Assembly: GCA_964448685.1 (NCBI GenBank)
Contig: CAYUWR010000011.1
Coordinates: 87,074 to 151,073, forward strand
Source: an uncultured Nitrososphaeria archaeon
GTDB taxonomy: Archaea; Thermoproteota; Nitrososphaeria; JACIWG01
Direction: 5' to 3'
Length of the DNA: 64,000 bases
Shown in pieces: positions 1-64,000 of the stretch. The notes beneath the pieces were generated by a model. It did no database searches. It had not been told where the DNA came from and worked only from the letters and a program-made list of their open reading frames with translations. The translations under genes and the position numbers were made by a program. How positions within the stretch are numbered: the first letter of the stretch is position 1; each line of letters starts with the position of its first letter.

Positions 1-681
1 AGATACGCTGGAGTGAGAATCCTCAGGCAGGATCCTTTCGAGACCATAATCAGCTACGTCTGCGCTCAGAACAAGAGTATACCTGCCATAGAGAAGATGA
101 TCGCCGAGCTTTCGAGAAGATTTGGTTCTAAGAAGGAAATGGATGGTATGATGTTCTTCACACTTCCAACCGTTGAGAAGATATCCAGTTTAGAAACAGG
201 AGACCTGCTCAAAGCAGGCCTTGGGTATAGGGCAAAATATCTGCTAGAAACCGCAAGAAGACTTTCTGAAGACGACAGCCTCGTTGACGAACTCATGGAA
301 GCAAAATATGAGAAGGCATGGAACATGATCGTTTCAGGTGAAGCTAAACTGGCGGGTGTCGGACCAAAGGCTGCCGACTGTATACTGCTATATGGCTTCG
401 AGAAGATGGAGGCCTTTCCAATAGATGTGTGGGTCTGCAGAGCTTATACTACAGCCTTGAAAGGAATCATCAATTGTGAAGAACAAAGGTACTTTGAGTC
501 AAGATTGTGTGGAGAAAAGAAGGCCGACAGAAGCCTCTATATCAAGTTGGGGAACACGGCCAGAAAGGCCTTTGGCAAGAATGCCGGGTATGCACAACTG
601 TACATTTACATGTATGGAAGAAGCTGTTTCAGACGTGGCCAGAGGAGAGGAAGTTCAAGGCCGCCTTCGACAGCAATCTAG
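1..681 (+). CDS. ogg: 8-oxoguanine DNA glycosylase/AP lyase, HhH-GPD family (5' end cut by window edge)
   Basis: The reading frame is open from base 1. It carries the HhH-GPD motifs LAGVGPKAADCILLYGF and AFPIDVWV, the Lys/Asp pair typical of bifunctional Ogg-type glycosylases. Confidence 0.8.
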   Translation, partial: RYAGVRILRQDPFETIISYVCAQNKSIPAIEKMIAELSRRFGSKKEMDGMMFFTLPTVEKISSLETGDLLKAGLGYRAKYLLETARRLSEDDSLVDELMEAKYEKAWNMIVSGEAKLAGVGPKAADCILLYGFEKMEAFPIDVWVCRAYTTALKGIINCEEQRYFESRLCGEKKADRSLYIKLGNTARKAFGKNAGYAQLYIYMYGRSCFRRGQRRGSSRPPSTAI

Positions 682-1219
682 CAAATCTTATCGGCTCCGG
701 TAGGCTGCCTTGCAAAGTGAACCTGTTAACTACGGTTGTGGCATCTTCATCGCTTATTCCCGCGCATCTTACATAGACCCTTTTGCCCGTGTGCAGGGTT
801 ATCTGATGCCTTTCTCCAAGTCTTCTGTAAGCCTCCAGCTTCGATGGTTCATCTGCAAAATGGCGTTTAAGATGCTCCTCTAGACCCTCTGACGGCCTAT
901 ACGTCAGCGAGATCACAGGAATGTTTAGGGATTCATGTAAGCCGTCGACGTCTACTATATTGAACAGGCTCACGATACTTCCACTAACCATTATCACGTT
1001 AATATCCTTCCTTTTCATGCCTTCGAACATCCCTCTTATGGATTCTGTTGCATCATCGCCACCTAAGGTCGCTTTCCCGAAGATGATTCCATCGACTATG
1101 AAATCAGCTCTCATGACAACACCTGAAAGGACAGACGCAGCTAGAACTCCCTTTCGGAAACTTTCGGCGACTCCAAAGCAGCGAATCGCCTTCTTTTGTA
1201 GATGGAGACGCACAATCAT
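629..1219 (-). CDS. DUF99/UPF0215 family protein (endonuclease V-like fold)
   Basis: This 196-aa ORF has the size and sequence character of the archaeal UPF0215 family. It converges on ogg and overlaps its 3' end. Confidence 0.55.
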   Translation of the reverse strand: MIVRLHLQKKAIRCFGVAESFRKGVLAASVLSGVVMRADFIVDGIIFGKATLGGDDATESIRGMFEGMKRKDINVIMVSGSIVSLFNIVDVDGLHESLNIPVISLTYRPSEGLEEHLKRHFADEPSKLEAYRRLGERHQITLHTGKRVYVRCAGISDEDATTVVNRFTLQGSLPEPIRFARLLSKAALNFLSSGHV

Positions 1220-1337
1220 CTATGGCGGCAGCAGTCTTATAAATCGATTACCTCAAATACTTCAAATCTTGAAGTTGGCTTGTTGAACACTCAGAAACCA
1301 ATTTATATGCGTCAACTCTTGCCCATAGGCGGTACGT

Positions 1338-1481
1338 ATGGAAGGATTCTGCGTCAAGTGCAAAGCGAAAAGGGAAATGAGAGACACCACACAAGTAACC
1401 TTAAAGAATGGAAAGCCGGCGATAAAAGGCGTCTGCGCCGTCTGCGGTACCAAGATGTTCATAGTAGGCAAGAAGCTCTAG
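1338..1481 (+). CDS. Small zinc-ribbon protein (DUF5679-like), 47 aa
   Basis: Hand translation gives MEGFCVKCKAKREMRDTTQVTLKNGKPAIKGVCAVCGTKMFIVGKKL, with a CxxC...CxxC pattern. It falls below the ORF-track length cutoff. It sits in an otherwise empty gap upstream of the inositol-phosphate synthase gene. Confidence 0.55.
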   Translation: MEGFCVKCKAKREMRDTTQVTLKNGKPAIKGVCAVCGTKMFIVGKKL

Positions 1482-1502
1482 ATATCCCTCCCCTTTCCTT
1501 TT

Positions 1503-2651
1503 TTGAACAAGAATCGTTCCTTAGACTATGCTGCAAACGGAATCAGGCCACAACAGTTTATAAGGGATCAACACTATGGCATTCCTGCAAGATGCAAGTT
1601 GCCAAAGATCAAAGTCGCAATCGTAGGAGTCGGTAACTGTGCTTCCTCACTACTGCAAGGTCTGGCCTTCTACCGAAAGGTTGGAGGCGCCAGCAACTTT
1701 AGAGGAGTCAGGAATCCCACGTTAGGCGGCTTCTTTCCCTCAGACATCGAGGTAGTGGCAGCCTTCGATGTGGACAAGAGAAAAGTGGGCAAGGACCTTT
1801 CAGAAGCCATTTTTGCACCCCCCAACAACACCCTCAGAGTATCAGATGTGCCTTCGACAAATGTCATAGTAAAGAAGGGGCCTGTTCTCGACGGCGTTGG
1901 CGAAGGTCTTAGTAAGGTGGTTCAGCTCAGCAGCGAACCAGACTCAAACGTCCTCGACGTACTAAAGGAGAGTGGTTCAGAGATTATGGTGAATCTGCTT
2001 CCGAGTGGAGCAGTCAAGGCTTCAAGATGGTATGCGGAGCAGGCCCTTAGAGCGGCAAATGGATTCATAAACGCAACACCAGTCCCCATAGCCTATGATA
2101 GGAAATGGTCAAGACTTTTCAGTGAAGCCGGACTACCACTGGTCGGAGATGATCTGGTGGACCAATTTGGAGCCACCGCACTCCACAAGACACTATTGAA
2201 CCTACTGACCAGAAACGGCGTCTATGTGAAAGAAACCTATCAGCTTGATGTAGGCGGGGGAACCGAATCACTGGAGACCATGGAGAGGACGAAAGAGGCC
2301 AAGAGAAGTATCAAGACAGAGGCCATAGAAGCTTCTCTACCTTACAAGACAGAGGTTGTGGCTGGGTCAACTGATTATGTGGAATTCTTGGAGAACAAGA
2401 GAGACAGCTATTTCTGGATCAGAGGCACCTACTTCTGTAATGCGCCGCTGCAGATAGACTTGAAGCTTTCGACCTTCGATGGACCGAATGCAGGTTCTGT
2501 GCTCTTTGATGTGATAAGGGCGACAAAGATAGCTTTAACCAAGAAGGCAAAAGGCACCGTGATGCCGATATCAGCATACGCGTTCAAGCATCCACCAAAA
2601 CAGATACCTGTAGATGAGGCAGAAAGGATGTTCTACGACTTCGTCGCATAA
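1503..2651 (+). CDS. ino1: myo-inositol-1-phosphate synthase
   Basis: It has the NAD-binding N-terminus KVAIVGVGNCASSLLQGLAFY characteristic of bacterial/archaeal MIPS, and a full-length ORF. The start is uncertain: TTG at 1503, or in-frame TTG at 1599. Confidence 0.85.
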   Translation: MNKNRSLDYAANGIRPQQFIRDQHYGIPARCKLPKIKVAIVGVGNCASSLLQGLAFYRKVGGASNFRGVRNPTLGGFFPSDIEVVAAFDVDKRKVGKDLSEAIFAPPNNTLRVSDVPSTNVIVKKGPVLDGVGEGLSKVVQLSSEPDSNVLDVLKESGSEIMVNLLPSGAVKASRWYAEQALRAANGFINATPVPIAYDRKWSRLFSEAGLPLVGDDLVDQFGATALHKTLLNLLTRNGVYVKETYQLDVGGGTESLETMERTKEAKRSIKTEAIEASLPYKTEVVAGSTDYVEFLENKRDSYFWIRGTYFCNAPLQIDLKLSTFDGPNAGSVLFDVIRATKIALTKKAKGTVMPISAYAFKHPPKQIPVDEAERMFYDFVA

Positions 2652-2697
2652 AAACGTCCAACGAAGATCGAGACTCTAGTTTGAAAGCTGGCTGCCT

Positions 2698-3135
2698 TCA
2701 AAGAATCCGCTTCATCAGGTAAGCGTCTTCCCCATCAGGATAGTATCTCGGGATCCTACAAGAGACCGCAAACCCGCTCTTAAGATAGAGGCTTATCGCG
2801 GCAAAGTTGGAGACCCCAACCTGCAACTCTACGAGATCAACCTTACCCCCAAGTGTATCCAATGCGTTATCAAGTAGCATCTGGCCAATTCCTCTACCTC
2901 GATACTCCGGCAGCACAGCCAAAGAGACGATAGAACCAATATTTCTTGAAACCGAATAAACTATGTATCCTATCACGTTTCCTTCATCTTCCGCCAAAAT
3001 AAACCCTTCAGGATTGCTGTGAAGCAAAGCCTCGAAGGTGGTTCGAGTAAACGGCCTCGAAAAAGAGACCCTTTCCACCCTTTCAACATGCGCCAAGTCT
3101 TCTAGATTACATCTTCGAAGACGCAAGTCGAACAT
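2698..3135 (-). CDS. rimI: GNAT N-acetyltransferase, RimI/Ard1-like
   Basis: The 145-aa ORF carries the GNAT acetyl-CoA motif LAVLPEYRGRGIGQMLL. Confidence 0.75.
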   Translation of the reverse strand: MFDLRLRRCNLEDLAHVERVERVSFSRPFTRTTFEALLHSNPEGFILAEDEGNVIGYIVYSVSRNIGSIVSLAVLPEYRGRGIGQMLLDNALDTLGGKVDLVELQVGVSNFAAISLYLKSGFAVSCRIPRYYPDGEDAYLMKRIL

Positions 3136-3196
3136 TAATCGACATACTGCCTCTATATATTAAGATAGTGGGACAAAGGTTTTAACCAAAGAGTTC

Positions 3197-4753
3197 TTGA
3201 ACACAAACGTGGCGCTAAAGACACCATTCATAACCAGAGGAGGCGTCGTAGCCAGCGAACACTATCTCGCTTCCAAGATAGGGGTCGACATAATGGAGAA
3301 GGGAGGAAATGCGGCTGACGCAGCGACGGCAACAAGCCTAGCATTAGCCGTAACCGCCCCACAAATGGGAGGCCTAGGAGGCGACTTCTTCACCCTCTAC
3401 CATGAAGAGAGAGCCAAGAAGAACTACTGCCTTATCTCTTCAGGTTTCGCGCCGAAAGCGCTAACGATCGAAAAAGTCAAAGGCAGCGGATACGTGAACA
3501 GTATGCCTGCCAGAGGTCCTCTTTCGGTGAGCGTCCCAGGATACGTCTACGGCGTTTTCGAGTTTCACAGAAGATTTGGTTCGATGGACTTCAGCAAGGT
3601 TGTGGAGCCTTCTATCGAACTATCTAAAACCGGCTTCCCTGCGAGCAGGCAATTCTGTGACTCCATCGACCGCTACATCGACATACTAAAGAGTGACAGA
3701 GGCTGCGTAGAAACCTTCCTAGGAGGAGGCGTCAGGATACGAGAGGGCGACCTTCTAAAGTATCCTCAGGTGGCTAAGACTCTATCTTTGATAAAGGAAG
3801 GCGGCCCTAAAGCCTTCTATGAAGGTGAAATAGGTGCTGCAATAGCAGAATATGTTCGATCAAGAGGTGGAGTGCTTGATGAAGATGATCTGAAAAGGTT
3901 CAAGCCCGAATGGGTTGATCCTATAAAGATCTCTTACAGAGGATATGAAGTATATGAGGTGCCTCCTCCGAGCATGGGCGCTACCACCCTGATATTACTC
4001 AACCTCATGGAGCAACATGACATTTCGAGGTACAAGAGGCTCTCCGCCGATTTTGTAGACGCATTCGTGAAGCTTGCGAAGACAGCCTACAGGGTGAGGG
4101 ATGAAAACCTTTCTGATCCAAGATTCGTCGAGATAGACCTTGAGAGACTGCTGTCAAAGCAACATTCACGAAAGCTTCTCAACAGACTTAGCCCTGACAG
4201 CCCAAATTTGAACGCTGAAGGAGACACAACCTATTTCGCCGCCGCAGACAGAGAAGGAAATGTTGTTTCCGCAATCCAGAGTCTATTCTTGAGCTTCGGA
4301 TCAGGGTTGACAGTCCCAGACTACGGCATACCATTGAATTCTAGGGCAAGTTACTTCAGATTTGATGGCGTAAACAAGCTTGAGCCTGGAAAGAGAACAT
4401 TACACACTCTATCCGCCTTGATCCTGTCAAATTCGAGGGAAACGCTGGCGCTCGGATCAAGCGCCGGAGACTATCGCCCACAAATATATACTCAGCTCGT
4501 TGCAAACTATGTAGACTTCAAGTTGAACCTACAGGAGGCAGTAGAAAGCCCACGATTCGTCTGGGATCACCCAAGGCAGTTGACTGCAGAAGAAGGGGTG
4601 GAAGTGATGAGACTGCGAGGTACATACGACATCAAGACAATCTCCTTTCCTTCAAACTTAGGTGTTGCACAAGGAGTGAAGATCCGCGAGGGCGTCAAGT
4701 GGGCCTGCTGCGACATCAGGGGGGATGGCCTACCGATCGGCCAACTCAACTGA
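3197..4753 (+). CDS. ggt: gamma-glutamyltranspeptidase family protein
   Basis: The 518-aa ORF has a GGT-family N-terminus (GGNAADAATATSLALAV, GGLGGDFF) and an autoprocessing site of the form GDTTYFAAADREGN. Confidence 0.85.
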   Translation: MNTNVALKTPFITRGGVVASEHYLASKIGVDIMEKGGNAADAATATSLALAVTAPQMGGLGGDFFTLYHEERAKKNYCLISSGFAPKALTIEKVKGSGYVNSMPARGPLSVSVPGYVYGVFEFHRRFGSMDFSKVVEPSIELSKTGFPASRQFCDSIDRYIDILKSDRGCVETFLGGGVRIREGDLLKYPQVAKTLSLIKEGGPKAFYEGEIGAAIAEYVRSRGGVLDEDDLKRFKPEWVDPIKISYRGYEVYEVPPPSMGATTLILLNLMEQHDISRYKRLSADFVDAFVKLAKTAYRVRDENLSDPRFVEIDLERLLSKQHSRKLLNRLSPDSPNLNAEGDTTYFAAADREGNVVSAIQSLFLSFGSGLTVPDYGIPLNSRASYFRFDGVNKLEPGKRTLHTLSALILSNSRETLALGSSAGDYRPQIYTQLVANYVDFKLNLQEAVESPRFVWDHPRQLTAEEGVEVMRLRGTYDIKTISFPSNLGVAQGVKIREGVKWACCDIRGDGLPIGQLN

Positions 4754-4925
4754 ACACAGCGCCATAAGTCCTGCAACTCGACAGCACACTGGTAAAGTAT
4801 TCCATCAATCCCACAACAGATGAACCTTCTCTGAACCTTCATCCTTCTGAACGCACACCGTCAGCGACAACTGTCAACTAGAACTGCAAGCCCATTCTTG
4901 TAGCCGCAAATATGAGATCTGAAGG

Positions 4926-5276
4926 CTACCTTGAGAGATCAGAAAGCTTCTGCTTAAGCTTGGCTGCCTCAAGCACGTCCACCGCATCCCCACCTTCCCT
5001 GTACCTTTCTAGGGCCTTTTCACAGTAAGGCAGAGCCTGTTTAGCTTTAAGCTTCATCTCTATCTCCTGAGATAGAATGTTCTTGACAGCCTCCAGATAC
5101 CAGTCACCGCTCATCTTATAATCTTCCAGGTTCATGTAACATTCAGCCAGCCATTTGCAGTATTCTGCCTTCTCAAGAGGAGACTTATTCTTATCTCTTA
5201 CACCACGTTCCAAGATAGATATGGCACCTTGGTATTCTCCCTTGTGCATCAAGTTGACAATCTCAGGTAGGCTCAA
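4926..5276 (-). CDS. Small TPR-like helical repeat protein, function unknown
   Basis: The 116-aa ORF has TPR-like A/Y/W spacing (YQGAISILERG, AEYCKWLAECYMNLEDY). I recognise no specific family. Confidence 0.4.
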   Translation of the reverse strand: MSLPEIVNLMHKGEYQGAISILERGVRDKNKSPLEKAEYCKWLAECYMNLEDYKMSGDWYLEAVKNILSQEIEMKLKAKQALPYCEKALERYREGGDAVDVLEAAKLKQKLSDLSR

Positions 5277-5423
5277 AGAACCACCACACTTGCATTACCT
5301 TATCGCTTAAGATAAAAACTTTCACTTCATAGGTCTAAGATAATTTAATACATTCAAATCCACTTTTCAGATTGTCCACAACCAGGTGTATCCGGAGCCT
5401 CTTCCAAGATGGATCGCAGCCAG

Positions 5424-6788
5424 CTACTTGTAGTGTCTGGCAGCCTCCACATTCCACGGTAGCTGAAGCAGCTCTTCCAGGAGAGCTTTCGCTTTCTCTA
5501 TTGAACTTGTCCTATGGTCATCCGCTATCGTGAGAAGCAGGCTTTCTCTATCTCCTTCCAAGAAGGCTTGGAGGATCTGCTCCATCTTGAGCAGCCGAGG
5601 CTGCAGAACGTGATACATTAAACGACGCGGTAGCCGCCCGACGGGAAAAGCTCGGATATCCGTACCATCCACAGACGTCGGCACTTCCACCACCACATCG
5701 TCAGGTATGCCGCTGATCGCACCATTGTTAGGTATGTTAAGCTGCAATATCGCTCTCTTATCGTTTGCGATAGCTTCTATAAGAGGCACATGCTGTTCTC
5801 TGCTGGGAACTGGAGGATACACCTCCGTTAACTTGATCTTTGGATCGTTCGCCCAAGAACGCAGATGCTCAAGCGTTTCTTTCAGCGACTGCAGATACAT
5901 CAGCCATCCAATCTCCGAATCGAATCCACCTGTGGGCCCGTACCATTTCTGCTTTGTCTGCAGGCGAATGTGATACCACCACGGCGAAGCGCTTCTTACC
6001 GTGTCTCCTATGGGGAACAGGCCGAACATCCTGTACATGTCTACTGCCGCAGGGCTCATCTGTTCGGTTGCCCAGGCAGGAGCCTTAAGGTATTCGTCGC
6101 TCTTCCAGTAGCTTTCAGCCTCCTCTTTCACCCATCGATCTATAATCGGGTAGGCGTCTTCACCCCTGTGGAGGAATTTGGTGAGCCAGATGTTGTGGTT
6201 GAATCCGGCCACTTCAACCTGAACTTCTTCCCGTCGAAGCCTCAAATGCTTAAGGACTTCAAGGTATCCCAGGTGGCCGTGGCAAACGCCGACAACCTTG
6301 ACTTTCGTTTCTCTTGACAGCAGACTTGCTCCTTCGAATACTGGATTCGATGCTTGAATCAACCAAGCCTCCGGGCATACCTTTTCTATGTCTCTTGCCA
6401 AGTCCAAAAAGAACTTCAGTTGATGATAGGCGCCAACACCACCATAGTAGTCGCTGACCCTCTCTCCTATACCCCTATAGTATCCATACTTTTCTGCGAT
6501 CATGCGCTCAGTTTCCATAGGCTGGTAGCCGCCAACCTTGACGGTGTTGATTACAAAGTCTGCTCCTTCAAGGGCTTCCTTCCGGTCGGTCGTCTTCCTA
6601 AAACTCAATTTCGCCTTCGTTTCCCTTGCATATCTTGTTGCGAGACGGTACATGTTGTCGAGGCGCTCTTGGTCTATATCCATCAAGACGATGGTGCTGT
6701 CACGTAGGCCCTCCGAAAGACATAGGTCTACTGTAAGCCTTCCTGTGAAGACGACGCTGCCAGCACCTATGATCGTGATCTGAACCAT
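5424..6788 (-). CDS. Glycoside hydrolase family 4 (NAD-dependent alpha-glucosidase/alpha-galactosidase type)
   Basis: It has a Rossmann N-terminus MVQITIIGAGSVVF, and VGVCHG and NPVFEG motifs. I moved the start to ATG 6788 because the 55-aa upstream extension in the ORF track is not GH4-like. Confidence 0.8.
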   Translation of the reverse strand: MVQITIIGAGSVVFTGRLTVDLCLSEGLRDSTIVLMDIDQERLDNMYRLATRYARETKAKLSFRKTTDRKEALEGADFVINTVKVGGYQPMETERMIAEKYGYYRGIGERVSDYYGGVGAYHQLKFFLDLARDIEKVCPEAWLIQASNPVFEGASLLSRETKVKVVGVCHGHLGYLEVLKHLRLRREEVQVEVAGFNHNIWLTKFLHRGEDAYPIIDRWVKEEAESYWKSDEYLKAPAWATEQMSPAAVDMYRMFGLFPIGDTVRSASPWWYHIRLQTKQKWYGPTGGFDSEIGWLMYLQSLKETLEHLRSWANDPKIKLTEVYPPVPSREQHVPLIEAIANDKRAILQLNIPNNGAISGIPDDVVVEVPTSVDGTDIRAFPVGRLPRRLMYHVLQPRLLKMEQILQAFLEGDRESLLLTIADDHRTSSIEKAKALLEELLQLPWNVEAARHYK

Positions 6789-7316
6789 AGGAAGAGGTCC
6801 CAGTCCGGCTATAAAAGCTTCGCTCTTAGAATAGGAAATCATTATGCTAGAAGCAGAAGTTTCATTGGAAGTATGGACAAAAACACCTGACGTTCTTAGA
6901 TATGGAGTTCGTTCTCTCGTAAGTCTTACGAGGAAAAATTTTTCAAGACTCAAGGCTTCTCGTGATGGTGAAGAAACTTTCTATGATTTTTTTGTCCTTG
7001 GTACTTTAATGCCGTTCACACAGCCGGTCTCGTGCACGTTCGTGAGACTTTTGGTTCAAGAAGTTCTGTTGAATGCTTCTAAAGGATTTACTTAGAATAG
7101 ATAAGCTTCCTCAAAACCCATACAGCGAGCATCCCTATGAAGCTAGAACAGAGAAACCTACAAAGACATATTATACTTGGCGACACGCTTATGCACAATC
7201 ATTAAATCTGGCATTTGGTGGAAGAGTGATATCTTGGTGTTTCTGCCCCAGCGGAATATGCGGATGTGAGGAAAAAGCTGAGAGGGCCCCGCAGGTATCT
7301 TGCTTCGATAGTGATA

Positions 7317-8285
7317 TTATATTGCAAGCTCTCTTGCTATATGCAGCATTTTGAGATCCTTTCCTGTAAGAGCCCTCTTTTTGCCCGTCAATGGGCACGT
7401 AACTATTTCGTCGCCTTTTATGCCGACCATCAGACTCTTGTGGCCAGATAGTAGGCTTTCGACTGCCTTCTCCCCGAACAAGGTTGCAAGAGCCCTTGAA
7501 CGTACGGTAGGCGAGCCACCACGCTGTATGTACCCTATCGAGGAGAATCTTACTTCTGCGTTTGTCATTGCTCTAAGCTCTTCCGAGAGAAGATATCCGT
7601 TGGCAGCCCCCTCCGCCATCACGACTATCGTCGATTTCTTACCCATCTCCTTCATCCTCTCGTATTCCTTAACTAAGGCTTGAAGATCGAGAGGTATTTC
7701 AGGGATCAGTATGAATTCGGCGCCAGCTGCAAACCCCACCGTTACGGCGATAAAGCCACTTCCTCTACCCATCACTTCGACTACAAAAAGGCGCTCGTGG
7801 GAGATGGCTGTGTCTCTGATCTTGTCTATCGCGTCAAGGGCAGTGTTTACGGAGGTATCGAATCCTATGGTCTCCTCTGTTCCCTCTATGTCATTATCGA
7901 TTGACGCGGGAATCCCGACAGCTGGTATGTGAGATTTGTTCGAAATCTCTTTGGCAGCCCTAAAGGTCCCCTCTCCCCCTATCGTGATAAGATAATCCAG
8001 CTGAAGCTCATTCAAGTTTCGTGCGGCAAGCTCGATTCCCTCCTCTCTCTTGACTTCCTCACATCGGGCTGTCTTCAAGATTGTGCCGCCCAAGTTGATT
8101 ATTCCACCGACACTACGAGATGATAGCTCTTCAAAATCTTTCTCCAGTAGTCCTCTATAACCCCTTCTTATCCCAACGACTCTTGCATCATTTGCCAGCA
8201 GAAGCCTGACACAGCATCTGATCGCGGCATTCATGCCTGGAGCATCTCCTCCGGCAGTAACAATACCAACCGATATCTTAGTCAT
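7317..8285 (-). CDS. pfkA: 6-phosphofructokinase, PfkA family (phosphoryl donor not determinable from sequence alone)
   Basis: It carries the PfkA-family motifs ISVGIVTAGGDAPGMNAAIR, TIGGEGT, PASIDNDI and MGRGSGFIA. Confidence 0.85.
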   Translation of the reverse strand: MTKISVGIVTAGGDAPGMNAAIRCCVRLLLANDARVVGIRRGYRGLLEKDFEELSSRSVGGIINLGGTILKTARCEEVKREEGIELAARNLNELQLDYLITIGGEGTFRAAKEISNKSHIPAVGIPASIDNDIEGTEETIGFDTSVNTALDAIDKIRDTAISHERLFVVEVMGRGSGFIAVTVGFAAGAEFILIPEIPLDLQALVKEYERMKEMGKKSTIVVMAEGAANGYLLSEELRAMTNAEVRFSSIGYIQRGGSPTVRSRALATLFGEKAVESLLSGHKSLMVGIKGDEIVTCPLTGKKRALTGKDLKMLHIARELAI

Positions 8286-8324
8286 ACCATCGTCGATCTG
8301 CTACTAACCATTATAAGCTTACAA

Positions 8325-8657
8325 TCAATAGAATTTGGCTCCGACAGGAACAACGTCGTCTACGACAACCAGATAAGTTCTTTTCTTGTCGTCTTCAGCC
8401 AGCAAAAGCATCCCCCGACTCTCTATGCCAAATATCTTCTTAGGGATCAGGTTTGCTACAAACAGCATCTTCTTTCCAACAAGCTCTGTGGGATCATGCT
8501 CGTCAGCTATCCCAGTCACAATCGTCCGGCTTTCGCTGCCGAGATCCACAACCATCTTTATGAGCTTTTGGGAACCCTGAATCCTTTCTGCCGCCAACAC
8601 AGCACCAACTCTGATGTCAAACCTCCAAAAATCTTCAGCGGAATATTCCCCGCTCAT
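8325..8657 (-). CDS. tRNA-binding domain protein (CsaA/EMAP-like)
   Basis: The 110-aa ORF has the OB-fold tRNA-binding motifs FDIRVGAVLAAE and GIESRGMLLLAED. Confidence 0.75.
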   Translation of the reverse strand: MSGEYSAEDFWRFDIRVGAVLAAERIQGSQKLIKMVVDLGSESRTIVTGIADEHDPTELVGKKMLFVANLIPKKIFGIESRGMLLLAEDDKKRTYLVVVDDVVPVGAKFY

Positions 8658-8827
8658 AAGGGAAAGGTGACATCATGCCCTTAAAAGCGTTATTGCTAAG
8701 CCACATGCGCCTGCGAACGTCATCGGATTCTCCTGTGAGCTTGCAGAAAGGACAGCTTATGCCAAACGCCAGATTTTGATGCGAACCTGTTAACAAGGAT
8801 TATATAGGAACCTTCTTTTTACAAGCA

Positions 8828-9451
8828 GTGATGAAAAATATGGCGGGAAGGGGGTCTAGGAAAGGTTTCCTAAGCATGTACACCGTCCGCGATATAGTTC
8901 TCATGGGGGCTCTGATCGCCGTCAGCGGCGTCTTCAAGGGATTCTGGGGTATCGGCCGAGCTCAGCTCGAAGCGCTCGTCGGCCCACTGATTGGCCCAGT
9001 CTTCTCCACCGGCTTCTACATGTGGGGGCTTCTCTCAGCCGTCCTCATAGGTAAGATAGGTGTCGGAACAATTGTGATGGTGCCAGGGACCTTGATAGAG
9101 CTTGCGATTGGAAACCCATTTGGAGCCATGGTGTTTGTATACAACTTCATAGAAGGGTTGGCTGCTGACGTCGGCGCCATAGTATTCAGATATAGACTGA
9201 ACAAGTTCGCGAAGACCTTTATCGCATCCATCATAATGCTTCTTTTTGGAGAAACCATATATTTGGCGTGGCTCGGTGTCCTCGTTCTTCCAACTCAACA
9301 GTTTCCAGGGTCGCCTGCATACCTCCTCTACATTTGGTACTATACGTTGACGATTATTGGGGGCATCATAACTGGAATAGTGGTATGGGGTATTTCGAAG
9401 CTTCTGAGCTCAGTAGGATTCAAAGGCAGCGAGTTGACGGTAGAATCGTAA
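8828..9451 (+). CDS. ECF transporter substrate-specific (S) component, YkoE-like
   Basis: It is a polytopic membrane protein resembling B. subtilis YkoE (the TLIELAIGNPFGAMVFVYNFIEGLAADVG region). It lies directly upstream of a fused ECF ATPase and a T component. Confidence 0.65.
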   Translation: MMKNMAGRGSRKGFLSMYTVRDIVLMGALIAVSGVFKGFWGIGRAQLEALVGPLIGPVFSTGFYMWGLLSAVLIGKIGVGTIVMVPGTLIELAIGNPFGAMVFVYNFIEGLAADVGAIVFRYRLNKFAKTFIASIIMLLFGETIYLAWLGVLVLPTQQFPGSPAYLLYIWYYTLTIIGGIITGIVVWGISKLLSSVGFKGSELTVES

Positions 9452-9501
9452 TGGTAGGAGACCTTACCCTGTCCTTTTTTTGTTCGGGGAGGTGAGCTAA
9501 G

Positions 9502-11175
9502 ATGATCAAGCTACAGGACTTATCATACTGGTATCCGAGGATGCAGAATCCTTCCCTTGACCAAGTTAACCTAGAGATTGAAGATGGAGAATTTGTGCTC
9601 ATTCTTGGCGCTTCAGGTTCGGGAAAGAGCACGCTTCTCTACTCCCTCAATGGCATCCTACAACATGAGATAGGAGGACGAATAAAGGGACATATCGAAG
9701 TCAACGGCAAGAACCCAACCGAATCTCAGGTCTATGAGATGGCGACGACGATCTCTCTTGTCATGCAGGATCCAGAAGCCCAGCTTACACAGATGACCGT
9801 CTGGGATGAGGTCGTCTTCGGCCCAGAGAACCTTCTCAGGCCTAGAGAAGAGATCATCAAAGATGCGGAGGAAGCGCTCAAGTTCGTAGGCCTCTACGAC
9901 AAAAAAGATGGAATAGTTACAGAATTGAGTGGAGGACAGAAGCAGAGGCTCGCAATAGCAGCGGCTCTCGCGATGAACTCAGAGATAATAGCAATGGATG
10001 AGCCTACAGCCCACCTGGACCCAAGAGGCACCAAAGAAGTCTTCCAAGTAATCCGGAAACTGAGAGAGCTGAAGAAGACGCTTATCCTGGTAGAGCATAA
10101 AGTAGATGACATAATAGAGCTCTTGGAAGATGACGACAGAATAATAGTCATCAATGAAGGAAAAGTTGTCCTAAATGGCAGACCAAGGGACATCTTGGCC
10201 AACCATGGAAAGGACCTCATGGAAAAGTATGGCCTATATCTCCCCCAGATAGTTGAAATATCTCTCCGTCTTGGGATAACACCGGTCCCCCTTCGCATGA
10301 AAGAAGTCGAATACGACAAGTTCAACCTGCAGCCACAGAACCGCGAGAGGAAAAGAAAATCCTATGAGACAGTCATAGAAGTCGAAGGCCTTGAATTCAG
10401 CTACGAGAACGGGGCCAAAATATTGAGGAACATCAATCTAACGATCCCACGTGGCATAACAACTGCGATTGTCGGACACAATGGATCTGGCAAGTCCACC
10501 CTGCTCCAGAACATGATCGGCCTACTGAAGCCTACAAAAGGTAGGATAATGCTCAATGGTGTCGACATCCACTCGATCAACAGGAAAGATGTGTTCCGCG
10601 ACATCGGCTACGTCTTCCAGTATCCAGAACACCAATTCGTTACGAAGACCGTGAAAGACGAGATCGAGTACGGCCTAAAGATTAGAAACATCGACAAAAC
10701 GGTCATAGAAGAGAAGTCGAGGGAAATGCTGCAGATGTTCGGTCTAGAGAGGATGGCTGACAGGCACCCGCTCACACTATCCATGGGAGAAAAGAGGAGG
10801 TTGAGCTTCGCGACAATGTTGATCCTCGAACCCAAGGTACTGATCATGGATGAACCTGTCGTAGGCCAAGACAAACGGAGCACAGAGCATCTCATCCATC
10901 TAATTCAGAAACTCAAAGAACGAGGAATTACAGTGATAATCGCTACACATGACATGAACTTCCTCGCCATGTGCGCAGACAACGTCATAGTTATAGACAA
11001 CGGTCAGATAGTGTTCCAAGGGGACGTCGTCGACCTATTCAATAGCAGAGAAATCCTTGAAGCATCAGGCCTTGATGATCCTCCTGTCCACAAGATAGCC
11101 GCCAAGCTCACATGCCCAGAAATCGTCACAACAGACCAATTCTGCTCGGAACTTGTCAAGGAAGTGATCAGATGA
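9502..11175 (+). CDS. ECF transporter ATPase, fused duplicated ABC domains (YkoD-like)
   Basis: It has two Walker A sites (GASGSGKST and GHNGSGKST), two signature motifs (LSGGQKQR and LSMGEKRR) and two Walker B sites, all in 557 aa. Confidence 0.88.
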   Translation: MIKLQDLSYWYPRMQNPSLDQVNLEIEDGEFVLILGASGSGKSTLLYSLNGILQHEIGGRIKGHIEVNGKNPTESQVYEMATTISLVMQDPEAQLTQMTVWDEVVFGPENLLRPREEIIKDAEEALKFVGLYDKKDGIVTELSGGQKQRLAIAAALAMNSEIIAMDEPTAHLDPRGTKEVFQVIRKLRELKKTLILVEHKVDDIIELLEDDDRIIVINEGKVVLNGRPRDILANHGKDLMEKYGLYLPQIVEISLRLGITPVPLRMKEVEYDKFNLQPQNRERKRKSYETVIEVEGLEFSYENGAKILRNINLTIPRGITTAIVGHNGSGKSTLLQNMIGLLKPTKGRIMLNGVDIHSINRKDVFRDIGYVFQYPEHQFVTKTVKDEIEYGLKIRNIDKTVIEEKSREMLQMFGLERMADRHPLTLSMGEKRRLSFATMLILEPKVLIMDEPVVGQDKRSTEHLIHLIQKLKERGITVIIATHDMNFLAMCADNVIVIDNGQIVFQGDVVDLFNSREILEASGLDDPPVHKIAAKLTCPEIVTTDQFCSELVKEVIR

Positions 11176-11936
11176 AGCTGAGGTTGCAATATAGGCCAGG
11201 CAACTCCCTCTTCCACAAGATGGACCCAAGCGTCAAGTTCATCTGGATGATAATAATAGTCTTCCTTCTTTTCGTCATGACAGACCCATACTCTGTGTTG
11301 GCACTCCTCATGGTGCAGGTTCTCATGGGCAAGTTCGGTGGAAAGATAGGATTTGTTGAGATGGCGAAGGCTCTTGCGATAATAGCGCCTACAGCCTTCA
11401 CCGTTTCCCTGCTGAACGTGCTGGTGACAGGAGACACATTCTATGGCGCGGCGATGGGACTTCGAATGCTTGCGGTCGTAGTGCCTGGAGTCATCTTCTC
11501 AAAGACAACCGACCCCAGAAGGCTAACATTTAGCCTAGTACAAGTGTTGAAGGTGCCATACATGTTCGGATTCATGATCAATACAGCCTACAGATTTGTT
11601 CCAATATTCGAGGATGAACTTAAGAGCATCACAAACGCCCACATCGTGAGAGGGGTGGACATGGAACTCAAAGGAATAAGAGGGCGAATAAAGAGGCTGC
11701 AGATCACCGTCGAACCTCTACTGATAGGAGTGATAAGAAAGTCTCAGCTCACGAGTATGGCTGTCCAGAACAGGGCATTTGGCGCCTATGGGACGCGAAC
11801 ATACATTTACACAACCAAGGCGACAAAATGGGACAAAATATATATTGCGGCATGGATTATAGGTTTCTTTGTGTACGCGTTCACACTTGGCACCCCATCG
11901 CAGCTGCTCTCTCTTTTCATGCACTGGAGCAGGTGA
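11172..11936 (+). CDS. ECF transporter transmembrane (T) component, CbiQ/EcfT family
   Basis: The start ATG at 11172 overlaps the ATPase stop (ATGA). The N-terminus LFHKMDPSVKF and the membrane profile are typical of EcfT. Confidence 0.8.
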   Translation: MKLRLQYRPGNSLFHKMDPSVKFIWMIIIVFLLFVMTDPYSVLALLMVQVLMGKFGGKIGFVEMAKALAIIAPTAFTVSLLNVLVTGDTFYGAAMGLRMLAVVVPGVIFSKTTDPRRLTFSLVQVLKVPYMFGFMINTAYRFVPIFEDELKSITNAHIVRGVDMELKGIRGRIKRLQITVEPLLIGVIRKSQLTSMAVQNRAFGAYGTRTYIYTTKATKWDKIYIAAWIIGFFVYAFTLGTPSQLLSLFMHWSR

Positions 11937-11947
11937 GGGGGAACCAG

Positions 11948-13678
11948 ATGAGCTACGAGAAGCTCATAGAGGCAGCGGTTGGGAAGACACCGTTCGACCT
12001 GACAGTAGTCAACGTCCAACTCGTCAACGTGTACACCGCAGAAATATATAAGGCGGACATTGGGATAGTGGAAAACAAGATCGCCTACGTCGGAGAAGCA
12101 GGCGCCTACCCTCTACAGGCCAGAAAAGAAATTGACGCAGGCGGCTTCTACGCTGTACCTGGATTGATTGACTCACACCTCCATATTGAAAGCAGCATGG
12201 TTATACCGACTCGATTCGCTGAAGCAGTCCTACCTCATGGCACTACAACCGTCGCAATAGACCCTCACGAGATCGCAAACGTGATAGGCAAAGATGGTGT
12301 GAGGCTGATGATCGATTCAAGCCGCAACATGCCACTTAAAGTATTCATTCTTGTACCTACATGCGTCCCCGCACTATTGGATGTGGAGACAGCCGGAGCA
12401 GAGTTCTTCGCAGAAGACGTCGAAGAAATGCTGAAGTGGGAGAGGGTCATCGGCCTCGCGGAGATCATGGACTACCCTGGCGTAATCAACCTACATAGGA
12501 GGATAACGGACATCGTCAAGGCAGGCGTCAAAGCAAACGTGGTACTCGATGGACACCACATGATGCTCAACAGTAGAGAACTCTGCGCCTACGCGTCAAC
12601 AGGGATCGACGCCAACCACGAGAACTTCAGCTTCGAAGGAGTCCCCGAGGAGATGCGTGTAGGAATGTATGCAAAGTTGAGAAAAGACCTCTTCTACCAA
12701 CAAGACTTTGTGAAGAGATTCAGCACGATACCGGACCACCAGAACTTCATACTGGTGACAGACGACATCCTACCAGACGACCTCGTATCTCAGGGGCACC
12801 TAGACGATACGGTCAGAGCCGCAATAGCCAACGGTGTCGACCCAGTCGACGCAATACAGGCTGCCACGATTCGACCAGCGAGGCACCTTAGGCTCTTTAA
12901 CCTCGGCGCGATAGCACCAGGCAAGAATGCAGACATCATCCTCACCCCAGACCTCAGCAAGTTCGACGTCTACAGAGTCATAGCTGAAGGAAAAATAGTT
13001 GGAGAACAGGGAAAACTCGTCGAAACAGTTCCCGAATACCAAGTTCCACCCTCAGCCAAGAAGACTGTAAAATTCGCGTCAAAGTTTACGGCAGACGATT
13101 TCAAGATAAAGGCGCCGATCAAAGAGGGAAAGATAGAAGTTCGCGTCTTCGACGCCGGCACAATACTCACGGCGCTGGTCCAAGAAGAGCTAGAGGTCGA
13201 AGATTGGATCCTGAATCCTGGAGAATTTCAGACGATCGCCGTACTTGAGAGACATGGCAGGACAGGCAGCAGAGGGATAGGAATAATAAAGAACTTTCTA
13301 AGAGAGGGGGCTGTAGCATCCACGGTTTCCCACGACTCTCACAATTTAACAGTCGTCGGCAGGAACCCCTACGACATGAGCGTGGCAGTAAACAGGCTGA
13401 TCGAAGTCCAAGGAGGACTGGTCGCGGTCAAAGATGGGAAGATACTTTCACTTGTCGAGCTTCCAGTAGGCGGCATAATGTCAGATGAGCCAGCGTCAAA
13501 GATAGCCGAGAAGGTCTACCACTTCAGGAAGGTTACAAAGGAAATGGGGATAGCTGAATATCATACCTCGATAATGCCTATAATGGTCCTCGCGTTACCA
13601 GTCGCTCCAGTAGCGCGGATGACCAACCGAGGAATATTCGACGTACTCCAACAGAAGCTTCTACCACTCTTCGTTTAG
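11948..13678 (+). CDS. ade: Adenine deaminase family amidohydrolase
   Basis: It has the motifs GLIDSHLHIESSMV and HGTTTVAIDPHEIANV. I moved the start to ATG 11948, which is preceded by a GGTGAGGGGG purine run and lies 12 nt after the T-component stop. Confidence 0.8.
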   Translation: MSYEKLIEAAVGKTPFDLTVVNVQLVNVYTAEIYKADIGIVENKIAYVGEAGAYPLQARKEIDAGGFYAVPGLIDSHLHIESSMVIPTRFAEAVLPHGTTTVAIDPHEIANVIGKDGVRLMIDSSRNMPLKVFILVPTCVPALLDVETAGAEFFAEDVEEMLKWERVIGLAEIMDYPGVINLHRRITDIVKAGVKANVVLDGHHMMLNSRELCAYASTGIDANHENFSFEGVPEEMRVGMYAKLRKDLFYQQDFVKRFSTIPDHQNFILVTDDILPDDLVSQGHLDDTVRAAIANGVDPVDAIQAATIRPARHLRLFNLGAIAPGKNADIILTPDLSKFDVYRVIAEGKIVGEQGKLVETVPEYQVPPSAKKTVKFASKFTADDFKIKAPIKEGKIEVRVFDAGTILTALVQEELEVEDWILNPGEFQTIAVLERHGRTGSRGIGIIKNFLREGAVASTVSHDSHNLTVVGRNPYDMSVAVNRLIEVQGGLVAVKDGKILSLVELPVGGIMSDEPASKIAEKVYHFRKVTKEMGIAEYHTSIMPIMVLALPVAPVARMTNRGIFDVLQQKLLPLFV

Positions 13679-13734
13679 ACGATATCATTCAGCGAAATAT
13701 AAGTTTAAGAACTCGGAGAAAGTGGAAGCCACCG

Positions 13735-14823
13735 ATGCCGTCTAAACAAGAGTTTCTATCAGGCAGAAGGATCAGAGGGCTAACTCCAGATGACACAAAG
13801 AGCATACTCAGTCTAATAGAAAGCTATGATAACTCAGGCGCATACAATGCTGGCAGACTGGCAGAAGCATGCAAGCTTTACGAGAAGATGATCGAGGACA
13901 AAACTACTATAGCGTTGACCTTGGCCGGAGCCTTCACGCCGACAGGCTTAGGCGGATATATCATCTCAGCGATAAAAGCAGGACTCATAGACTTCATGAT
14001 TTCGACAGGCGCAAACCTCTACCATGACATCCACCTCGCCCTCAACCTACCAGTGCATCAAGGCACCTACAACGTGGACGACGAACTGCTCCTTAAGCAG
14101 GGAATCGTGAGAATATATGACATCTTCATCCCAGATGAGACACTGCTCGAGACCGACAGGTTCGTCAGGGAGGCGGCAGGCGAATACAGCAGCAGAACTT
14201 CGAAGCCTATTTCAACAGCGGAGCTACATCATGCCATAGGCAAGAGACTACTCGAAACCGCGCCAAGGGCAGAGGAGTCGATATTGGCCACCGCAGCAGA
14301 ATACGACGTACCAGTATACACGCCTTCCCCCGGCGACTCAAGCATCGGCATGAACATCGCACGGCTTAAGCTGAATGGAGGAGGTCTATCAGTTGACCCA
14401 GACATAGACGTCCTAGAGACAGCAGCAATAGTATTCGACAGTCCAAAAAATGGCGTCATAGTATTGGGCGGAGGATCACCCAAGAACTTCTACTTTCAGA
14501 CCCAACCCATGCTAGATCAAATACTTGCCATCGGCAGAGGAGGCCATGACTACGTAATACAGATGTCTGTGGACGTTCCACAGTATGGTGGACTATCAGG
14601 AGCCACATTACAGGAGGCAGTTTCATGGGGGAAGATAAAGCCTCAGAAGGAAGTGAACAAGGTAACCGTGTACTCGGACATCACAATAACCGCACCCCTA
14701 CTCTTCTCCTACGTTCTCGCAAAAGGGTATAAGATGAAGCCCAAGATGATCTATGGAAACAGGGAAGAACTGCTCCAGAAGATGAGACGAAGATTTCTCG
14801 AGACAGTTGCAAGAGAAGACTAA
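13735..14823 (+). CDS. dys: Deoxyhypusine synthase
   Basis: The 362-aa ORF has the DHS motifs LTLAGAFTPTGLGG, STGANLYHD and GGGSPKNF. Confidence 0.9.
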   Translation: MPSKQEFLSGRRIRGLTPDDTKSILSLIESYDNSGAYNAGRLAEACKLYEKMIEDKTTIALTLAGAFTPTGLGGYIISAIKAGLIDFMISTGANLYHDIHLALNLPVHQGTYNVDDELLLKQGIVRIYDIFIPDETLLETDRFVREAAGEYSSRTSKPISTAELHHAIGKRLLETAPRAEESILATAAEYDVPVYTPSPGDSSIGMNIARLKLNGGGLSVDPDIDVLETAAIVFDSPKNGVIVLGGGSPKNFYFQTQPMLDQILAIGRGGHDYVIQMSVDVPQYGGLSGATLQEAVSWGKIKPQKEVNKVTVYSDITITAPLLFSYVLAKGYKMKPKMIYGNREELLQKMRRRFLETVARED

Positions 14824-14870
14824 AATACCGCATCAAGCCTTCTTCGACCATCGAATAGCGGAAGAGATTC

Positions 14871-16046
14871 ATGGACAGCAGGACCCGAACGATCTACATG
14901 ACGATCGTGCTCATAGGAGCAGTAAGCATGATGGGCGACATAGTCTATGAGGGAGGAAGGGGGCTGGTCCCAGACTACCTACGATTCCTGGGAGCTTCAG
15001 CACTCGCTGTTGGAACCGTGTCAGGACTGGGCGACTTCATCGGATACGCCTTGAGACTCATCAGCGGATACGTTACAGATGAGAGAAGAACATATTGGGA
15101 GTTCATGTTCCTCGGCTACGGGCTCATCATCGCCATACCGATGCTTTCGCTTACGAACATCTGGACTTTAGCAGCCACATTGGTAATACTGGAGAGAGTG
15201 GGTAAAGCTATAAGGTCTCCTGCAAGAGACACGATCGTATCCATCGTCAGCAGGGGAGTCGGCGTCGGAAAAGCCTTCGGCCTACATGAACTATTGGACC
15301 AAATTGGAGCTGTGATCGGCCCACTTCTTGTGTCAGCCCTAATGTACTACACAATGAACAGCTACTCGGTGACCTTCGGAACCTTGTTCATCCCATACTT
15401 TGCCCTCCTCACGATCCTCTTCTTCATGTACGCTAATGTTAGGGGAAAGGTCGCAGAGGGGATGCCGAAAAGAGCCGGGGGCACGCTGAGGTTCTCTAAA
15501 GGATTCTACTTCTACATATTTGCCGTTGGAGTAAATGTCTTAGGACTCGTCCACGTGTCCCTGATCCTCTACAAGGCTTCAGCCATGCTGGATCCGGTAA
15601 ACGGGCAGTGGCTGATTCCACTACTATTCATGCTCGTCCAATTAGTAGATGCGCCGACTGCCCTCATTTCAGGAATCATGTTCGACAAGCATGGCTTAAA
15701 GATCCTCTTTCTACCATTCGCCTTGTCCACGATCCCCACCCTATTCGTGTATCAAGATGGAGGACTACTCTCGCTCGTGTTGGCAAGTATATTCTTCGGC
15801 GCGATCCTAGGCATGCAAGAGTCCATATATAGGGCAGCCGTATCCAACTTTGTATCCACAGAATCAAGGGGAACAGCATATGGCCTATTCAACACCATAT
15901 ATGGCTTAGGCTTCTTGGCAAGCGGAGCCCTCTTCGGCCTATTCCTAGACTACTCAATCACATTTTCAATAGTCTTCACCTACAGCCTGATACTGCAGAC
16001 CGTGGCAATAGCGCTCCTCATAAAATGCATAAGATCACAGAATTAG
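14871..16046 (+). CDS. MFS-type transporter
   Basis: The 391-aa ORF looks like about 12 hydrophobic segments by eye. No substrate can be assigned. Confidence 0.65.
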   Translation: MDSRTRTIYMTIVLIGAVSMMGDIVYEGGRGLVPDYLRFLGASALAVGTVSGLGDFIGYALRLISGYVTDERRTYWEFMFLGYGLIIAIPMLSLTNIWTLAATLVILERVGKAIRSPARDTIVSIVSRGVGVGKAFGLHELLDQIGAVIGPLLVSALMYYTMNSYSVTFGTLFIPYFALLTILFFMYANVRGKVAEGMPKRAGGTLRFSKGFYFYIFAVGVNVLGLVHVSLILYKASAMLDPVNGQWLIPLLFMLVQLVDAPTALISGIMFDKHGLKILFLPFALSTIPTLFVYQDGGLLSLVLASIFFGAILGMQESIYRAAVSNFVSTESRGTAYGLFNTIYGLGFLASGALFGLFLDYSITFSIVFTYSLILQTVAIALLIKCIRSQN

Positions 16047-16115
16047 ACGTCTACACTCTCCCAGCTGACAGACGATAAAGCTTTATTATCTTCAGAAAAA
16101 CTTGTCGTATAGATT

Positions 16116-16838
16116 GTGATGGAGGGCAGAAAGCTTGTAGAGGTGCAGAACGCATCCAAGGTCTACAAGATACCGGGGGGAATCGACTTTTGGGCACTCA
16201 AAGACGTCAATATGGAAGTCTATGAACGCGAGTTCGTGGCAATCATGGGCCCCTCTGGCCACGGAAAGACTACGTTGATGAACCTTATTGGCTTACTTGA
16301 CAAGCCGACAACAGGCAAGGTGGTAATCGATGGCGTGGACACCAGCAGACTCGAAGATGTCGAGCTTTCAAGGCTACGGAACGTCAAGATCGGCTTTGTG
16401 TTCCAGCAATATAATCTAATCAACAGAATGAATGTCCTCGAGAACATAGAGATCCCCTTAGTCCTTCGAGGAATAGGCCGCGAAGAGAGAATGGAAACCG
16501 TTAAGAGAGCACTTGAAATGGTTGGAGGAGAAGCGGTTTGGCTTACCAAGAAGCCCAACCAGCTGTCAGGTGGACAACAGCAGAGGGTTGCCATAGCAAG
16601 GGCGATAGTCGGGGACCCACAGATACTGTTAGCCGACGAGCCGACAGGAAACCTTGACACCGCATCTTCGAGGGTCATAATGCAGACGTTCATGAGACTG
16701 AATTCGGCTGGTAAGACGATCATCGCTGTGACACACAATCCCGAAGTCGCGTCCTGCACTAAAAGAGTCCTACACATAAGAGATGGCACAATCCAAGGCG
16801 AGGAAGTCCCAGACCCTTCAAAGTGCATATTCAAATAG
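16116..16838 (+). CDS. ABC transporter ATP-binding protein, MacB/LolD/FtsE-like
   Basis: It has Walker A GPSGHGKTT, signature LSGGQQQRVAIARA, Walker B LLADEPTGNLD and an H-loop VTHN. Confidence 0.9.
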   Translation: MMEGRKLVEVQNASKVYKIPGGIDFWALKDVNMEVYEREFVAIMGPSGHGKTTLMNLIGLLDKPTTGKVVIDGVDTSRLEDVELSRLRNVKIGFVFQQYNLINRMNVLENIEIPLVLRGIGREERMETVKRALEMVGGEAVWLTKKPNQLSGGQQQRVAIARAIVGDPQILLADEPTGNLDTASSRVIMQTFMRLNSAGKTIIAVTHNPEVASCTKRVLHIRDGTIQGEEVPDPSKCIFK

Positions 16839-16981
16839 TGAAACCCTGACATCCTTCCACCTCCATGAAGAGTTATGTGGTTCAAAATTTGTAGGCGCTC
16901 TTTATGGGCCTTATCCTATGGGATTGTTGGTTGTGTCAGCTTAGCCCTCTGCCATAGACATATGATAGTTATATTTGTTTC

Positions 16982-17322
16982 TTATCGCAGGCTTTTCCAC
17001 CCAGAGTAGGTTAGGTTCATTTTATTTCTTATCTCTTCTAACTTCTTTAACTCATCATCTGATAGACTGAAAATAAAACGTCCTCTTGAATCTCGTATTT
17101 TCTCTCTTTTGGAAAGTATTTCATACGCCTCTTTAAACAAAAGGAAACTTTCCTGTTTGCTAGATTGAAGGGGATGTTCTGTAAAGAATTTTGTTAGTTC
17201 TTTAAGCTCTTTTTTGCTATAAACGCCGAACTTACCGTAGGGCGACTTTTATAAACATATATCTTTCCTATTTTGAGACGCGCTTGTATGAGTTTGAGTG
17301 ATGGTAACTCTTTAATTGACAT
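16982..17322 (-). pseudogene. Frameshifted remnant of a LAGLIDADG-type homing endonuclease
   Basis: Hand translation of the minus strand gives MSIKELPSLKLIQARLKIGKIYVYK, then a 1-nt frame change, then SPYGKFGVYSKKELKELTKFFTEHPLQSSKQESFLLFKEAYEILSKRE...LSDDELKKLEEIRNKMN. This matches the conserved C-terminal layout of LAGLIDADG_1 domains (LGIGKIY ... F..yPL.tsK..dF..fkeA ... ik..mN). No intact LAGLIDADG motif survives upstream. The remnant lies inside an AT-rich insert. Confidence 0.5.
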
Positions 17323-17589
17323 TTGAAGTTGGAAAGATATTTGAAAATGTGGGCTCCTTCTTCCCTTTCTTCTTTTCTATGTAAGGTTTTCTATGGCTCA
17401 CGCAAATTCTCGCTCAAGAATCTTAGCCTTGATGGCCTTCTTAGCCTTCATGAGCGACCCGCTTAAACTGCTGTCATTCAAGCGGATATTTGAGCGCATT
17501 CATTCCCCGCTTCTAAAATGTGTGGGCTTTCTGTGCCCCTTCATGTAAGACATATATATTTTCACCTGAACAGGGCTATGTGTTATAGC

Positions 17590-20500
17590 ATGCGACGTAG
17601 GAACATCGAAAAGATTTCGTTCATGCTGATCTTTTTCCTCATATTCCAGAATTATCCATCTAATCTTCCACATGTCGCGGAAGCACAGGGAAACTTCCTC
17701 TTTGTTAGCTCGGCCTGGGGGTCTCAATCCAACCCACAGAAGGCCTATCCTGGAAGCTTCAATGTCATACTGTCGACTTCAATAAGGAACGATTTCGGCC
17801 ATGATCTGACAAGCGTCTCAGGGAAGATCTTCCTTCCTGAGGGGATACGGAGCCTTGATGGAAAGAAAAACGTCACAGCAGCTGGATTCACACAACACAA
17901 TGGAACCACAAGCTATTTGATAAAGGCTGGAGAGATCTTCACCTTGAACTTTCCCCTAGACATCTTCGAGAACGTGACGTCAGGAGACTACAGCTGCACG
18001 ACGACGCTCAAATACACATATTTCGATGGCATATCCTACGTCGACGGCGAAGACAATGTTACGGTAAGCTTTACTGTAAGCAGTTTTCCCACATTCGGGT
18101 TTCGAACAGTAAGCGTCTACTGGACGACAGCAGGAGGATATCGAGTCAACGCATCATCAGGAGCCCGCAATCTAGACCTCAACGTCATCCTACAGAACAT
18201 CGGAGAAGACAGCATCAACGTAGTCGATGCCGAGCTGAACCTTGGAGAAGACTTTTATCCATCAAAGGCAGCAAGCACAGCCAACAATGTTGGCCGAGGA
18301 AGCACCTTCACACTCTCATTCAACCAACTCTCTGTGCCTGTAACAACAGAACCTGGCGTATACGAGAAAGATCTGCATCTGAACTGCACATTCATAGGAT
18401 ACGGTAATGCAGCCAACAGGTCATCAAACATTCTAAGTCTACAACTTGAAGTCTCCAAAACGTCATCTCCCCACCTCCAGATTGTCAGGATCGGATGGAA
18501 TAACTTCGAAAGAAACTATCCTGGCGCAAGGGCGATCGTGCTCGACGTCGAAGTCCAGAACCTCGGAGAGTTCACGTTAAGTGACACCCTCGTTTACGTC
18601 AAGCTTCCAAACGGCTTCAAAGACTCCTATGGAAAGAACCTTATAAACGCCACATCTTCAGCTGACATCGGATACGGCAATTTCGCGACCATATCTATTG
18701 GGCCAATATATATTTCGACAAACGTCAGCCCAGGAACATATTATGCGGAGGCAGCCTTCAACTGCATCGGTTCAAGAGACGGCTCCCAGCTTCTCCTAAG
18801 CCAGAACTTCACACTGCCTATAGTCGTCAGCGGCATATCATTCTATCTAGATCTCGCGGCCGTACAATGGGTCGTCAACGGACAACCTGCGGTCGCGATC
18901 CCCGGAGCAAGAGACGTGCAACTTTCTGTTACAATAGTAAATAGAGGGGAAGACACATTCTCTGGCCTCAAATCCTCTGTGCTGGCGCCGGCTGGCTTCA
19001 AGCTAATAGGTTTAAATTATCCAGTGGGTACAATACCTTCCGGCTCATCCTTTACAATGACCTTCGACTTCAACATAACCCACAACGTTAACCCAGGAGA
19101 CTACAACATAATATTGGGTTTAACGTTCAACGCAAACCCCACATCAGGCAACAACATAGTATACTCTACCATCTACGTGCCAGTTAGGGTCGAAGACCCG
19201 GACAGATACAACTCCAAGCTAACTCTCCTAACCGCCTACTGGGGTACAGAAGGCAGCCTGAGAACCGCCTATCCTGGGTCAAAGTATGTACCGTTGACGG
19301 TTGAAATGACAAACAGAGGATTCTATTCTATCAGAGGCGCATACTTGAAGCTTGACACTGGCGGAGCCTTCGACAGAGTCGTCGACGTAGTCGAGCTGTC
19401 ACCAAACTTGGCTGGTGGCGGCTTCTCCTCTGCCACCTTCTACTTGAACATAGATCCATCCACAGCATATGGAAGATACAACCTTAGCATAGAATGCGTC
19501 TACTTCATCGAAGTCTACAGCGCTCAGTTGGAGCGAAGTCAGAACATCACCTTCCAGATCGAGGTCCTAAAGCCCCCTGTCCAGGCTCCATACGTCAAGA
19601 TCGTAAGCAGCGGGTGGGCTAACAGCTATCCAACATATCCTGGAACAGAAAATGCCACCTTCAATGTAGAATTAGCAAATCAGGCACCATACACGATCTC
19701 AGGTGTCTACGCCTCCCTCAAGCTTCCGGAGCACTTCAGAGAGGGAAACCTGAACGGATTTCACTGCTACGTTTCAGGCCCAATAAACCCGTGGCAGACT
19801 ACAACACTGTCATTCAGCGTAAACGTGAAATCGGATACGGCAGCAGGCAACTATGTAGGCGAATTGAGCATCGAGTACACTCTCTTGAGCGGGGGAGAAA
19901 GCCTGCGAATGTCTGAAGACTCCAAAGTAACCGTGAGAGTGAACAGGCTAGGAGGACTTGAGCCCATATATTCGAACTGGATGAGGTCCAGTCCAGGGCC
20001 AGGCAGCACCGGCGCAATGCTACTAATCCTGGCGAGAAACAGTGAAGTGCCTCAGATGAGGGGAGTCTACGCTACAGTAGCCTTGCCAAAGGGGTTCAAG
20101 TCAACCCAGACAGGCACAAACAAGGTCAACGTGACACCTACAATATACAGTTCAACAGCGCAAATCCAGGACATAGTTAGCCTGCTTTCAGGCCAAGGAC
20201 TACCCCTCGGACAGACTACCCCTCCAACACAGATCCAAGCAGGCAAGGGCGACGTGCTTGCATTGAATGTACAGGCAGACGTCGATGCCGACACCAGCAT
20301 AGGAGACTACGAACTCAACATAGAATTCAACTTTATAGATCAATGGGGCAGCAGGCAGAAGGCACAAGCCAACGTAACCTATCGGCTTCCAGGCTCAACC
20401 AACACATTGGATATAGTGGAGGGCAGATCAAGGCTCCTGATAGGAACCAGAACATCCACAATACAGCTTTCTGTAAGAAACAATGGTACAGCATCCATCA

Positions 20501-21231
20501 AGGACGTATATGTGGCGATAGGGGGAGCCCCGCAGGGGATTTCGGTTTCGTCCGCGATCAAATACCTTCCCGAAATTGGAGCCGGCAGGGATGCGAACCT
20601 AACCTGGCTCGCCTCCGTCAACCCTCAGACGCCATACATGGGATCTCTGCCGATCGTGATCGTAATCAGCTACAGCGACATGCTGGGAAACAGGCGGACA
20701 TTCAACCAGACGGCAATAGTTTACGTTGAAGGAGTCGTCGACCTAAAGCTGATGGACACCGCCATCTCTCCAGAGCAGCCGAGGTCGGGGGAGACGCTTA
20801 CTGTGTCCACAACACTGCTAAATCTCGGAACATACAAGGCAAGAAATGTCGAGGTATCTCTCGGTGGAGCAGCCCTCAAGAACTTGACTGGAAACTACGC
20901 ATACGTCGGAGACGTAGATGTCGGCTCACAGGTGCCAGTGAGCATAACCACGACCTTAAAAGACGTCGTCGGCGAAAAGACCATCTATTTGATCGTACAG
21001 TATCGAAACGTATTCAATGAGCCTGTCACATCAGTCTTTCCAATAAACGTGACAGTTTACACGAAGCCGACGGAGACGAAAACGGAGACAGTACCATGGC
21101 TGCAACTGGGAGACAGCTATAAGCTGGCACTGGTGGCGGTCACCATAGCGTTCCTTGTTGGAAGCGGCATCATAATCTATAGGATGTATCAGAAGACCAA
21201 ACATAAGCCTATGACGTTGACTACACCATGA
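17590..21231 (+). CDS. Large secreted, C-terminally membrane-anchored surface protein with repeated CARDB/COG1361-like beta-sandwich domains
   Basis: It has a signal-like N-terminus MRRRNIEKISFMLIFFLIFQ. The motif hhhxNxGxxxhxxhxhxhxhP recurs about every 130-140 aa (VILQNIGEDSINVVDAELNL, VEVQNLGEFTLSDTLVYVKLP, VTIVNRGEDTFSGLKSSVLAP, VEMTNRGFYSIRGAYLKLD, VELANQAPYTISGVYASLKLP, LSVRNNGTASIKDVYVAIG, TTLLNLGTYKARNVEVSLG). It contains many N-x-S/T sequons, a T/P/E linker, and a TM segment LALVAVTIAFLVGSGIIIY with a basic tail. Its stop overlaps the permease start. Confidence 0.75.
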   Translation: MRRRNIEKISFMLIFFLIFQNYPSNLPHVAEAQGNFLFVSSAWGSQSNPQKAYPGSFNVILSTSIRNDFGHDLTSVSGKIFLPEGIRSLDGKKNVTAAGFTQHNGTTSYLIKAGEIFTLNFPLDIFENVTSGDYSCTTTLKYTYFDGISYVDGEDNVTVSFTVSSFPTFGFRTVSVYWTTAGGYRVNASSGARNLDLNVILQNIGEDSINVVDAELNLGEDFYPSKAASTANNVGRGSTFTLSFNQLSVPVTTEPGVYEKDLHLNCTFIGYGNAANRSSNILSLQLEVSKTSSPHLQIVRIGWNNFERNYPGARAIVLDVEVQNLGEFTLSDTLVYVKLPNGFKDSYGKNLINATSSADIGYGNFATISIGPIYISTNVSPGTYYAEAAFNCIGSRDGSQLLLSQNFTLPIVVSGISFYLDLAAVQWVVNGQPAVAIPGARDVQLSVTIVNRGEDTFSGLKSSVLAPAGFKLIGLNYPVGTIPSGSSFTMTFDFNITHNVNPGDYNIILGLTFNANPTSGNNIVYSTIYVPVRVEDPDRYNSKLTLLTAYWGTEGSLRTAYPGSKYVPLTVEMTNRGFYSIRGAYLKLDTGGAFDRVVDVVELSPNLAGGGFSSATFYLNIDPSTAYGRYNLSIECVYFIEVYSAQLERSQNITFQIEVLKPPVQAPYVKIVSSGWANSYPTYPGTENATFNVELANQAPYTISGVYASLKLPEHFREGNLNGFHCYVSGPINPWQTTTLSFSVNVKSDTAAGNYVGELSIEYTLLSGGESLRMSEDSKVTVRVNRLGGLEPIYSNWMRSSPGPGSTGAMLLILARNSEVPQMRGVYATVALPKGFKSTQTGTNKVNVTPTIYSSTAQIQDIVSLLSGQGLPLGQTTPPTQIQAGKGDVLALNVQADVDADTSIGDYELNIEFNFIDQWGSRQKAQANVTYRLPGSTNTLDIVEGRSRLLIGTRTSTIQLSVRNNGTASIKDVYVAIGGAPQGISVSSAIKYLPEIGAGRDANLTWLASVNPQTPYMGSLPIVIVISYSDMLGNRRTFNQTAIVYVEGVVDLKLMDTAISPEQPRSGETLTVSTTLLNLGTYKARNVEVSLGGAALKNLTGNYAYVGDVDVGSQVPVSITTTLKDVVGEKTIYLIVQYRNVFNEPVTSVFPINVTVYTKPTETKTETVPWLQLGDSYKLALVAVTIAFLVGSGIIIYRMYQKTKHKPMTLTTP

Positions 21232-22445
21232 TCAGACCCTCAGATGTGTTACGTTTCGCCTTCAGAGTGCTATCGGAAAAGAAGCTGAGGGCAGTTCTCA
21301 CGATCATAGGGATCGCCATAGGCCCAGCTTCAATGGTTACAATCATCGGCACAACACAGGGGTATTCTCAGACGATCCTTGACCAGTTGACATCTTTAGG
21401 GGGAAACACGATAGTCATCTTCCCACAAAAAGGGTATACGATAAGTGACACGATGGTACAGAATATAAAGGATATGAAGAACGTAGACGAGGTAACACCC
21501 TTCTATTCTACAGAAGCCTCCTTCAAGAGAAGTGATGGAGAGCAGCTGAAGGTCGCCGTATACGCAACAGACCTAGATATCATGTTCAAGTCTCTTTCAA
21601 GCCTAAAATTCGAGAATGGAACCATGCCACAGAAGACCATGACCACGTCAGCCGCAGTAGGCTACGAGGTCATACACACCAAGGATGGCAAGAGAATCTA
21701 CGATGTCGGAAACGCGATAACCCTAAAGGTGCCGATCTTCAAGGAAGACAAACTGGAGTTTAAGTCGGTCTCCCTGAGGATATCTGGGTCTCTGGCGAAG
21801 TATGGCAGCTCGATAATCGTAAACCCAGATATGACCATCTTCCTTCCACTGAGCTCAGGCAAGGCCATCCTGGGAATGACACAGTACACGGGCCTCTTCA
21901 TTATCGCAAAGGAAAGCAGCCAAGTCGACGCGATAACAAAGCAGGTGAAAGACAAGTACAGAGACCTAGTTCAGGTCATCGCCTTCCAGCAGATCGCGGA
22001 GACGATAAACTCCATCGTCGACACACTAGACTTCTTGCTCTTCTCACTTTCGTCGTCAGCCTTCGCGGTCGCGATAACCGGGACGATGGCGACCATGTTC
22101 ACTTCAATAATAGAGAGGACAAAGGAGATCGGGGTGTTGAAGGCGTTCGGATTCTCGAGCAAGAACATTCTCGTTCTCATCCTTACCGAGGGAGTAATAA
22201 TGAGCGTCATAGGCGGCGTCATAGGACTAGCCCTTGGGACAACAGGAGCCTATCTTCTTTCAAACATAGGCTCGTTTTCAGTCAGCGGCGCAGCCGGCTT
22301 CACAATCAACGCGCAGCCAGCGATCACCATCGACCTTCTCCTAAGATCACTTGGCATGGCGATCTTTGTTGGAACCGTCGGTGGGCTGATTCCAGCATAC
22401 AGGGCTTCAAAGGTTCCACCCATAGTTGCTCTAAGATACGAGTAG
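21228..22445 (+). CDS. ABC transporter permease, MacB/FtsX family
   Basis: It has an N-terminal TM segment, a large extracytoplasmic domain, and a C-terminal FtsX-type 3-TM bundle (GVLKAFGFSS). Its ATG overlaps the upstream stop (ATGA). Confidence 0.85.
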   Translation: MIRPSDVLRFAFRVLSEKKLRAVLTIIGIAIGPASMVTIIGTTQGYSQTILDQLTSLGGNTIVIFPQKGYTISDTMVQNIKDMKNVDEVTPFYSTEASFKRSDGEQLKVAVYATDLDIMFKSLSSLKFENGTMPQKTMTTSAAVGYEVIHTKDGKRIYDVGNAITLKVPIFKEDKLEFKSVSLRISGSLAKYGSSIIVNPDMTIFLPLSSGKAILGMTQYTGLFIIAKESSQVDAITKQVKDKYRDLVQVIAFQQIAETINSIVDTLDFLLFSLSSSAFAVAITGTMATMFTSIIERTKEIGVLKAFGFSSKNILVLILTEGVIMSVIGGVIGLALGTTGAYLLSNIGSFSVSGAAGFTINAQPAITIDLLLRSLGMAIFVGTVGGLIPAYRASKVPPIVALRYE

Positions 22446-22479
22446 GCTAAGATCTAGATCGAGTCTGCGCTACAGCCAG

Positions 22480-23067
22480 CTAGACCACCTTCGGCCTATC
22501 AAAGTAGATATTCTTGCCGGTCGCCGAAAGAGGCAAACCCATTACGACATCTGCGTCAATCAAACCAAGCTTCTTAGCCGCAAGACCAACAGTGTACATG
22601 ATCCTATTATCAACGCCAAGCTCACATGCCAACTTTACCGCAGAACCCAATGCTATTCCAAGGTCGATCAGGGGAAATATGCAGTTCGGACCTGAGAAGT
22701 CGGCTTTAGCAATCTTCTCGACCGACTCGAATTCGGCGCAGTCTTTGTAGCCGCAACCGCTGCAGTTCAGCTCCCTTGCCTTAGAGCCCTTCACCCCGAA
22801 AAGGATTACAGCCTGGCTCCTTCTAACGCTGTCGGCATCACGCTTGAACCATCCTATGCCACGTTGCGACGACAAAGATTCAAGCTCTTCAGCAAGCCGC
22901 ACCATTTCCTCATCCGTCAGAATCGAGATCAAGAGGTCATCTCGACCCCTACTTTTCGGCGCGGTGCGAGCGGCAACCGAAACCCGTGCTGCTGCATCAA
23001 GTAAAGCCCTCTTCTTGACTTCGATGTCGAAATCAACAGGCATACACATCACCTTGGCTCCAACCAT
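22480..23067 (-). CDS. DUF2148 ferredoxin-domain-containing protein
   Basis: The 195-aa ORF has the Cys cluster CSGCGYKDC and a PNCIF motif, as in the DUF2148 family. Confidence 0.55.
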   Translation of the reverse strand: MVGAKVMCMPVDFDIEVKKRALLDAAARVSVAARTAPKSRGRDDLLISILTDEEMVRLAEELESLSSQRGIGWFKRDADSVRRSQAVILFGVKGSKARELNCSGCGYKDCAEFESVEKIAKADFSGPNCIFPLIDLGIALGSAVKLACELGVDNRIMYTVGLAAKKLGLIDADVVMGLPLSATGKNIYFDRPKVV

Positions 23068-23185
23068 ATTTAGATTTTGTCGCCTACATCGATTTACATA
23101 ATGTTTGCAGTAATAGAGCAGAGAGCAAAATTGGACCAGCTACAGTTGTCCTTCAGCAGACAGCCTCCTGCACAAAGCGCAGTGA

Positions 23186-24745
23186 TCACTGGGGCTCAAT
23201 GGTGGCGGGAGGCTTGCTTGAGATATTATAGTTCACCGACGACACATTTCTGACTTCATTTGTTATCCTAACACTTATCCGCTCCAGTATCCTCGACGGC
23301 AGCTTCACCCAGTCAGCGGTCATGCCATCTTCAGATGAGACAACCTTGACTGTGACGATGTAGCCGTATTTTCTCACATCACCTAGGACGGCGACTGCTT
23401 TATCGTCGCCGACGTAGGCGAATGCCTGCCAGACTCTATCGTAGTATCGTGATCGACTCAATTCTTCTTCCACAATCGCACTAGCTTCTCTACATATCTT
23501 CAGTTTTTCTTCAGTCACCTCCCCAACTATCCGCGCTGAAAGACCTGGGCCTGGAAAAGGGTGCCTCTTAACGATCGAATCAGGCAACTTTAGAGCAGAC
23601 GCGATCTCCCTGACTTCATCCTTATAGAAGTACTTTAGTGGCTCGATCAGCTCATAGGGCAGCTTGTCTGGCAGACCGCCAACGTTGTGATGGGTCTTTA
23701 TCGTCGATGCAGGACCACCTGCCTTAGCACTTTCTATAACGTCAGGGTATAGGGTGCCCTGCGCCAAGTATCGGAAAGGCCCCCACTCACCCGCGACATC
23801 ATTGAAGGCCTCTATGAAAGTTTCACCGATGACCTTCCTTTTGGCTTCCGGGTCCACAACACCCCTCAGACGGTTGAGGAACACATGTGATGCGTCAACA
23901 TAAAGTGGGTTGACGCCCGAAGATTTCAGAGAATCCATGACGGATTCCGCCTCACCCTTTCTGAGGAGACCGTTGTCAACAAAGACGCATACAAGATTAT
24001 CTCCTACTATCTTCTTGACCAATATGGCTGTGACAGTGGAATCGAGTCCTCCGCTGACTGCACAGATCACCTTACCCCCCCTGTAGACGCCTCTGACATG
24101 CTCCAGGGCCTGAGATAGAAAGGATGAAGCCTTCCATTCCACTCTACAGCCGCAGATTCTGAATAGGAAGTTCTTCAAGATCTTCTTCCCCTCTTCTGTG
24201 TGAGCTACTTCAGGGTGAAACTGCACACCATATATTTTCCGTCTGCTGTCCGAGAAAGCCGCATATCTGGAGCTCTTGGTCTTCGCTAATGCGACGAAGC
24301 CTTCTGGCAGACTTATCACCTGGTCCCCGTGACTCATCCAAACCACAGTTCGCCGCCTAACACCCTTCAATAGGTCACCAGATTCCACCACCTCCAATGT
24401 TGTCCTGCCATATTCTCTGAAGTCGCCTCTTTCGACGACACCTCCCAGCTGGGAGGCGATCAGCTGATGCCCATAGCAGATGCCCAAGATTGGCAGTCCA
24501 AGAGAGTAGACGTTCTTGTCGACTTGAGGGGAATCTGGCTCAAATGTGCTCGAAGGACCGCCGGAGAACACGATCCCTTTGACACATAAAGTACTTTTTA
24601 TGGCATCTAGCAAGCTGTCAGATGCTACAATCTCACTGTACACCCCTAATTCCCTGATCCTTCTACCTATCAGATGAGTGTATTGGCCTCCGAAGTCAAC
24701 GACCATGACAGTATCATGAACAGCACACATTCCAGCCACATACAA
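23186..24745 (-). CDS. guaA: GMP synthase (glutamine-hydrolysing), fused GATase and ATP-PPase
   Basis: It has the GATase motifs ILGICYGHQL and QFHPEV, the PP-loop AVSGGLDSTV, and the C-terminal dimerisation domain. The true start may be an internal Met close to VVDFGGQY. Confidence 0.9.
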   Translation of the reverse strand: MYVAGMCAVHDTVMVVDFGGQYTHLIGRRIRELGVYSEIVASDSLLDAIKSTLCVKGIVFSGGPSSTFEPDSPQVDKNVYSLGLPILGICYGHQLIASQLGGVVERGDFREYGRTTLEVVESGDLLKGVRRRTVVWMSHGDQVISLPEGFVALAKTKSSRYAAFSDSRRKIYGVQFHPEVAHTEEGKKILKNFLFRICGCRVEWKASSFLSQALEHVRGVYRGGKVICAVSGGLDSTVTAILVKKIVGDNLVCVFVDNGLLRKGEAESVMDSLKSSGVNPLYVDASHVFLNRLRGVVDPEAKRKVIGETFIEAFNDVAGEWGPFRYLAQGTLYPDVIESAKAGGPASTIKTHHNVGGLPDKLPYELIEPLKYFYKDEVREIASALKLPDSIVKRHPFPGPGLSARIVGEVTEEKLKICREASAIVEEELSRSRYYDRVWQAFAYVGDDKAVAVLGDVRKYGYIVTVKVVSSEDGMTADWVKLPSRILERISVRITNEVRNVSSVNYNISSKPPATIEPQ

Positions 24746-24880
24746 TCGTCAAAAGATCAAATAATAAGAGTTGCTATCTAGGCCACACATGATATTAGAC
24801 CACATATTTCACAGCATGATGACCACTCCCCACTGCAATAGATATAAGTAGGGATATCTGTTGGAAGACCTGATGAGTTC

Positions 24881-25912
24881 ATGAAGGCAGCAGTATTTTA
24901 TGGCCCCTCTGACATAAGAGTGGAAGAGCGCCCTATTCCAAAGATAGAAGAGGGAGAAGTCTTAGTGAAGGTCAAGGCAGCCGCAATCTGTGGCACAGAC
25001 CTAAGAATATACATGGGAACAAAGAAGATCGAGACACCGAAGATAATAGGCCACGAGTTTGCAGGAGAAGTCGAAGAAGTCAAAGGAGATGTTAATGGAA
25101 TATGTACAGGAGAGCGGGTGACAGTCTACCCTGTGATATCATGTGGAAAATGTTACGCGTGCATGATGGGCAGAAGAAACATATGCGTACAAAGACCGAC
25201 AATAGGATACGAGTACGACGGCGGGTTCGCCGAATACGTCAAGATACCGTCCAACGCCATCATCGCCGGCTCGGTGATCAAGCTGCCCGACAGAATATCC
25301 TATGAAGAGGCCGCTATAACAGAGCCCCTGGCAGCCTGCCTCAACGGCATACTAAGACTACAAGTCGAACATGGTGAACATGTGTGGATAGCAGGAGCAG
25401 GCCCAATCGGCCTCATGCACCTGCAGCTTGCAAGATTAGCTGGGGCAGCTCTAGTAGTAGTCAGCGAAGTCAACGAGTTCAGAGCCAAAAAAGCTCGAGA
25501 ACTCGGCGCAGACATCGTAGTCAATCCAGTCAAGGAGGAGGTCTCCAAGACAATCATGCAGGCGACCGATGGCAAGGGGGCGGACAAGATCATGATAGCA
25601 GCAGGCGTACCGAGGCTAATCGAAGAATCGCTGAAGGCTGCGAGAAAAGGAGCCAGAATCGTAATATTCGCCGGGTCACCGGAGGGTTCAAGCATAACCA
25701 TCGACCCAAACATAATACACTACAAAGAGATCGAGTTGACGGGAGCCTCCGCTGCCACACCCTTTCTACACAGAAAAGCCGTCGAACTCGTGAACAACAG
25801 ATGTATTGACCTACGTTCTCTGATAACCCATAAGCTCGCACTGGATGAGATCGCCAAAGGCCTCACGATGAAGCAGATGGGTGAAGGGTTGAAGACGCTT
25901 GTCATCCCATGA
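24881..25912 (+). CDS. Zn-dependent medium-chain dehydrogenase (sorbitol/threonine dehydrogenase-like)
   Basis: It has the catalytic-zinc motifs ICGTDL and GHEFAGEV, the structural-zinc motif CGKCYACMMGRRNIC, and the Rossmann motif GAGPIGL. Confidence 0.85.
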   Translation: MKAAVFYGPSDIRVEERPIPKIEEGEVLVKVKAAAICGTDLRIYMGTKKIETPKIIGHEFAGEVEEVKGDVNGICTGERVTVYPVISCGKCYACMMGRRNICVQRPTIGYEYDGGFAEYVKIPSNAIIAGSVIKLPDRISYEEAAITEPLAACLNGILRLQVEHGEHVWIAGAGPIGLMHLQLARLAGAALVVVSEVNEFRAKKARELGADIVVNPVKEEVSKTIMQATDGKGADKIMIAAGVPRLIEESLKAARKGARIVIFAGSPEGSSITIDPNIIHYKEIELTGASAATPFLHRKAVELVNNRCIDLRSLITHKLALDEIAKGLTMKQMGEGLKTLVIP

Positions 25913-25951
25913 CAAAAATACTTATCTACTAATGTCTCTTGCTATAGGAAC

Positions 25952-26557
25952 ATGAGTACGGACTTCGATAGACTCAAAGAGGAATGTGTGGAGATATCAC
26001 AGGAGGCGTATAGAAGGGGGCTGATTTCAGCTTCAGGAGGCAACATAAGCGCCAGATTACAGAACGGAGACAAGGTGATCATAAAGAGGACCGGAGCCTC
26101 CTTCAGAAACATGAAATCAAGCGACCTGATCACAATCGACCTAGACGGCAACATTCTAGAGGGAGAAGGCAAACCATCAAAGGAGATAAACCTACACCTA
26201 GGCATCTATAAAGTGAGACCTGACGTCAACGCAGTCTTCCATTCACATTCTATAGCAGCGACAGCATTCGCTACATCGGGAAAGGAGGTCCCCCTTATAA
26301 CCGTTCAGGGACTCAAGATACTCGGCAAATGCCCACTAGTAGGCTATGGGCCGCCTGGATCAATAGAGCTCGCAGAAAAGACCAAGGAAGCCTTCAAGGA
26401 CAAGACTGTGAAGGTGGCCGTGTTGCAAAGCCACGGAGCCACAGCAGTCGGGCGAAACCTAGAAGAAGCATACAACTACGCCGACCTACTTGAAGCAACA
26501 GCCCAGATAGCTCTAGCATGCCTCCAAATAGGCAAGCCTCTGCCAATTCCATACTGA
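25952..26557 (+). CDS. Class II aldolase/adducin family protein (fuculose-1-P aldolase / ribulose-5-P 4-epimerase type)
   Basis: It has the motif SGGNISARL and the metal-binding histidines in VFHSHS. The ORF is 201 aa. Confidence 0.8.
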   Translation: MSTDFDRLKEECVEISQEAYRRGLISASGGNISARLQNGDKVIIKRTGASFRNMKSSDLITIDLDGNILEGEGKPSKEINLHLGIYKVRPDVNAVFHSHSIAATAFATSGKEVPLITVQGLKILGKCPLVGYGPPGSIELAEKTKEAFKDKTVKVAVLQSHGATAVGRNLEEAYNYADLLEATAQIALACLQIGKPLPIPY

Positions 26558-26564
26558 TGACCAG

Positions 26565-28088
26565 ATGACCTACCTACTAGGCATCGATGTCGGCACAAGC
26601 AGCACCAAAAGCGAAATCTTCACAGAAGACTGCAAGCCGATCGCTGCAAGCCAGCAAGAGTATCCAATAATCAGCCCAGCCATCGGAATGGTTGAAGAAG
26701 ACGCTGAAGCCTGGTGGAATGCCATAAAGGCTACGATAAAGGAGTCCATTAAAGCCTCTCGAATCAACCCAAAGGACATAGCAGGCGTATGCGTAAGCGG
26801 CACCAACGCATGTGTGCCAGTCGGCAAAGACAGCAGGCCAGTGACAAATGCGATAATGCAACTCGACAATAGAAGCACAGAGTTCGCTGAAAAAATTAGA
26901 AAGATCGCGGGAGAAGAAGCCGTCTTCAGGATAACAGGTAACAGGATAGCGCCAGGCACCTTCATGGCGCCAACGATACTTTGGATCAAAGAGAATAGGC
27001 CAGAAGTCTTCGAGCAAGTGTACAAGTTCATGGTCCCCACAGGATATGCTACAATGAAGCTCACAGGCAACTATACAATAGACTGGTCAAGATGTTCGAC
27101 AACCCTCCTATACGATATCACAAGGAGAAAGAGTTGGTCAAGTGAGCTCTGCAACCTCTTAAATATTCCAGTTGACAAACTTCCTGAACCTCACATTTCA
27201 ACCGATGTCGTAGGCGAGGTCACAGCAGAAGCTGCTGAGATGACAGGGCTCCAGAAAGGCACCCCTGTCGTCGCAGGCTGCATGGATACTGTTGGAGCAG
27301 CCGTTGGATCAGCCATATTAGAGGCAGGAGACACATTTTACACGCTTGGAACCCTGGGCAGACTATGCTATTGCCTCAGCGAACCAAGATTTGACGCGAG
27401 GTTCATCAACATCTGCCACGCTATAAGAGACAGATGGCTCGCGATGGGGCTGATGCATGGAGGAGGACTAACTCTGAGATGGTTCAGAGATCAACTCGGC
27501 GCATTCGAAGAAGCGGAAGCCACCAAACTGGGAACGTCACCCTACCAGATATTCGACGCCGAAGCCCACGAATCACCTCCGGGTTCAAGGGGCATAATAT
27601 TCTTACCCTACCTTTCAGGCGAGAGAAGCCCAATCTGGGACCCGAATGCAAGGGGAGTCCTCTTCGGCTTCACAGCACAGCACAAGAGAGGGGACATCGT
27701 AAGAGCGATTGAGGAGGGTGTCGCCTACAGCCTCCGCCATAACCTGGAAGCCTTCGAAGAAATGGGATTCCAAATAGGCAAGATAAGGATGGGTGGAGGA
27801 GGAGCAAAAAGCACACTCTGGAGGCAGATAGTGGCAGATGTCATAGGAAAAGAGCTAGAAGTAACAGAAAACCTGGTTACTGAAACCATCGGCGATGCCC
27901 TGATAGCGGGCCTAGGTGTAAAGGTCTACAGCAGCCTCGACGAGGTCAAGAAGCTGGTCAAGGTAGAGCAGGTTGTGAGACCGAACCCCTCGAACTATCC
28001 AGTCTACTCCAGAATGTTCAAACTCTACAAGACCCTATATCTCCATCTGAGAGGAGATTTCCTAGAGTTGAGCCAAGCCACAACCTGA
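26565..28088 (+). CDS. FGGY-family carbohydrate kinase (xylulokinase-like)
   Basis: It has the N-terminus LLGIDVGTSSTKSEIF and a C-terminal GGGAKS motif. It starts 8 nt after the aldolase stop. Confidence 0.85.
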   Translation: MTYLLGIDVGTSSTKSEIFTEDCKPIAASQQEYPIISPAIGMVEEDAEAWWNAIKATIKESIKASRINPKDIAGVCVSGTNACVPVGKDSRPVTNAIMQLDNRSTEFAEKIRKIAGEEAVFRITGNRIAPGTFMAPTILWIKENRPEVFEQVYKFMVPTGYATMKLTGNYTIDWSRCSTTLLYDITRRKSWSSELCNLLNIPVDKLPEPHISTDVVGEVTAEAAEMTGLQKGTPVVAGCMDTVGAAVGSAILEAGDTFYTLGTLGRLCYCLSEPRFDARFINICHAIRDRWLAMGLMHGGGLTLRWFRDQLGAFEEAEATKLGTSPYQIFDAEAHESPPGSRGIIFLPYLSGERSPIWDPNARGVLFGFTAQHKRGDIVRAIEEGVAYSLRHNLEAFEEMGFQIGKIRMGGGGAKSTLWRQIVADVIGKELEVTENLVTETIGDALIAGLGVKVYSSLDEVKKLVKVEQVVRPNPSNYPVYSRMFKLYKTLYLHLRGDFLELSQATT

Positions 28089-28142
28089 CCGTGGCCGCAA
28101 CCTGCCCAACCTGTGCTTCATCTAGGAAGCCCATCGTACATG

Positions 28143-29294
28143 CTATGGTTTAAGCTGCTCCAGACACCTTAAAGCTTCCTCGACCGCACCTCTCTTGCTT
28201 GCCAGACCGAGGTCGTTGCTGGCAACCTCTAGGGCGGCCACGAAGCTGACCGCATCATTTGCCGAAATGGTGCCAAAATGTCCCACCCTCAACATGAGAT
28301 CTCTATATTCGTAGAGCCCCTTCGCCAACTGGATGTTAAATTGGCTCTTCAGTCGAGCATGGAGCTCACCCGCCTTCTTGTCAGGCACATAGAATGCTGT
28401 CACAGTGTTAGCCCTGCAGCCCTGTTCAGCTACAATCTTGAACCCCAAGGCCTCGATGCCTGCCCGTATTCCGTCAGCGATGATCCTGTGCCTAAGCAGC
28501 CTCCTCTCAAGCCCCTCCTCTCTAAGCTCCGAAAGCGCCTCCTTCAACGCAACAATAAGGTTGACCGCGGGTGTGGCGACATAGACGCTAGGATTCTCCA
28601 TCACCTTCCTCCACCTAAGCAGGTCCATATAGTAGGAACGTATCGGCGTCTTCCTATTACTCATCACATCAAGAGCCTTCTTTGACACAACAGCCAGAGA
28701 CAGCCCAGGTGGAGCCGCTATCGCCTTCTGAGAGCCAGTCAAGGCAACATCTATCCCCCATTGATCGAAGAGCAATTCGATTGCACCGACACCGCAGACA
28801 GAGTCTACAATCGTCAAGACACCATGTCTTCTAGCAGCAGACGCCATATCAGCTACAGAGTTCACAACACCTGTGGCAGTGTCAACATGTGTGACAAAGA
28901 GCGCTTTATAGTCGGCACATGACAGCTTCGCGTCAATCTCTTGAAAAGAAGGCGACCTACCGAGCTCGGGCTTAACAAAATCAACTCTTGCACCGTGGAT
29001 GCCAGCGATCGTGCCAAAACGTTCTCCGAAATGACCAGTGTCTACGACCAGAACCCTGTCGTCGGGCTCGATGAGGCTGACGACAACAGCCTCCATCATC
29101 AAGGTTCCAGACCCGGTGAGAATATAGGGCAGCCCTTCCCTCGACTGGAAAAGGTACTTCGTGAGCTCAAGAGCCTCCGAATACGTCTTCACGAATCCTG
29201 GGTCAAGATGTCCAAGCTGAGGAAGACCCATCACATTCAAGACCCTAGAAGAGAGCATAGTTGGACCGGGGATAAGCAATAATTCTTCCTTCAT
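28143..29294 (-). CDS. Class V aminotransferase (alanine-glyoxylate / serine-pyruvate aminotransferase type)
   Basis: It has the N-terminus LLIPGPT and the PLP-lysine motif TGSQKAIAAPPGLS. The ORF is 383 aa. Confidence 0.85.
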   Translation of the reverse strand: MKEELLLIPGPTMLSSRVLNVMGLPQLGHLDPGFVKTYSEALELTKYLFQSREGLPYILTGSGTLMMEAVVVSLIEPDDRVLVVDTGHFGERFGTIAGIHGARVDFVKPELGRSPSFQEIDAKLSCADYKALFVTHVDTATGVVNSVADMASAARRHGVLTIVDSVCGVGAIELLFDQWGIDVALTGSQKAIAAPPGLSLAVVSKKALDVMSNRKTPIRSYYMDLLRWRKVMENPSVYVATPAVNLIVALKEALSELREEGLERRLLRHRIIADGIRAGIEALGFKIVAEQGCRANTVTAFYVPDKKAGELHARLKSQFNIQLAKGLYEYRDLMLRVGHFGTISANDAVSFVAALEVASNDLGLASKRGAVEEALRCLEQLKP

Positions 29295-29368
29295 ATCGTT
29301 GATTGGCTGCAGTTTGATATATAAGCATTTGGCAGCAATGGGAAAACCTGAGACTTGAGCTAAGTCGA

Positions 29369-30292
29369 CTAGGAAAGCGTGGTTGTACGTATCTTGACAA
29401 TCTTCTCTAGGACCAGAGCCAACACCAAAGAGACCCCGGCCTGCCCAAACAGGTCCCTCACGTAGGATAAGACCCCGACCGGAAACCCCTTTATGAAGAT
29501 GTTAACGACAAAATAGGTGGTAGCCATAACAAACCCTCCAAGAGAGAGAAAGAAGACCTTCATCAAAAGAGGCCTATCCCTGCCGAAACCTGCCACCAAC
29601 CCCTCAAAACCGTGAGCAGGGATCGAGACATAAAATCTTGGGTAGCCAAGAAAGATGTCTGCGGCAACACTTCCAACGACCCCGACCGACGCACTCACCC
29701 TCCATCCAAAGAGCAAACCTGACAGAAATATGATCGAGTCACCAATATGAGTATAGCCGCCGGTAGGTGAAGGAACCAGGCTGCCCGTTCCCACGGTGAG
29801 GACTGCGGTGAGCGCACTAAAGATACTTGTTGCAGCAAGCTCTCTTGTCGTAAACGGCTTAAGGAGCGGCCTCCATCCCCTAGCCTTTAAAGAACAGTAG
29901 GTTGCCACAGCCGCCGCCAACACACCCAAAGACGTGAAGAATTCACAGAGAATGGAAGAAGCCAGCAACCCCGAAAGATCATAGCAGACCGTGATCAGCC
30001 CAAGGGCCACCAGTAGAATCCCTCCATAACCTGCCGCCTTATAGTAACATCGATCAGCCAACATAATCAGAGCCAACCCAACACCGGCAAAGAGAAGGAC
30101 AAACGTCAGATAGCTTGATAGCAACATCTTCAGAAACTCCTCCATCGACAACCTGACGAAGACACTTTCAAACCCTCTTAGCCTAAGGGTCACAAGCACA
30201 TGCAAAATCGAGGAGACAACATACAATAGCACTGACGAAGTGAACAGAGCAGAGATCCTGTTCGCCATCACGCTGGTGAACGACGCAAACAT
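29369..30292 (-). CDS. Polytopic membrane protein; C-terminal half resembles an ECF-transporter S component
   Basis: The segment TGGYTHIGDSIIFLSGLLFGWRVSASVGVVGSVAADIFLGYP...HGFEGLVAGFG resembles the conserved core of S components. The N-terminal ~150 aa add extra TM helices. The gene is upstream of, and co-oriented with, the aminotransferase. Confidence 0.5.
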   Translation of the reverse strand: MFASFTSVMANRISALFTSSVLLYVVSSILHVLVTLRLRGFESVFVRLSMEEFLKMLLSSYLTFVLLFAGVGLALIMLADRCYYKAAGYGGILLVALGLITVCYDLSGLLASSILCEFFTSLGVLAAAVATYCSLKARGWRPLLKPFTTRELAATSIFSALTAVLTVGTGSLVPSPTGGYTHIGDSIIFLSGLLFGWRVSASVGVVGSVAADIFLGYPRFYVSIPAHGFEGLVAGFGRDRPLLMKVFFLSLGGFVMATTYFVVNIFIKGFPVGVLSYVRDLFGQAGVSLVLALVLEKIVKIRTTTLS

Positions 30293-30305
30293 ATATAAGC
30301 AGGTG

Positions 30306-30338
30306 CCTATATATAGTCCTATGTTTAGATATCATAGG
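30306..30338. promoter_or_regulatory. Divergent promoter region with a palindromic TATA-like element and an inverted repeat CCTATG-N9-CATAGG
   Basis: CCTATATATAG lies at 30306-30316 and contains the perfect palindrome CTATATATAG. The inverted repeat is CCTATG (30318-30323) paired with CATAGG (30333-30338). It sits immediately upstream of the ThrC-like/PadR ORF, in the 50-nt gap facing the divergent membrane-protein gene. Confidence 0.35.
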
Positions 30339-30342
30339 TCTC

Positions 30343-31746
30343 ATACTAAAATGCACAAGCTGCGGTTCAGTCAGCGAATTCGACATCAACAGGAAAGCAT
30401 GTGAGAGGTGCGGCAACGGCCTCAGCGTGGAAGCAGAACACACCCACACATCGGAGACCTCAGGAAACCTGAATGGGATATGGAAGCACATGTGGACACT
30501 TCCAAGAATAGGCGAAAGATTCCGAATCACATTGGGCGAAGGCAACACGACCTTACATGAAGGCAGTAGAATCAAGAGGGAGATAAGAGTCGACAGACTC
30601 TGGTTCAAGGATGAGACCGTGGAGCCAACAGGGTCTTATCTGGACAGAAGTTCAGCCCTATTTGCTTCAACAGCACTACAGATTGGATGCACAAAGATAA
30701 TCACCTATTCCACAGGAAACCTCGGGGCCTCACTAGCAGCCTACTCTTCTAAGGCTGGACTAAGGATGCAAGCCCACATAAGGCCCGGCATCGACCTTGG
30801 AAAACTCTATCAGATGATCGCATACGGCGCCCAAGTCACAATCGCCCAGAACCTAAGAGAAAAGAGCAGGGAAGTACAAGGCACAGCAATAGCCACCGAA
30901 TATGATCCCATAGTAAACGAGGCCAAGAAGACGATCATGCTGGAGATATTTTGTCAGCTCAGCCAAGACCTACCAGACTACATGATACTTCCAATGGGAC
31001 AAGGCGGACTAGCCTATTCAACCTATAAGATGTTAAAGGAGCTCAAAACGACCGGAGCGTCAGAAGCAAAGACGAAGATCGTTGGCGTGCAACCAGAAGG
31101 ATGCGCGCCCATAGTCAAGGCATTCGAGAAGGGTCTAGAACATGTTGAATCAGACAGCAGATTCAAGACCAGAGTATACGACCTGAACGTTGCAGAACCC
31201 AAGTTTGGAAACGCAGCACTGAAGGCAATAAGAGAAACAGAGGGGCTCGCGGTCTCCGTGGACGAAGAGGAAATATTAGATGCGACAAGCCTCCTAGCAG
31301 AAAACGAGGGCATCCTCGCCGAATCAGCAGCCAGCCTTGCCATCGCAGGGCTGATAAAGCTGAAGAAGGCGGGAGAAATAAGAGGCGATGAGAAGGTAGT
31401 CTGCGTCATAACTGGAAGCGGCCTAAAAGACCCTAAGGTGATGAAGAAGATAGCGGTCAGAAAGTCAAACCTGAGCCCCCTGGTAGAGGACTTGAGTGGC
31501 AACAGGCCACTGGGAGACACAAAGCTGGCCATTCTTAAGCTGCTGTCTGAAAGAGGAATGTATGGCTACCAGCTGTGGAAGCAGGTAAAGGAGAGGGACA
31601 AGATCAACGTTGAGATACCTACCATCTATCAGCATCTATCTGAACTGATGAAATTAGGCTACGTCAAGAGGACCGAATCAAAGACCATCTTGGGGAGGAG
31701 AAGGGAATATTACTCGCTAACCGAAAAAGGTGAAGCTATAGCATAG
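30343..31746 (+). CDS. Threonine-synthase-like PLP-fold protein lacking the catalytic lysine, fused to a C-terminal PadR-type winged-helix domain
   Basis: It is colinear with archaeal ThrC: zinc ribbon KCTSCG...CERCG, then GEGNTTL, STGNLGASLAAY and ITGSGLKDP. However, the canonical PTGSFKDRG reads PTGSYLDRS, and GNAGN reads GQGGL. The C-terminus LAILKLLSERGMYGYQLWKQV...EYYSLTEKGE is PadR-like. The first canonical start is GTG 30427. The zinc ribbon is in frame upstream, with ATA at 30343 where ThrC homologues have Met. Confidence 0.75.
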   Translation: MLKCTSCGSVSEFDINRKACERCGNGLSVEAEHTHTSETSGNLNGIWKHMWTLPRIGERFRITLGEGNTTLHEGSRIKREIRVDRLWFKDETVEPTGSYLDRSSALFASTALQIGCTKIITYSTGNLGASLAAYSSKAGLRMQAHIRPGIDLGKLYQMIAYGAQVTIAQNLREKSREVQGTAIATEYDPIVNEAKKTIMLEIFCQLSQDLPDYMILPMGQGGLAYSTYKMLKELKTTGASEAKTKIVGVQPEGCAPIVKAFEKGLEHVESDSRFKTRVYDLNVAEPKFGNAALKAIRETEGLAVSVDEEEILDATSLLAENEGILAESAASLAIAGLIKLKKAGEIRGDEKVVCVITGSGLKDPKVMKKIAVRKSNLSPLVEDLSGNRPLGDTKLAILKLLSERGMYGYQLWKQVKERDKINVEIPTIYQHLSELMKLGYVKRTESKTILGRRREYYSLTEKGEAIA

Positions 31747-31984
31747 TTAAGATCGGACAGCTACAAGAAGTTTCCTACATAGTCACATATAGGCTTCGGC
31801 TAGGCCATCGATTTTGGAGCATTTCCCAACGAGACCGGCCCACTATATGCATATCCAATCTTTGACGGCGCATCCGCAGACACCCTTTTTTTCCGGAGGC
31901 CCCAATTGAGCTCTGCAAGCGCCTCCAATCATTTCTTCGACCACGACATCGAATTCGCTACATTCAATTAGAAAGTGTATGTTT

Positions 31985-32250
31985 CAAATCCTAACACCTT
32001 TCAGGTGTTGGCTTCCTGCTTCTGTGACCAGACTCGATCCCGCATGCGCCCACGGCGGAGGTCTCAGCAAATGAGACCGTTTCAGGTCAGCCCGTGTGGA
32101 AGGGGGGTTACGGAGGTCTTGGTCTCCACAGGCGCAACTTCAGCCTACCCGATGCCTAGCAAGGAAGAAGTTTCCATGAGAGAAGATAAGAAGGTTTCGT
32201 TCGCTCTCATCCCACCCATAAACGGTATGGGGGTTTCCCGTTCGCAATTT
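31985..32250. ncRNA. Candidate structured non-coding RNA, unclassified (weak RNase P-like motifs if read on the minus strand)
   Basis: This GC-rich block has AT-rich flanks and no credible ORF. It contains many perfect local helices: 31993-31998/32004-32009, 32060-32065/32073-32078, 32095-32100/32125-32130, 32176-32182/32204-32210 and 32215-32220/32226-32231. It also has long-range pairings 32046-32050/32131-32135 and 32012-32019/32159-32167. On the minus strand it reads GGGUAGGCUG (32141-32150) and ACAGAA (32020-32025). Confidence 0.3.
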
Positions 32251-32682
32251 TAAGGATCTATCTTCTCTTTCTCCAATGTAACCTATGATATTATACATTG
32301 TTTTAGTCAGCGAGCTAGCAAAACCCTTGATGTCATCATATAATTCTCTTGGTTTCAGATACACATAATTGTGAACCAGAATGTTTCTTAAGCCTACTGC
32401 CCTCTTAAATTGTTCGCTCAATGTCTCGTCTATTATTCCATTCTCCAATAATATAGATCCAACTTCCTTTTAAGATCTTGGAGTCCTCCACCTCATGTAA
32501 GCGATTATGGCCTCGCTTACGTCTATCGTAGCCTCTATTGCGACCTGCAAGTTGCGTTCGCTGGCGTCTATTAAATCTTCGCTTCTAATAAATCGCTCGA
32601 AGTCAACACCTGAAATCTCTTGGAGTCTTCTCGCAGCCCTCCAAAACCTGTCTATTCTCGCCTTAACCCGCGGAGCAGGCAT
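32140..32682 (-). pseudogene. hepT: HepT (DUF86) HEPN-family toxin interrupted by a single in-frame TAA
   Basis: The ORFs 32470..32682 and 32140..32448 are in the same frame and are separated only by TAA at 32470-32472 (...RWRTPRS*KEVGSILLENGIIDE...). The RX4HXY motif GLRNILVHNY lies in the downstream part. The 3' tail beyond about 32253 is probably a fortuitous read-through into the GC-rich region. Confidence 0.7.
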
Positions 32683-33088
32683 CTCTTATCTCCTTCACAG
32701 CAATCTCATAGAATATGTTAAAAACGTATTCGAAGTCGAGGTATTCATCGACCGCGTTTATAAAATCGTCCATGTACCTATCATAATCTCTACAATAGAG
32801 AATTATCCCGCCACTGTAGGCCTCATACTTGATGACTGTATCCGCTATATTCAAAGGGATCACGTCAACGTGAACACCTAACAGGGATTCAACGTCGGAC
32901 ATGAGATTCAAAGCCTTGTCAAGAGAATTGTTCGAATTCGTAAACTTGACAGCAACGTCCACGTCACTATAATCTCTAGCACTGCCCGCCGCCCTAGAGC
33001 CAAAAAGTAGAACATAAACACAATCAAGACTGCCAGAGGCTCCGACAACAGCATCTCTTATTTCCTCCAGACTAAGCATATGGTCCAA
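32663..33088 (-). CDS. mntA: MNT-type minimal nucleotidyltransferase (antitoxin partner of HepT)
   Basis: It has the motif LFGSRAAGSARDYSDVDVAV (GSxxxG...DxD). It overlaps the hepT start by 20 nt, which is the usual MNT-HepT operon layout. Confidence 0.8.
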   Translation of the reverse strand: MDHMLSLEEIRDAVVGASGSLDCVYVLLFGSRAAGSARDYSDVDVAVKFTNSNNSLDKALNLMSDVESLLGVHVDVIPLNIADTVIKYEAYSGGIILYCRDYDRYMDDFINAVDEYLDFEYVFNIFYEIAVKEIRDACSAG

Positions 33089-33568
33089 AATTCCAAAAGA
33101 AGTTTAAATCCTTTTCTTTAAGATCACCAAAAAATCTGCCGCAAGCTTAAATGCCGAATGCTCCCAGGATGTCCTAAAATCTCACTAGGATCTTGAGGAT
33201 GTGACCTCCTCCCTCAGCCTTCAGGCTGGGCTTCCACTTTTCAATCAGTTTTATTCCCACATCATCTCTAGAACCTTCTTAGCCCTTTCCCCATCTTCTT
33301 CTTTATAGCCAAGTGTTCCATATGCAATCTACAGTATGCCAACATGTCCTGAAAGTTGTCGAAACTTTTTCTTAATCCACATAATTCTGTTAGCGTGCGC
33401 ACTCCTAGGATTTATATGAAAATGAAGGTTTTCGATGGAGGCCAAGTCTCTATAGCTTACTCTACTCACTTTATGGCTGAATCGCCTACTATGGTATACC
33501 ATCCTCCACCAAATTCTTCAATTTTAGCAGTTCCCTCTTTTCTATGACCAACATAGCTAAACTTATAA

Positions 33569-33601
33569 GTTCCGGTGCGGAACTAGGTTCCGGTGTGGAA
33601 C
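33569..33601. promoter_or_regulatory. Tandem palindromic sites GTTCCG-GTG-CGGAAC / GTTCCG-GTG-TGGAAC between a TATA-like box and the ATPase start
   Basis: The first site is 33569-33583 (perfect inverted repeat). The second is 33587-33601 (one mismatch), 18 nt apart centre to centre. They are preceded by CTTATAAG at 33562-33569 and followed by GTG 33606. Confidence 0.45.
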
Positions 33602-33605
33602 TCTG

Positions 33606-34628
33606 GTGCTTTTTGACCCAAGACCTAAGTCATCCAAGAACGAGCTGTTTGATAGGGGAAATGAGCTTAAAGAGTTAGATAGAGCCAGTGATCGCAGGTT
33701 TCCTCTTATACTTGTCCTAGGTGTTAGGAGGATTGGGAAAACCAGTCTTGTCAGGACTTTCCTTGAAGAAAAAAGTGGAGTCTACATAGATCTTAGGGGT
33801 GTCATAAGGAGATCTGAGCTTTACGAGAGGGTAAGCGACGGCGTCTACAGCTCTCTCGGACGGATGAGAAGACTTTTGGAAGGAATTAGAGGAATCAGCT
33901 TGACAGGCCCAGGTGTTGAGATAAGATGGAAAGGATATGATTCAATAAGCCTCTTGGGTCTTCTTCAGGAGGTCAACAAGAGAGAGGAAAAGTTCATCGC
34001 TGTGATAGATGAGGCACAGTCTCTTAAGCCTCCCCTTTCAGCTGAGCTTAGAGACATAATCGCATACTCCTATGACAACCTGAATAACATTACTTTGATT
34101 GTCTCAGGGTCTGAAGTAGGATTGTTAAGAAATTTTCTTGGCTTGGATAGCCCATCTTCTCCCCTCTATGGAAGATATTCTTATGAGATCCATGTTGAAC
34201 GATTTTCTGAGGAGATATCGAGGGAATTCCTGATAAAGGGATTCAGGGAAGAGAAGATTGAGCCGCCTTATGAGGCGATAGATCAGGCCATTAAGCTGTT
34301 CGATGGAATAGTTGGGTGGCTTGTCTTCTTTGGCAGATCATATATTGAAGGATTAAAAGATATTATGAGAATAGCTGACATGGCTGTTGAACTAGCTTTA
34401 GAGGAGCTGAATAAACTGAGTTCGAGGGAAAAGATGATCCTAAAGGCTATGGCAGGTGGTGCAAAGACTTGGTCTGACGTGAGGAGTTCCATCGCAGAAA
34501 AAGGAGTTGTAGTTCCAAAATCAACACTTTCAAGGATCATTAACAAGCTTGAAATGATGAGTATAGTAGAAAATTACAAGTTCCTGGACCCAGTCTACAG
34601 AATGGCATGCGAGAGACTGAGACCTTAG
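33606..34628 (+). CDS. Archaeal ATPase (Arch_ATPase/PF01637-like AAA) with C-terminal DUF234-type winged helix
   Basis: It has the N-terminus FDRGNELKEL, Walker A GVRRIGKTSL and Walker B VIDEAQ. The C-terminus, MILKAMAGGAKTWSDV..., is wHTH-like. Confidence 0.8.
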   Translation: MLFDPRPKSSKNELFDRGNELKELDRASDRRFPLILVLGVRRIGKTSLVRTFLEEKSGVYIDLRGVIRRSELYERVSDGVYSSLGRMRRLLEGIRGISLTGPGVEIRWKGYDSISLLGLLQEVNKREEKFIAVIDEAQSLKPPLSAELRDIIAYSYDNLNNITLIVSGSEVGLLRNFLGLDSPSSPLYGRYSYEIHVERFSEEISREFLIKGFREEKIEPPYEAIDQAIKLFDGIVGWLVFFGRSYIEGLKDIMRIADMAVELALEELNKLSSREKMILKAMAGGAKTWSDVRSSIAEKGVVVPKSTLSRIINKLEMMSIVENYKFLDPVYRMACERLRP

Positions 34629-34987
34629 GCGATTCCACGAAATCGTTAAGAAATATCTATCTGCTTATGTTAAGTGTTAGAGCAAGGGTAGGATGATCTT
34701 TGAGGCCATATAATATCCTACTTGATGACATTTTATCGAAATATAGTTCTGAACAGCTTTGACTGGGCATATTCTGAATGAACTGGCTTAGTCTGTAGTG
34801 TGGAAATCAGTTCTTTAGCTTTCTGTTTAACGCTTTGTATCCTCTGTTTTTCTAATCCCCACCAAGTCTCCTGCAACCGCCGTCCTCCTCTATTGCCAAG
34901 TGATCTTATAATATATAGGAAAAAATAGATGGCTGGATGATAAAGCCCTTCCATGTGCATGACGCGTAACAGAATGGATGGCGAGTG

Positions 34988-35377
34988 TCACATTAGAGTG
35001 GCCACCACATTATGTTTTTTCGAAATTTCTGCCTGCTTATCGTCTGATGTCAGTAGAGGTGTGTTCGTGTTTACCGATAAGGCTATGAATAATGCGTCAT
35101 AAACTGCTATCTTATGCTCCACAGCTATTTCTAACGCTCTTAGAAGATGTTCTTTTTGAGGTATAATCCTAACTATTTTGGGCAGGCGACCGACGATCTC
35201 TTTTGCAGTCTCCACAGTAACTTCGTTACTAAGCGCTTTCTTTGCAAGTGCGTTAGCTGTCTCTTTAACTGCAAGGTCGACTGTAAGGCACCCTTCCTTC
35301 AGGTGTTCTTCAACTTTTTCCCAGCCTTCTTCTTTTGCCACATATTTGATGAGAGCCGAAGAATCAATGACTTTCAC
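34988..35377 (-). CDS. vapC: PIN-domain ribonuclease toxin VapC
   Basis: The 129-aa ORF has an N-terminus MKVIDSSALI carrying the first acidic PIN residue, plus later conserved acidic residues (YDALFIALS, LLTSDDK). Confidence 0.8.
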   Translation of the reverse strand: MKVIDSSALIKYVAKEEGWEKVEEHLKEGCLTVDLAVKETANALAKKALSNEVTVETAKEIVGRLPKIVRIIPQKEHLLRALEIAVEHKIAVYDALFIALSVNTNTPLLTSDDKQAEISKKHNVVATLM

Positions 35378-35594
35378 GGTCTTCCTTCACCGATTTAACC
35401 GAAAACTCACGCTCAGAGGGCTTGACATCTTCAAGAAGTTTCCTCATTTTTTCAGTCTCCTCCTTCAATTGAAGTCTCCATGTAAGTTCTTCAAGATGCT
35501 GTCTAATGACACTTGGAATGTTGACGCCGGCCTTTTCCAAAGCATCCTTGATTTCCCTTTTGATGCGGACTGTTACTACTGCTGTTTGCCCCAT
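35364..35594 (-). CDS. vapB: VapB-type antitoxin (ribbon-helix-helix-like N-terminus)
   Basis: The 76-aa ORF overlaps the vapC start by 14 nt. Its N-terminus VVTVRIKREIKDALEKAG is RHH-like. Confidence 0.6.
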   Translation of the reverse strand: MGQTAVVTVRIKREIKDALEKAGVNIPSVIRQHLEELTWRLQLKEETEKMRKLLEDVKPSEREFSVKSVKEDRESH

Positions 35595-35604
35595 AACAAC
35601 ATCA

Positions 35605-35621
35605 AGTATACAGAGTGTATA
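35605..35621. promoter_or_regulatory. Two GTATAC palindromes spaced by 5 nt upstream of vapB
   Basis: GTATAC lies at 35605-35610 and at 35616-35621. Both sit between a TATA-like CTTATATG on the minus strand (about 35624-35634) and the vapB start at 35594. Confidence 0.35.
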
Positions 35622-35859
35622 CAGGCATATAAGCTTTTCTTAATCTTTCGAGCTCTAATGCCCGCTCATTTGCCTCCCGGCAGATGAGGTAACATAGACT
35701 TTGTTGCTCAAGATCCCCCTCTTGGTTCCTAGAATATTTAAGACATAAATGTAATTTTATGCCAAATGGTCCTCTATCAAATTTCTTCTCGTATCATAGG
35801 TATATGTATCTAGTTAAGCTTAAGTAAATGGAGAATTGTAAATTGCAAGTGGGAAAAAA

Positions 35860-36249
35860 ATGGTTTCTAGATCTAAGGATTGGATGAAACAAGCTTTGAA
35901 GGATCTGTCTCATGCCAGGCTGTCTTTAGAAAATGGTGACTTTGAATGGGCTTGTTTTGCAGCCCAGCAGGCTGGCGAAAAGGCGGTTAAAGCACTCTAT
36001 GAAGGCAGAAATATGGAAGTTTGGGGGCATTCGATTTCCAGGATGCTAGAAGAACTCCCAAAGGAACTCAAGCCTCCAGTAGAGCTTGTAGAAAAAGCAA
36101 AAGGGCTAGACAGACATTACATTCCAACACGATATCCAAACTTTCACAGCGAGGGGGCGCCAATGGATTATTATACAAAAGAAGATGCTGAAAGGGCAGT
36201 GGAATATGCCAGAGAAATTATTGAATTCTGCAAAAGTGAGAGTTTTTAG
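35860..36249 (+). CDS. HEPN domain protein (PF05168 type)
   Basis: It has the motifs WMKQALKDLSHARLSLENGDFEWACFAAQQAGEKAVKAL and DRHYIPTRYPN. It is paired with the downstream nucleotidyltransferase. Confidence 0.75.
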   Translation: MVSRSKDWMKQALKDLSHARLSLENGDFEWACFAAQQAGEKAVKALYEGRNMEVWGHSISRMLEELPKELKPPVELVEKAKGLDRHYIPTRYPNFHSEGAPMDYYTKEDAERAVEYAREIIEFCKSESF

Positions 36250-36613
36250 GCTAAATTATGAAGAAGTCATCCGAAAAGTCAGAGCCTATGCTAGAGGATT
36301 GGTTGTGAAGAAGCTAGCGGAAACGGTTATCCTCATAGGCTCCTTAGCCAAAGGAAACTATAGCCCGTTTTCAGACATCGACCTGCTGATCATTGTAAAA
36401 GAGGCTAAAAGTAGGCCTATCGATAGAATCCCAGACTACATCAGCTCACAGTTACCTTTAGACGTTGAACCAAGAGTTCTTTCTGAGGAGGAGTTCTTGG
36501 ATCTGGCAAGGAAAAAAAGGAGGCTGATGAAGGAGGCTCTGGAAAATGGAATTCTGTTAGCAGGTGACAAAAACGTCCTATTTAAGGCGAAAAAGCTGAT
36601 GTACTCTGCCTGA
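36236..36613 (+). CDS. Nucleotidyltransferase domain protein (MNT-like partner of HEPN)
   Basis: It has the motif LIGSLAKGNYSPFSDIDLLIIV. I placed the start at GTG 36236, which overlaps the HEPN 3' end by 14 nt. The ORF track starts at 36185. Confidence 0.72.
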   Translation: MRVFRLNYEEVIRKVRAYARGLVVKKLAETVILIGSLAKGNYSPFSDIDLLIIVKEAKSRPIDRIPDYISSQLPLDVEPRVLSEEEFLDLARKKRRLMKEALENGILLAGDKNVLFKAKKLMYSA

Positions 36614-36832
36614 TGTTTGTTTCGTCGTCCCGATCGCTTTTGATTCGACCATTTTACATCACGTTATTAGAAAGAAGAAAAGAAAGAATGCAATTGACGG
36701 CTATGTCGCTCGGCGGTCATCGACATCTTTCCTATACCTAAATAGCAACGTGTCTCATGACGAGCATTGATCTATCGTCAACATTCCTCTAATGTTGCAT
36801 GCCGAAGATGGAAGTTGAGGCCTCGTTTTAAC

Positions 36833-38986
36833 TTAAGTTTCTCTCTTGCTGCGGACCACGACAAACGCCAAGACGACCACGAGGACGAGCGCAGTAACTC
36901 CCGCTAAAGCCATGTTATCTCTGAACTTTATTATCACTGGCGCAAACAGCAAGCTGACCAAGTTTATGACCTTGATCATGGGATTCAGGGCGGGTCCAGC
37001 GGTATCCTTCAGGGGGTCGCCGACCGTGTCTCCGATAACCGATGCTTTATGCTCCTCAGATCCCTTGCCACCATAATAACCGTCCTCTATCTTCTTCTTC
37101 GCGTTGTCCCATGCTGCACCAGTGTTCGCCATGAACACCGCCAAAAGTTGGCCTACAAGTATAACTCCTGCCAGGAAAGCGCCCAGCGCAAGTTCGCCAA
37201 GCAGCAGCCCCACGACGATCGGCGTAAGTATGCCCAGCAAGGCCAGTCCGATCAGTTCCCTTTGTGCAGCAGCTGTCACCAGCGACACCACTTTAGCGTA
37301 GTCCGGCTTGATTATCCCATCCATAACCCCAGGTCTCTTGAATTGGGATCTTACTTCTTCGATTATCTTCGACGCAGTCCTCCCAACCGCCCTTATCGAG
37401 ATCGAACTGAAGAGGAATGGCAATGCCCCTCCGATAAGCAGGCCTACAAACACGATCGGCTGCGCTATATCCAATGTCACCGTCAATCCTGCGCCGATCG
37501 ATTCCGCATAAGATGCAAAAAGGGAGATCGCGGCGATGACCGCAGACGCTATAGCTATCGCCTTCGTGACAGCCTTTGTCGTGTTGCCTGCAGCGTCCAG
37601 GTCAGCCAAAGCCTGCTTTGATTTCTCATCAGCCCCTGCCATTTCAGCAATTCCGCCAGCGTTGTCTGCGATTGGACCAAATGCGTCCATTGAGACGTTG
37701 TTTCCTGTGTGGGTTAACATGCCGATTCCCGCCAGCGCCACACCATACATCGCAAAGATAACTCCTGCACCTGTGAAGAAGATAACTGATGCGACAACCG
37801 TCGCTGCGATGACAATCAGCACCCAAACCGTGCTTTCGAACCCCAACGCAAGCCCATTCAACAAGAGGGGCGCCGCACCTGTCTGCGCTGACCTAGCTAT
37901 CTGATCAACCGGCCTCCTATGTGGGCTCGTGAAGTAGTCAGCTAACTTGTTGAAGCTTATCGCAAGAAGAATTCCAACTGCGGTAGCATAGAAGACTCTT
38001 AAGTCCCCCACATAGTATTGTGCAAGAAAGAAGAAGCTCACAGTCGAAATAACCGAAGACAGGTCGTATGATAGGTCCATGGCCTTGAAGGCGTTTCCCT
38101 TGGTGAGGCTTTCCGGCCACATCGAGACCGTATATGTTCCAGCTATTGTACTTATCACGCCTATCGCCCTAACCATCAGCGGGAAGACGATCCACCTGTA
38201 GTCGAAAGGCTTTATCGCAAGCCCAAGCAACATTGCAGAAACCATCGTCACTTCATAGGATTCGAAGATGTCGGCAGCCATCCCAGCACAGTCTCCCACA
38301 TTATCACCTACTAGGTCTGCTACAACAGCCGCGTTTCTCGGATCGTCTTCAGGTATCCCCTTCTCAACCTTCCCCACAAGGTCGGCGCCGACATCAGCGG
38401 CCTTCGTGTAGATTCCACCCCCAACCCTCATGAACAAGGCGAGCAGCGTGCCGCCGAAGCCGAACCCCAACAGAACCTCAGGCGCGTCCTTGAGGAAGAT
38501 TATGAATATGACCGTTCCACCCAGCAGGCCCAAACCATCCGTAAGCATACCAGTTACGGTACCAGACCTGTAGGAGATCCTTAGCGCATCCCGAAAACTG
38601 TCTCCTGCGACGTTGGCGGTCCTTATGTTGCCCTGCACAGCCATATTCATGCCCAAGAATCCTACCATCGCAGAAAACAGCGCTCCCATAAGGAAAGCCG
38701 ACGCCCTTCCCAAGGATATTGTGAAAGTCTGCCCCGCCAAATCTGCAGAGAAGTATAAGACAACAGCCAAGATGCCCACAAGAAGAAGTATCGACTTAAA
38801 CTGTCTTCTCAGGTAGGCGTTGGCACCCTCCTTTATCGCACCCCAGATATCCAGCATCTTTCCCGAGCCTTGAGGTTCACGGAGAACCTGTCTCGCCAGA
38901 AGTATAGCGTAGACCAGCGCGCCGAAAGCCACAATTATAATGCTCGAAAGAGCGGTTTGTTCAAATGGTGTTGGAACTTCTGCCAT
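36833..38986 (-). CDS. hppA: Membrane-bound proton-translocating inorganic pyrophosphatase
   Basis: The 717-aa polytopic protein has the V-PPase motifs GGIYTKAADVGADLVGKVE, DNVGDCAGM and GDTVGDPLKDTAGPALN. Confidence 0.92.
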   Translation of the reverse strand: MAEVPTPFEQTALSSIIIVAFGALVYAILLARQVLREPQGSGKMLDIWGAIKEGANAYLRRQFKSILLLVGILAVVLYFSADLAGQTFTISLGRASAFLMGALFSAMVGFLGMNMAVQGNIRTANVAGDSFRDALRISYRSGTVTGMLTDGLGLLGGTVIFIIFLKDAPEVLLGFGFGGTLLALFMRVGGGIYTKAADVGADLVGKVEKGIPEDDPRNAAVVADLVGDNVGDCAGMAADIFESYEVTMVSAMLLGLAIKPFDYRWIVFPLMVRAIGVISTIAGTYTVSMWPESLTKGNAFKAMDLSYDLSSVISTVSFFFLAQYYVGDLRVFYATAVGILLAISFNKLADYFTSPHRRPVDQIARSAQTGAAPLLLNGLALGFESTVWVLIVIAATVVASVIFFTGAGVIFAMYGVALAGIGMLTHTGNNVSMDAFGPIADNAGGIAEMAGADEKSKQALADLDAAGNTTKAVTKAIAIASAVIAAISLFASYAESIGAGLTVTLDIAQPIVFVGLLIGGALPFLFSSISIRAVGRTASKIIEEVRSQFKRPGVMDGIIKPDYAKVVSLVTAAAQRELIGLALLGILTPIVVGLLLGELALGAFLAGVILVGQLLAVFMANTGAAWDNAKKKIEDGYYGGKGSEEHKASVIGDTVGDPLKDTAGPALNPMIKVINLVSLLFAPVIIKFRDNMALAGVTALVLVVVLAFVVVRSKRET

Positions 38987-39158
38987 ACAACCACAGGCAA
39001 GCCTGCAAGAAGGGGATATTTATACGTATAACTACGACAACTTGGTCGTCAACATATACCATTTGCGTGATCAACGCACATTCACAGAAACACGGACATG
39101 ATAAGACGGTTGAACTGCAAAACCTTTTTTAGAAGTCGAAAGGCTAGCAAAACACAGG

Positions 39159-41717
39159 TTGCCCCTGATCAGATGCCCAATATGTAGAGAGGACATGATC
39201 GTCGACAGGGCCGAGAGCTCGAAGACAAAATTGTATTGTCCCAAATGCAATTACACATTCGACAGCGACGAAGGCAGAGTTGAGAAGGCCTACCTTAAGC
39301 TGCTTGTGGAATATGACAGGAAAGGGCTCAGCATAAAAGAGAAGTATAAACCTGTCGGAACAGAGGCCATAGCAAGAAGCCTCGAAGAAGTCAAGCAAGA
39401 AGTATCAAGACAGAAAATTGAATATGAATCGCTGAAGCCGGCTATAAAGAAAATACTCGGTGACAGAAAGGCATATCTTGTATCCTACAGGTTTCTACCT
39501 GAACAGATTCCAGAAGATGGGCCGAGGGTCACTGAAGTCTTAGACGGAAAGTATGGACTATGGATAGAATCCAACTTCTTCAGAAGATTCTTCAAGTTCC
39601 AGTCGACAGCGGTCAGCGAAATCTTGAAAGGCAAAAACGTTGTCTTGGTCGCGCCGACAGGAAGTGGAAAGACTGAAGCCTTCGCCATCCCAGCCTTCAT
39701 CAAAGCAAGAGAATATGCTGTAAAAACCGACTTCCATAATATTAGGGGACAAAAGACCTTCGCGCTCTTTGTTTATCCGACAAAAGCTCTCGCCAGAGAC
39801 CAGAAACCTCGCCTTGAGAGGTTGGCTGAGGGACTTGGGGTAACCGTCGCAGTCTTCGATGGAGACACAAAAAGGGCTGAGAGAGAAAGACTTTGCGATA
39901 ACCCCCCAGATGCCCTCATAACCAACTTCGACATAATCCACGTACACCTAGCACTGAACAGCAGATACTCTAGACTCTTCAAGACAGCCAAGATGATCGT
40001 TGTAGACGAAGTCCACAACTATATAGGAAGCTTTGGATCACACATACACTATATCATAAAGCGGCTTGAGAGGTTCACTGGACCTCTCCAGATAGTAGCT
40101 TCCTCGGCGACAGTATACAATCCAAGAGAGTTCTGTGAAAAGCTATTCGACAGAAGATTTGAGGTCGTAGAGGAAACAGAGGGAAGACACGGCGACACAC
40201 ACTTCATCATAGAGTATCCATCAATAGTGTCAGGTAGGGTGTATAGGACCCAAGCACTAAAGGAGATGACTCAAAATCACTACAAGGTCCTGGCTTTCTC
40301 GAACGGCCACATAGACGCAGAACTCCTTCTAAGGTATGCGAGGAAGGAAAGAATCAATGCTGAAATTCACAGAGCCGGATTACTGAGAGAATTCAGAGAA
40401 GACGTCGAGAGAAAGTTCAAAGAGGGAAAGATCGACGCAATAATAGCTACGCCGACACTCGAACTTGGAATAGACATAGGCCACGTTGACGCAATAATCT
40501 CCGACCTAGTCAACGTGACGAGACTAACACAGAGAGCTGGAAGAGCTGGCAGAAGAGGGCAAGAGAGCATAATCCTGCTCGTGCTTAGAGAAGACGATCC
40601 GATCAGCGGATACTACAGGAACCACCCTGACGACTACTATGCTGACGTGGCAGCATGCTATGTTGACCCATCGAATCCCATTGTGAGAGAACAGCAGATT
40701 CTCTCGGCAATATGTGACCGACCTATCGGATATGGCGAAGGATTATATGACGAAGAAGCAATCGAAAAGCTGGCAAAGGAAGGAAAAGCTGAAGTCGTCA
40801 GCCGAAGGGTCTATCCAACCAAGAAGGCGAGAAAGAGCGCCATAGAATCCAATATAAGAGGCTCGGGAAGAACGATAGAAATCTTCTGTGAAGGCAAGAG
40901 CATAGGATTCAGAGAAGCCGCCATAGGTATCAGCGAACTCCACCCCAACGCGGTGTACATGCATGGCGGAGACAACTATCTCAGCAGAGAACTCAAGTGT
41001 GTAGGTGAGAAATGGGTAGCGTATATGGAGAAGCTTCCTCGAGACCACCCATACTTTACAAAGTCTCTAGGCACCGTCATACCCACAGTCACAAGGGTTA
41101 ATGAGACGCGACAGGCATATGGGCTGAAGATATCCTTCTGCAACTTGACAATCAACAAGATCGTCTACGGCTACATACAGAACAAGATCGGAGAAGAGGG
41201 AAAAGGCAAGCAGTCCATGCTAGAAAACCCAATAGAGTACGAGTATGAGACCAAGGGTTTCGTCTTCAGAGCTCCACCGCCCTCGAGAATATTCGACGAA
41301 AAGACATGGGACAGACATCTTCTCGAAGAGGAAGTCCTCGCCGGAAGCTTCCACGCCACCGAACATGTCATGATCGAGGGGTCGAATATGATAACTGGAG
41401 GGGGAGCCGCTGACATGGGAGGTGTGTCGATGGGCACAACAGGAATGATATTTGTGTATGATGGAACAGAGGGAGGAAACGGCGCCTCCAAGCTACTCTA
41501 TGACAGACTCGAGGAAGCATTCAAGAGAGGAAAAAAGATCTTGGAAGAATGCCCATGCCAGAATGAAAGCGGATGCCCAAGATGCACCTATTCATATCAG
41601 TGCGGCAACAACAATAAGATACTTCACAAGCTAGGAGCCCTCGAAGTATTCGAGAAAGTGCTATCGAATGAGCAAAGTGAACCCGACTTCAGCCTAAGAG
41701 ACAAGACGATCGTATAA
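39159..41717 (+). CDS. DEXH-box helicase with N-terminal zinc ribbon and C-terminal DUF1998 (MrfA/YprA-like)
   Basis: It has an N-terminal zinc ribbon CPICRED...CPKCNY. The helicase motifs are motif I APTGSGKTEAF, motif II VVDEVH, motif III SSAT and motif VI QRAGRAGRRG. The C-terminal DUF1998 signature is HATEHV...GG...YD...GGNG...CPCQNESGCPRCTYSYQCGNNNKILHK. The start is TTG. Confidence 0.85.
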   Translation: MPLIRCPICREDMIVDRAESSKTKLYCPKCNYTFDSDEGRVEKAYLKLLVEYDRKGLSIKEKYKPVGTEAIARSLEEVKQEVSRQKIEYESLKPAIKKILGDRKAYLVSYRFLPEQIPEDGPRVTEVLDGKYGLWIESNFFRRFFKFQSTAVSEILKGKNVVLVAPTGSGKTEAFAIPAFIKAREYAVKTDFHNIRGQKTFALFVYPTKALARDQKPRLERLAEGLGVTVAVFDGDTKRAERERLCDNPPDALITNFDIIHVHLALNSRYSRLFKTAKMIVVDEVHNYIGSFGSHIHYIIKRLERFTGPLQIVASSATVYNPREFCEKLFDRRFEVVEETEGRHGDTHFIIEYPSIVSGRVYRTQALKEMTQNHYKVLAFSNGHIDAELLLRYARKERINAEIHRAGLLREFREDVERKFKEGKIDAIIATPTLELGIDIGHVDAIISDLVNVTRLTQRAGRAGRRGQESIILLVLREDDPISGYYRNHPDDYYADVAACYVDPSNPIVREQQILSAICDRPIGYGEGLYDEEAIEKLAKEGKAEVVSRRVYPTKKARKSAIESNIRGSGRTIEIFCEGKSIGFREAAIGISELHPNAVYMHGGDNYLSRELKCVGEKWVAYMEKLPRDHPYFTKSLGTVIPTVTRVNETRQAYGLKISFCNLTINKIVYGYIQNKIGEEGKGKQSMLENPIEYEYETKGFVFRAPPPSRIFDEKTWDRHLLEEEVLAGSFHATEHVMIEGSNMITGGGAADMGGVSMGTTGMIFVYDGTEGGNGASKLLYDRLEEAFKRGKKILEECPCQNESGCPRCTYSYQCGNNNKILHKLGALEVFEKVLSNEQSEPDFSLRDKTIV

Positions 41718-41825
41718 AAGCTTGTGGCAACAGACCACTTAGCTGAAGACTTCGATGCATCCATCTACTCCGCTTCCAGAAAACCCTTTAAATTGCAGCC
41801 TACAAACAAGTCTGCGAACAGAGAA

Positions 41826-43475
41826 ATGGAAACCGGAAACATCACATTACTCATCAAAGACGGAGAGGTCGTAGATGGAACAGGAAGACCAGCTTTCAAA
41901 GCGGACGTGCTTGTCACCAACCAAAAGATCACAGAAGTAGGAAAGATAGAGTCTTCAGCAGACAATGAGATCGACGCATATGGGTTGACAGTTTCTCCAG
42001 GATTCATAAACATACATGACCACTCAGACAGCACGCTACTGGCAGACGGCAGAGCAAAGAGCCTGATAATGCAGGGTGTCACGACGACCGTAATAGGCAA
42101 CTGCGGCTACAGCCTCGCGCCCACCGACGAGAGAACATTAGACCTCCTGGTTGGAAACTGGCTCTTTCCAATGGCGAAGGTCAAGATAAGCTGGAGAAGC
42201 TTCAGCGAATTTCTATCAGAGCTAGAGAAGAGAAGGCTTTGGATCAACGTGGCAGCACTGGTAGGACATGGCACGATCAGAATCGCGGTGCTGGGAATGG
42301 GGGACAGGAAACCCAGCGAGGGAGAACTTCGAAAGATGAAGAGGTTAACCTATGATGCGATGGCAGAAGGCTCATTCGGTCTCTCCTCTGGCCTAGCCTA
42401 CCCGCCTGGCTGCTACGCTTCAACAGAGGAGATCACACAATTATGCGAAGAGGTTGCGAAGTTCGATGGATTATATGCGACACATACGAGAAAGGAGGCT
42501 ATGGGTTTCCTAGATGGGATAAGGGAGGCGATAGAAATCTGTGAGAGGACAGGGGTTAGGCTTCAGATTTCACACATCGAAACCCATTATCCCTCATGGG
42601 GTGAACAGGATGAAGCCCTAGACCTCGTGAACTTCGCGAGAATAAGAGGGCTTGACGTAGGATGCGATGTCATACCCTACCTGTGGAGCGCCACCTCCCT
42701 CTACACGCTACTACCTAAATGGTCCTATGAGGGAGGACCAGAAGAGATGGTCAAGAGGATGGAGAACAGGGAGGTGAGACAGAAGATAAAGGCCGAAGTG
42801 CAACATGGAGGCCAAGAACTGGCAACAGCCGCGATGGCAAAGGATGGCCTATGGAACAGAATAAAGATACTATCGTGCCCAAGAGACAAGGACAAGGAAG
42901 GAAAGACAATAGAAGAGATCGCCTACGCACAAGACAAAGAACCGTTTGAGACAATATTTGACCTGCTTGCCCTAGGATCCCCCTTTCCGTCAATAATGGC
43001 TCAATCACATAAAGAAGAAGACATAAGAAAAGTGGTCAGATTCCAGCATTCGATAATAGAGTCAGACCTATACGCTGTGTCAGGAAACAGGACGAGCGCC
43101 TCCTTGACACAGCATCCAAGGGGCTTCGGAACCTACCCTCTAGTATTCAGAAAATATGTGAGGGGAGAAACTAGGGCGGAGCTGCCGGAGGAGCCGGGAG
43201 AGAAGATCCTCAGCCTAGAGGAGGCTGTGAGAAGGATCACATCTCTACCAGCCCAAAGACTAAGGCTTCCAGGTAGGGGAATAATCAGGGAAGGAATGTA
43301 CGCAGACATCGTGATATTTGACAAGAATCAAATAGAAGACAAGGCCACATACAGGAACCCCTACATCTATCCAGAAGGAATAGAATACGTTATTGTAAAC
43401 GGAAAAATCGCTGTCAGGCGAAGGAGGCTGGTCGACAGCGCCCCAGGAAAGATACTGAGAAGGGGATTCGAATAG
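41826..43475 (+). CDS. N-acyl-D-amino-acid deacylase (D-aminoacylase) family amidohydrolase
   Basis: It has an N-terminus LLIKDGEVVDGTG, the metal-binding motif PGFINIHDHSD, and a C-terminal beta-domain (ADIVIFD). I moved the start to ATG 41826. Confidence 0.75.
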   Translation: METGNITLLIKDGEVVDGTGRPAFKADVLVTNQKITEVGKIESSADNEIDAYGLTVSPGFINIHDHSDSTLLADGRAKSLIMQGVTTTVIGNCGYSLAPTDERTLDLLVGNWLFPMAKVKISWRSFSEFLSELEKRRLWINVAALVGHGTIRIAVLGMGDRKPSEGELRKMKRLTYDAMAEGSFGLSSGLAYPPGCYASTEEITQLCEEVAKFDGLYATHTRKEAMGFLDGIREAIEICERTGVRLQISHIETHYPSWGEQDEALDLVNFARIRGLDVGCDVIPYLWSATSLYTLLPKWSYEGGPEEMVKRMENREVRQKIKAEVQHGGQELATAAMAKDGLWNRIKILSCPRDKDKEGKTIEEIAYAQDKEPFETIFDLLALGSPFPSIMAQSHKEEDIRKVVRFQHSIIESDLYAVSGNRTSASLTQHPRGFGTYPLVFRKYVRGETRAELPEEPGEKILSLEEAVRRITSLPAQRLRLPGRGIIREGMYADIVIFDKNQIEDKATYRNPYIYPEGIEYVIVNGKIAVRRRRLVDSAPGKILRRGFE

Positions 43476-43689
43476 CAAGATACAGCCCAAACTCTCAACA
43501 ATGGCAGCCAGGCAGCACATTCGCCCTATAGCATCAAGGACAACCCTTGAATCGGTCGAGAATTCTGCTATCGACACCAGAAGCCTCGACAACATAATAA
43601 CCTAGAACAGGATATCATACAACCTAGGCTGACGCGTATAACGTTTAAGAACAAGAGACTACATTATTTCGTCGGCGAGGCAAGACGAG

Positions 43690-44376
43690 TTGAGTAGAAC
43701 GATAGAGCTTATGAAGGACAAGTTCACGCTGATATCGAGCCTTCACACCAATAGCCTCGAACTTGCCGTGGCATCTGAAGAGTCAGGAGCCGATGCCGTA
43801 GAATTGCACCTGAACATAGAGGATGCAGCCTCAGCCATCAGATTCGGCGGAATAGACCTTGAAGAGAACTCTGTGAGAGAGGTAATCGGCTCCGTCAAGG
43901 TCCCCGTCGGGGTTTGGATCGGAGACATGCCGATGGTAAGCAAGGAGGAATGGGAAAAGATCGTGGGATCCGGCGTAGACTACGTCAAGATGCTGGCGCA
44001 TCACATGCCATCATATGTGTACAATGATGATAGGGTAAAGAAGATCATTTCTGTCGGCAGCGGATATGTCCTAGAACAGGTTGAAATCCTCTCGCATGAT
44101 GGTAGAGTAAGCGCCATCGAAGCGTCGATCATGACACCTCAAGTCTTCAGACTTCCCCTAACCCTCTTCGACATATCAAACTATACACTAATCACTAGGC
44201 GATCGTCCAAACCGGTCATTGTGCCGTCACAGAAGTTCATAGAACCCAACGACCTCGCCGTCTTGAAGAGAATTGGAATCGGCGGCATCGTCACAAATTC
44301 GATCGTGACAGGAACCACACAGCTGAGCTATCGGGAAATCCTAGCAGAGTTCAGGAGAGCAGCCGACAGGCTGTAA
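43690..44376 (+). CDS. Hypothetical protein, probable (beta/alpha)8-barrel with C-terminal phosphate-binding-like GIGG...NS motif
   Basis: The 228-aa ORF has alternating beta/alpha character, with motifs GADAVELHL, VGVWIGD and RIGIGGIVTNSIVTG. I recognise no family with confidence. Confidence 0.4.
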   Translation: MSRTIELMKDKFTLISSLHTNSLELAVASEESGADAVELHLNIEDAASAIRFGGIDLEENSVREVIGSVKVPVGVWIGDMPMVSKEEWEKIVGSGVDYVKMLAHHMPSYVYNDDRVKKIISVGSGYVLEQVEILSHDGRVSAIEASIMTPQVFRLPLTLFDISNYTLITRRSSKPVIVPSQKFIEPNDLAVLKRIGIGGIVTNSIVTGTTQLSYREILAEFRRAADRL

Positions 44377-44484
44377 GCAAAACATGCGTCAGACCACAAC
44401 ATGCTCCTAATGCGAATGGTCGCAGGCCAAGAAGGCGCCGAGAAACTATATAAGATTACGTCAAGAAACAAGCCACGATTGCCT

Positions 44485-45804
44485 ATGACGAGAAAGGCCA
44501 TAATCCTCGGAGCAGCCGGAAGAGACTTCCATAACTTCAACGTCCACTTTAGAGGAAACAGAGAATATAGGGTAGTGGCCTTCACCGCAGCCCAAATACC
44601 ATATATCTCCAACAGGAAATATCCGCCCATCGCCTCTGGAAGAAGATACCCAAGAGGAATACCGATATACGACGAACAAAGACTGGAAGAGCTTATAAGA
44701 GAAAATGATGTCGACGACGTCTTCTTCTCCTACAGCGACGTTTCCCACGAGCATGTGATGCATCTGGCCTCCAAGGCCATGGCAGCCGGCGCCTCATTCC
44801 ATCTCCTCGGACCAAAAGACACCATGATTAGATCAAAGAAGACGGTCATCGCCGTCGTCGCGACAAGAACAGGGGCTGGAAAGAGCACAATTTCAAGGTA
44901 TGTTTCGTCAATCCTGAAGTCGGCTGGAAAGAGACCTATAATAGTGAGACATCCAATGCCCTATGGATCCCTGAATACACTTGTCCAAAGGTTTGAGCGA
45001 TACCAAGACCTAGAAAGGTATAGAGTGACAGTTGAAGAGAGAGAAGAATTTGAACAACACATCGACGCAGGCACCGTCGTCTACGCAGGAATCGACTACA
45101 GCAAGATCCTGAAGATGGCGGAGAAAGAAGGAGACATCATAGTCTGGGATGGAGGAAACAATGACTTCCCATTCTATCAGCCTGACCTCAGCATCTGTGT
45201 AGCCGACCCATTCAGGCTACATGACATACTATCAAGCTACCCAGGCGAAGTCAACTTCAGATCTGCTGATGTGATAGTGATAAACAAAGTCAATGCATCA
45301 TCAGCCGAAGAAGTTCAGAAAGTTGTAGAAATGGCTCGAGCCCAGAACCCGAGGGCGTTGATCGTCAAGACGTCGTCAGAGGCGAGACTTGACAAGCCTC
45401 AACTTGTGGAGGGAAAGAAGGTCTTAGTCATCGAAGATGGGCCGACCGTGACCCACGGCGGACTCTCCGAAGCTGCTGGCGCGTTCATTTCAAGAAGATA
45501 TGGTGCGACATTGGTGGATCCAAGAGATCAGGCAACGGGAACCATAAGGGAAGCATACATGAAGTTTCCACATATCGGTCCAGTGCTCCCGGCACTAGGA
45601 TACAGCCAACAGCAACTCTGCGATCTCGAGACAACGATCAAGAAGATATCATGTGATGCAATAGTATTGGGTACACCATGTGACCTTTCTCGAATCATAA
45701 AGATAAAGCAGCCCATCGCAAGAGTATGGTTCGAGGCGCGAGAACTTGAAGGGCAGAAGCTGAGAGAAAAGTTAAATAAGATTTTACGGCAGAAAACAAA
45801 GTGA
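44485..45804 (+). CDS. COG2403-family P-loop protein (databases annotate this family variously as predicted GTPase or as cyclic 2,3-diphosphoglycerate synthetase-like)
   Basis: It has the N-terminus KAIILGAAGRDFHNFNVHFR and the P-loop ATRTGAGKST. I placed the start at ATG 44485. Confidence 0.65.
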   Translation: MTRKAIILGAAGRDFHNFNVHFRGNREYRVVAFTAAQIPYISNRKYPPIASGRRYPRGIPIYDEQRLEELIRENDVDDVFFSYSDVSHEHVMHLASKAMAAGASFHLLGPKDTMIRSKKTVIAVVATRTGAGKSTISRYVSSILKSAGKRPIIVRHPMPYGSLNTLVQRFERYQDLERYRVTVEEREEFEQHIDAGTVVYAGIDYSKILKMAEKEGDIIVWDGGNNDFPFYQPDLSICVADPFRLHDILSSYPGEVNFRSADVIVINKVNASSAEEVQKVVEMARAQNPRALIVKTSSEARLDKPQLVEGKKVLVIEDGPTVTHGGLSEAAGAFISRRYGATLVDPRDQATGTIREAYMKFPHIGPVLPALGYSQQQLCDLETTIKKISCDAIVLGTPCDLSRIIKIKQPIARVWFEARELEGQKLREKLNKILRQKTK

Positions 45805-46586
45805 TGGAGACGGTCGTCTCAGCCAACAAGCCAGTCTCAGAAGAAGGCAGAACATACCATGTCAGAGTATCACCTGAAGAGGTAGGAAGATACGTACTGC
45901 TTCCTGGAAACCCCGATCGAGTTAAGCTCATAGCATCCAGACTCGACGACTACAAGGTAATCAGAGAACACCGGGAATTCACTGTCTACAACGGCCACGT
46001 CGAAGGCGAACTTGTCACCGTATGCTCAACTGGCATAGGTGGTCCAGCTGCAGCAATAGTGGTAGAGGAGCTGGCATCATCAGGGGCAAAGGTCTTCATC
46101 AGAGTAGGCAGCTGTGGCGCGATACAGGAACACATAAGGCTAGGTGACACGATCTTGGTCACCTCATCTGTCAGACTTGATGGCACAAGCAAGCAGTACA
46201 TCATGCCAGAATATCCTGCAGTAGCATCATTCAGGGTGATGAAGGCACTTGAACAGGCGGCAAAAAAGACTGGGGGAAGATACCACATCGGCATCGCCGC
46301 CTCCACAGACTCCTTCTACGTCGGCCAATCTAGGCCAGGTTACATGGAATACCTACCTCGCAGCTCAGCAGAACTTATCGACGTCCTGAGAAGAGCAAAT
46401 GTGCTCTGCTTCGAAATGGAGTCGTCAACCCTTTTCACGCTAGCGAACATTTATGGGCTTGAAGCCGGATGCGTCCTGGCGGTATTCGCAAACAGGATCA
46501 AGAACGAGTTCCAAGTCAAAGGTGAAGCGGAAGCAGCTGACATCGCAGTCGAATCGATAAGATACCTCATAAGAGGGAAAATGTGA
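45801..46586 (+). CDS. Nucleoside phosphorylase, PNP/UDP family 1 (uridine phosphorylase-like)
   Basis: It has the motifs CSTGIGGPAAAIVVEEL, IRVGSCGA and FEMESSTLF. Its GTG/ATG start overlaps the COG2403 stop (GTGATG). Confidence 0.75.
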   Translation: MMETVVSANKPVSEEGRTYHVRVSPEEVGRYVLLPGNPDRVKLIASRLDDYKVIREHREFTVYNGHVEGELVTVCSTGIGGPAAAIVVEELASSGAKVFIRVGSCGAIQEHIRLGDTILVTSSVRLDGTSKQYIMPEYPAVASFRVMKALEQAAKKTGGRYHIGIAASTDSFYVGQSRPGYMEYLPRSSAELIDVLRRANVLCFEMESSTLFTLANIYGLEAGCVLAVFANRIKNEFQVKGEAEAADIAVESIRYLIRGKM

Positions 46587-46589
46587 AGT

Positions 46590-47882
46590 CTACTTCACCG
46601 AAATGGATTTGGCGATTTCAAGCAGCCTATGCCCTTCCAAGACCCCTAAACTACCCCCTGAGCACTCCCTTTCCGTATACCTGCAGACATGGTCCTTCTC
46701 AAGCTCATCTGATGAGATGATCAGAGGCACAGGGTCATCACTGTGTCCCCTTAGAATACAAGGAGTAGCATGATCTGATGTAACCAAAAGCACGACATCC
46801 TCGAGACCAAGAGCGCCCTTGAGAACGCCAAAGAACTGTCTGTCGATCTCCTCTATCGACTTTTTCTTCTTCAAGTAGTCGCCATCATGTCCTGGTTCAT
46901 CCGGCCCCTTCAGATGAACATATACCAGCCCATAGTCCTCCAGAAGCCTTAAGGCTTTCCTGGCCTTTAAGGCGAAGTCAGTCGGTGAACCTTCACTGAA
47001 TACGTCAGCTCCAACCGTTCGTGCGATCCCTATCTCAACAGGCATGTCAGCTAATATGGCAGCCCTGAGACCGTACAGTTCCTCGATGGACCGAAACCTT
47101 GGCAGTGAGCTTCCCGCGTCCCTAAGCAAGATCATGTTTCCTGGAAGCTTCCCTTCCCTCCTTCTCTTCAAGTTAAGCTCGTGGCCATCCAACACCCTGA
47201 AAACCTTTCCAGTAAACTCGTTAACAAGCTCAGAGGAGGCCTTGGCTTCATCCGTGTCATCAGCCGGCTCACACCTTGCCACCTTCAAGTCTCCCTTCAT
47301 GGAGACGACAACACCCATTCCATCAACTTTTGCGTAAGCAGGATCCGTGTTCGAGATCCTATCACTCAGATTCACATCACAGGCTCTAAAAAGGACGACA
47401 CATCTATGGCCGACCGTAGACTTGACGACAACACTTCGACCAGGGCCATCAAGCTTCACTTCCCTGTTCACTGCCTCAGATAGGATGCTGGCCTCTTCAG
47501 ACGACAGGCTTCTGCCAACCCTTCTATCAACTATCGTGAAGTCTTCTTTTACCGTCGCAAAGTTTCCTCTCAAAGCCAGGTCGCCGTCCCTGAAACCGAG
47601 TCCGGAACCTAAAGCCTCCACCACCCCTCGCCCCACATACCCTTCTCGAACCTTATATCCGAGGAGGCTGTAGACGGCAACATCAGATTCGGGGGCAATA
47701 CCTTTACCGACACTGTAGACAAGGCCTGCCTTAGACCTGCGAGCAAAGAAGTCGAGGTTCGGCGTCGACGCAGACTCCAAAGTCGTAGTGTAATTTAGTT
47801 CTGGAATCGGTCTATCACCCACACCATCCAATACAACAAAAAGGATCTTCTTCAACCGGCTGTCATCCCGCCTTGTTATCAT
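46590..47882 (-). CDS. apgM: 2,3-bisphosphoglycerate-independent phosphoglycerate mutase, archaeal type
   Basis: It has the N-terminus ILFVVLDGVGDRP and a C-terminal TSDHATP motif. The ORF is 430 aa. Confidence 0.85.
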   Translation of the reverse strand: MITRRDDSRLKKILFVVLDGVGDRPIPELNYTTTLESASTPNLDFFARRSKAGLVYSVGKGIAPESDVAVYSLLGYKVREGYVGRGVVEALGSGLGFRDGDLALRGNFATVKEDFTIVDRRVGRSLSSEEASILSEAVNREVKLDGPGRSVVVKSTVGHRCVVLFRACDVNLSDRISNTDPAYAKVDGMGVVVSMKGDLKVARCEPADDTDEAKASSELVNEFTGKVFRVLDGHELNLKRRREGKLPGNMILLRDAGSSLPRFRSIEELYGLRAAILADMPVEIGIARTVGADVFSEGSPTDFALKARKALRLLEDYGLVYVHLKGPDEPGHDGDYLKKKKSIEEIDRQFFGVLKGALGLEDVVLLVTSDHATPCILRGHSDDPVPLIISSDELEKDHVCRYTERECSGGSLGVLEGHRLLEIAKSISVK

Positions 47883-48008
47883 TTGTAGTTAAATCTTTCT
47901 TACTAACAGAGCTTAAAAGTAGCAGACACTTCCGATGTTGGCGATGGAGAACTGGGACAGTGGAAGACATCGAGGCTTAAATATGTGAAGTTTAGATGCT
48001 TTTACGTC

Positions 48009-48458
48009 ATGAACCGAAGGAGGACAGCAGCTTTTTCTCTGGCAGCAATTGTAACGTTGGCCATATTCTTGACTTGGCAACGGCTTGAATACATAGACTA
48101 CTGTAAGGAGACATCACATGACACCTACATATGGGCGGTCATAGAAGATTCGAGGGGAAAACACTTGGCCATTGAAACCCAAGACGCTAAGACCTGGGAA
48201 GAGCTGAGAAAAGTGCACGAAAACAAGACCAGAGTCTATATTGGAGGCATAATTCAAGAATATGGCAACAAGTGGGGCTTCCGATTCAGACCAGATACCA
48301 TCACTCTGTCACCCTCACCACCCAAGGAAACACAAGCAACCATCGAACAGCTAAGCTGGAACATGAGCTACTGGAGAAGCAAGGGCTTAGTCTACATAGA
48401 CTCCAAAGTCACAGAAATACACATCACTTTGGTGGTTTCGAATTCTACGAAGACATAG
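48009..48458 (+). CDS. Hypothetical N-terminally membrane-anchored protein
   Basis: It starts with the signal-anchor MNRRRTAAFSLAAIVTLAIFL. I recognise no family. Confidence 0.4.
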   Translation: MNRRRTAAFSLAAIVTLAIFLTWQRLEYIDYCKETSHDTYIWAVIEDSRGKHLAIETQDAKTWEELRKVHENKTRVYIGGIIQEYGNKWGFRFRPDTITLSPSPPKETQATIEQLSWNMSYWRSKGLVYIDSKVTEIHITLVVSNSTKT

Positions 48459-48463
48459 AACGT

Positions 48464-49807
48464 CTACTTAGGATAAGATCCATATCCTGTCGGCGTATAC
48501 CTTGGAGGCGTAGTCGGCCTCTGCTGCCCTGCTGGTGGCTGCTGTGAGGGAGCTCCCGTTGTCCTAGACTTTTTCAGACGGTAGTACAGTGTGCCAATCT
48601 TTCCCTCGAAGTCGCTGAGAATCCCATCAAATGTCGCGAACGCCTCAGCTGGCGAACTGTATGGGCTGAAGTACGTGTGGACAGCCTCAGGTGTGCCACC
48701 CTTCGTCGACATATAGTAGAAGTGATCACTCTGCTGTAGGAAACGCCACAGCTTTATTATGCCTGCATCGTTTATCTCCTTCACGAATGGCTCGAGGCGA
48801 TAGAGGCGGTCGAAGGCTATCCTCTGCATCGAATTATCAATCCAAGCTGTACAATCCTTTTCCACGTCAGCCCAAGATATCGTCTTTGCTTCAGGAACAT
48901 TTATCGCCCCCGAAGCAGGAGTGGACGCCAACACCTCGCTTGGAGTCGCCCAATTCAGGTTTCCAATCTTAGCAACCTCCTTCGGAAGGCTCTTCAAGAA
49001 ATCGAATATTCCAGTGTCAGCCCAATGGTGCTCACCGAAGGTTTCAATGTCAACCGAGATCAATATCACGTCCCCTCTCGTCTGCGAAAGCCACGATGTA
49101 TACTTCTGCGCGTCGAGAGGGTACTCGTTCCACGTCTTCAGAGAGAAGCGGAAGGCGATGTCGTCGGAGAGAACATAATGTCTCAGAAGCAGCTTGATGG
49201 ATTCAGCGCCCACAGGCGAGTAGACGTAGGTTGGCGAACGCCATTCAAGAAGCTTTGCGACACCCTCGGTCAAGATTCCTTGAAAGCCAAGAGCTTCAGC
49301 GGCCTTCGCGACCTCATTGTTGTAGATGAACTCCGTGTTCTCTAGCACCTTCACATCGTAGCCGAAGAGCTGCTTGATCAACTCCCTATGCTCCTTAACT
49401 TGGGCAGCGAACTCGTTAAGCCCCAAGCTGGAAAGAGATGCGAGAGAATGGTAGTAGGTGCCACCTAGGAGCTCTACGTTGCCGGTTGCAACAAGAGCCT
49501 TCAGCTTCTCGACAAGTTGAGGCTCATAGAGGGCAGCCTGATATAGGAACATTCCACTCATTCCCAAAGCCAGCTTGAACGGCTTATCAGTCGAAGACGT
49601 ACTCTTGATGAGCTCAGACAGGATATCAAAGGTCGGATTATAGCATTTCTTGGAAACCCGACCAAATATTTCCCTATTGAGTTTGTCATCAAAGTACCTA
49701 TCTATAAGGGACTCTCCAGCCGCTATCCTCTTCACCCTCTCATAGGGAAACATCCGGTTAAGTCTCCTAGGCTGGTGAATTTCGAACGCAAGTACTATGC
49801 TGGTCAT
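48464..49807 (-). CDS. Glycoside hydrolase family 57 protein (alpha-amylase/glucanotransferase type) with P/Q/T-rich C-terminal tail
   Basis: It has the GH57 N-terminus IVLAFEIHQPRRL and the catalytic-region motif DIETFGEHHW. Its tail reads SQQPPAGQQRPTTPPRYTPTGYGSYPK. Confidence 0.8.
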   Translation of the reverse strand: MTSIVLAFEIHQPRRLNRMFPYERVKRIAAGESLIDRYFDDKLNREIFGRVSKKCYNPTFDILSELIKSTSSTDKPFKLALGMSGMFLYQAALYEPQLVEKLKALVATGNVELLGGTYYHSLASLSSLGLNEFAAQVKEHRELIKQLFGYDVKVLENTEFIYNNEVAKAAEALGFQGILTEGVAKLLEWRSPTYVYSPVGAESIKLLLRHYVLSDDIAFRFSLKTWNEYPLDAQKYTSWLSQTRGDVILISVDIETFGEHHWADTGIFDFLKSLPKEVAKIGNLNWATPSEVLASTPASGAINVPEAKTISWADVEKDCTAWIDNSMQRIAFDRLYRLEPFVKEINDAGIIKLWRFLQQSDHFYYMSTKGGTPEAVHTYFSPYSSPAEAFATFDGILSDFEGKIGTLYYRLKKSRTTGAPSQQPPAGQQRPTTPPRYTPTGYGSYPK

Positions 49808-50002
49808 TTCAAAACCAATCGTATACTTCCGCTAATAAAGTTTACTACCACCCTAGAGGCGCTCTAAGAAGCCAATCTCTGAAGAGGTTCGCAGCTCACC
49901 CGACAATATTCACCCTCACATTCTAGCAATATGGCATGTCAGTTGTCGTCACAAGCCTACAAATTCTTATAAAAAGGACAGGACAACCTTAAAGGGACAA
50001 GC

Positions 50003-51250
50003 TTGAAGATTGCAATGTTCTGTTGGGAATTTCCTCCCAGAATCGTGGGCGGACTTGGCTCATACATATCAGAAATAACACCTAAATTTGTCGCAAAAGG
50101 AAATGATGTGACAGTCTTCACTTTCAACGACGGAAAGCTCAAGACACATGAGATGTACAAGGGGGTTGAAGTCCATAGACCAACCATCATCAACATGGCG
50201 GACGTCGTTCCTTCTGTTGTAAGCGAAGACATTGCCAGATGGGGAAGCGGCACAAAGTTCTTTTCCGACGTCATGACCAGCAACATATTAAGTTCAGCGA
50301 AGCTTGTTAACCAACTTGTCAAGCTAGACAACAGAGAATTCGACCTCATCGTTGCCCACGACTGGCTCTCTTTCATCGGAGGGATAATATCCAAGAGGGA
50401 ACTTCAGCTGCCGCTGGCCACACACTTTCACTCCACAGAGAAGGGTAGAAGCTTAGGAAACGGCTCCAAGACGATCACAGAACTTGAGACCATAGGCGGG
50501 AGGAATGCTGACAGAGTCATAACCGTATCCTACGCGATGATAGATGACCTGATGCATATAAACATACCAAAAGAGAAGATCAATGTCGTATACAACGGCG
50601 TTGACCCACACAAGTATGATCCGACCGCCATATCAAGTGACGCGGTCCAATATGTTAGGAGAAAATATGGTATAAAGGAAGATGAACAGATGCTCCTCTT
50701 TGTCGGAAGACTCGTTCCAGTTAAAGGTGTAGACAAACTAGTCTATGCGATGAAATACGTCAACGAAAAGCATCCGAAGGCAAAACTTGTCCTCTTAGGC
50801 ACATCAGATAATGAGCAATACTATTTGAGCCTGATTTCAAACCTAAAGCTAGAAAATGTTGTCATACCAAGATTCGATTTCATAGGAGAGGAAGAGAGAA
50901 TAATGCATTATGCCGCATGTGATATAGCCATCTTTCCAAGCCTATATGAGCCATTTGGGATAGTGGCCTTGGAGGCCATGAGCATGGAGAAGCCGGTTGT
51001 CGTCGGCGCAAGAGGAATTTCAGGCCTAAGGGAAATTGTCCTACCTTCAGGACCAAATCAATGTGGCATACACGTGAACCCCTATGACCCAGCAGACATA
51101 GCTTGGGGGATAAGCGTACTATTGGAAGATATGAACAAGACGAGACAGCTTGGAAAAAATGGCAGAAAGAGGGTGCTAGAGAACTTTACATGGGACAAGA
51201 TAGCAGACGAGACGATAAAGGTCTATCGTGAGTCGGCTAGGCTGGTGTAG
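50003..51250 (+). CDS. GT-B glycosyltransferase, family 4/5 (glycogen-synthase-like)
   Basis: It has the N-terminus KIAMFCWEFPPRIVGGLGSY and the C-terminal motif PSLYEPFGIVALEAM. The start is TTG. Confidence 0.8.
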   Translation: MKIAMFCWEFPPRIVGGLGSYISEITPKFVAKGNDVTVFTFNDGKLKTHEMYKGVEVHRPTIINMADVVPSVVSEDIARWGSGTKFFSDVMTSNILSSAKLVNQLVKLDNREFDLIVAHDWLSFIGGIISKRELQLPLATHFHSTEKGRSLGNGSKTITELETIGGRNADRVITVSYAMIDDLMHINIPKEKINVVYNGVDPHKYDPTAISSDAVQYVRRKYGIKEDEQMLLFVGRLVPVKGVDKLVYAMKYVNEKHPKAKLVLLGTSDNEQYYLSLISNLKLENVVIPRFDFIGEEERIMHYAACDIAIFPSLYEPFGIVALEAMSMEKPVVVGARGISGLREIVLPSGPNQCGIHVNPYDPADIAWGISVLLEDMNKTRQLGKNGRKRVLENFTWDKIADETIKVYRESARLV

Positions 51251-51253
51251 GAC

Positions 51254-52300
51254 ATGGGAGAGATTAGAAAAGACTATTTTGTCGAACGATGGGTAATAAT
51301 CGAACCCAAGAGGGCCAAGAGACCATCCGACTTCAAGATAAAGAAGGAAGAGGAGGGTGAAATATGCTACTTTTGTCCTGGCAATGAGCATCTCACACCC
51401 CCCGCGATATATTCGATAATATACGAGGACAACATGTACATAAAGAGACAGGACAGCGACGAGGAAAGAGTCAAAGGTTGGACGATAAGAGTCTTCCCAA
51501 ACAAGTATCCAATCGTCTCTCTTGACCCGCAGTCAGAGCATACAAACTATCCGACTGAAAGCGAACCCGCATATGGGTACCATTATGTGGTCGTCCCAAC
51601 CCCAAACCACGAAGACAAGTTTTTCACGTTTTCGAAAGAGCAGTGGGCCAGCCTCATTAACGTGTTGAAGGATATGGTGCAGTACCTCTACGGCAACAAG
51701 GTCAAGGGTGTCGGCTATGTTTCCATATTCATCAACAGCGGCAGGGAAGCCGGGGCCTCCATCAAGCACCCTCACGTACAGGTTGCCACAACCCAGAACA
51801 TACCTCCAACGATAGCGAACGAGTTATCTGTCTTTGAAAGGCATCCTTCGCTCGGCAGATGTGCCCACTGCAACATAATCAGATCCGAGACTGGAGGGCC
51901 GAGAAACGTCTACTCTTCAAAGCATTTCATCGCGATCACGCCTTGGGCGTCATCTAATCCATACGAATTTTGGATATATCCCGTTAAGCATGAAACAAAG
52001 TTCTCTGAAATAAGCGCTGACAAGGTTGAAGACCTCGCCCTCATGCTGAAGATAATGATGGGGGCACTCGGTTCAACAGTTGGAGATATCCCATTCAATC
52101 TAGTCTTTCACATTTCGCCAGAGAAGAGGACAACAAAGCAGCTACATTGGCACATCGAAGTATATCCAAGACTGACTTCATATGCGGGGTTAGAGCTTGG
52201 GTCTGGAATATACGTGAATCCAGTTCCACCCGAGCAGGCATGTAGTAGCCTCGGCGTGGCAGCGAGAAAAGAGCATGCTAAACTGTATGGGATCGAATAG
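51254..52300 (+). CDS. Galactose-1-phosphate uridylyltransferase (GalT/HIT branch III) family nucleotidyltransferase
   Basis: It has the zinc site CYFCPGNEHLTPP and the active-site motif HPHVQV. It starts 4 nt after the GT4 stop. Confidence 0.8.
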   Translation: MGEIRKDYFVERWVIIEPKRAKRPSDFKIKKEEEGEICYFCPGNEHLTPPAIYSIIYEDNMYIKRQDSDEERVKGWTIRVFPNKYPIVSLDPQSEHTNYPTESEPAYGYHYVVVPTPNHEDKFFTFSKEQWASLINVLKDMVQYLYGNKVKGVGYVSIFINSGREAGASIKHPHVQVATTQNIPPTIANELSVFERHPSLGRCAHCNIIRSETGGPRNVYSSKHFIAITPWASSNPYEFWIYPVKHETKFSEISADKVEDLALMLKIMMGALGSTVGDIPFNLVFHISPEKRTTKQLHWHIEVYPRLTSYAGLELGSGIYVNPVPPEQACSSLGVAARKEHAKLYGIE

Positions 52301-52303
52301 GCT

Positions 52304-52528
52304 TCAGCTGTAGTCTCTAAGGGAAACCGAGAAACCTAGAGGCGTGAGCCATATTCGTCCCCTCTGCAGATAGATCTTCCCTTCATCTGATAGGGCTAGG
52401 ACTGTTGGGTCAACATCCTGAAGGCTTCGACCAAGAAATTTGGCCAACTCTTGCACTTCAACCCCCCTCTTTCTGTCGAGGGCATTGAGATACCTCAACA
52501 AGAGTAGGATCTCAGATTCGCGTGTCAA
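52304..52528 (-). CDS. Small winged-helix-like protein, 74 aa
   Basis: Its TTG start overlaps the stop of the upstream GT4 gene (TTGA). The sequence VEVQELAKFLGRSLQDVDPTVLALSDEGKIYL resembles a wHTH recognition helix plus wing. Confidence 0.45.
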   Translation of the reverse strand: MTRESEILLLLRYLNALDRKRGVEVQELAKFLGRSLQDVDPTVLALSDEGKIYLQRGRIWLTPLGFSVSLRDYS

Positions 52529-53697
52529 CCGCCTTCACCGATCAAACTCTTGTAGAGGTTTTCAGTCTTCTCCGCGATCGCAGACCATGAGAACTCTCTT
52601 TCAGCAGTTTCTCTACCTTTCTCTCTTAGCCGCTCAGCCAGTCTAGTGTCCGACAGGACTCTGTCCACCCCCCAAGAGATGGAGGATGGGTCTTGAGGGT
52701 AAACCTTGACGCCGTTCTCCTCATGCCTTATGATCTCTGAGAGGCCATCGACGTCACTGGCCACCACAGGCACACCAGCAGCCATACCCTCCAATGCGAC
52801 GATTCCGAATGGTTCATAGATCGAGGGCACGACAAGGACATCGGCACTCTTGATGAGCCTTATCATTTCCTCGTCAGCGAGAAAGCCTGTGAAGACTACG
52901 CGGTTTGATACACCCAAACGGTAGGCTTCAGACTCGAGAAAGCTTCGAGAAGGCCCATCCCCAACAACGACCAGCTTAACGTTGTGCTTCTCAAGTATCT
53001 TCGGAAGTGCTCTTATAAGGTATTCGCATCCCTTCTGTGATGTCAGCCGTCCAACGAACAGTATCATCAGCTCCTTCCAGTAGACTCCATATTTCTCTCT
53101 GGTCCTAGAGATGTCCACTTTCACGCTTAGCCTTCCCAGATCTATACCGTTAGGTATGATAGCTATCTTGTTGGTGTCAACATTCAGCCTGCGCCGGACG
53201 TCGTCAGCCATGGATCTGCTACAGACGATTATCTTGGACGAATCATATGAACCCCACCATTCAAGGCTTTCAATCATCCTAGATTCTAATGTCTGCGAAC
53301 CCTGACTTCTCCTAAATTCTAGACTGTGAAAAGTCAGCATAAACTGGGAGGAGGTGTAATGTTTAGCCTCACAGGCAGATGGCACAACCATCCAATCGTG
53401 CCCATGAACGACATCGAAAGGGCCTTGTTCCTTAATGAGCCGCGCAATCTTCTTGCTGAAAAAGTGGTTCATCAAAAAGATCCAGTTGTAGAAGTTTGGA
53501 GCAGGCGTCTGTATCTGAACACGCACGACGTTCACCCCCTCTTTTACTTCGGCAAGTGGACTTCCACTGGCTTCAGGAGTCACCACCGTCACCTCCACCC
53601 CCCTCTTTGACAGGAACCTGGACAGTTCATCAACATGCCTGGCGATGCCACCGATAATGTTAGGCGGATATTCCCATGACAACATCAGCACACGCAT
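52525..53697 (-). CDS. GT-B glycosyltransferase, family 4
   Basis: I moved the start to ATG 53697, giving MRVLMLSWEYPPNIIGGIARHV. The C-terminal motif is PSIYEPFGIVALEGM. Confidence 0.8.
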   Translation of the reverse strand: MRVLMLSWEYPPNIIGGIARHVDELSRFLSKRGVEVTVVTPEASGSPLAEVKEGVNVVRVQIQTPAPNFYNWIFLMNHFFSKKIARLIKEQGPFDVVHGHDWMVVPSACEAKHYTSSQFMLTFHSLEFRRSQGSQTLESRMIESLEWWGSYDSSKIIVCSRSMADDVRRRLNVDTNKIAIIPNGIDLGRLSVKVDISRTREKYGVYWKELMILFVGRLTSQKGCEYLIRALPKILEKHNVKLVVVGDGPSRSFLESEAYRLGVSNRVVFTGFLADEEMIRLIKSADVLVVPSIYEPFGIVALEGMAAGVPVVASDVDGLSEIIRHEENGVKVYPQDPSSISWGVDRVLSDTRLAERLREKGRETAEREFSWSAIAEKTENLYKSLIGEGG

Positions 53698-53977
53698 CAG
53701 TCTCACCGGCTGCCGACTGCAGAGACCTTCCCCTGACACTCCATCAACGCCAAAGAGACACCGACGTCCGTCAACAGACCGTCTCGGTGAAGGTGGCCCC
53801 CAAACAAGACCCAATCGCTCAACCCACATATCAGATACATGTCGATTGCATCCTCATCTGACATCAAGAAGCTCCCGGTCGAGCTTTCACCGCATCCTAT
53901 TATCACTGAGTCTATCTGCTCCACGACCAAGTTATGAGCTTACCCAATAAAAGAATTTACAAGATGATAGTAAGCCA

Positions 53978-55051
53978 TCAAAGTGAAAGCTTGCTAACAT
54001 AGTTCAGTTCTCTTCCAAGCCTCTCCTTAAGGTAATCTATGTTTTCAGTCTTGGCTGGCTCCTGCCTATTCTTTATTGCAAGATAGACGGTGGCAACATC
54101 CAAGAAGTAGAAGTAGGAGATGATAAAGTCCAGTAGACTGCTGCCTTCAGGCATGAGCTCCATCACCTTATGTTGAGACTTCAAGAAGATCTCTTTCACT
54201 ATGTCGAATCTCTTCGAGATCTCCAGCGGATCAGACTTCGTCCGCATCAGAATGATCCTAAGCCGAGGATTGCCTATAATGTATGAGACGATCTCGTTAT
54301 GGCAGAGTTCTGGAAGCACATCTGACATCGCATGCCACTTGCCGTTTTCACTTATCATCCTTCTGAAGCGTTCAACAGCGCATCGTATACGCTCGCTACC
54401 ATACACCTTTGGAATCTCTTGGTATATGAATGATGCGACCTGCTTAGAGATGTTCTCCTTCAACGGAACTTCAGGAAATATCCTTCGAGAATAGAAATCT
54501 AGCATCTTCGCTGACGACTTCGCCTCTTCAAACCTTCTACTGCAAACTATATCCATCTTCCTGAGCACCTCTACAAGCGTATAGAAGAGAAGTGGAAAAG
54601 CAGCTCTGGGGGCAAGCCCTGAAGAAACCTTGTTGTGTGGGACACCCCTCTTCCTAGAGGAGACTTCAATAGTTCCTCCAGAAGATATTGTGACAAGCGG
54701 CATCCCCCTCTTCAACGCTTCACTGTAGCAGCTGAGCGTTTCTTCCGTGTTACCAGAATAGGTTACGGCTATCACAAGATCTCTTCCGCCAGCCCATTTC
54801 GGCAGATGATAGTCCTTTACCACGACCACGTCTACGTCATCGAGCCACTCCCTGACGACGTCACAAGAAGCCGCTGACCCACCCATCCCACATAACACAA
54901 CATGGTTGATGTCAGAAAAATCGACCGCCGACGCCTCTCTTTCAAGCGCTTCCTGTGCTAGGGCAGGCCATCTGCGGTAGTCCCCCAAGATATTTGAGCG
55001 ATCATACTTCCTTATCTCATGCTCAGAAACTATCTCCGCAGCCTCATCCAT
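53978..55051 (-). CDS. Bifunctional phosphoglucose/phosphomannose isomerase (SIS domains, crenarchaeal type)
   Basis: It has the motifs CGMGGSAASCDV and VTYSGNTEETL. The start is uncertain: ATG 55051 gives a family-typical length, while the ORF track starts at 55162. Confidence 0.72.
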   Translation of the reverse strand: MDEAAEIVSEHEIRKYDRSNILGDYRRWPALAQEALEREASAVDFSDINHVVLCGMGGSAASCDVVREWLDDVDVVVVKDYHLPKWAGGRDLVIAVTYSGNTEETLSCYSEALKRGMPLVTISSGGTIEVSSRKRGVPHNKVSSGLAPRAAFPLLFYTLVEVLRKMDIVCSRRFEEAKSSAKMLDFYSRRIFPEVPLKENISKQVASFIYQEIPKVYGSERIRCAVERFRRMISENGKWHAMSDVLPELCHNEIVSYIIGNPRLRIILMRTKSDPLEISKRFDIVKEIFLKSQHKVMELMPEGSSLLDFIISYFYFLDVATVYLAIKNRQEPAKTENIDYLKERLGRELNYVSKLSL

Positions 55052-55185
55052 GTTGTGTGATACCAACGTCGCATATAAAAGATTTAGGCCAACGAATCCT
55101 CGGACTTCTTGGTCGGGTGAAGCCCTAAAATCTGCCCATCCAACGCCCACTTTAGCCTGCATTTGAGCATCTACGGTGTCGACGT

Positions 55186-56985
55186 CTACAAGAGGCTGTC
55201 TGATCCAGAGCCATCTGATGTAGCTTCGCCTTCAGCAGAAATCTTGCTCAATTTTCGCTGATAGAGTTCGACGATTTCTTTCACGGTTGTAGCGTCTTCT
55301 GGACCCTTGTCATCCCTTATCCGGCCAGTGAACTTTGGAAACCTCAACGCAAGCCCAGCGTCCTTCCTGAAGACACCATATCCGGCAGTATATATCGGAC
55401 TCAAAGTTATCTCTGAGGCGATGATTTCGACAACCACCTGAGGTGTGAACCAGACGTCCGGCTCTATGCCAGAATTCACCCTGCTGTGGACATGCTCTAT
55501 CCTATATCGATCAAGAAGCACCTGAATCCTGTCGAGGTCTTCGTCCGAGAATCCAGTACCAACCTTACTCACAGACTCGAAGATGTCTCTTTCATCATCA
55601 TATGCTGCCAGCAGGTAGGTTCCATACTTACCTGTCCTCTTACCTTTACCGTGAAACGCGCCGACTATGACTAGGTCGAGGGTGTCGGCGAGCTCACTTC
55701 TATACTCCCTCTTCAGCTTTATCCAACTGAATTCTCTCGCACCAGCTCTATATACACTGTTAAGGTCCTTGATCATCACCCCCTCGCATCCATCAGAAAT
55801 AGCTTGGTTCATGAACTTCTCAACCTCTTCCGGACTTGAGGTGACCGTGTTCGGCACAAGCCTTATCGACGAACCTTCTCTCAAATACTTCGTGAGCATC
55901 TCCCTTCTTGTCCTATACGGCTCCTGCGTCAGGTCTCTCCCATCAACCATAAGGGCGTCGAAGGCATAGATCATGGTCGGTATCCCCTCCATAGCCTTTT
56001 CAACATCATACTTTCTCCTTCTATGCATCAGCTCCTGGAAGGGCCTAAGCTCTCCGGTGTCAGGGTTTACAGCGACAATTTCGCCTTCAACTATTCCAGT
56101 CCTGAAGAGAAGATGTTGTCTCGCAGCCTCAGCCACGTCTGGGAAATGGTGAGTTATATTTTCAAGCCTCCTTGAAAAGAGTATAACTTTCTCACTTACC
56201 TTATGTATCTGAACTCTTTCACCATCCAGCTTGTACTCTACTGAAACATTACCGCCCATCTTTTGGAGCGCTTCTTCGGCGTTCGTCAGCCTCTCGGCAA
56301 GCATCGGCCTAATAGGCCTGCCAACGGATATCTTGAACTCCTTTATCGCATCAACACCCCTTTCAGCCAAGGCTTTCGCAACCAAACCCAAGTCGCTGGT
56401 ACAGTTGTAGGCTCGCTCGATCTGTTCACGATTCACCTTTCCACCCGTGAACGCCTCCGCCAAGCCATCCAGTATCGTGTAGTCCGCAACTCCAAGCCGC
56501 AAAGTTCCAACAACAAACCTGATTATGAACTTCGCCTCCATAGGCTCACTTTCACTTAACAGGCCAGATAGTATCCTAAGCTTAGTTTCTTGAGCCCCTC
56601 CACCGGATGTCCTCGCAGCCCTATCAAGGGCAGCATATACCTTCTCAATCGTGAGAGGCTCCGAAAAGAGTGTCACCTGAGCTTTCTTGGCCGCAAGCTG
56701 CTCGGCGACATCACCAAGATCACCCATCCTCGAGGTAAGCTTCTCAACTTCTTCGACAGGAACCCCTGAAACGTTGGCGAGCGCTTTGGCGGCAAGCTTT
56801 TCTGCTATGCCGATCTCCAATCCAACATAGTCTGGGTAGAGTTTACCCTGTATCATGTAGACAACCTTGTCTATTATGTGAGGATCAGTCTTCCTAAAGA
56901 GTTCAGCCAGTATGCTGATCATTTCCAACCTCTTGGTCGTATCAGAGAGCTTAGTCAACGCGGAAGAAAGCTCGGAAAAAAGCAT
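55186..56985 (-). CDS. lig: ATP-dependent DNA ligase
   Basis: It has the adenylation motif EYKLDGERVQIH, motif EGVMIK, and a C-terminal OB domain. I placed the start at ATG 56985. Confidence 0.92.
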   Translation of the reverse strand: MLFSELSSALTKLSDTTKRLEMISILAELFRKTDPHIIDKVVYMIQGKLYPDYVGLEIGIAEKLAAKALANVSGVPVEEVEKLTSRMGDLGDVAEQLAAKKAQVTLFSEPLTIEKVYAALDRAARTSGGGAQETKLRILSGLLSESEPMEAKFIIRFVVGTLRLGVADYTILDGLAEAFTGGKVNREQIERAYNCTSDLGLVAKALAERGVDAIKEFKISVGRPIRPMLAERLTNAEEALQKMGGNVSVEYKLDGERVQIHKVSEKVILFSRRLENITHHFPDVAEAARQHLLFRTGIVEGEIVAVNPDTGELRPFQELMHRRRKYDVEKAMEGIPTMIYAFDALMVDGRDLTQEPYRTRREMLTKYLREGSSIRLVPNTVTSSPEEVEKFMNQAISDGCEGVMIKDLNSVYRAGAREFSWIKLKREYRSELADTLDLVIVGAFHGKGKRTGKYGTYLLAAYDDERDIFESVSKVGTGFSDEDLDRIQVLLDRYRIEHVHSRVNSGIEPDVWFTPQVVVEIIASEITLSPIYTAGYGVFRKDAGLALRFPKFTGRIRDDKGPEDATTVKEIVELYQRKLSKISAEGEATSDGSGSDSLL

Positions 56986-57094
56986 GAGCCCATCCACCAA
57001 AGATAAGGTTTGTGCCCGCAATAATTAACATTTCCCCCAAACACATAGAAAGGTTAATCTATTTGGGGGATGGTGTCCATTTGGCTGGATAGTC

Positions 57095-57433
57095 ATGGGT
57101 GGCGTAAAAAAGAGAAGTATCACATCAGAGGAGAGAGCTCAGGCAAAGCAGGCTGAGGAACAGTCTTCGAAGGCCAAGCAGGAGAAGAAAGGCGGAAGAC
57201 TTCAGAAGCGTGAAGAATACAGGGACCGAGTTAGAGACGAAAAGGAGGCGTTGAATCAGCTGAAGACGTCAAAATCGTTGACCCTATATTCTGTCGCAAG
57301 AATGTTGGGCATAACCGCTTCGGCAGCCAACCAGTTCTTGAGAAGCCTTGAGGCCAAAGGCGTCATAGTGAAGGTAGGCGGCTTCAGCGGCCACCGCATC
57401 TACAAAATCAGCGCAGAAAGCGCACACCCTTAG
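57095..57433 (+). CDS. rps25e: Ribosomal protein eS25 (S25e)
   Basis: It has a Lys/Glu-rich N-terminus and a wHTH core LTLYSVARMLGITASAANQFLRSLEAKGVI. Confidence 0.8.
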   Translation: MGGVKKRSITSEERAQAKQAEEQSSKAKQEKKGGRLQKREEYRDRVRDEKEALNQLKTSKSLTLYSVARMLGITASAANQFLRSLEAKGVIVKVGGFSGHRIYKISAESAHP

Positions 57434-57667
57434 CGTGAATGCGCCTAAATATCCGCTTGAACGATGCTGAATGGATGGCTCATGTGGCCTGGATGCCCAA
57501 AGGCTCGAATAAGGTTTATCTGAAGTGGTAGGAGTTTCAGCAGAACAAGGAGACAATCGAATACAATGGGTTACATCCCTATGGCAGAGGGCTAATCTGA
57601 AACAGCCAACAACATAATCCTTCATGAAGGTGGAAGGATGTCAGAGTTTCAAAGGCTAAGACCAGCC

Positions 57668-58066
57668 CTACTCCAACCTCTCCACCTTCACTGTCTCACT
57701 GTGGGCAATGTTGTCGAGCACGTCAAGCCCAGCTTCTACAGCACCAAGAATGTTATATTTCCTGTTCACCCTCATGTCTCTGAGAAAGAATACGATAGCC
57801 GCCTCCTGGAGGCCGAAGGCGATTTCCCCCCTCTTGAATTCATCTCTTGTCTTCTCTTTGCCTGCAATGACATTCGTCGGCATTACGACAGTCCAGTTCT
57901 GTCTTACAGCGTGGGTTTCAAACGGCACGATCTTGTTTATCCTCAACAGTGTGGAGGGAGAAAGATGCCTGTAGAGGTTTATCGTCACCTCTCCCTTCCC
58001 AGTCACCGATATTCTAAACTTCTGCCTCGAGACAGTCCCTGTCGCGGACAACCCTGATTTCGTCAA
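57668..58066 (-). CDS. Hypothetical protein (possibly cyclophilin-like fold family)
   Basis: The 132-aa ORF has good coding character. The family assignment is only a weak impression from its size and pattern. Confidence 0.35.
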   Translation of the reverse strand: MTKSGLSATGTVSRQKFRISVTGKGEVTINLYRHLSPSTLLRINKIVPFETHAVRQNWTVVMPTNVIAGKEKTRDEFKRGEIAFGLQEAAIVFFLRDMRVNRKYNILGAVEAGLDVLDNIAHSETVKVERLE

Positions 58067-58168
58067 CTATCAACCATTCCTGCTTATAACGTTTTTCACA
58101 CCTGCACCGAAAGTTTCAAAAAGGAGCCTGCTAAAGGGGAATGTGCTGGGAACGGTGAACATTATTCA

Positions 58169-58438
58169 ATGCCCAAGAAATCTTCTCAAAGGCAGCCTTC
58201 TGACTTCAAGATACTGATCGGCCCTTCGAAGTTGACAAAGTACGAGCGTGCGAGAATAATAGGCGCAAGGGCGCTGCAGCTTTCATATGGCGCTCCATCA
58301 TTTGTGGCACGTGAAGGCCTCTACAATGTTACAGAAATCGCGAAGAGAGAACTTCAAGCCAAGGCTCTTCCTATATCCATAAGAAGGCAGCTCCCAGACG
58401 GAACCTATCAGGATATACCCATACAATATCTACTTTAG
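58169..58438 (+). CDS. rpoK: DNA-directed RNA polymerase subunit K (Rpo6)
   Basis: It carries the conserved motif LTKYERARIIGARALQLSYGAP. Confidence 0.88.
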   Translation: MPKKSSQRQPSDFKILIGPSKLTKYERARIIGARALQLSYGAPSFVAREGLYNVTEIAKRELQAKALPISIRRQLPDGTYQDIPIQYLL

Positions 58439-58513
58439 AGCCCAGATTTCTCAGATGACGAGAACCGACAAGGTTATTAATTGGTATTACATGCCTTTTG
58501 GCAAGGAGAAGCT

Positions 58514-58888
58514 ATGACTAAAGCAAACAAGAAAACAGATGAAGTTGGTAGTGTCGCTCCAGAAACTCCACAGGAAGAAGCCAAGGTTGCTCCCCCCGCG
58601 CCGCAGAGAAGATCAGAGCCGAATGTAATATACATCGGGAAGAAGGGTGTCATGGCCTATGTGCTTTCAGCGGTCCTACAACTGTCCCAGTCTGCCTTCA
58701 TCGTTATAAAGTCAAGAGGACGAGCCATCAGCAAAGCTGTCGACGTATCACAGGTACTTATAAACAGGTTTGGAGAAGGCAAATTCTACGTGAAGGAAGT
58801 CGACTTGGGGACTGAAGCAATACATACTCCAGAGGGGACGACGCGGAACGTTTCGACGATAGACATCGTGGTATCGAAGAAGGCCTAG
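58514..58888 (+). CDS. albA: Alba DNA/RNA-binding protein with a charged N-terminal extension of about 35 aa
   Basis: The Alba core reads NVIYIGKKGVMAYVLSAVLQL...IKSRGRAISKAVDVSQVL...STIDIVVSKK. ATG 58514 is preceded by AGGAG. Confidence 0.85.
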   Translation: MTKANKKTDEVGSVAPETPQEEAKVAPPAPQRRSEPNVIYIGKKGVMAYVLSAVLQLSQSAFIVIKSRGRAISKAVDVSQVLINRFGEGKFYVKEVDLGTEAIHTPEGTTRNVSTIDIVVSKKA

Positions 58889-59092
58889 AACCAGAATACG
58901 AGCAGGCGAAAGATATATGAGAATGAATGGGGCGCGCTAGGCCTAGGCATACACTATTTTTTTGCCAAAGCCTTCCAACTTTTACAAGACGACAGGAAAC
59001 GCTAAAGTTCAGACATTAGTCGCGTATCGGAGTCTGTGTACAGGCTAATACAATAGAATAGAGTAGCTGTAGCCTCAACCTGGAAAAGATTT

Positions 59093-59821
59093 ATGCCCAC
59101 AGACTTGACAGCATACTCGATGGACATAGTAGAGTACTTTCGTTCCCCTAGACTGCAGGTCGCCTTAGACCTACTCAGTTCATCCAAAGCTCTAAAGATT
59201 GCCAGACAGGTGAAAGAAAGTGTGGACATCGTCGAGGCTGGCACACCACTAATAAAGGCTGAGGGAATAAAGGTCGTGTCAAGACTAAAGCGAGCACTAC
59301 CAGGTAAACTGATACTTGCAGACATGAAGACATTGGATGTGGGATGGATCGAAGTATGCATGGCCGCTGATGCAGGAGCCGACATCGTCTCCATTTCAGG
59401 CCTAGCGCCGAACGAAGTCATAGAGGAATCCGTGAAGGCTGCAAGGCAGAAGAATGTGATCATAGAAGCCGACCTACTGGGAGTCAAAGAGCAGGCGACA
59501 AGGGCTGCCGAATTGAAGAAGCTCGGATTAGGTATAGTGTGCGCCCACACAGCAATCGATCAAGAAAAGAGCAAGATCAGCTTCGAAAGCAGAGTCAACA
59601 TGGTGAAGAAGATCGCTGAGGAGATAGGGGTTATAGTTTCTGCAGCCGGAGGACTGAACCTCGACAACGTCGGAGACATCATCGAAGCTGGAGCTAAAGT
59701 GATCGTGGTAGGCAGAGCCATAACATCGTCAGAAGACCCTAGCAAAGCCGCCTCATCATTCAAGAACGAGATCAACGCATACTCCATCTCGAAGGACACG
59801 GGAGCATCTAAAGTGCGCTGA
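59093..59821 (+). CDS. 3-hexulose-6-phosphate synthase-like protein (OMP decarboxylase superfamily)
   Basis: It has the motifs LQVALDLL, VEAGTPLIKAEG and ADMKTLDVG, and the C-terminal motif VVGRAIT. The start could be an internal Met at the MDIVEY site. Confidence 0.7.
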   Translation: MPTDLTAYSMDIVEYFRSPRLQVALDLLSSSKALKIARQVKESVDIVEAGTPLIKAEGIKVVSRLKRALPGKLILADMKTLDVGWIEVCMAADAGADIVSISGLAPNEVIEESVKAARQKNVIIEADLLGVKEQATRAAELKKLGLGIVCAHTAIDQEKSKISFESRVNMVKKIAEEIGVIVSAAGGLNLDNVGDIIEAGAKVIVVGRAITSSEDPSKAASSFKNEINAYSISKDTGASKVR

Positions 59822-59901
59822 GCCAGACATCCTAAGACCATGAACCAAAAAATAATGAAAAGTATTATAAGATATGACTTACCCATATACGTTGACTCGA
59901 C

Positions 59902-60555
59902 ATGTACGAAGGGGAGGCCGAGCTCAGAGCCAAACGGAAAACTCTCTCACTTCTCACAGACGAGTCCCGAAAGGTCGTTGAGGGGGTGAGGATTATACTG
60001 AACACCTACAACGAGTTGTTGAACGACAACAAGGAAGGCATCGTAAGATGCATCGAAGACGCCAAAAGAGTCGAGGATGACGTTGAAAGATATAGAAGAA
60101 GTCTGATAAAAGAGCTTATGAGCATGGGAAGTATTGTCATGAACAGAGAGGACGTCCTCAGATCAGCATATTCTATCGAGGAAATCGTCGACTACGTCTA
60201 TTCAATAACCTTCAGACTGGGTCAAGTGGACTCTAGACTATTCAAGAAATTGAATATTGTAGAAGACGTGGAAGAACTGATCTTGATGGCGATAGATGTA
60301 GTTCAAAAGATGAGTGAAGTGGTGAGAATGCTTACAATTAACCCTCAAAAGGTTCCAGACGTCGCAGTAGAGGTTGAGAACATAGAGAAGGAAATCGACG
60401 TAAAATATAGGACCCTAAGCATGAGACTGCCGCCGACGATGTCCGACGCGCCAGGATCATTCCTGATCCTTGACCTTCTTGACAGAATAGAGACATTATC
60501 CGATGTATGCCTTAGGGCTACAGACGCGATCACCATCTTGGCACTGGGAGTCTGA
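59902..60555 (+). CDS. DUF47/TIGR00153-like protein (PhoU-related helical bundle)
   Basis: The 217-aa ORF is highly helical with an acidic repeat pattern. The family call rests on its size and general pattern only. Confidence 0.5.
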   Translation: MYEGEAELRAKRKTLSLLTDESRKVVEGVRIILNTYNELLNDNKEGIVRCIEDAKRVEDDVERYRRSLIKELMSMGSIVMNREDVLRSAYSIEEIVDYVYSITFRLGQVDSRLFKKLNIVEDVEELILMAIDVVQKMSEVVRMLTINPQKVPDVAVEVENIEKEIDVKYRTLSMRLPPTMSDAPGSFLILDLLDRIETLSDVCLRATDAITILALGV

Positions 60556-60572
60556 TAAGTGAAATAGAGGAT

Positions 60573-61115
60573 ATGTTCACCGGCAAGCTCATAGGAAACA
60601 GGATAATGATATGGGACATCAGAGAAGCCCAGCAGCTGTACAAGATGGGCTTCTTCGGTAAGCCACTTGGAGTACACAAACCCAAGAATGGGGAATTCAA
60701 TACACCCACCATCTTGGACATAATAGAAGGACTATACCTTGCCGAGAGAAGGACCCTGAAGGTCTTAGACGGAGACGGACTGGAAATCTCCGTCAGGAAA
60801 CTGATGAAGATCTGCGAGAAAGAATACAGAGACTTCGAAGAAAAGTATGCAGTCTACAAGGATCTGAGAGACAAAAAGTACATAGCCCTGCCAGGAATAA
60901 AATTCGGCTGCGACTTTGCAGTATACGAGCATGGCCCAGGCATCGATCACGCCCCATACCTGGTGCAGGTGATGAACGGCAGAGACAAGATATCAGCAAC
61001 CTACGTGGTACTCTCTGGGCGGCTGGCAACAACTGTTAGAAAGCAGTTCACGATAGCGGTCGTCGGAGTGGACAAAATACCAAGATATCTGGCTTTTGAA
61101 TGGTGGAAATCCTAG
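60573..61115 (+). CDS. endA: tRNA-splicing endonuclease
   Basis: It has the motifs LSIIEGLYLAERR and KFGCDFAVYEHGPGIDHAPYLVQV. Confidence 0.85.
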   Translation: MFTGKLIGNRIMIWDIREAQQLYKMGFFGKPLGVHKPKNGEFNTPTILDIIEGLYLAERRTLKVLDGDGLEISVRKLMKICEKEYRDFEEKYAVYKDLRDKKYIALPGIKFGCDFAVYEHGPGIDHAPYLVQVMNGRDKISATYVVLSGRLATTVRKQFTIAVVGVDKIPRYLAFEWWKS

Positions 61116-61174
61116 GCCTTTTTAGAAAACTTTTAATCCAGCGTTCAAGGAACCATGGTAAACAGTGACAAGCG

Positions 61175-61471
61175 ATGGCAGACAGTGCCACGGCCAAACC
61201 GTGCACATCAAGATGCGAATTCTTCCGATGCGGCCGGAGAATGCTGGTCTTTCGCGAAGGGAGACCATGGTGCAGTTTTGTCAACGAGCCATGCACGCCT
61301 GAGACATGCGCCTACGTGACATGCCTGAGGGGAAAGCTGATGGCTGGAAACAAATGTGGGCTCACGGTTAAGAGGATAACGATCGAAAAGACTACACCAA
61401 ACGACTTCAAACTGAATGTGAAGCTGCGAAGCAAGGATCTGAGAAAGTTCGGCGACGAAGACCTGGTGTGA
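61175..61471 (+). CDS. Small cysteine-rich protein, function unknown
   Basis: The 98-aa ORF has nine Cys in its first ~70 residues (CTSRCEFFRC...CSFVNEPCTPETCAYVTC...KC) and a basic C-terminal half. Confidence 0.4.
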   Translation: MADSATAKPCTSRCEFFRCGRRMLVFREGRPWCSFVNEPCTPETCAYVTCLRGKLMAGNKCGLTVKRITIEKTTPNDFKLNVKLRSKDLRKFGDEDLV

Positions 61472-61565
61472 TTGCCTTCTGATTGCCGCCTCCAGAGCTG
61501 ACCCCCCGCATTTTTTGCCCAACCTCCCGTGGATAAATATCACGCAAATGCAGCCTGCAGGCTTC

Positions 61566-62507
61566 CTACTGGTTCAAGATCTCACTTAAGCCATAGACTT
61601 CTTTGAACAAGACCAGAATGCCTTGAGGTGGGAAAACTCCATATTCTGTGACGATCAAGTCAACATATTCCGGAGGGGTTATATCGAATGCAGGATTGGC
61701 CACCTTAACCGCCGGATTCCTAGATGCCCACTCCTTCGAAACAACTTCCTCCTTCGGACGCTCTTCTATAGGTATGAGTTCACCCACAAACGTCTTCGGA
61801 CTTATCTTGTAGCTTTCAGCCGCCACCATAAACCTACTTCTAGCCTCCTTCGCTGCCAAAGCCAGCATCGAAGTCCCAATCTTGTTGACGACTGCACCGT
61901 TGACAGAGATCGCGTCAGCACCTATGACGACACTATCGACCTTGTTCATAAAATACCTCGCAGCCGAATCGACTATGAGGGTCACGTCAACACCAAGCTT
62001 AGCCAACCTAGAGGAAGTCAAAAGCCCCTGACGTCTAGGCCTCGTCTCCGTGCAGAAGACCTTAATATCCTTCTTCTGCATGTGAGCTGCCAGGATAACG
62101 GACATTGCGGCTTCGCTGTTGCAGTGGGTCAAGATGACATCTCCACTCTGAATACGCTTTGAACCGATTGAGCCAATCTTCTCCATAGCCAACTCGCTTC
62201 GCTTCAGAAAGCCTTCACAGTATTTCTTCAGAACCTCCTTCAACACCGACATTTGGGACACATTCTGGCCCTCCCTCTCCAAGTTCACCAGGACATAGTT
62301 CACGGCATTGGGCAACGAAACAGCGGTTGGTCTAGCATTCTTCAGATATTCTCCAGCCTCCTTCATCTTCTTGAAAAACTCTTCCTTGCCCACATCCAAG
62401 CCCAAACCATATTCCTCGAGGGCCCTTACAGCAGCTCTGGCGATACGGCCTGCACCTCTTATACGCATCCTCCTGATATCTTCAAAGGTTACCTCTATGA
62501 CCTGCAA
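61566..62507 (-). CDS. Ribose-1,5-bisphosphate isomerase / eIF-2B alpha-beta-delta family protein
   Basis: It has the N-terminus IRRMRIRGAGRIARAAVRAL, the Cys in LTHCNS, and the motifs GADAISVNGAVVNKIGT and NPAFDITP. I suggest the TTG start at 62507, because the ORF-track N-terminal extension runs into a terminator hairpin. Confidence 0.8.
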   Translation of the reverse strand: MQVIEVTFEDIRRMRIRGAGRIARAAVRALEEYGLGLDVGKEEFFKKMKEAGEYLKNARPTAVSLPNAVNYVLVNLEREGQNVSQMSVLKEVLKKYCEGFLKRSELAMEKIGSIGSKRIQSGDVILTHCNSEAAMSVILAAHMQKKDIKVFCTETRPRRQGLLTSSRLAKLGVDVTLIVDSAARYFMNKVDSVVIGADAISVNGAVVNKIGTSMLALAAKEARSRFMVAAESYKISPKTFVGELIPIEERPKEEVVSKEWASRNPAVKVANPAFDITPPEYVDLIVTEYGVFPPQGILVLFKEVYGLSEILNQ

Positions 62508-62550
62508 AGTATTTGATGGATAAAGGAGGTAGGTAAAAAATATTTTCAAT

Positions 62551-62582
62551 AAAAAAATTGGACCTGAAGGTAACACTTCAGG
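62551..62582 (-). terminator. Hairpin plus oligo-T downstream of the TRAM gene
   Basis: Read on the minus strand, CCTGAAG-tgttac-CTTCAGG (62563-62582) is followed by TTTTTTT (62551-62557). Another T6 run lies at 62591-62596, directly after the stop. Confidence 0.35.
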
Positions 62583-62600
62583 ATCTGCCTAAAAAATTTT

Positions 62601-62858
62601 CTATTGCACCACTTCGCCCACTGCGTGGCTAGGAAGCACTTGCACTATCTTTGCCTTGATCTGGTCACCCTTGCTCGTATGCGGCACAAATATGACGTAT
62701 CCTTGCAGTCTGGCGAGACCATCTCCCCTCCTGCTGATTTCGCTTATAGTCAAGTCGACGACATCTCCAACCTTCACAGGCTTTTCCTTGAAATAAGATG
62801 ATGGGAACTTCCTCCCAGGCCTTCTTCCACGCATTTCTGAGCCTTCTTCCTCTGCCAA
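62601..62858 (-). CDS. TRAM domain protein
   Basis: It has a basic N-terminus and a TRAM OB-fold: VKVGDVVDLTISEISRRGDGLARLQGYVIFVPHTSKGDQIKAKIVQV. Confidence 0.75.
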   Translation of the reverse strand: MAEEEGSEMRGRRPGRKFPSSYFKEKPVKVGDVVDLTISEISRRGDGLARLQGYVIFVPHTSKGDQIKAKIVQVLPSHAVGEVVQ

Positions 62859-62980
62859 GTTGTATCTTTGCCTCTCCCCCTCATGATTACGTTGAGTATT
62901 TAAACCTTAATATGTTGAGACAGACACGGCACATTCTGGCAGGGGCATAGTTTAAAAACTTACCCTCTTATTCCCATCCG

Positions 62981-63784
62981 ATGACAGACAACATTGTCAG
63001 AGAAGGAGATAACATACTAATCTATGCGTTGAAGGGAAAGAGTTGGCTGGTGAAGGCTCAGCATGGTGCAAAACTGCACACTCATCTGGGGATAATAGAG
63101 TTGTCTAACTTGATCGGCAGAGAATACGGTGAGATCTTGAAAACGACTTTGGCAGCGGAAGTTGCGATATTGAGACCGAACATCGTAGACTACGTCATGA
63201 AAAGCGCCAGAAGCACTCAGATAGTCTACCCTAAAGATATCGGCTTCATCGTGATGGAGACCGGCTTATGCCCTGGTGCTTCGGTGGTGGAAGCGGGGAC
63301 AGGAAGCGGTGTCCTGACCACAGCCCTCGCAAACTTCGTTAGGCCAAACGGCCACATTTACAGTTACGAGATAAGGGCTGAATTTGTTGAAGTCGCCAGA
63401 AGAAACCTTGCAAGAGCCGGTGTCGAAGAATGGGTTACGATAAAGAACAAGGATGCCTCACTGGGATTTGATGAAAAAGAAGTTGACGTGGCAATCGTAG
63501 ACGTCGGAGACCCATGTACTCTCGCGGAACCAGCCTACAATGCACTCAAAGGAAGTGGATCCTTCGCGGCAATATTGCCCACAGTGAATCAGGCAGAGAA
63601 GTTGAATTCGACGCTTCGAAGCCTAGGCTTCGTGAACATCCACACTGTGGAGCTGATGCTCAGAAAAATGGAAGTGAGAGAGGGGATGACGAGGCCGTCG
63701 ACTAGGATGGTAGCACACACCGCATACCTCATGTTCGCTCGGAAGACGTCAGCCAAGAAAGAAGCCCTCCATGTGAGTCAGTAG
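62981..63784 (+). CDS. trmI: tRNA (adenine-N1)-methyltransferase, TrmI/Trm61 family
   Basis: It has the motif TQIVYPKDIGFI, the SAM motif VVEAGTGSGVLTTALA, and the motif DVAIVDVGDP. Confidence 0.85.
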   Translation: MTDNIVREGDNILIYALKGKSWLVKAQHGAKLHTHLGIIELSNLIGREYGEILKTTLAAEVAILRPNIVDYVMKSARSTQIVYPKDIGFIVMETGLCPGASVVEAGTGSGVLTTALANFVRPNGHIYSYEIRAEFVEVARRNLARAGVEEWVTIKNKDASLGFDEKEVDVAIVDVGDPCTLAEPAYNALKGSGSFAAILPTVNQAEKLNSTLRSLGFVNIHTVELMLRKMEVREGMTRPSTRMVAHTAYLMFARKTSAKKEALHVSQ

Positions 63785-63870
63785 AAAGCGGCGACAATAG
63801 ACATGGTAGCCTTCACTTCAGTCTGCAATGGGCGCATGAATGGGTGAATAGACGACAAGAAAAGTTAAAA

Positions 63871-64000
63871 CATGCGATTTAGAAGAATCGAGCGAGGGAA
63901 TTTGACAAAGGATCAGGTGGAGGACATCGCCTTCCTCTCATATCTGACTCCATTCTTCGCAGGGATCATCGGATGGATCTACTATTATATCATTCTTGGC
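63871..64000 (+). CDS. Start of a membrane protein (3' end beyond window)
   Basis: ATG at 63871 gives MRFRRIERGNLTKDQVEDIAFLSYLTPFFAGIIGWIYYYIILG, which stays open to the window edge. Confidence 0.3.

Follow-up and report, generated by a model that had tools for sequence, protein, structure and literature searches.

Organization of the locus and of the fusion protein

The window analysed here is a stretch of 64,000 nucleotides from a contig (CAYUWR010000011.1) of an uncultured Nitrososphaeria archaeon. At positions 30343–31746 of its plus strand lies an open frame in which a zinc ribbon, a fold-type-II PLP (PALP) domain and a PadR-type winged helix follow one another with no stop codon between them. 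The gene on the other side of the intergenic region is transcribed in the opposite direction and codes for an S component of an ECF transporter. The features of the locus are the following.

28143–29294, minus strand: gene of a class-V aminotransferase, following the ECF gene on the same strand after 74 bp
29369–30292, minus strand: predicted target gene, coding for an HmpT/PdxU2-type S component of an ECF transporter (PF07155, E=1.2e-17; match to 4hzu_S)
30291–30299: conserved ATATATAAG element, at a fixed spacing of 6 nt from the palindrome (consensus of 72 loci)
30306–30317: CCTATATATAGT, a candidate operator that departs at one position from the 12-bp palindrome of the family, CCTATATATAGG; the aligned start codon follows after 14 nt
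30331–31746, plus strand: gene of the ThrC-like/PadR fusion protein; 30331 is an ATC codon aligned with the ATG start of a homologue
30352–30411, plus strand: N-terminal four-cysteine zinc ribbon (CxxC...CxxC), KCTSCG...CERCG
30526–31416, plus strand: proposed ligand-sensing domain, of the fold-type-II PLP (threonine-synthase-like) kind (PF00291, E=3.1e-58; 2zsj, E=4e-45)
30640–30642, plus strand: leucine codon CTG at the position of the Schiff-base lysine (K61 of Thermus thermophilus), from threonine synthase alignments
30994–31011, plus strand: glycine-rich loop MGQGGL, counterpart of the PLP-phosphate loop VGNAGN
31531–31737, plus strand: C-terminal PadR-type winged helix-turn-helix (PF03551, E=2.2e-13; PadR matches 5dym and 1xma in the PDB)

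The original prediction, made from the letters of the window alone, described a protein colinear with archaeal threonine synthase, with a zinc ribbon at its N-terminus and a PadR winged helix in the same frame at its C-terminus. The profile searches bear out this architecture, which on the evidence of these matches can be taken as established. The PALP domain is found at full length (residues 62–358), and the winged helix (residues 397–465) reaches 50.5 bits, which passes the Pfam gathering score of 27. The four cysteine codons of the zinc ribbon, all in frame, start at 30352, 30361, 30400 and 30409, and the corresponding residues C4, C7, C20 and C23 are invariant in the family alignment. The ribbon is not specific to the fusions, as it is also found in lysine-bearing, non-fused archaeal ThrC-like enzymes. 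The recognition helix of the PadR domain reads IPTIYQHLSEL, in which YQHL is nearly invariant. An AF2 model of the fusion protein (pLDDT 86, pTM 0.76) was superposed by Foldseek on threonine synthases with target-normalised TM values of 0.84–0.86 and an rmsd of about 2.5 Å. In this model, the winged helix is placed at the extreme C-terminus, behind a domain of 390 residues, and the helix that follows the wing has only six residues.

One element of the original prediction had to be corrected. The frame begins at 30343 with an ATA codon, which is not a start codon, and the first in-frame ATG, GTG or TTG after the preceding stop is GTG 30427; the zinc ribbon thus comes before any canonical start. 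A relative that is 96% identical (protein P0001, locus L001) has its start ATG where the window reads ATC, at position 30331. Expression of this copy may therefore be poor, or its translation may begin at GTG 30427 and leave out the zinc ribbon.

The loss of the start codon could also mean that the copy in this genome is decaying into a pseudogene, all the more so as the adjacent HepT gene is disrupted beside an insertion of 495 bp (31755–32249), being split relative to L001. The ratio dN/dS against L001 is 0.59 in the first 32 codons (from only 10 substitutions), as decay would predict, but it falls to 0.11–0.13 across the remainder of the gene (0.13 for the PALP domain, 0.11 for the PadR domain and 0.17 overall). 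Moreover, the frame is intact across 1.4 kb, none of the ribbon cysteines is missing, the promoter elements are intact, and initiation at ATC, ATA or GTG 30427 would still yield a protein with both the PALP and the PadR domain. We consider decay improbable; to judge from the substitution ratios, the fusion gene is under purifying selection.

The Schiff-base lysine and the PLP pocket

In alignments with solved threonine synthases (2zsj, 6cgq and 1uim), the motif PTGSYLDRS of the window protein falls on PTGSFKDRG, so that residue 100 is a leucine where the T. thermophilus enzyme has K61. The original prediction had already noted this replacement of the lysine that forms the Schiff base, and a survey of homologues extends it far beyond one genome. 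The lysine is missing in all 120 of the best homologues and in all 86 related genomic loci, where the residue found instead is leucine (38), isoleucine (34), valine (4), methionine (4), phenylalanine (3), or asparagine, threonine or arginine (one each). Among representatives clustered at 50% identity, 74 of the 76 fusions are without the lysine and all 60 non-fused relatives possess it; its presence or absence splits non-fused from fused proteins almost perfectly. A third subclade, which includes Thermococcus members of PRK05638, has R or K at this position.

The remainder of the pocket is largely kept. When the columns conserved in at least 80% of the lysine-bearing relatives are compared, K61 is the only one essentially lost, from 100% to 3%. 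The PLP contacts N87 (to O3') and T317 (to the pyridine N1) are retained in 84% and 96% of the fusions, F60 in 91%, D62 and R63 in 100%, and the loop glycines in 95–100%. The loss of the lysine with retention of the other pocket residues is a trait of the family and not an error in one sequence. No new invariant lysine was found in the PALP domain of the family alignment. A compensating pocket lysine was considered as a candidate and rejected, every invariant lysine being also present in the canonical enzymes.

The glycine-rich loop was the second PLP-binding element that the original prediction regarded as changed. The alignment itself stands: PMGQGGL is placed on PVGNAGN, and G219 and G221 are conserved family-wide. 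As an argument about PLP binding it carries little weight, because the nearest lysine-bearing archaeal relatives also lack GNAGN (they read VG[NGST]G..) and their glycine loops are equally divergent. The loop is therefore only weak evidence of lost PLP-phosphate binding, and the change from GNAGN to GQGGL was rejected as a diagnostic of that loss.

Proteins of this type are currently annotated as enzymes. The NCBIfam matches of the window protein are led by threonine synthase models, with NF004170 first, and its homologues carry the name in their source annotation; the fusion architecture is in fact built into NF004170 (PRK05638 'threonine synthase'), and many proteins from MAGs are so named. 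Together with the retained fold and the many retained pocket residues, this might indicate that the protein is a true PLP enzyme, threonine synthase or another, in which the winged helix would be accessory or moonlighting. Every score is nevertheless under its curated cutoff (267 bits against 421 for NF004170, 208 against 303 for NF006050 and 133 against 167 for TIGR00260). Here, as in some 97% of the fusions, the Schiff-base lysine is gone, its replacements are hydrophobic, no other lysine compensates for it, and no threonine-pathway genes are conserved nearby. Even P0228, a bona fide member of NF004170 (799.6 bits), has an arginine at the lysine position. We find it very hard to credit that the protein is such an enzyme. 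A canonical thrC paralogue was not found within the window or the fetched flanks; whole genomes were outside this search.

In the alignment with 1uim, the window protein has T, E and V in place of residues N154, S155 and R160 of the T. thermophilus enzyme, which bind the phosphate of the substrate analogue in structure 1V7C. This argues against O-phosphohomoserine as ligand.

The original prediction was not aware of a described member of such a family. This remains true of the full-text literature searched (including PMC9997740, PMC5320631, PMC5397151 and PMC2872624), in which no ThrC-like/PadR fusion is described, whether as a regulator or otherwise, but not of the databases, since NF004170 contains the architecture.

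The intergenic palindrome and the divergent ECF gene

The palindrome CCTATATATAGG is present before the regulator gene in 58 of 84 loci; it is exact in 45 of 85 and nearly always single in a locus. When up to one mismatch is allowed, 65 sites are counted over 1.11 Mb, of which 58 fall in the 120 nt that precede the regulator; the control with reversed sequences gave 1. In the two loci where the regulator and ECF genes are apart (L025 and L068), it is the ECF gene that the palindrome precedes, by 30–33 nt, and the upstream region of the regulator has none. Two extra sites adjoin GNAT genes, which have no obvious link to B6. Neither palindrome nor ECF gene is seen in the third subclade, the one with Thermococcus members in which the lysine position is R or K. 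No co-variation between recognition helix and operator was seen, and YQHL is kept in this Thermococcus-type subclade without the palindrome. Metagenome contigs were also scanned for the extended palindrome GCCTATATATAGGC; among the matches listed, 119 of 120 were due to chance, with neither gene adjoining.

The second conserved element, ATATATAAG, reads TTATATAT on the minus strand. Its centre is 26.5 nt from ATG 30268, which is probably the real start of the ECF gene, and TTATATAT is thus likely to be the TATA box of a leaderless ECF transcript, although its role as a TATA box is inferred. Possibly, ATATATAAG represents a third half-site as well. The palindrome for its part is TATA-like, and could be a specialised promoter element and not an operator. 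Its conservation and site specificity are evident from the loci compared, whereas its role as an operator is that of a candidate, supported by comparative genomics only and without binding data. Of the repeats at 30306–30338, which the original prediction named for a test of binding, only the part at 30306–30317 is conserved elsewhere, together with 30291–30299. The inverted repeat at 30315–30341 (AGTCCTATG/CATAGGTCT) was rejected as an operator, as it is broken even in the 96%-identical L001.

The ECF S-component gene adjoins the regulator in 51 of the 86 loci, and in 47 of these it is upstream and divergent. It is the only neighbour conserved across phyla (Asgard and TACK), and the pairing is found in Thorarchaeota, Hermodarchaeota, Promethearchaeota, Bathyarchaeia, Nitrososphaeria and Methanomethylicia. 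On this comparison of gene order, the pairing of the two genes can be regarded as conserved. In the subclade to which the window belongs (PTGSY[LFM]DR[SC]), the ECF gene is adjacent in just 4 of 27 non-redundant loci, though the palindrome is kept within two mismatches in 20 of them, suggesting that the regulon may differ between lineages.

All of the other neighbours represent lineage-specific synteny. In Thorarchaeota, the regulator is accompanied by genes for desulfoferrodoxin, rubrerythrin, GNAT and SerRS, and in Brockarchaeota-like MAGs by those for GH18 and deoxyhypusine synthase. The class-V aminotransferase gene of the window is not conserved beside the regulator in the other loci compared; it may be co-transcribed with the ECF gene in this lineage only. 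None of pdxS, pdxT, pdxK or thr genes was found as a conserved neighbour in the flanks of related loci.

The S component of the window matches the PDB entry 4hzu_S with E=1.9e-6 as a single sequence. A profile of the S-component family matches 4hzu_S at full length with E=5.5e-30 and no other solved structure; the S component ranked next has E=0.07.

Proposed function and relation to known regulators

We favour, with moderate confidence, the view that the protein is a transcription factor and not a threonine synthase: an autoregulated repressor, probably sensing B6 vitamers, that would control B6 uptake. Its threonine-synthase-derived domain, having lost the Schiff-base lysine and kept the non-covalent PLP contacts, would act as a reversible small-molecule sensor, for which PLP or another B6 vitamer would be the most likely ligand. 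The C-terminal winged helix is predicted to bind the palindrome, probably as a dimer formed through the ThrC-like domain. The palindrome would overlap the core promoters of the regulator gene and of the divergent gene, and its occupation would repress both, so that uptake through the HmpT/PdxU2-type S component would be tuned to the cellular level of B6. Functionally, the protein would correspond in Archaea to the PdxR of bacteria (MocR family), with other domains as its building blocks. It is by inference only, without any experiment, that the protein binds DNA at the palindrome, forms dimers, acts as a repressor and recognises a B6 vitamer. A fold-type-II pseudoenzyme joined to PadR as a ligand-sensing regulator, comparable to MocR/PdxR, is what the original prediction had proposed. 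The family-wide lysine loss, the purifying selection, the conserved palindrome and the conserved divergent gene support the regulator; the ligand remains an inference.

The same regulator and operator might respond to something other than B6, such as an amino acid or intermediate (threonine, homoserine, O-phosphohomoserine, serine) or a pyrimidine or thiamine precursor, and the S component would then import this molecule or a relative of it. The parent enzyme binds O-phosphohomoserine, and the loop [ST]xGN, which binds the substrate carboxylate in fold-type II enzymes, is largely kept. O-phosphohomoserine is, however, disfavoured by the residues at the N154/S155/R160 positions, and it is the cofactor-contacting residues that form the best-conserved part of the pocket. 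The presence of a class-V aminotransferase gene just downstream of the ECF gene in the window would also fit a ligand other than B6. S components of ECF transporters mostly carry vitamins and vitamin precursors. Among solved structures, the transporter has a single close homologue, 4hzu_S. This is HmpT/PdxU2, for which binding of pyridoxamine has been demonstrated (PMC4860826), and PdxU and PdxU2 are described as B6 transporters of PF07155 (PMC9997740). HmpT was, on the other hand, initially predicted to be a carrier of hydroxymethylpyrimidine, and its pocket residues, which include E41 and H84 (PMC4860826), differ from the consensus of the S-component family, where E41 is replaced by D, H84 by K and Q87 by E. 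The D and K are chemically related to the residues of HmpT, not identical. The transported molecule thus need not be B6. On balance, we regard a ligand other than B6 as unlikely, though it deserves to be kept in mind, and retain a B6 vitamer as the preferred ligand.

Characterised MocR proteins keep and use the Schiff-base lysine, which the fusion family has lost. Both groups, on our reading, have put a PLP-enzyme fold to new use as the effector part of a transcription factor with a winged helix, and the operators of MocR/PdxR, repeated boxes bound by dimers, would be a further likeness. The fusion carries PadR at the C-terminus and gives no GntR match, whereas MocR/PdxR carry GntR at the N-terminus; the enzyme fold is type II and ThrC-like in the former, type I and AAT-like in the latter. 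The fusion family is archaeal and MocR regulators are bacterial, being absent from Archaea; the regulons of bacterial PdxR comprise B6 synthesis, salvage and ECF S components of the pdxU type (PMC5320631).

With the archaeal zinc-ribbon threonine synthases (PRK08197, PRK05638; 2ZSJ, 1UIM, 6CGQ; EC 4.2.3.1), the fusion shares the zinc ribbon, the PALP fold (TM about 0.85) and the motifs EGNT, PTGS[FY], [ST]TGN and TGxGLKDP. It differs from them in the missing lysine, the changed N154/S155/R160 positions, the added PadR domain, the scores under the cutoffs, and a genomic context of vitamin transport instead of threonine biosynthesis. The winged helix belongs to the same family as the PadR repressors (PF03551, E=2e-13; 5DYM, 1XMA), and a palindromic operator with autoregulation would be a common feature, in the fusion predicted only. 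In the canonical layout, a PadR protein is small and has its winged helix at the N-terminus and a dimerisation helix at the C-terminus. This layout is not met by the fusion, in which the winged helix is C-terminal and the 390-residue enzyme-like domain presumably supplies both dimerisation and ligand binding.

There are archaeal regulators built on a similar principle. ThiR consists of a ThiN-like domain and a DNA-binding domain. RbkR combines an archaeal riboflavin kinase with a winged helix-turn-helix (PMC5397151). Like these two and BirA, the fusion joins an enzyme-derived domain for a vitamin or cofactor to a DNA-binding domain; RbkR, ThiR and BirA control transport or biosynthesis genes of their cognate vitamin through palindromic operators that overlap promoters, as is predicted for the fusion. 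The fusion differs from them in its vitamin, in its enzyme fold and in the family of its DNA-binding domain, and it has lost the catalytic residue, whereas RbkR and BirA keep their catalytic activity.

To our knowledge, no B6-responsive regulator has been found in Archaea. The fusion family, which is large and unstudied, would fill this gap, with an operator motif and a target gene ready. Whether it is indeed the first B6-responsive regulator family of Archaea, combining a ThrC-derived sensor without its lysine with PadR, a 12-bp palindrome almost unchanged from Asgard to TACK and a PdxU2-like target, having converged independently on the MocR/PdxR solution and being mis-filed as 'threonine synthase', appears to us evenly balanced. 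It would provide a clean natural case in which losing a single residue has made an enzyme into a sensor. It would also give support from genomic context to the assignment of archaeal B6 transporters, which has been called a poorly studied area (PMC9997740). Finally, the catalytic lysine is missing from hundreds of archaeal 'threonine synthase' proteins and from the equivalog NF004170, a systematic error of annotation that would inflate the threonine prototrophy predicted in reconstructions of Asgard archaea, Bathyarchaeia and other uncultured archaea.

The proposed regulator gene and the lost Schiff-base lysine

The frame that contains the regulator gene is open from a stop codon near 30277 to the stop at 31744-31746. 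Its product had been predicted to be colinear with archaeal threonine synthase (ThrC), with a zinc ribbon at the N-terminus and a PadR winged helix joined to the C-terminus without an intervening stop. The analysis recovered these parts.

Features of the regulator and of its divergent neighbour
30343-31746, + strand, N-terminal part of the frame: four-cysteine Zn-ribbon
30343-31746, + strand, residues 62-358: complete PALP domain (PF00291, E = 3.1e-58)
30343-31746, + strand, residues 397-465, same frame: PadR winged helix (PF03551, E = 2.2e-13)
29369-30292, - strand: ECF S-component ORF, immediately upstream of the regulator and divergent from it (PF07155, E = 1.2e-17)

The whole PALP part can be aligned with solved threonine synthases (2zsj, E = 4e-45; 6cgq; 1uim), and the AlphaFold model of the protein (pLDDT 86, pTM 0.76) superposes on such structures with a target-normalised TM of 0.84–0.86. 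The motif PTGSYLDRS is aligned onto PTGSFKDRG of the solved enzymes; residue 100 (codon CTG, 30640-30642) therefore replaces the Schiff-base lysine, K61 in Thermus thermophilus, as originally proposed. The accompanying change of the GNAGN loop to GQGGL is real relative to the bacterial enzymes but is not diagnostic, because the Gly loops of the nearest lysine-bearing archaeal relatives diverge as well.

The loss of the lysine is conserved among the fusions. The best 120 homologues among 5.8 billion proteins all carry both PALP and PadR domains, and none has a lysine in the Schiff-base column. Scanning one genome per GTDB species with a profile yielded 418 stretches in which a relative is encoded. 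The top 80 loci are full-length fusions without exception, originating from Nitrososphaeria and other Thermoproteota MAGs, Brockarchaeota, Bathyarchaeia, Methanomethylicia and the Asgard Thor-, Hermod-, Prometheo-, Borr- and Jordarchaeia. Over 86 loci the column contains L (38), I (34), V (4), M (4), F (3), N, T and R (1 each). When 1.84 billion representatives were searched exhaustively by HMM, a gradient emerged from the fusions to ordinary Zn-ribbon ThrC-like enzymes; lysine is found in 60/60 non-fused proteins versus 2/76 fusions. When the columns conserved to at least 80 per cent in the lysine-bearing proteins are compared, only K61 has all but disappeared from the fusions (from 100% to 3%). 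The non-covalent cofactor contacts of fold-type II are kept (N87 84%, T317 96%, F60 91%, D62 and R63 100%, loop glycines 95–100%). No new invariant lysine was seen across the alignments of the fusions. Between the window protein and its 96 per cent identical relative (P0001, locus L001), dN/dS is 0.17 overall, 0.13 in PALP and 0.11 in PadR. Such low values, combined with the lysine loss, indicate on sequence grounds that the protein is under selection for a function other than internal-aldimine catalysis.

Proteins of about 610–630 aa (P0206, P0260 and similar) combine a lysine-bearing Zn-ribbon ThrC-like part with a C-terminal LeuA allosteric (dimerisation) domain (PF08502), a different fusion of this enzyme scaffold and apparently a catalytic one.

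Since the lysine is missing and all scores lie under the curated cutoffs, the window protein is almost certainly not a functional threonine synthase. It is covered end to end, PadR region included, by NF004170, a curated NCBIfam equivalog named ‘threonine synthase’ (PRK05638), with query 2-465 matching profile 2-436 of 442. A true member of NF004170, P0228 (799.6 bits), carries Arg in place of the lysine. The model thus appears to call lysine-less proteins threonine synthase, and for P0228 the curated name looks wrong. The P0228 gene (L206:6001-7326; Thermococcus chitonophagus CP015193.1), whose product has a faint PadR domain, has an aCPSF1-like beta-CASP gene on one side and an amino-acid-kinase-fold gene on the other; neither an ECF gene nor the palindrome is present there.

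Start of the window copy and its downstream region

Position 30343, initially taken as the gene start, is an ATA codon, and no in-frame ATG, GTG or TTG precedes GTG 30427. P0001 begins with MIDLTLKC, and in the alignment the ATG of its gene falls opposite ATC at 30331-30333; the canonical start has therefore been lost in the window copy. This copy would have to use a near-cognate start, or start at GTG 30427 without the Zn-ribbon, or be beginning to decay. Codon 33, GTG in the window (30427), is ATA in P0001, and the first 32 codons show seven non-synonymous versus three synonymous substitutions (dN/dS 0.59, versus 0.13 in the rest of the gene), which could mean either that the start has moved downstream of the Zn-ribbon or that decay is at an early stage.

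Straight after the regulator stop, about 495 bp (31755-32249) are missing from the otherwise 94–97 per cent identical L001 contig. The adjacent HepT toxin gene (32140-32682), complete at 143 aa in L001, is split into ORFs of 102 and 70 aa in the window, where the gene for its MNT-type antitoxin partner (32663-33088) is intact. Defence and toxin–antitoxin genes abound in the downstream region: the window has an archaeal ATPase_2 gene (33606-34628), and the syntenic stretch L001:11979-13598 has PIN as well as additional HEPN/MNT pairs. Such a gene content points to a variable genomic island beside the regulator.

The divergent ECF gene and the shared palindrome

In an iterative HMM search over all ORFs of the fetched loci, a homologue of the ECF S-component was found in 51 of 86 loci, and 47 of these have it directly upstream and divergent. 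No other neighbour recurs in several phyla; the remaining recurrent ones represent lineage-specific synteny. Among solved S components, the profile of this family matched 4hzu chain S alone, along its full length (E = 5.5e-30); the second best reached only E = 0.07, and the solved RibU, FolT, ThiT and BioY were unmatched. This chain is Lactobacillus brevis HmpT/PdxU2, whose substrate was identified as pyridoxamine (PMC4860826), and the B6 transporters of PF07155 are PdxU and PdxU2 (PMC9997740). The exact substrate of the archaeal proteins is not fixed, because aligned pocket residues differ from HmpT (E41 to D, H84 to K, Q87 to E).

The window ORF has a hydrophobic N-terminal extension of about 130 residues (29873-30268, - strand) without a Pfam match, common only to the window, L001/L002 and L025; most homologues have 160–260 aa. 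A class-V aminotransferase gene (28143-29294, - strand) lies 74 bp downstream on the same strand. Its best NCBIfam matches, all far under the cutoffs, include BhcA (219 bits) and, third, pyridoxamine-pyruvate transaminase (182 bits); that it converts imported pyridoxamine is only a speculation.

Alignment of the regions upstream of the regulators revealed an almost invariant ATATATAAG-N6-CCTATATATAGG. The exact 12-bp palindrome is present in 45/85 loci, nearly always in one copy. With up to one mismatch allowed, 1.11 Mb contains 65 sites. Of these, 58 fall in the 120 nt upstream of the Zn-ribbon of the regulator (58/84 loci); the reversed-sequence control yields 1. The window copy, CCTATATATAGT at 30306-30317, is the sole site within one mismatch in 64 kb; of the repeats first noted at 30306-30338, only this part is conserved elsewhere. 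In L025 and L068, where the ECF gene does not adjoin the regulator start, the palindrome is found 30–33 nt upstream of the ECF gene and is missing upstream of the regulator. Judging from this distribution, the palindrome goes with the regulator and ECF genes as a pair and is no generic promoter element. Scanning of metagenome contigs for the motif gave only chance matches among the matches listed.

Two additional palindromes, one with a single mismatch and one exact, occur upstream of GNAT acetyltransferase genes (L043:12845-12856, L071:15506-15517). L043 also has a divergent DJ-1/PfpI gene, and the palindrome is 68 nt upstream of it. In 17 loci, mainly of Thorarchaeota, the regulator is followed by a GNAT gene.

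Read on the minus strand, ATATATAA (30291-30298) is centred 26.5 nt from ATG 30268, Met9 of the called ECF ORF, a spacing that we infer to be that of an archaeal TATA box and a leaderless transcript. Since the annotated ATG 30292 falls within this TATA-like stretch, translation more likely starts at ATG 30268. The distance from the palindrome to the aligned start codon of the regulator is 14 nt, and binding of a protein at the palindrome would block one or both core promoters.

The subclades differ in these traits. In the window's own subclade (PTGSY[LFM]DR[SC], MGEGGL) the ECF gene is adjacent in only 4/27 non-redundant loci, and the palindrome is present within two mismatches in 20/27. The larger subclade (PTG[SA]F[ILVM]DRG) has the ECF gene adjacent in 36/55 loci, elsewhere in the locus in seven more, and the palindrome in 45/55 by the same threshold. 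A third, with Arg or rarely Lys at the lysine position, includes T. chitonophagus WP_068578498.1; neither palindrome nor ECF gene was found in its loci, and it may have a different role.

Proposed function and relation to known regulators

The most economical reading is that the window protein would be an autoregulated transcription factor whose ThrC-derived domain binds reversibly to a small molecule, as the aldimine cannot form, whose PadR domain, with its nearly invariant recognition helix (..[IV]YQHL.EL), reads the palindrome, and which controls the PdxU2-like uptake component. We hold the link between regulator, operator and target to be probable. PLP or another B6 vitamer is the likeliest ligand, at about even odds, since conservation in the pocket centres on the cofactor contacts and the target looks like a pyridoxamine transporter. 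That the factor represses, and does so with the ligand as co-repressor, is inferred only by analogy with other vitamin regulators. N154, S155 and R160 of the T. thermophilus enzyme, which we take to bind the phosphate of the substrate analogue (1V7C structure), correspond to T, E and V in the window protein, which argues against O-phosphohomoserine as the ligand.

The closest system in function is bacterial PdxR of the MocR family, whose regulons contain pdxST, pdxK and pdxU; this family is absent from Archaea (PMC5320631). The window protein fails all its structural criteria: DNA-binding family, position of that domain, PLP fold type and presence of the lysine. Archaeal RbkR (PMC5397151) and BirA are conceptually similar, an enzyme domain fused to a DNA-binding domain controlling the genes of the cognate vitamin, but unlike the protein as read here they keep catalytic activity. 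Full-text literature searches found no description of the ThrC–PadR fusion as a regulator. The general kind is already known; what would be new is an archaeal sensor of PLP-enzyme fold with a winged helix, built from different parts and without the lysine. The proposed ligand-sensing regulator is supported, and it now has a candidate target gene, the ECF S-component, and a candidate operator, the palindrome.
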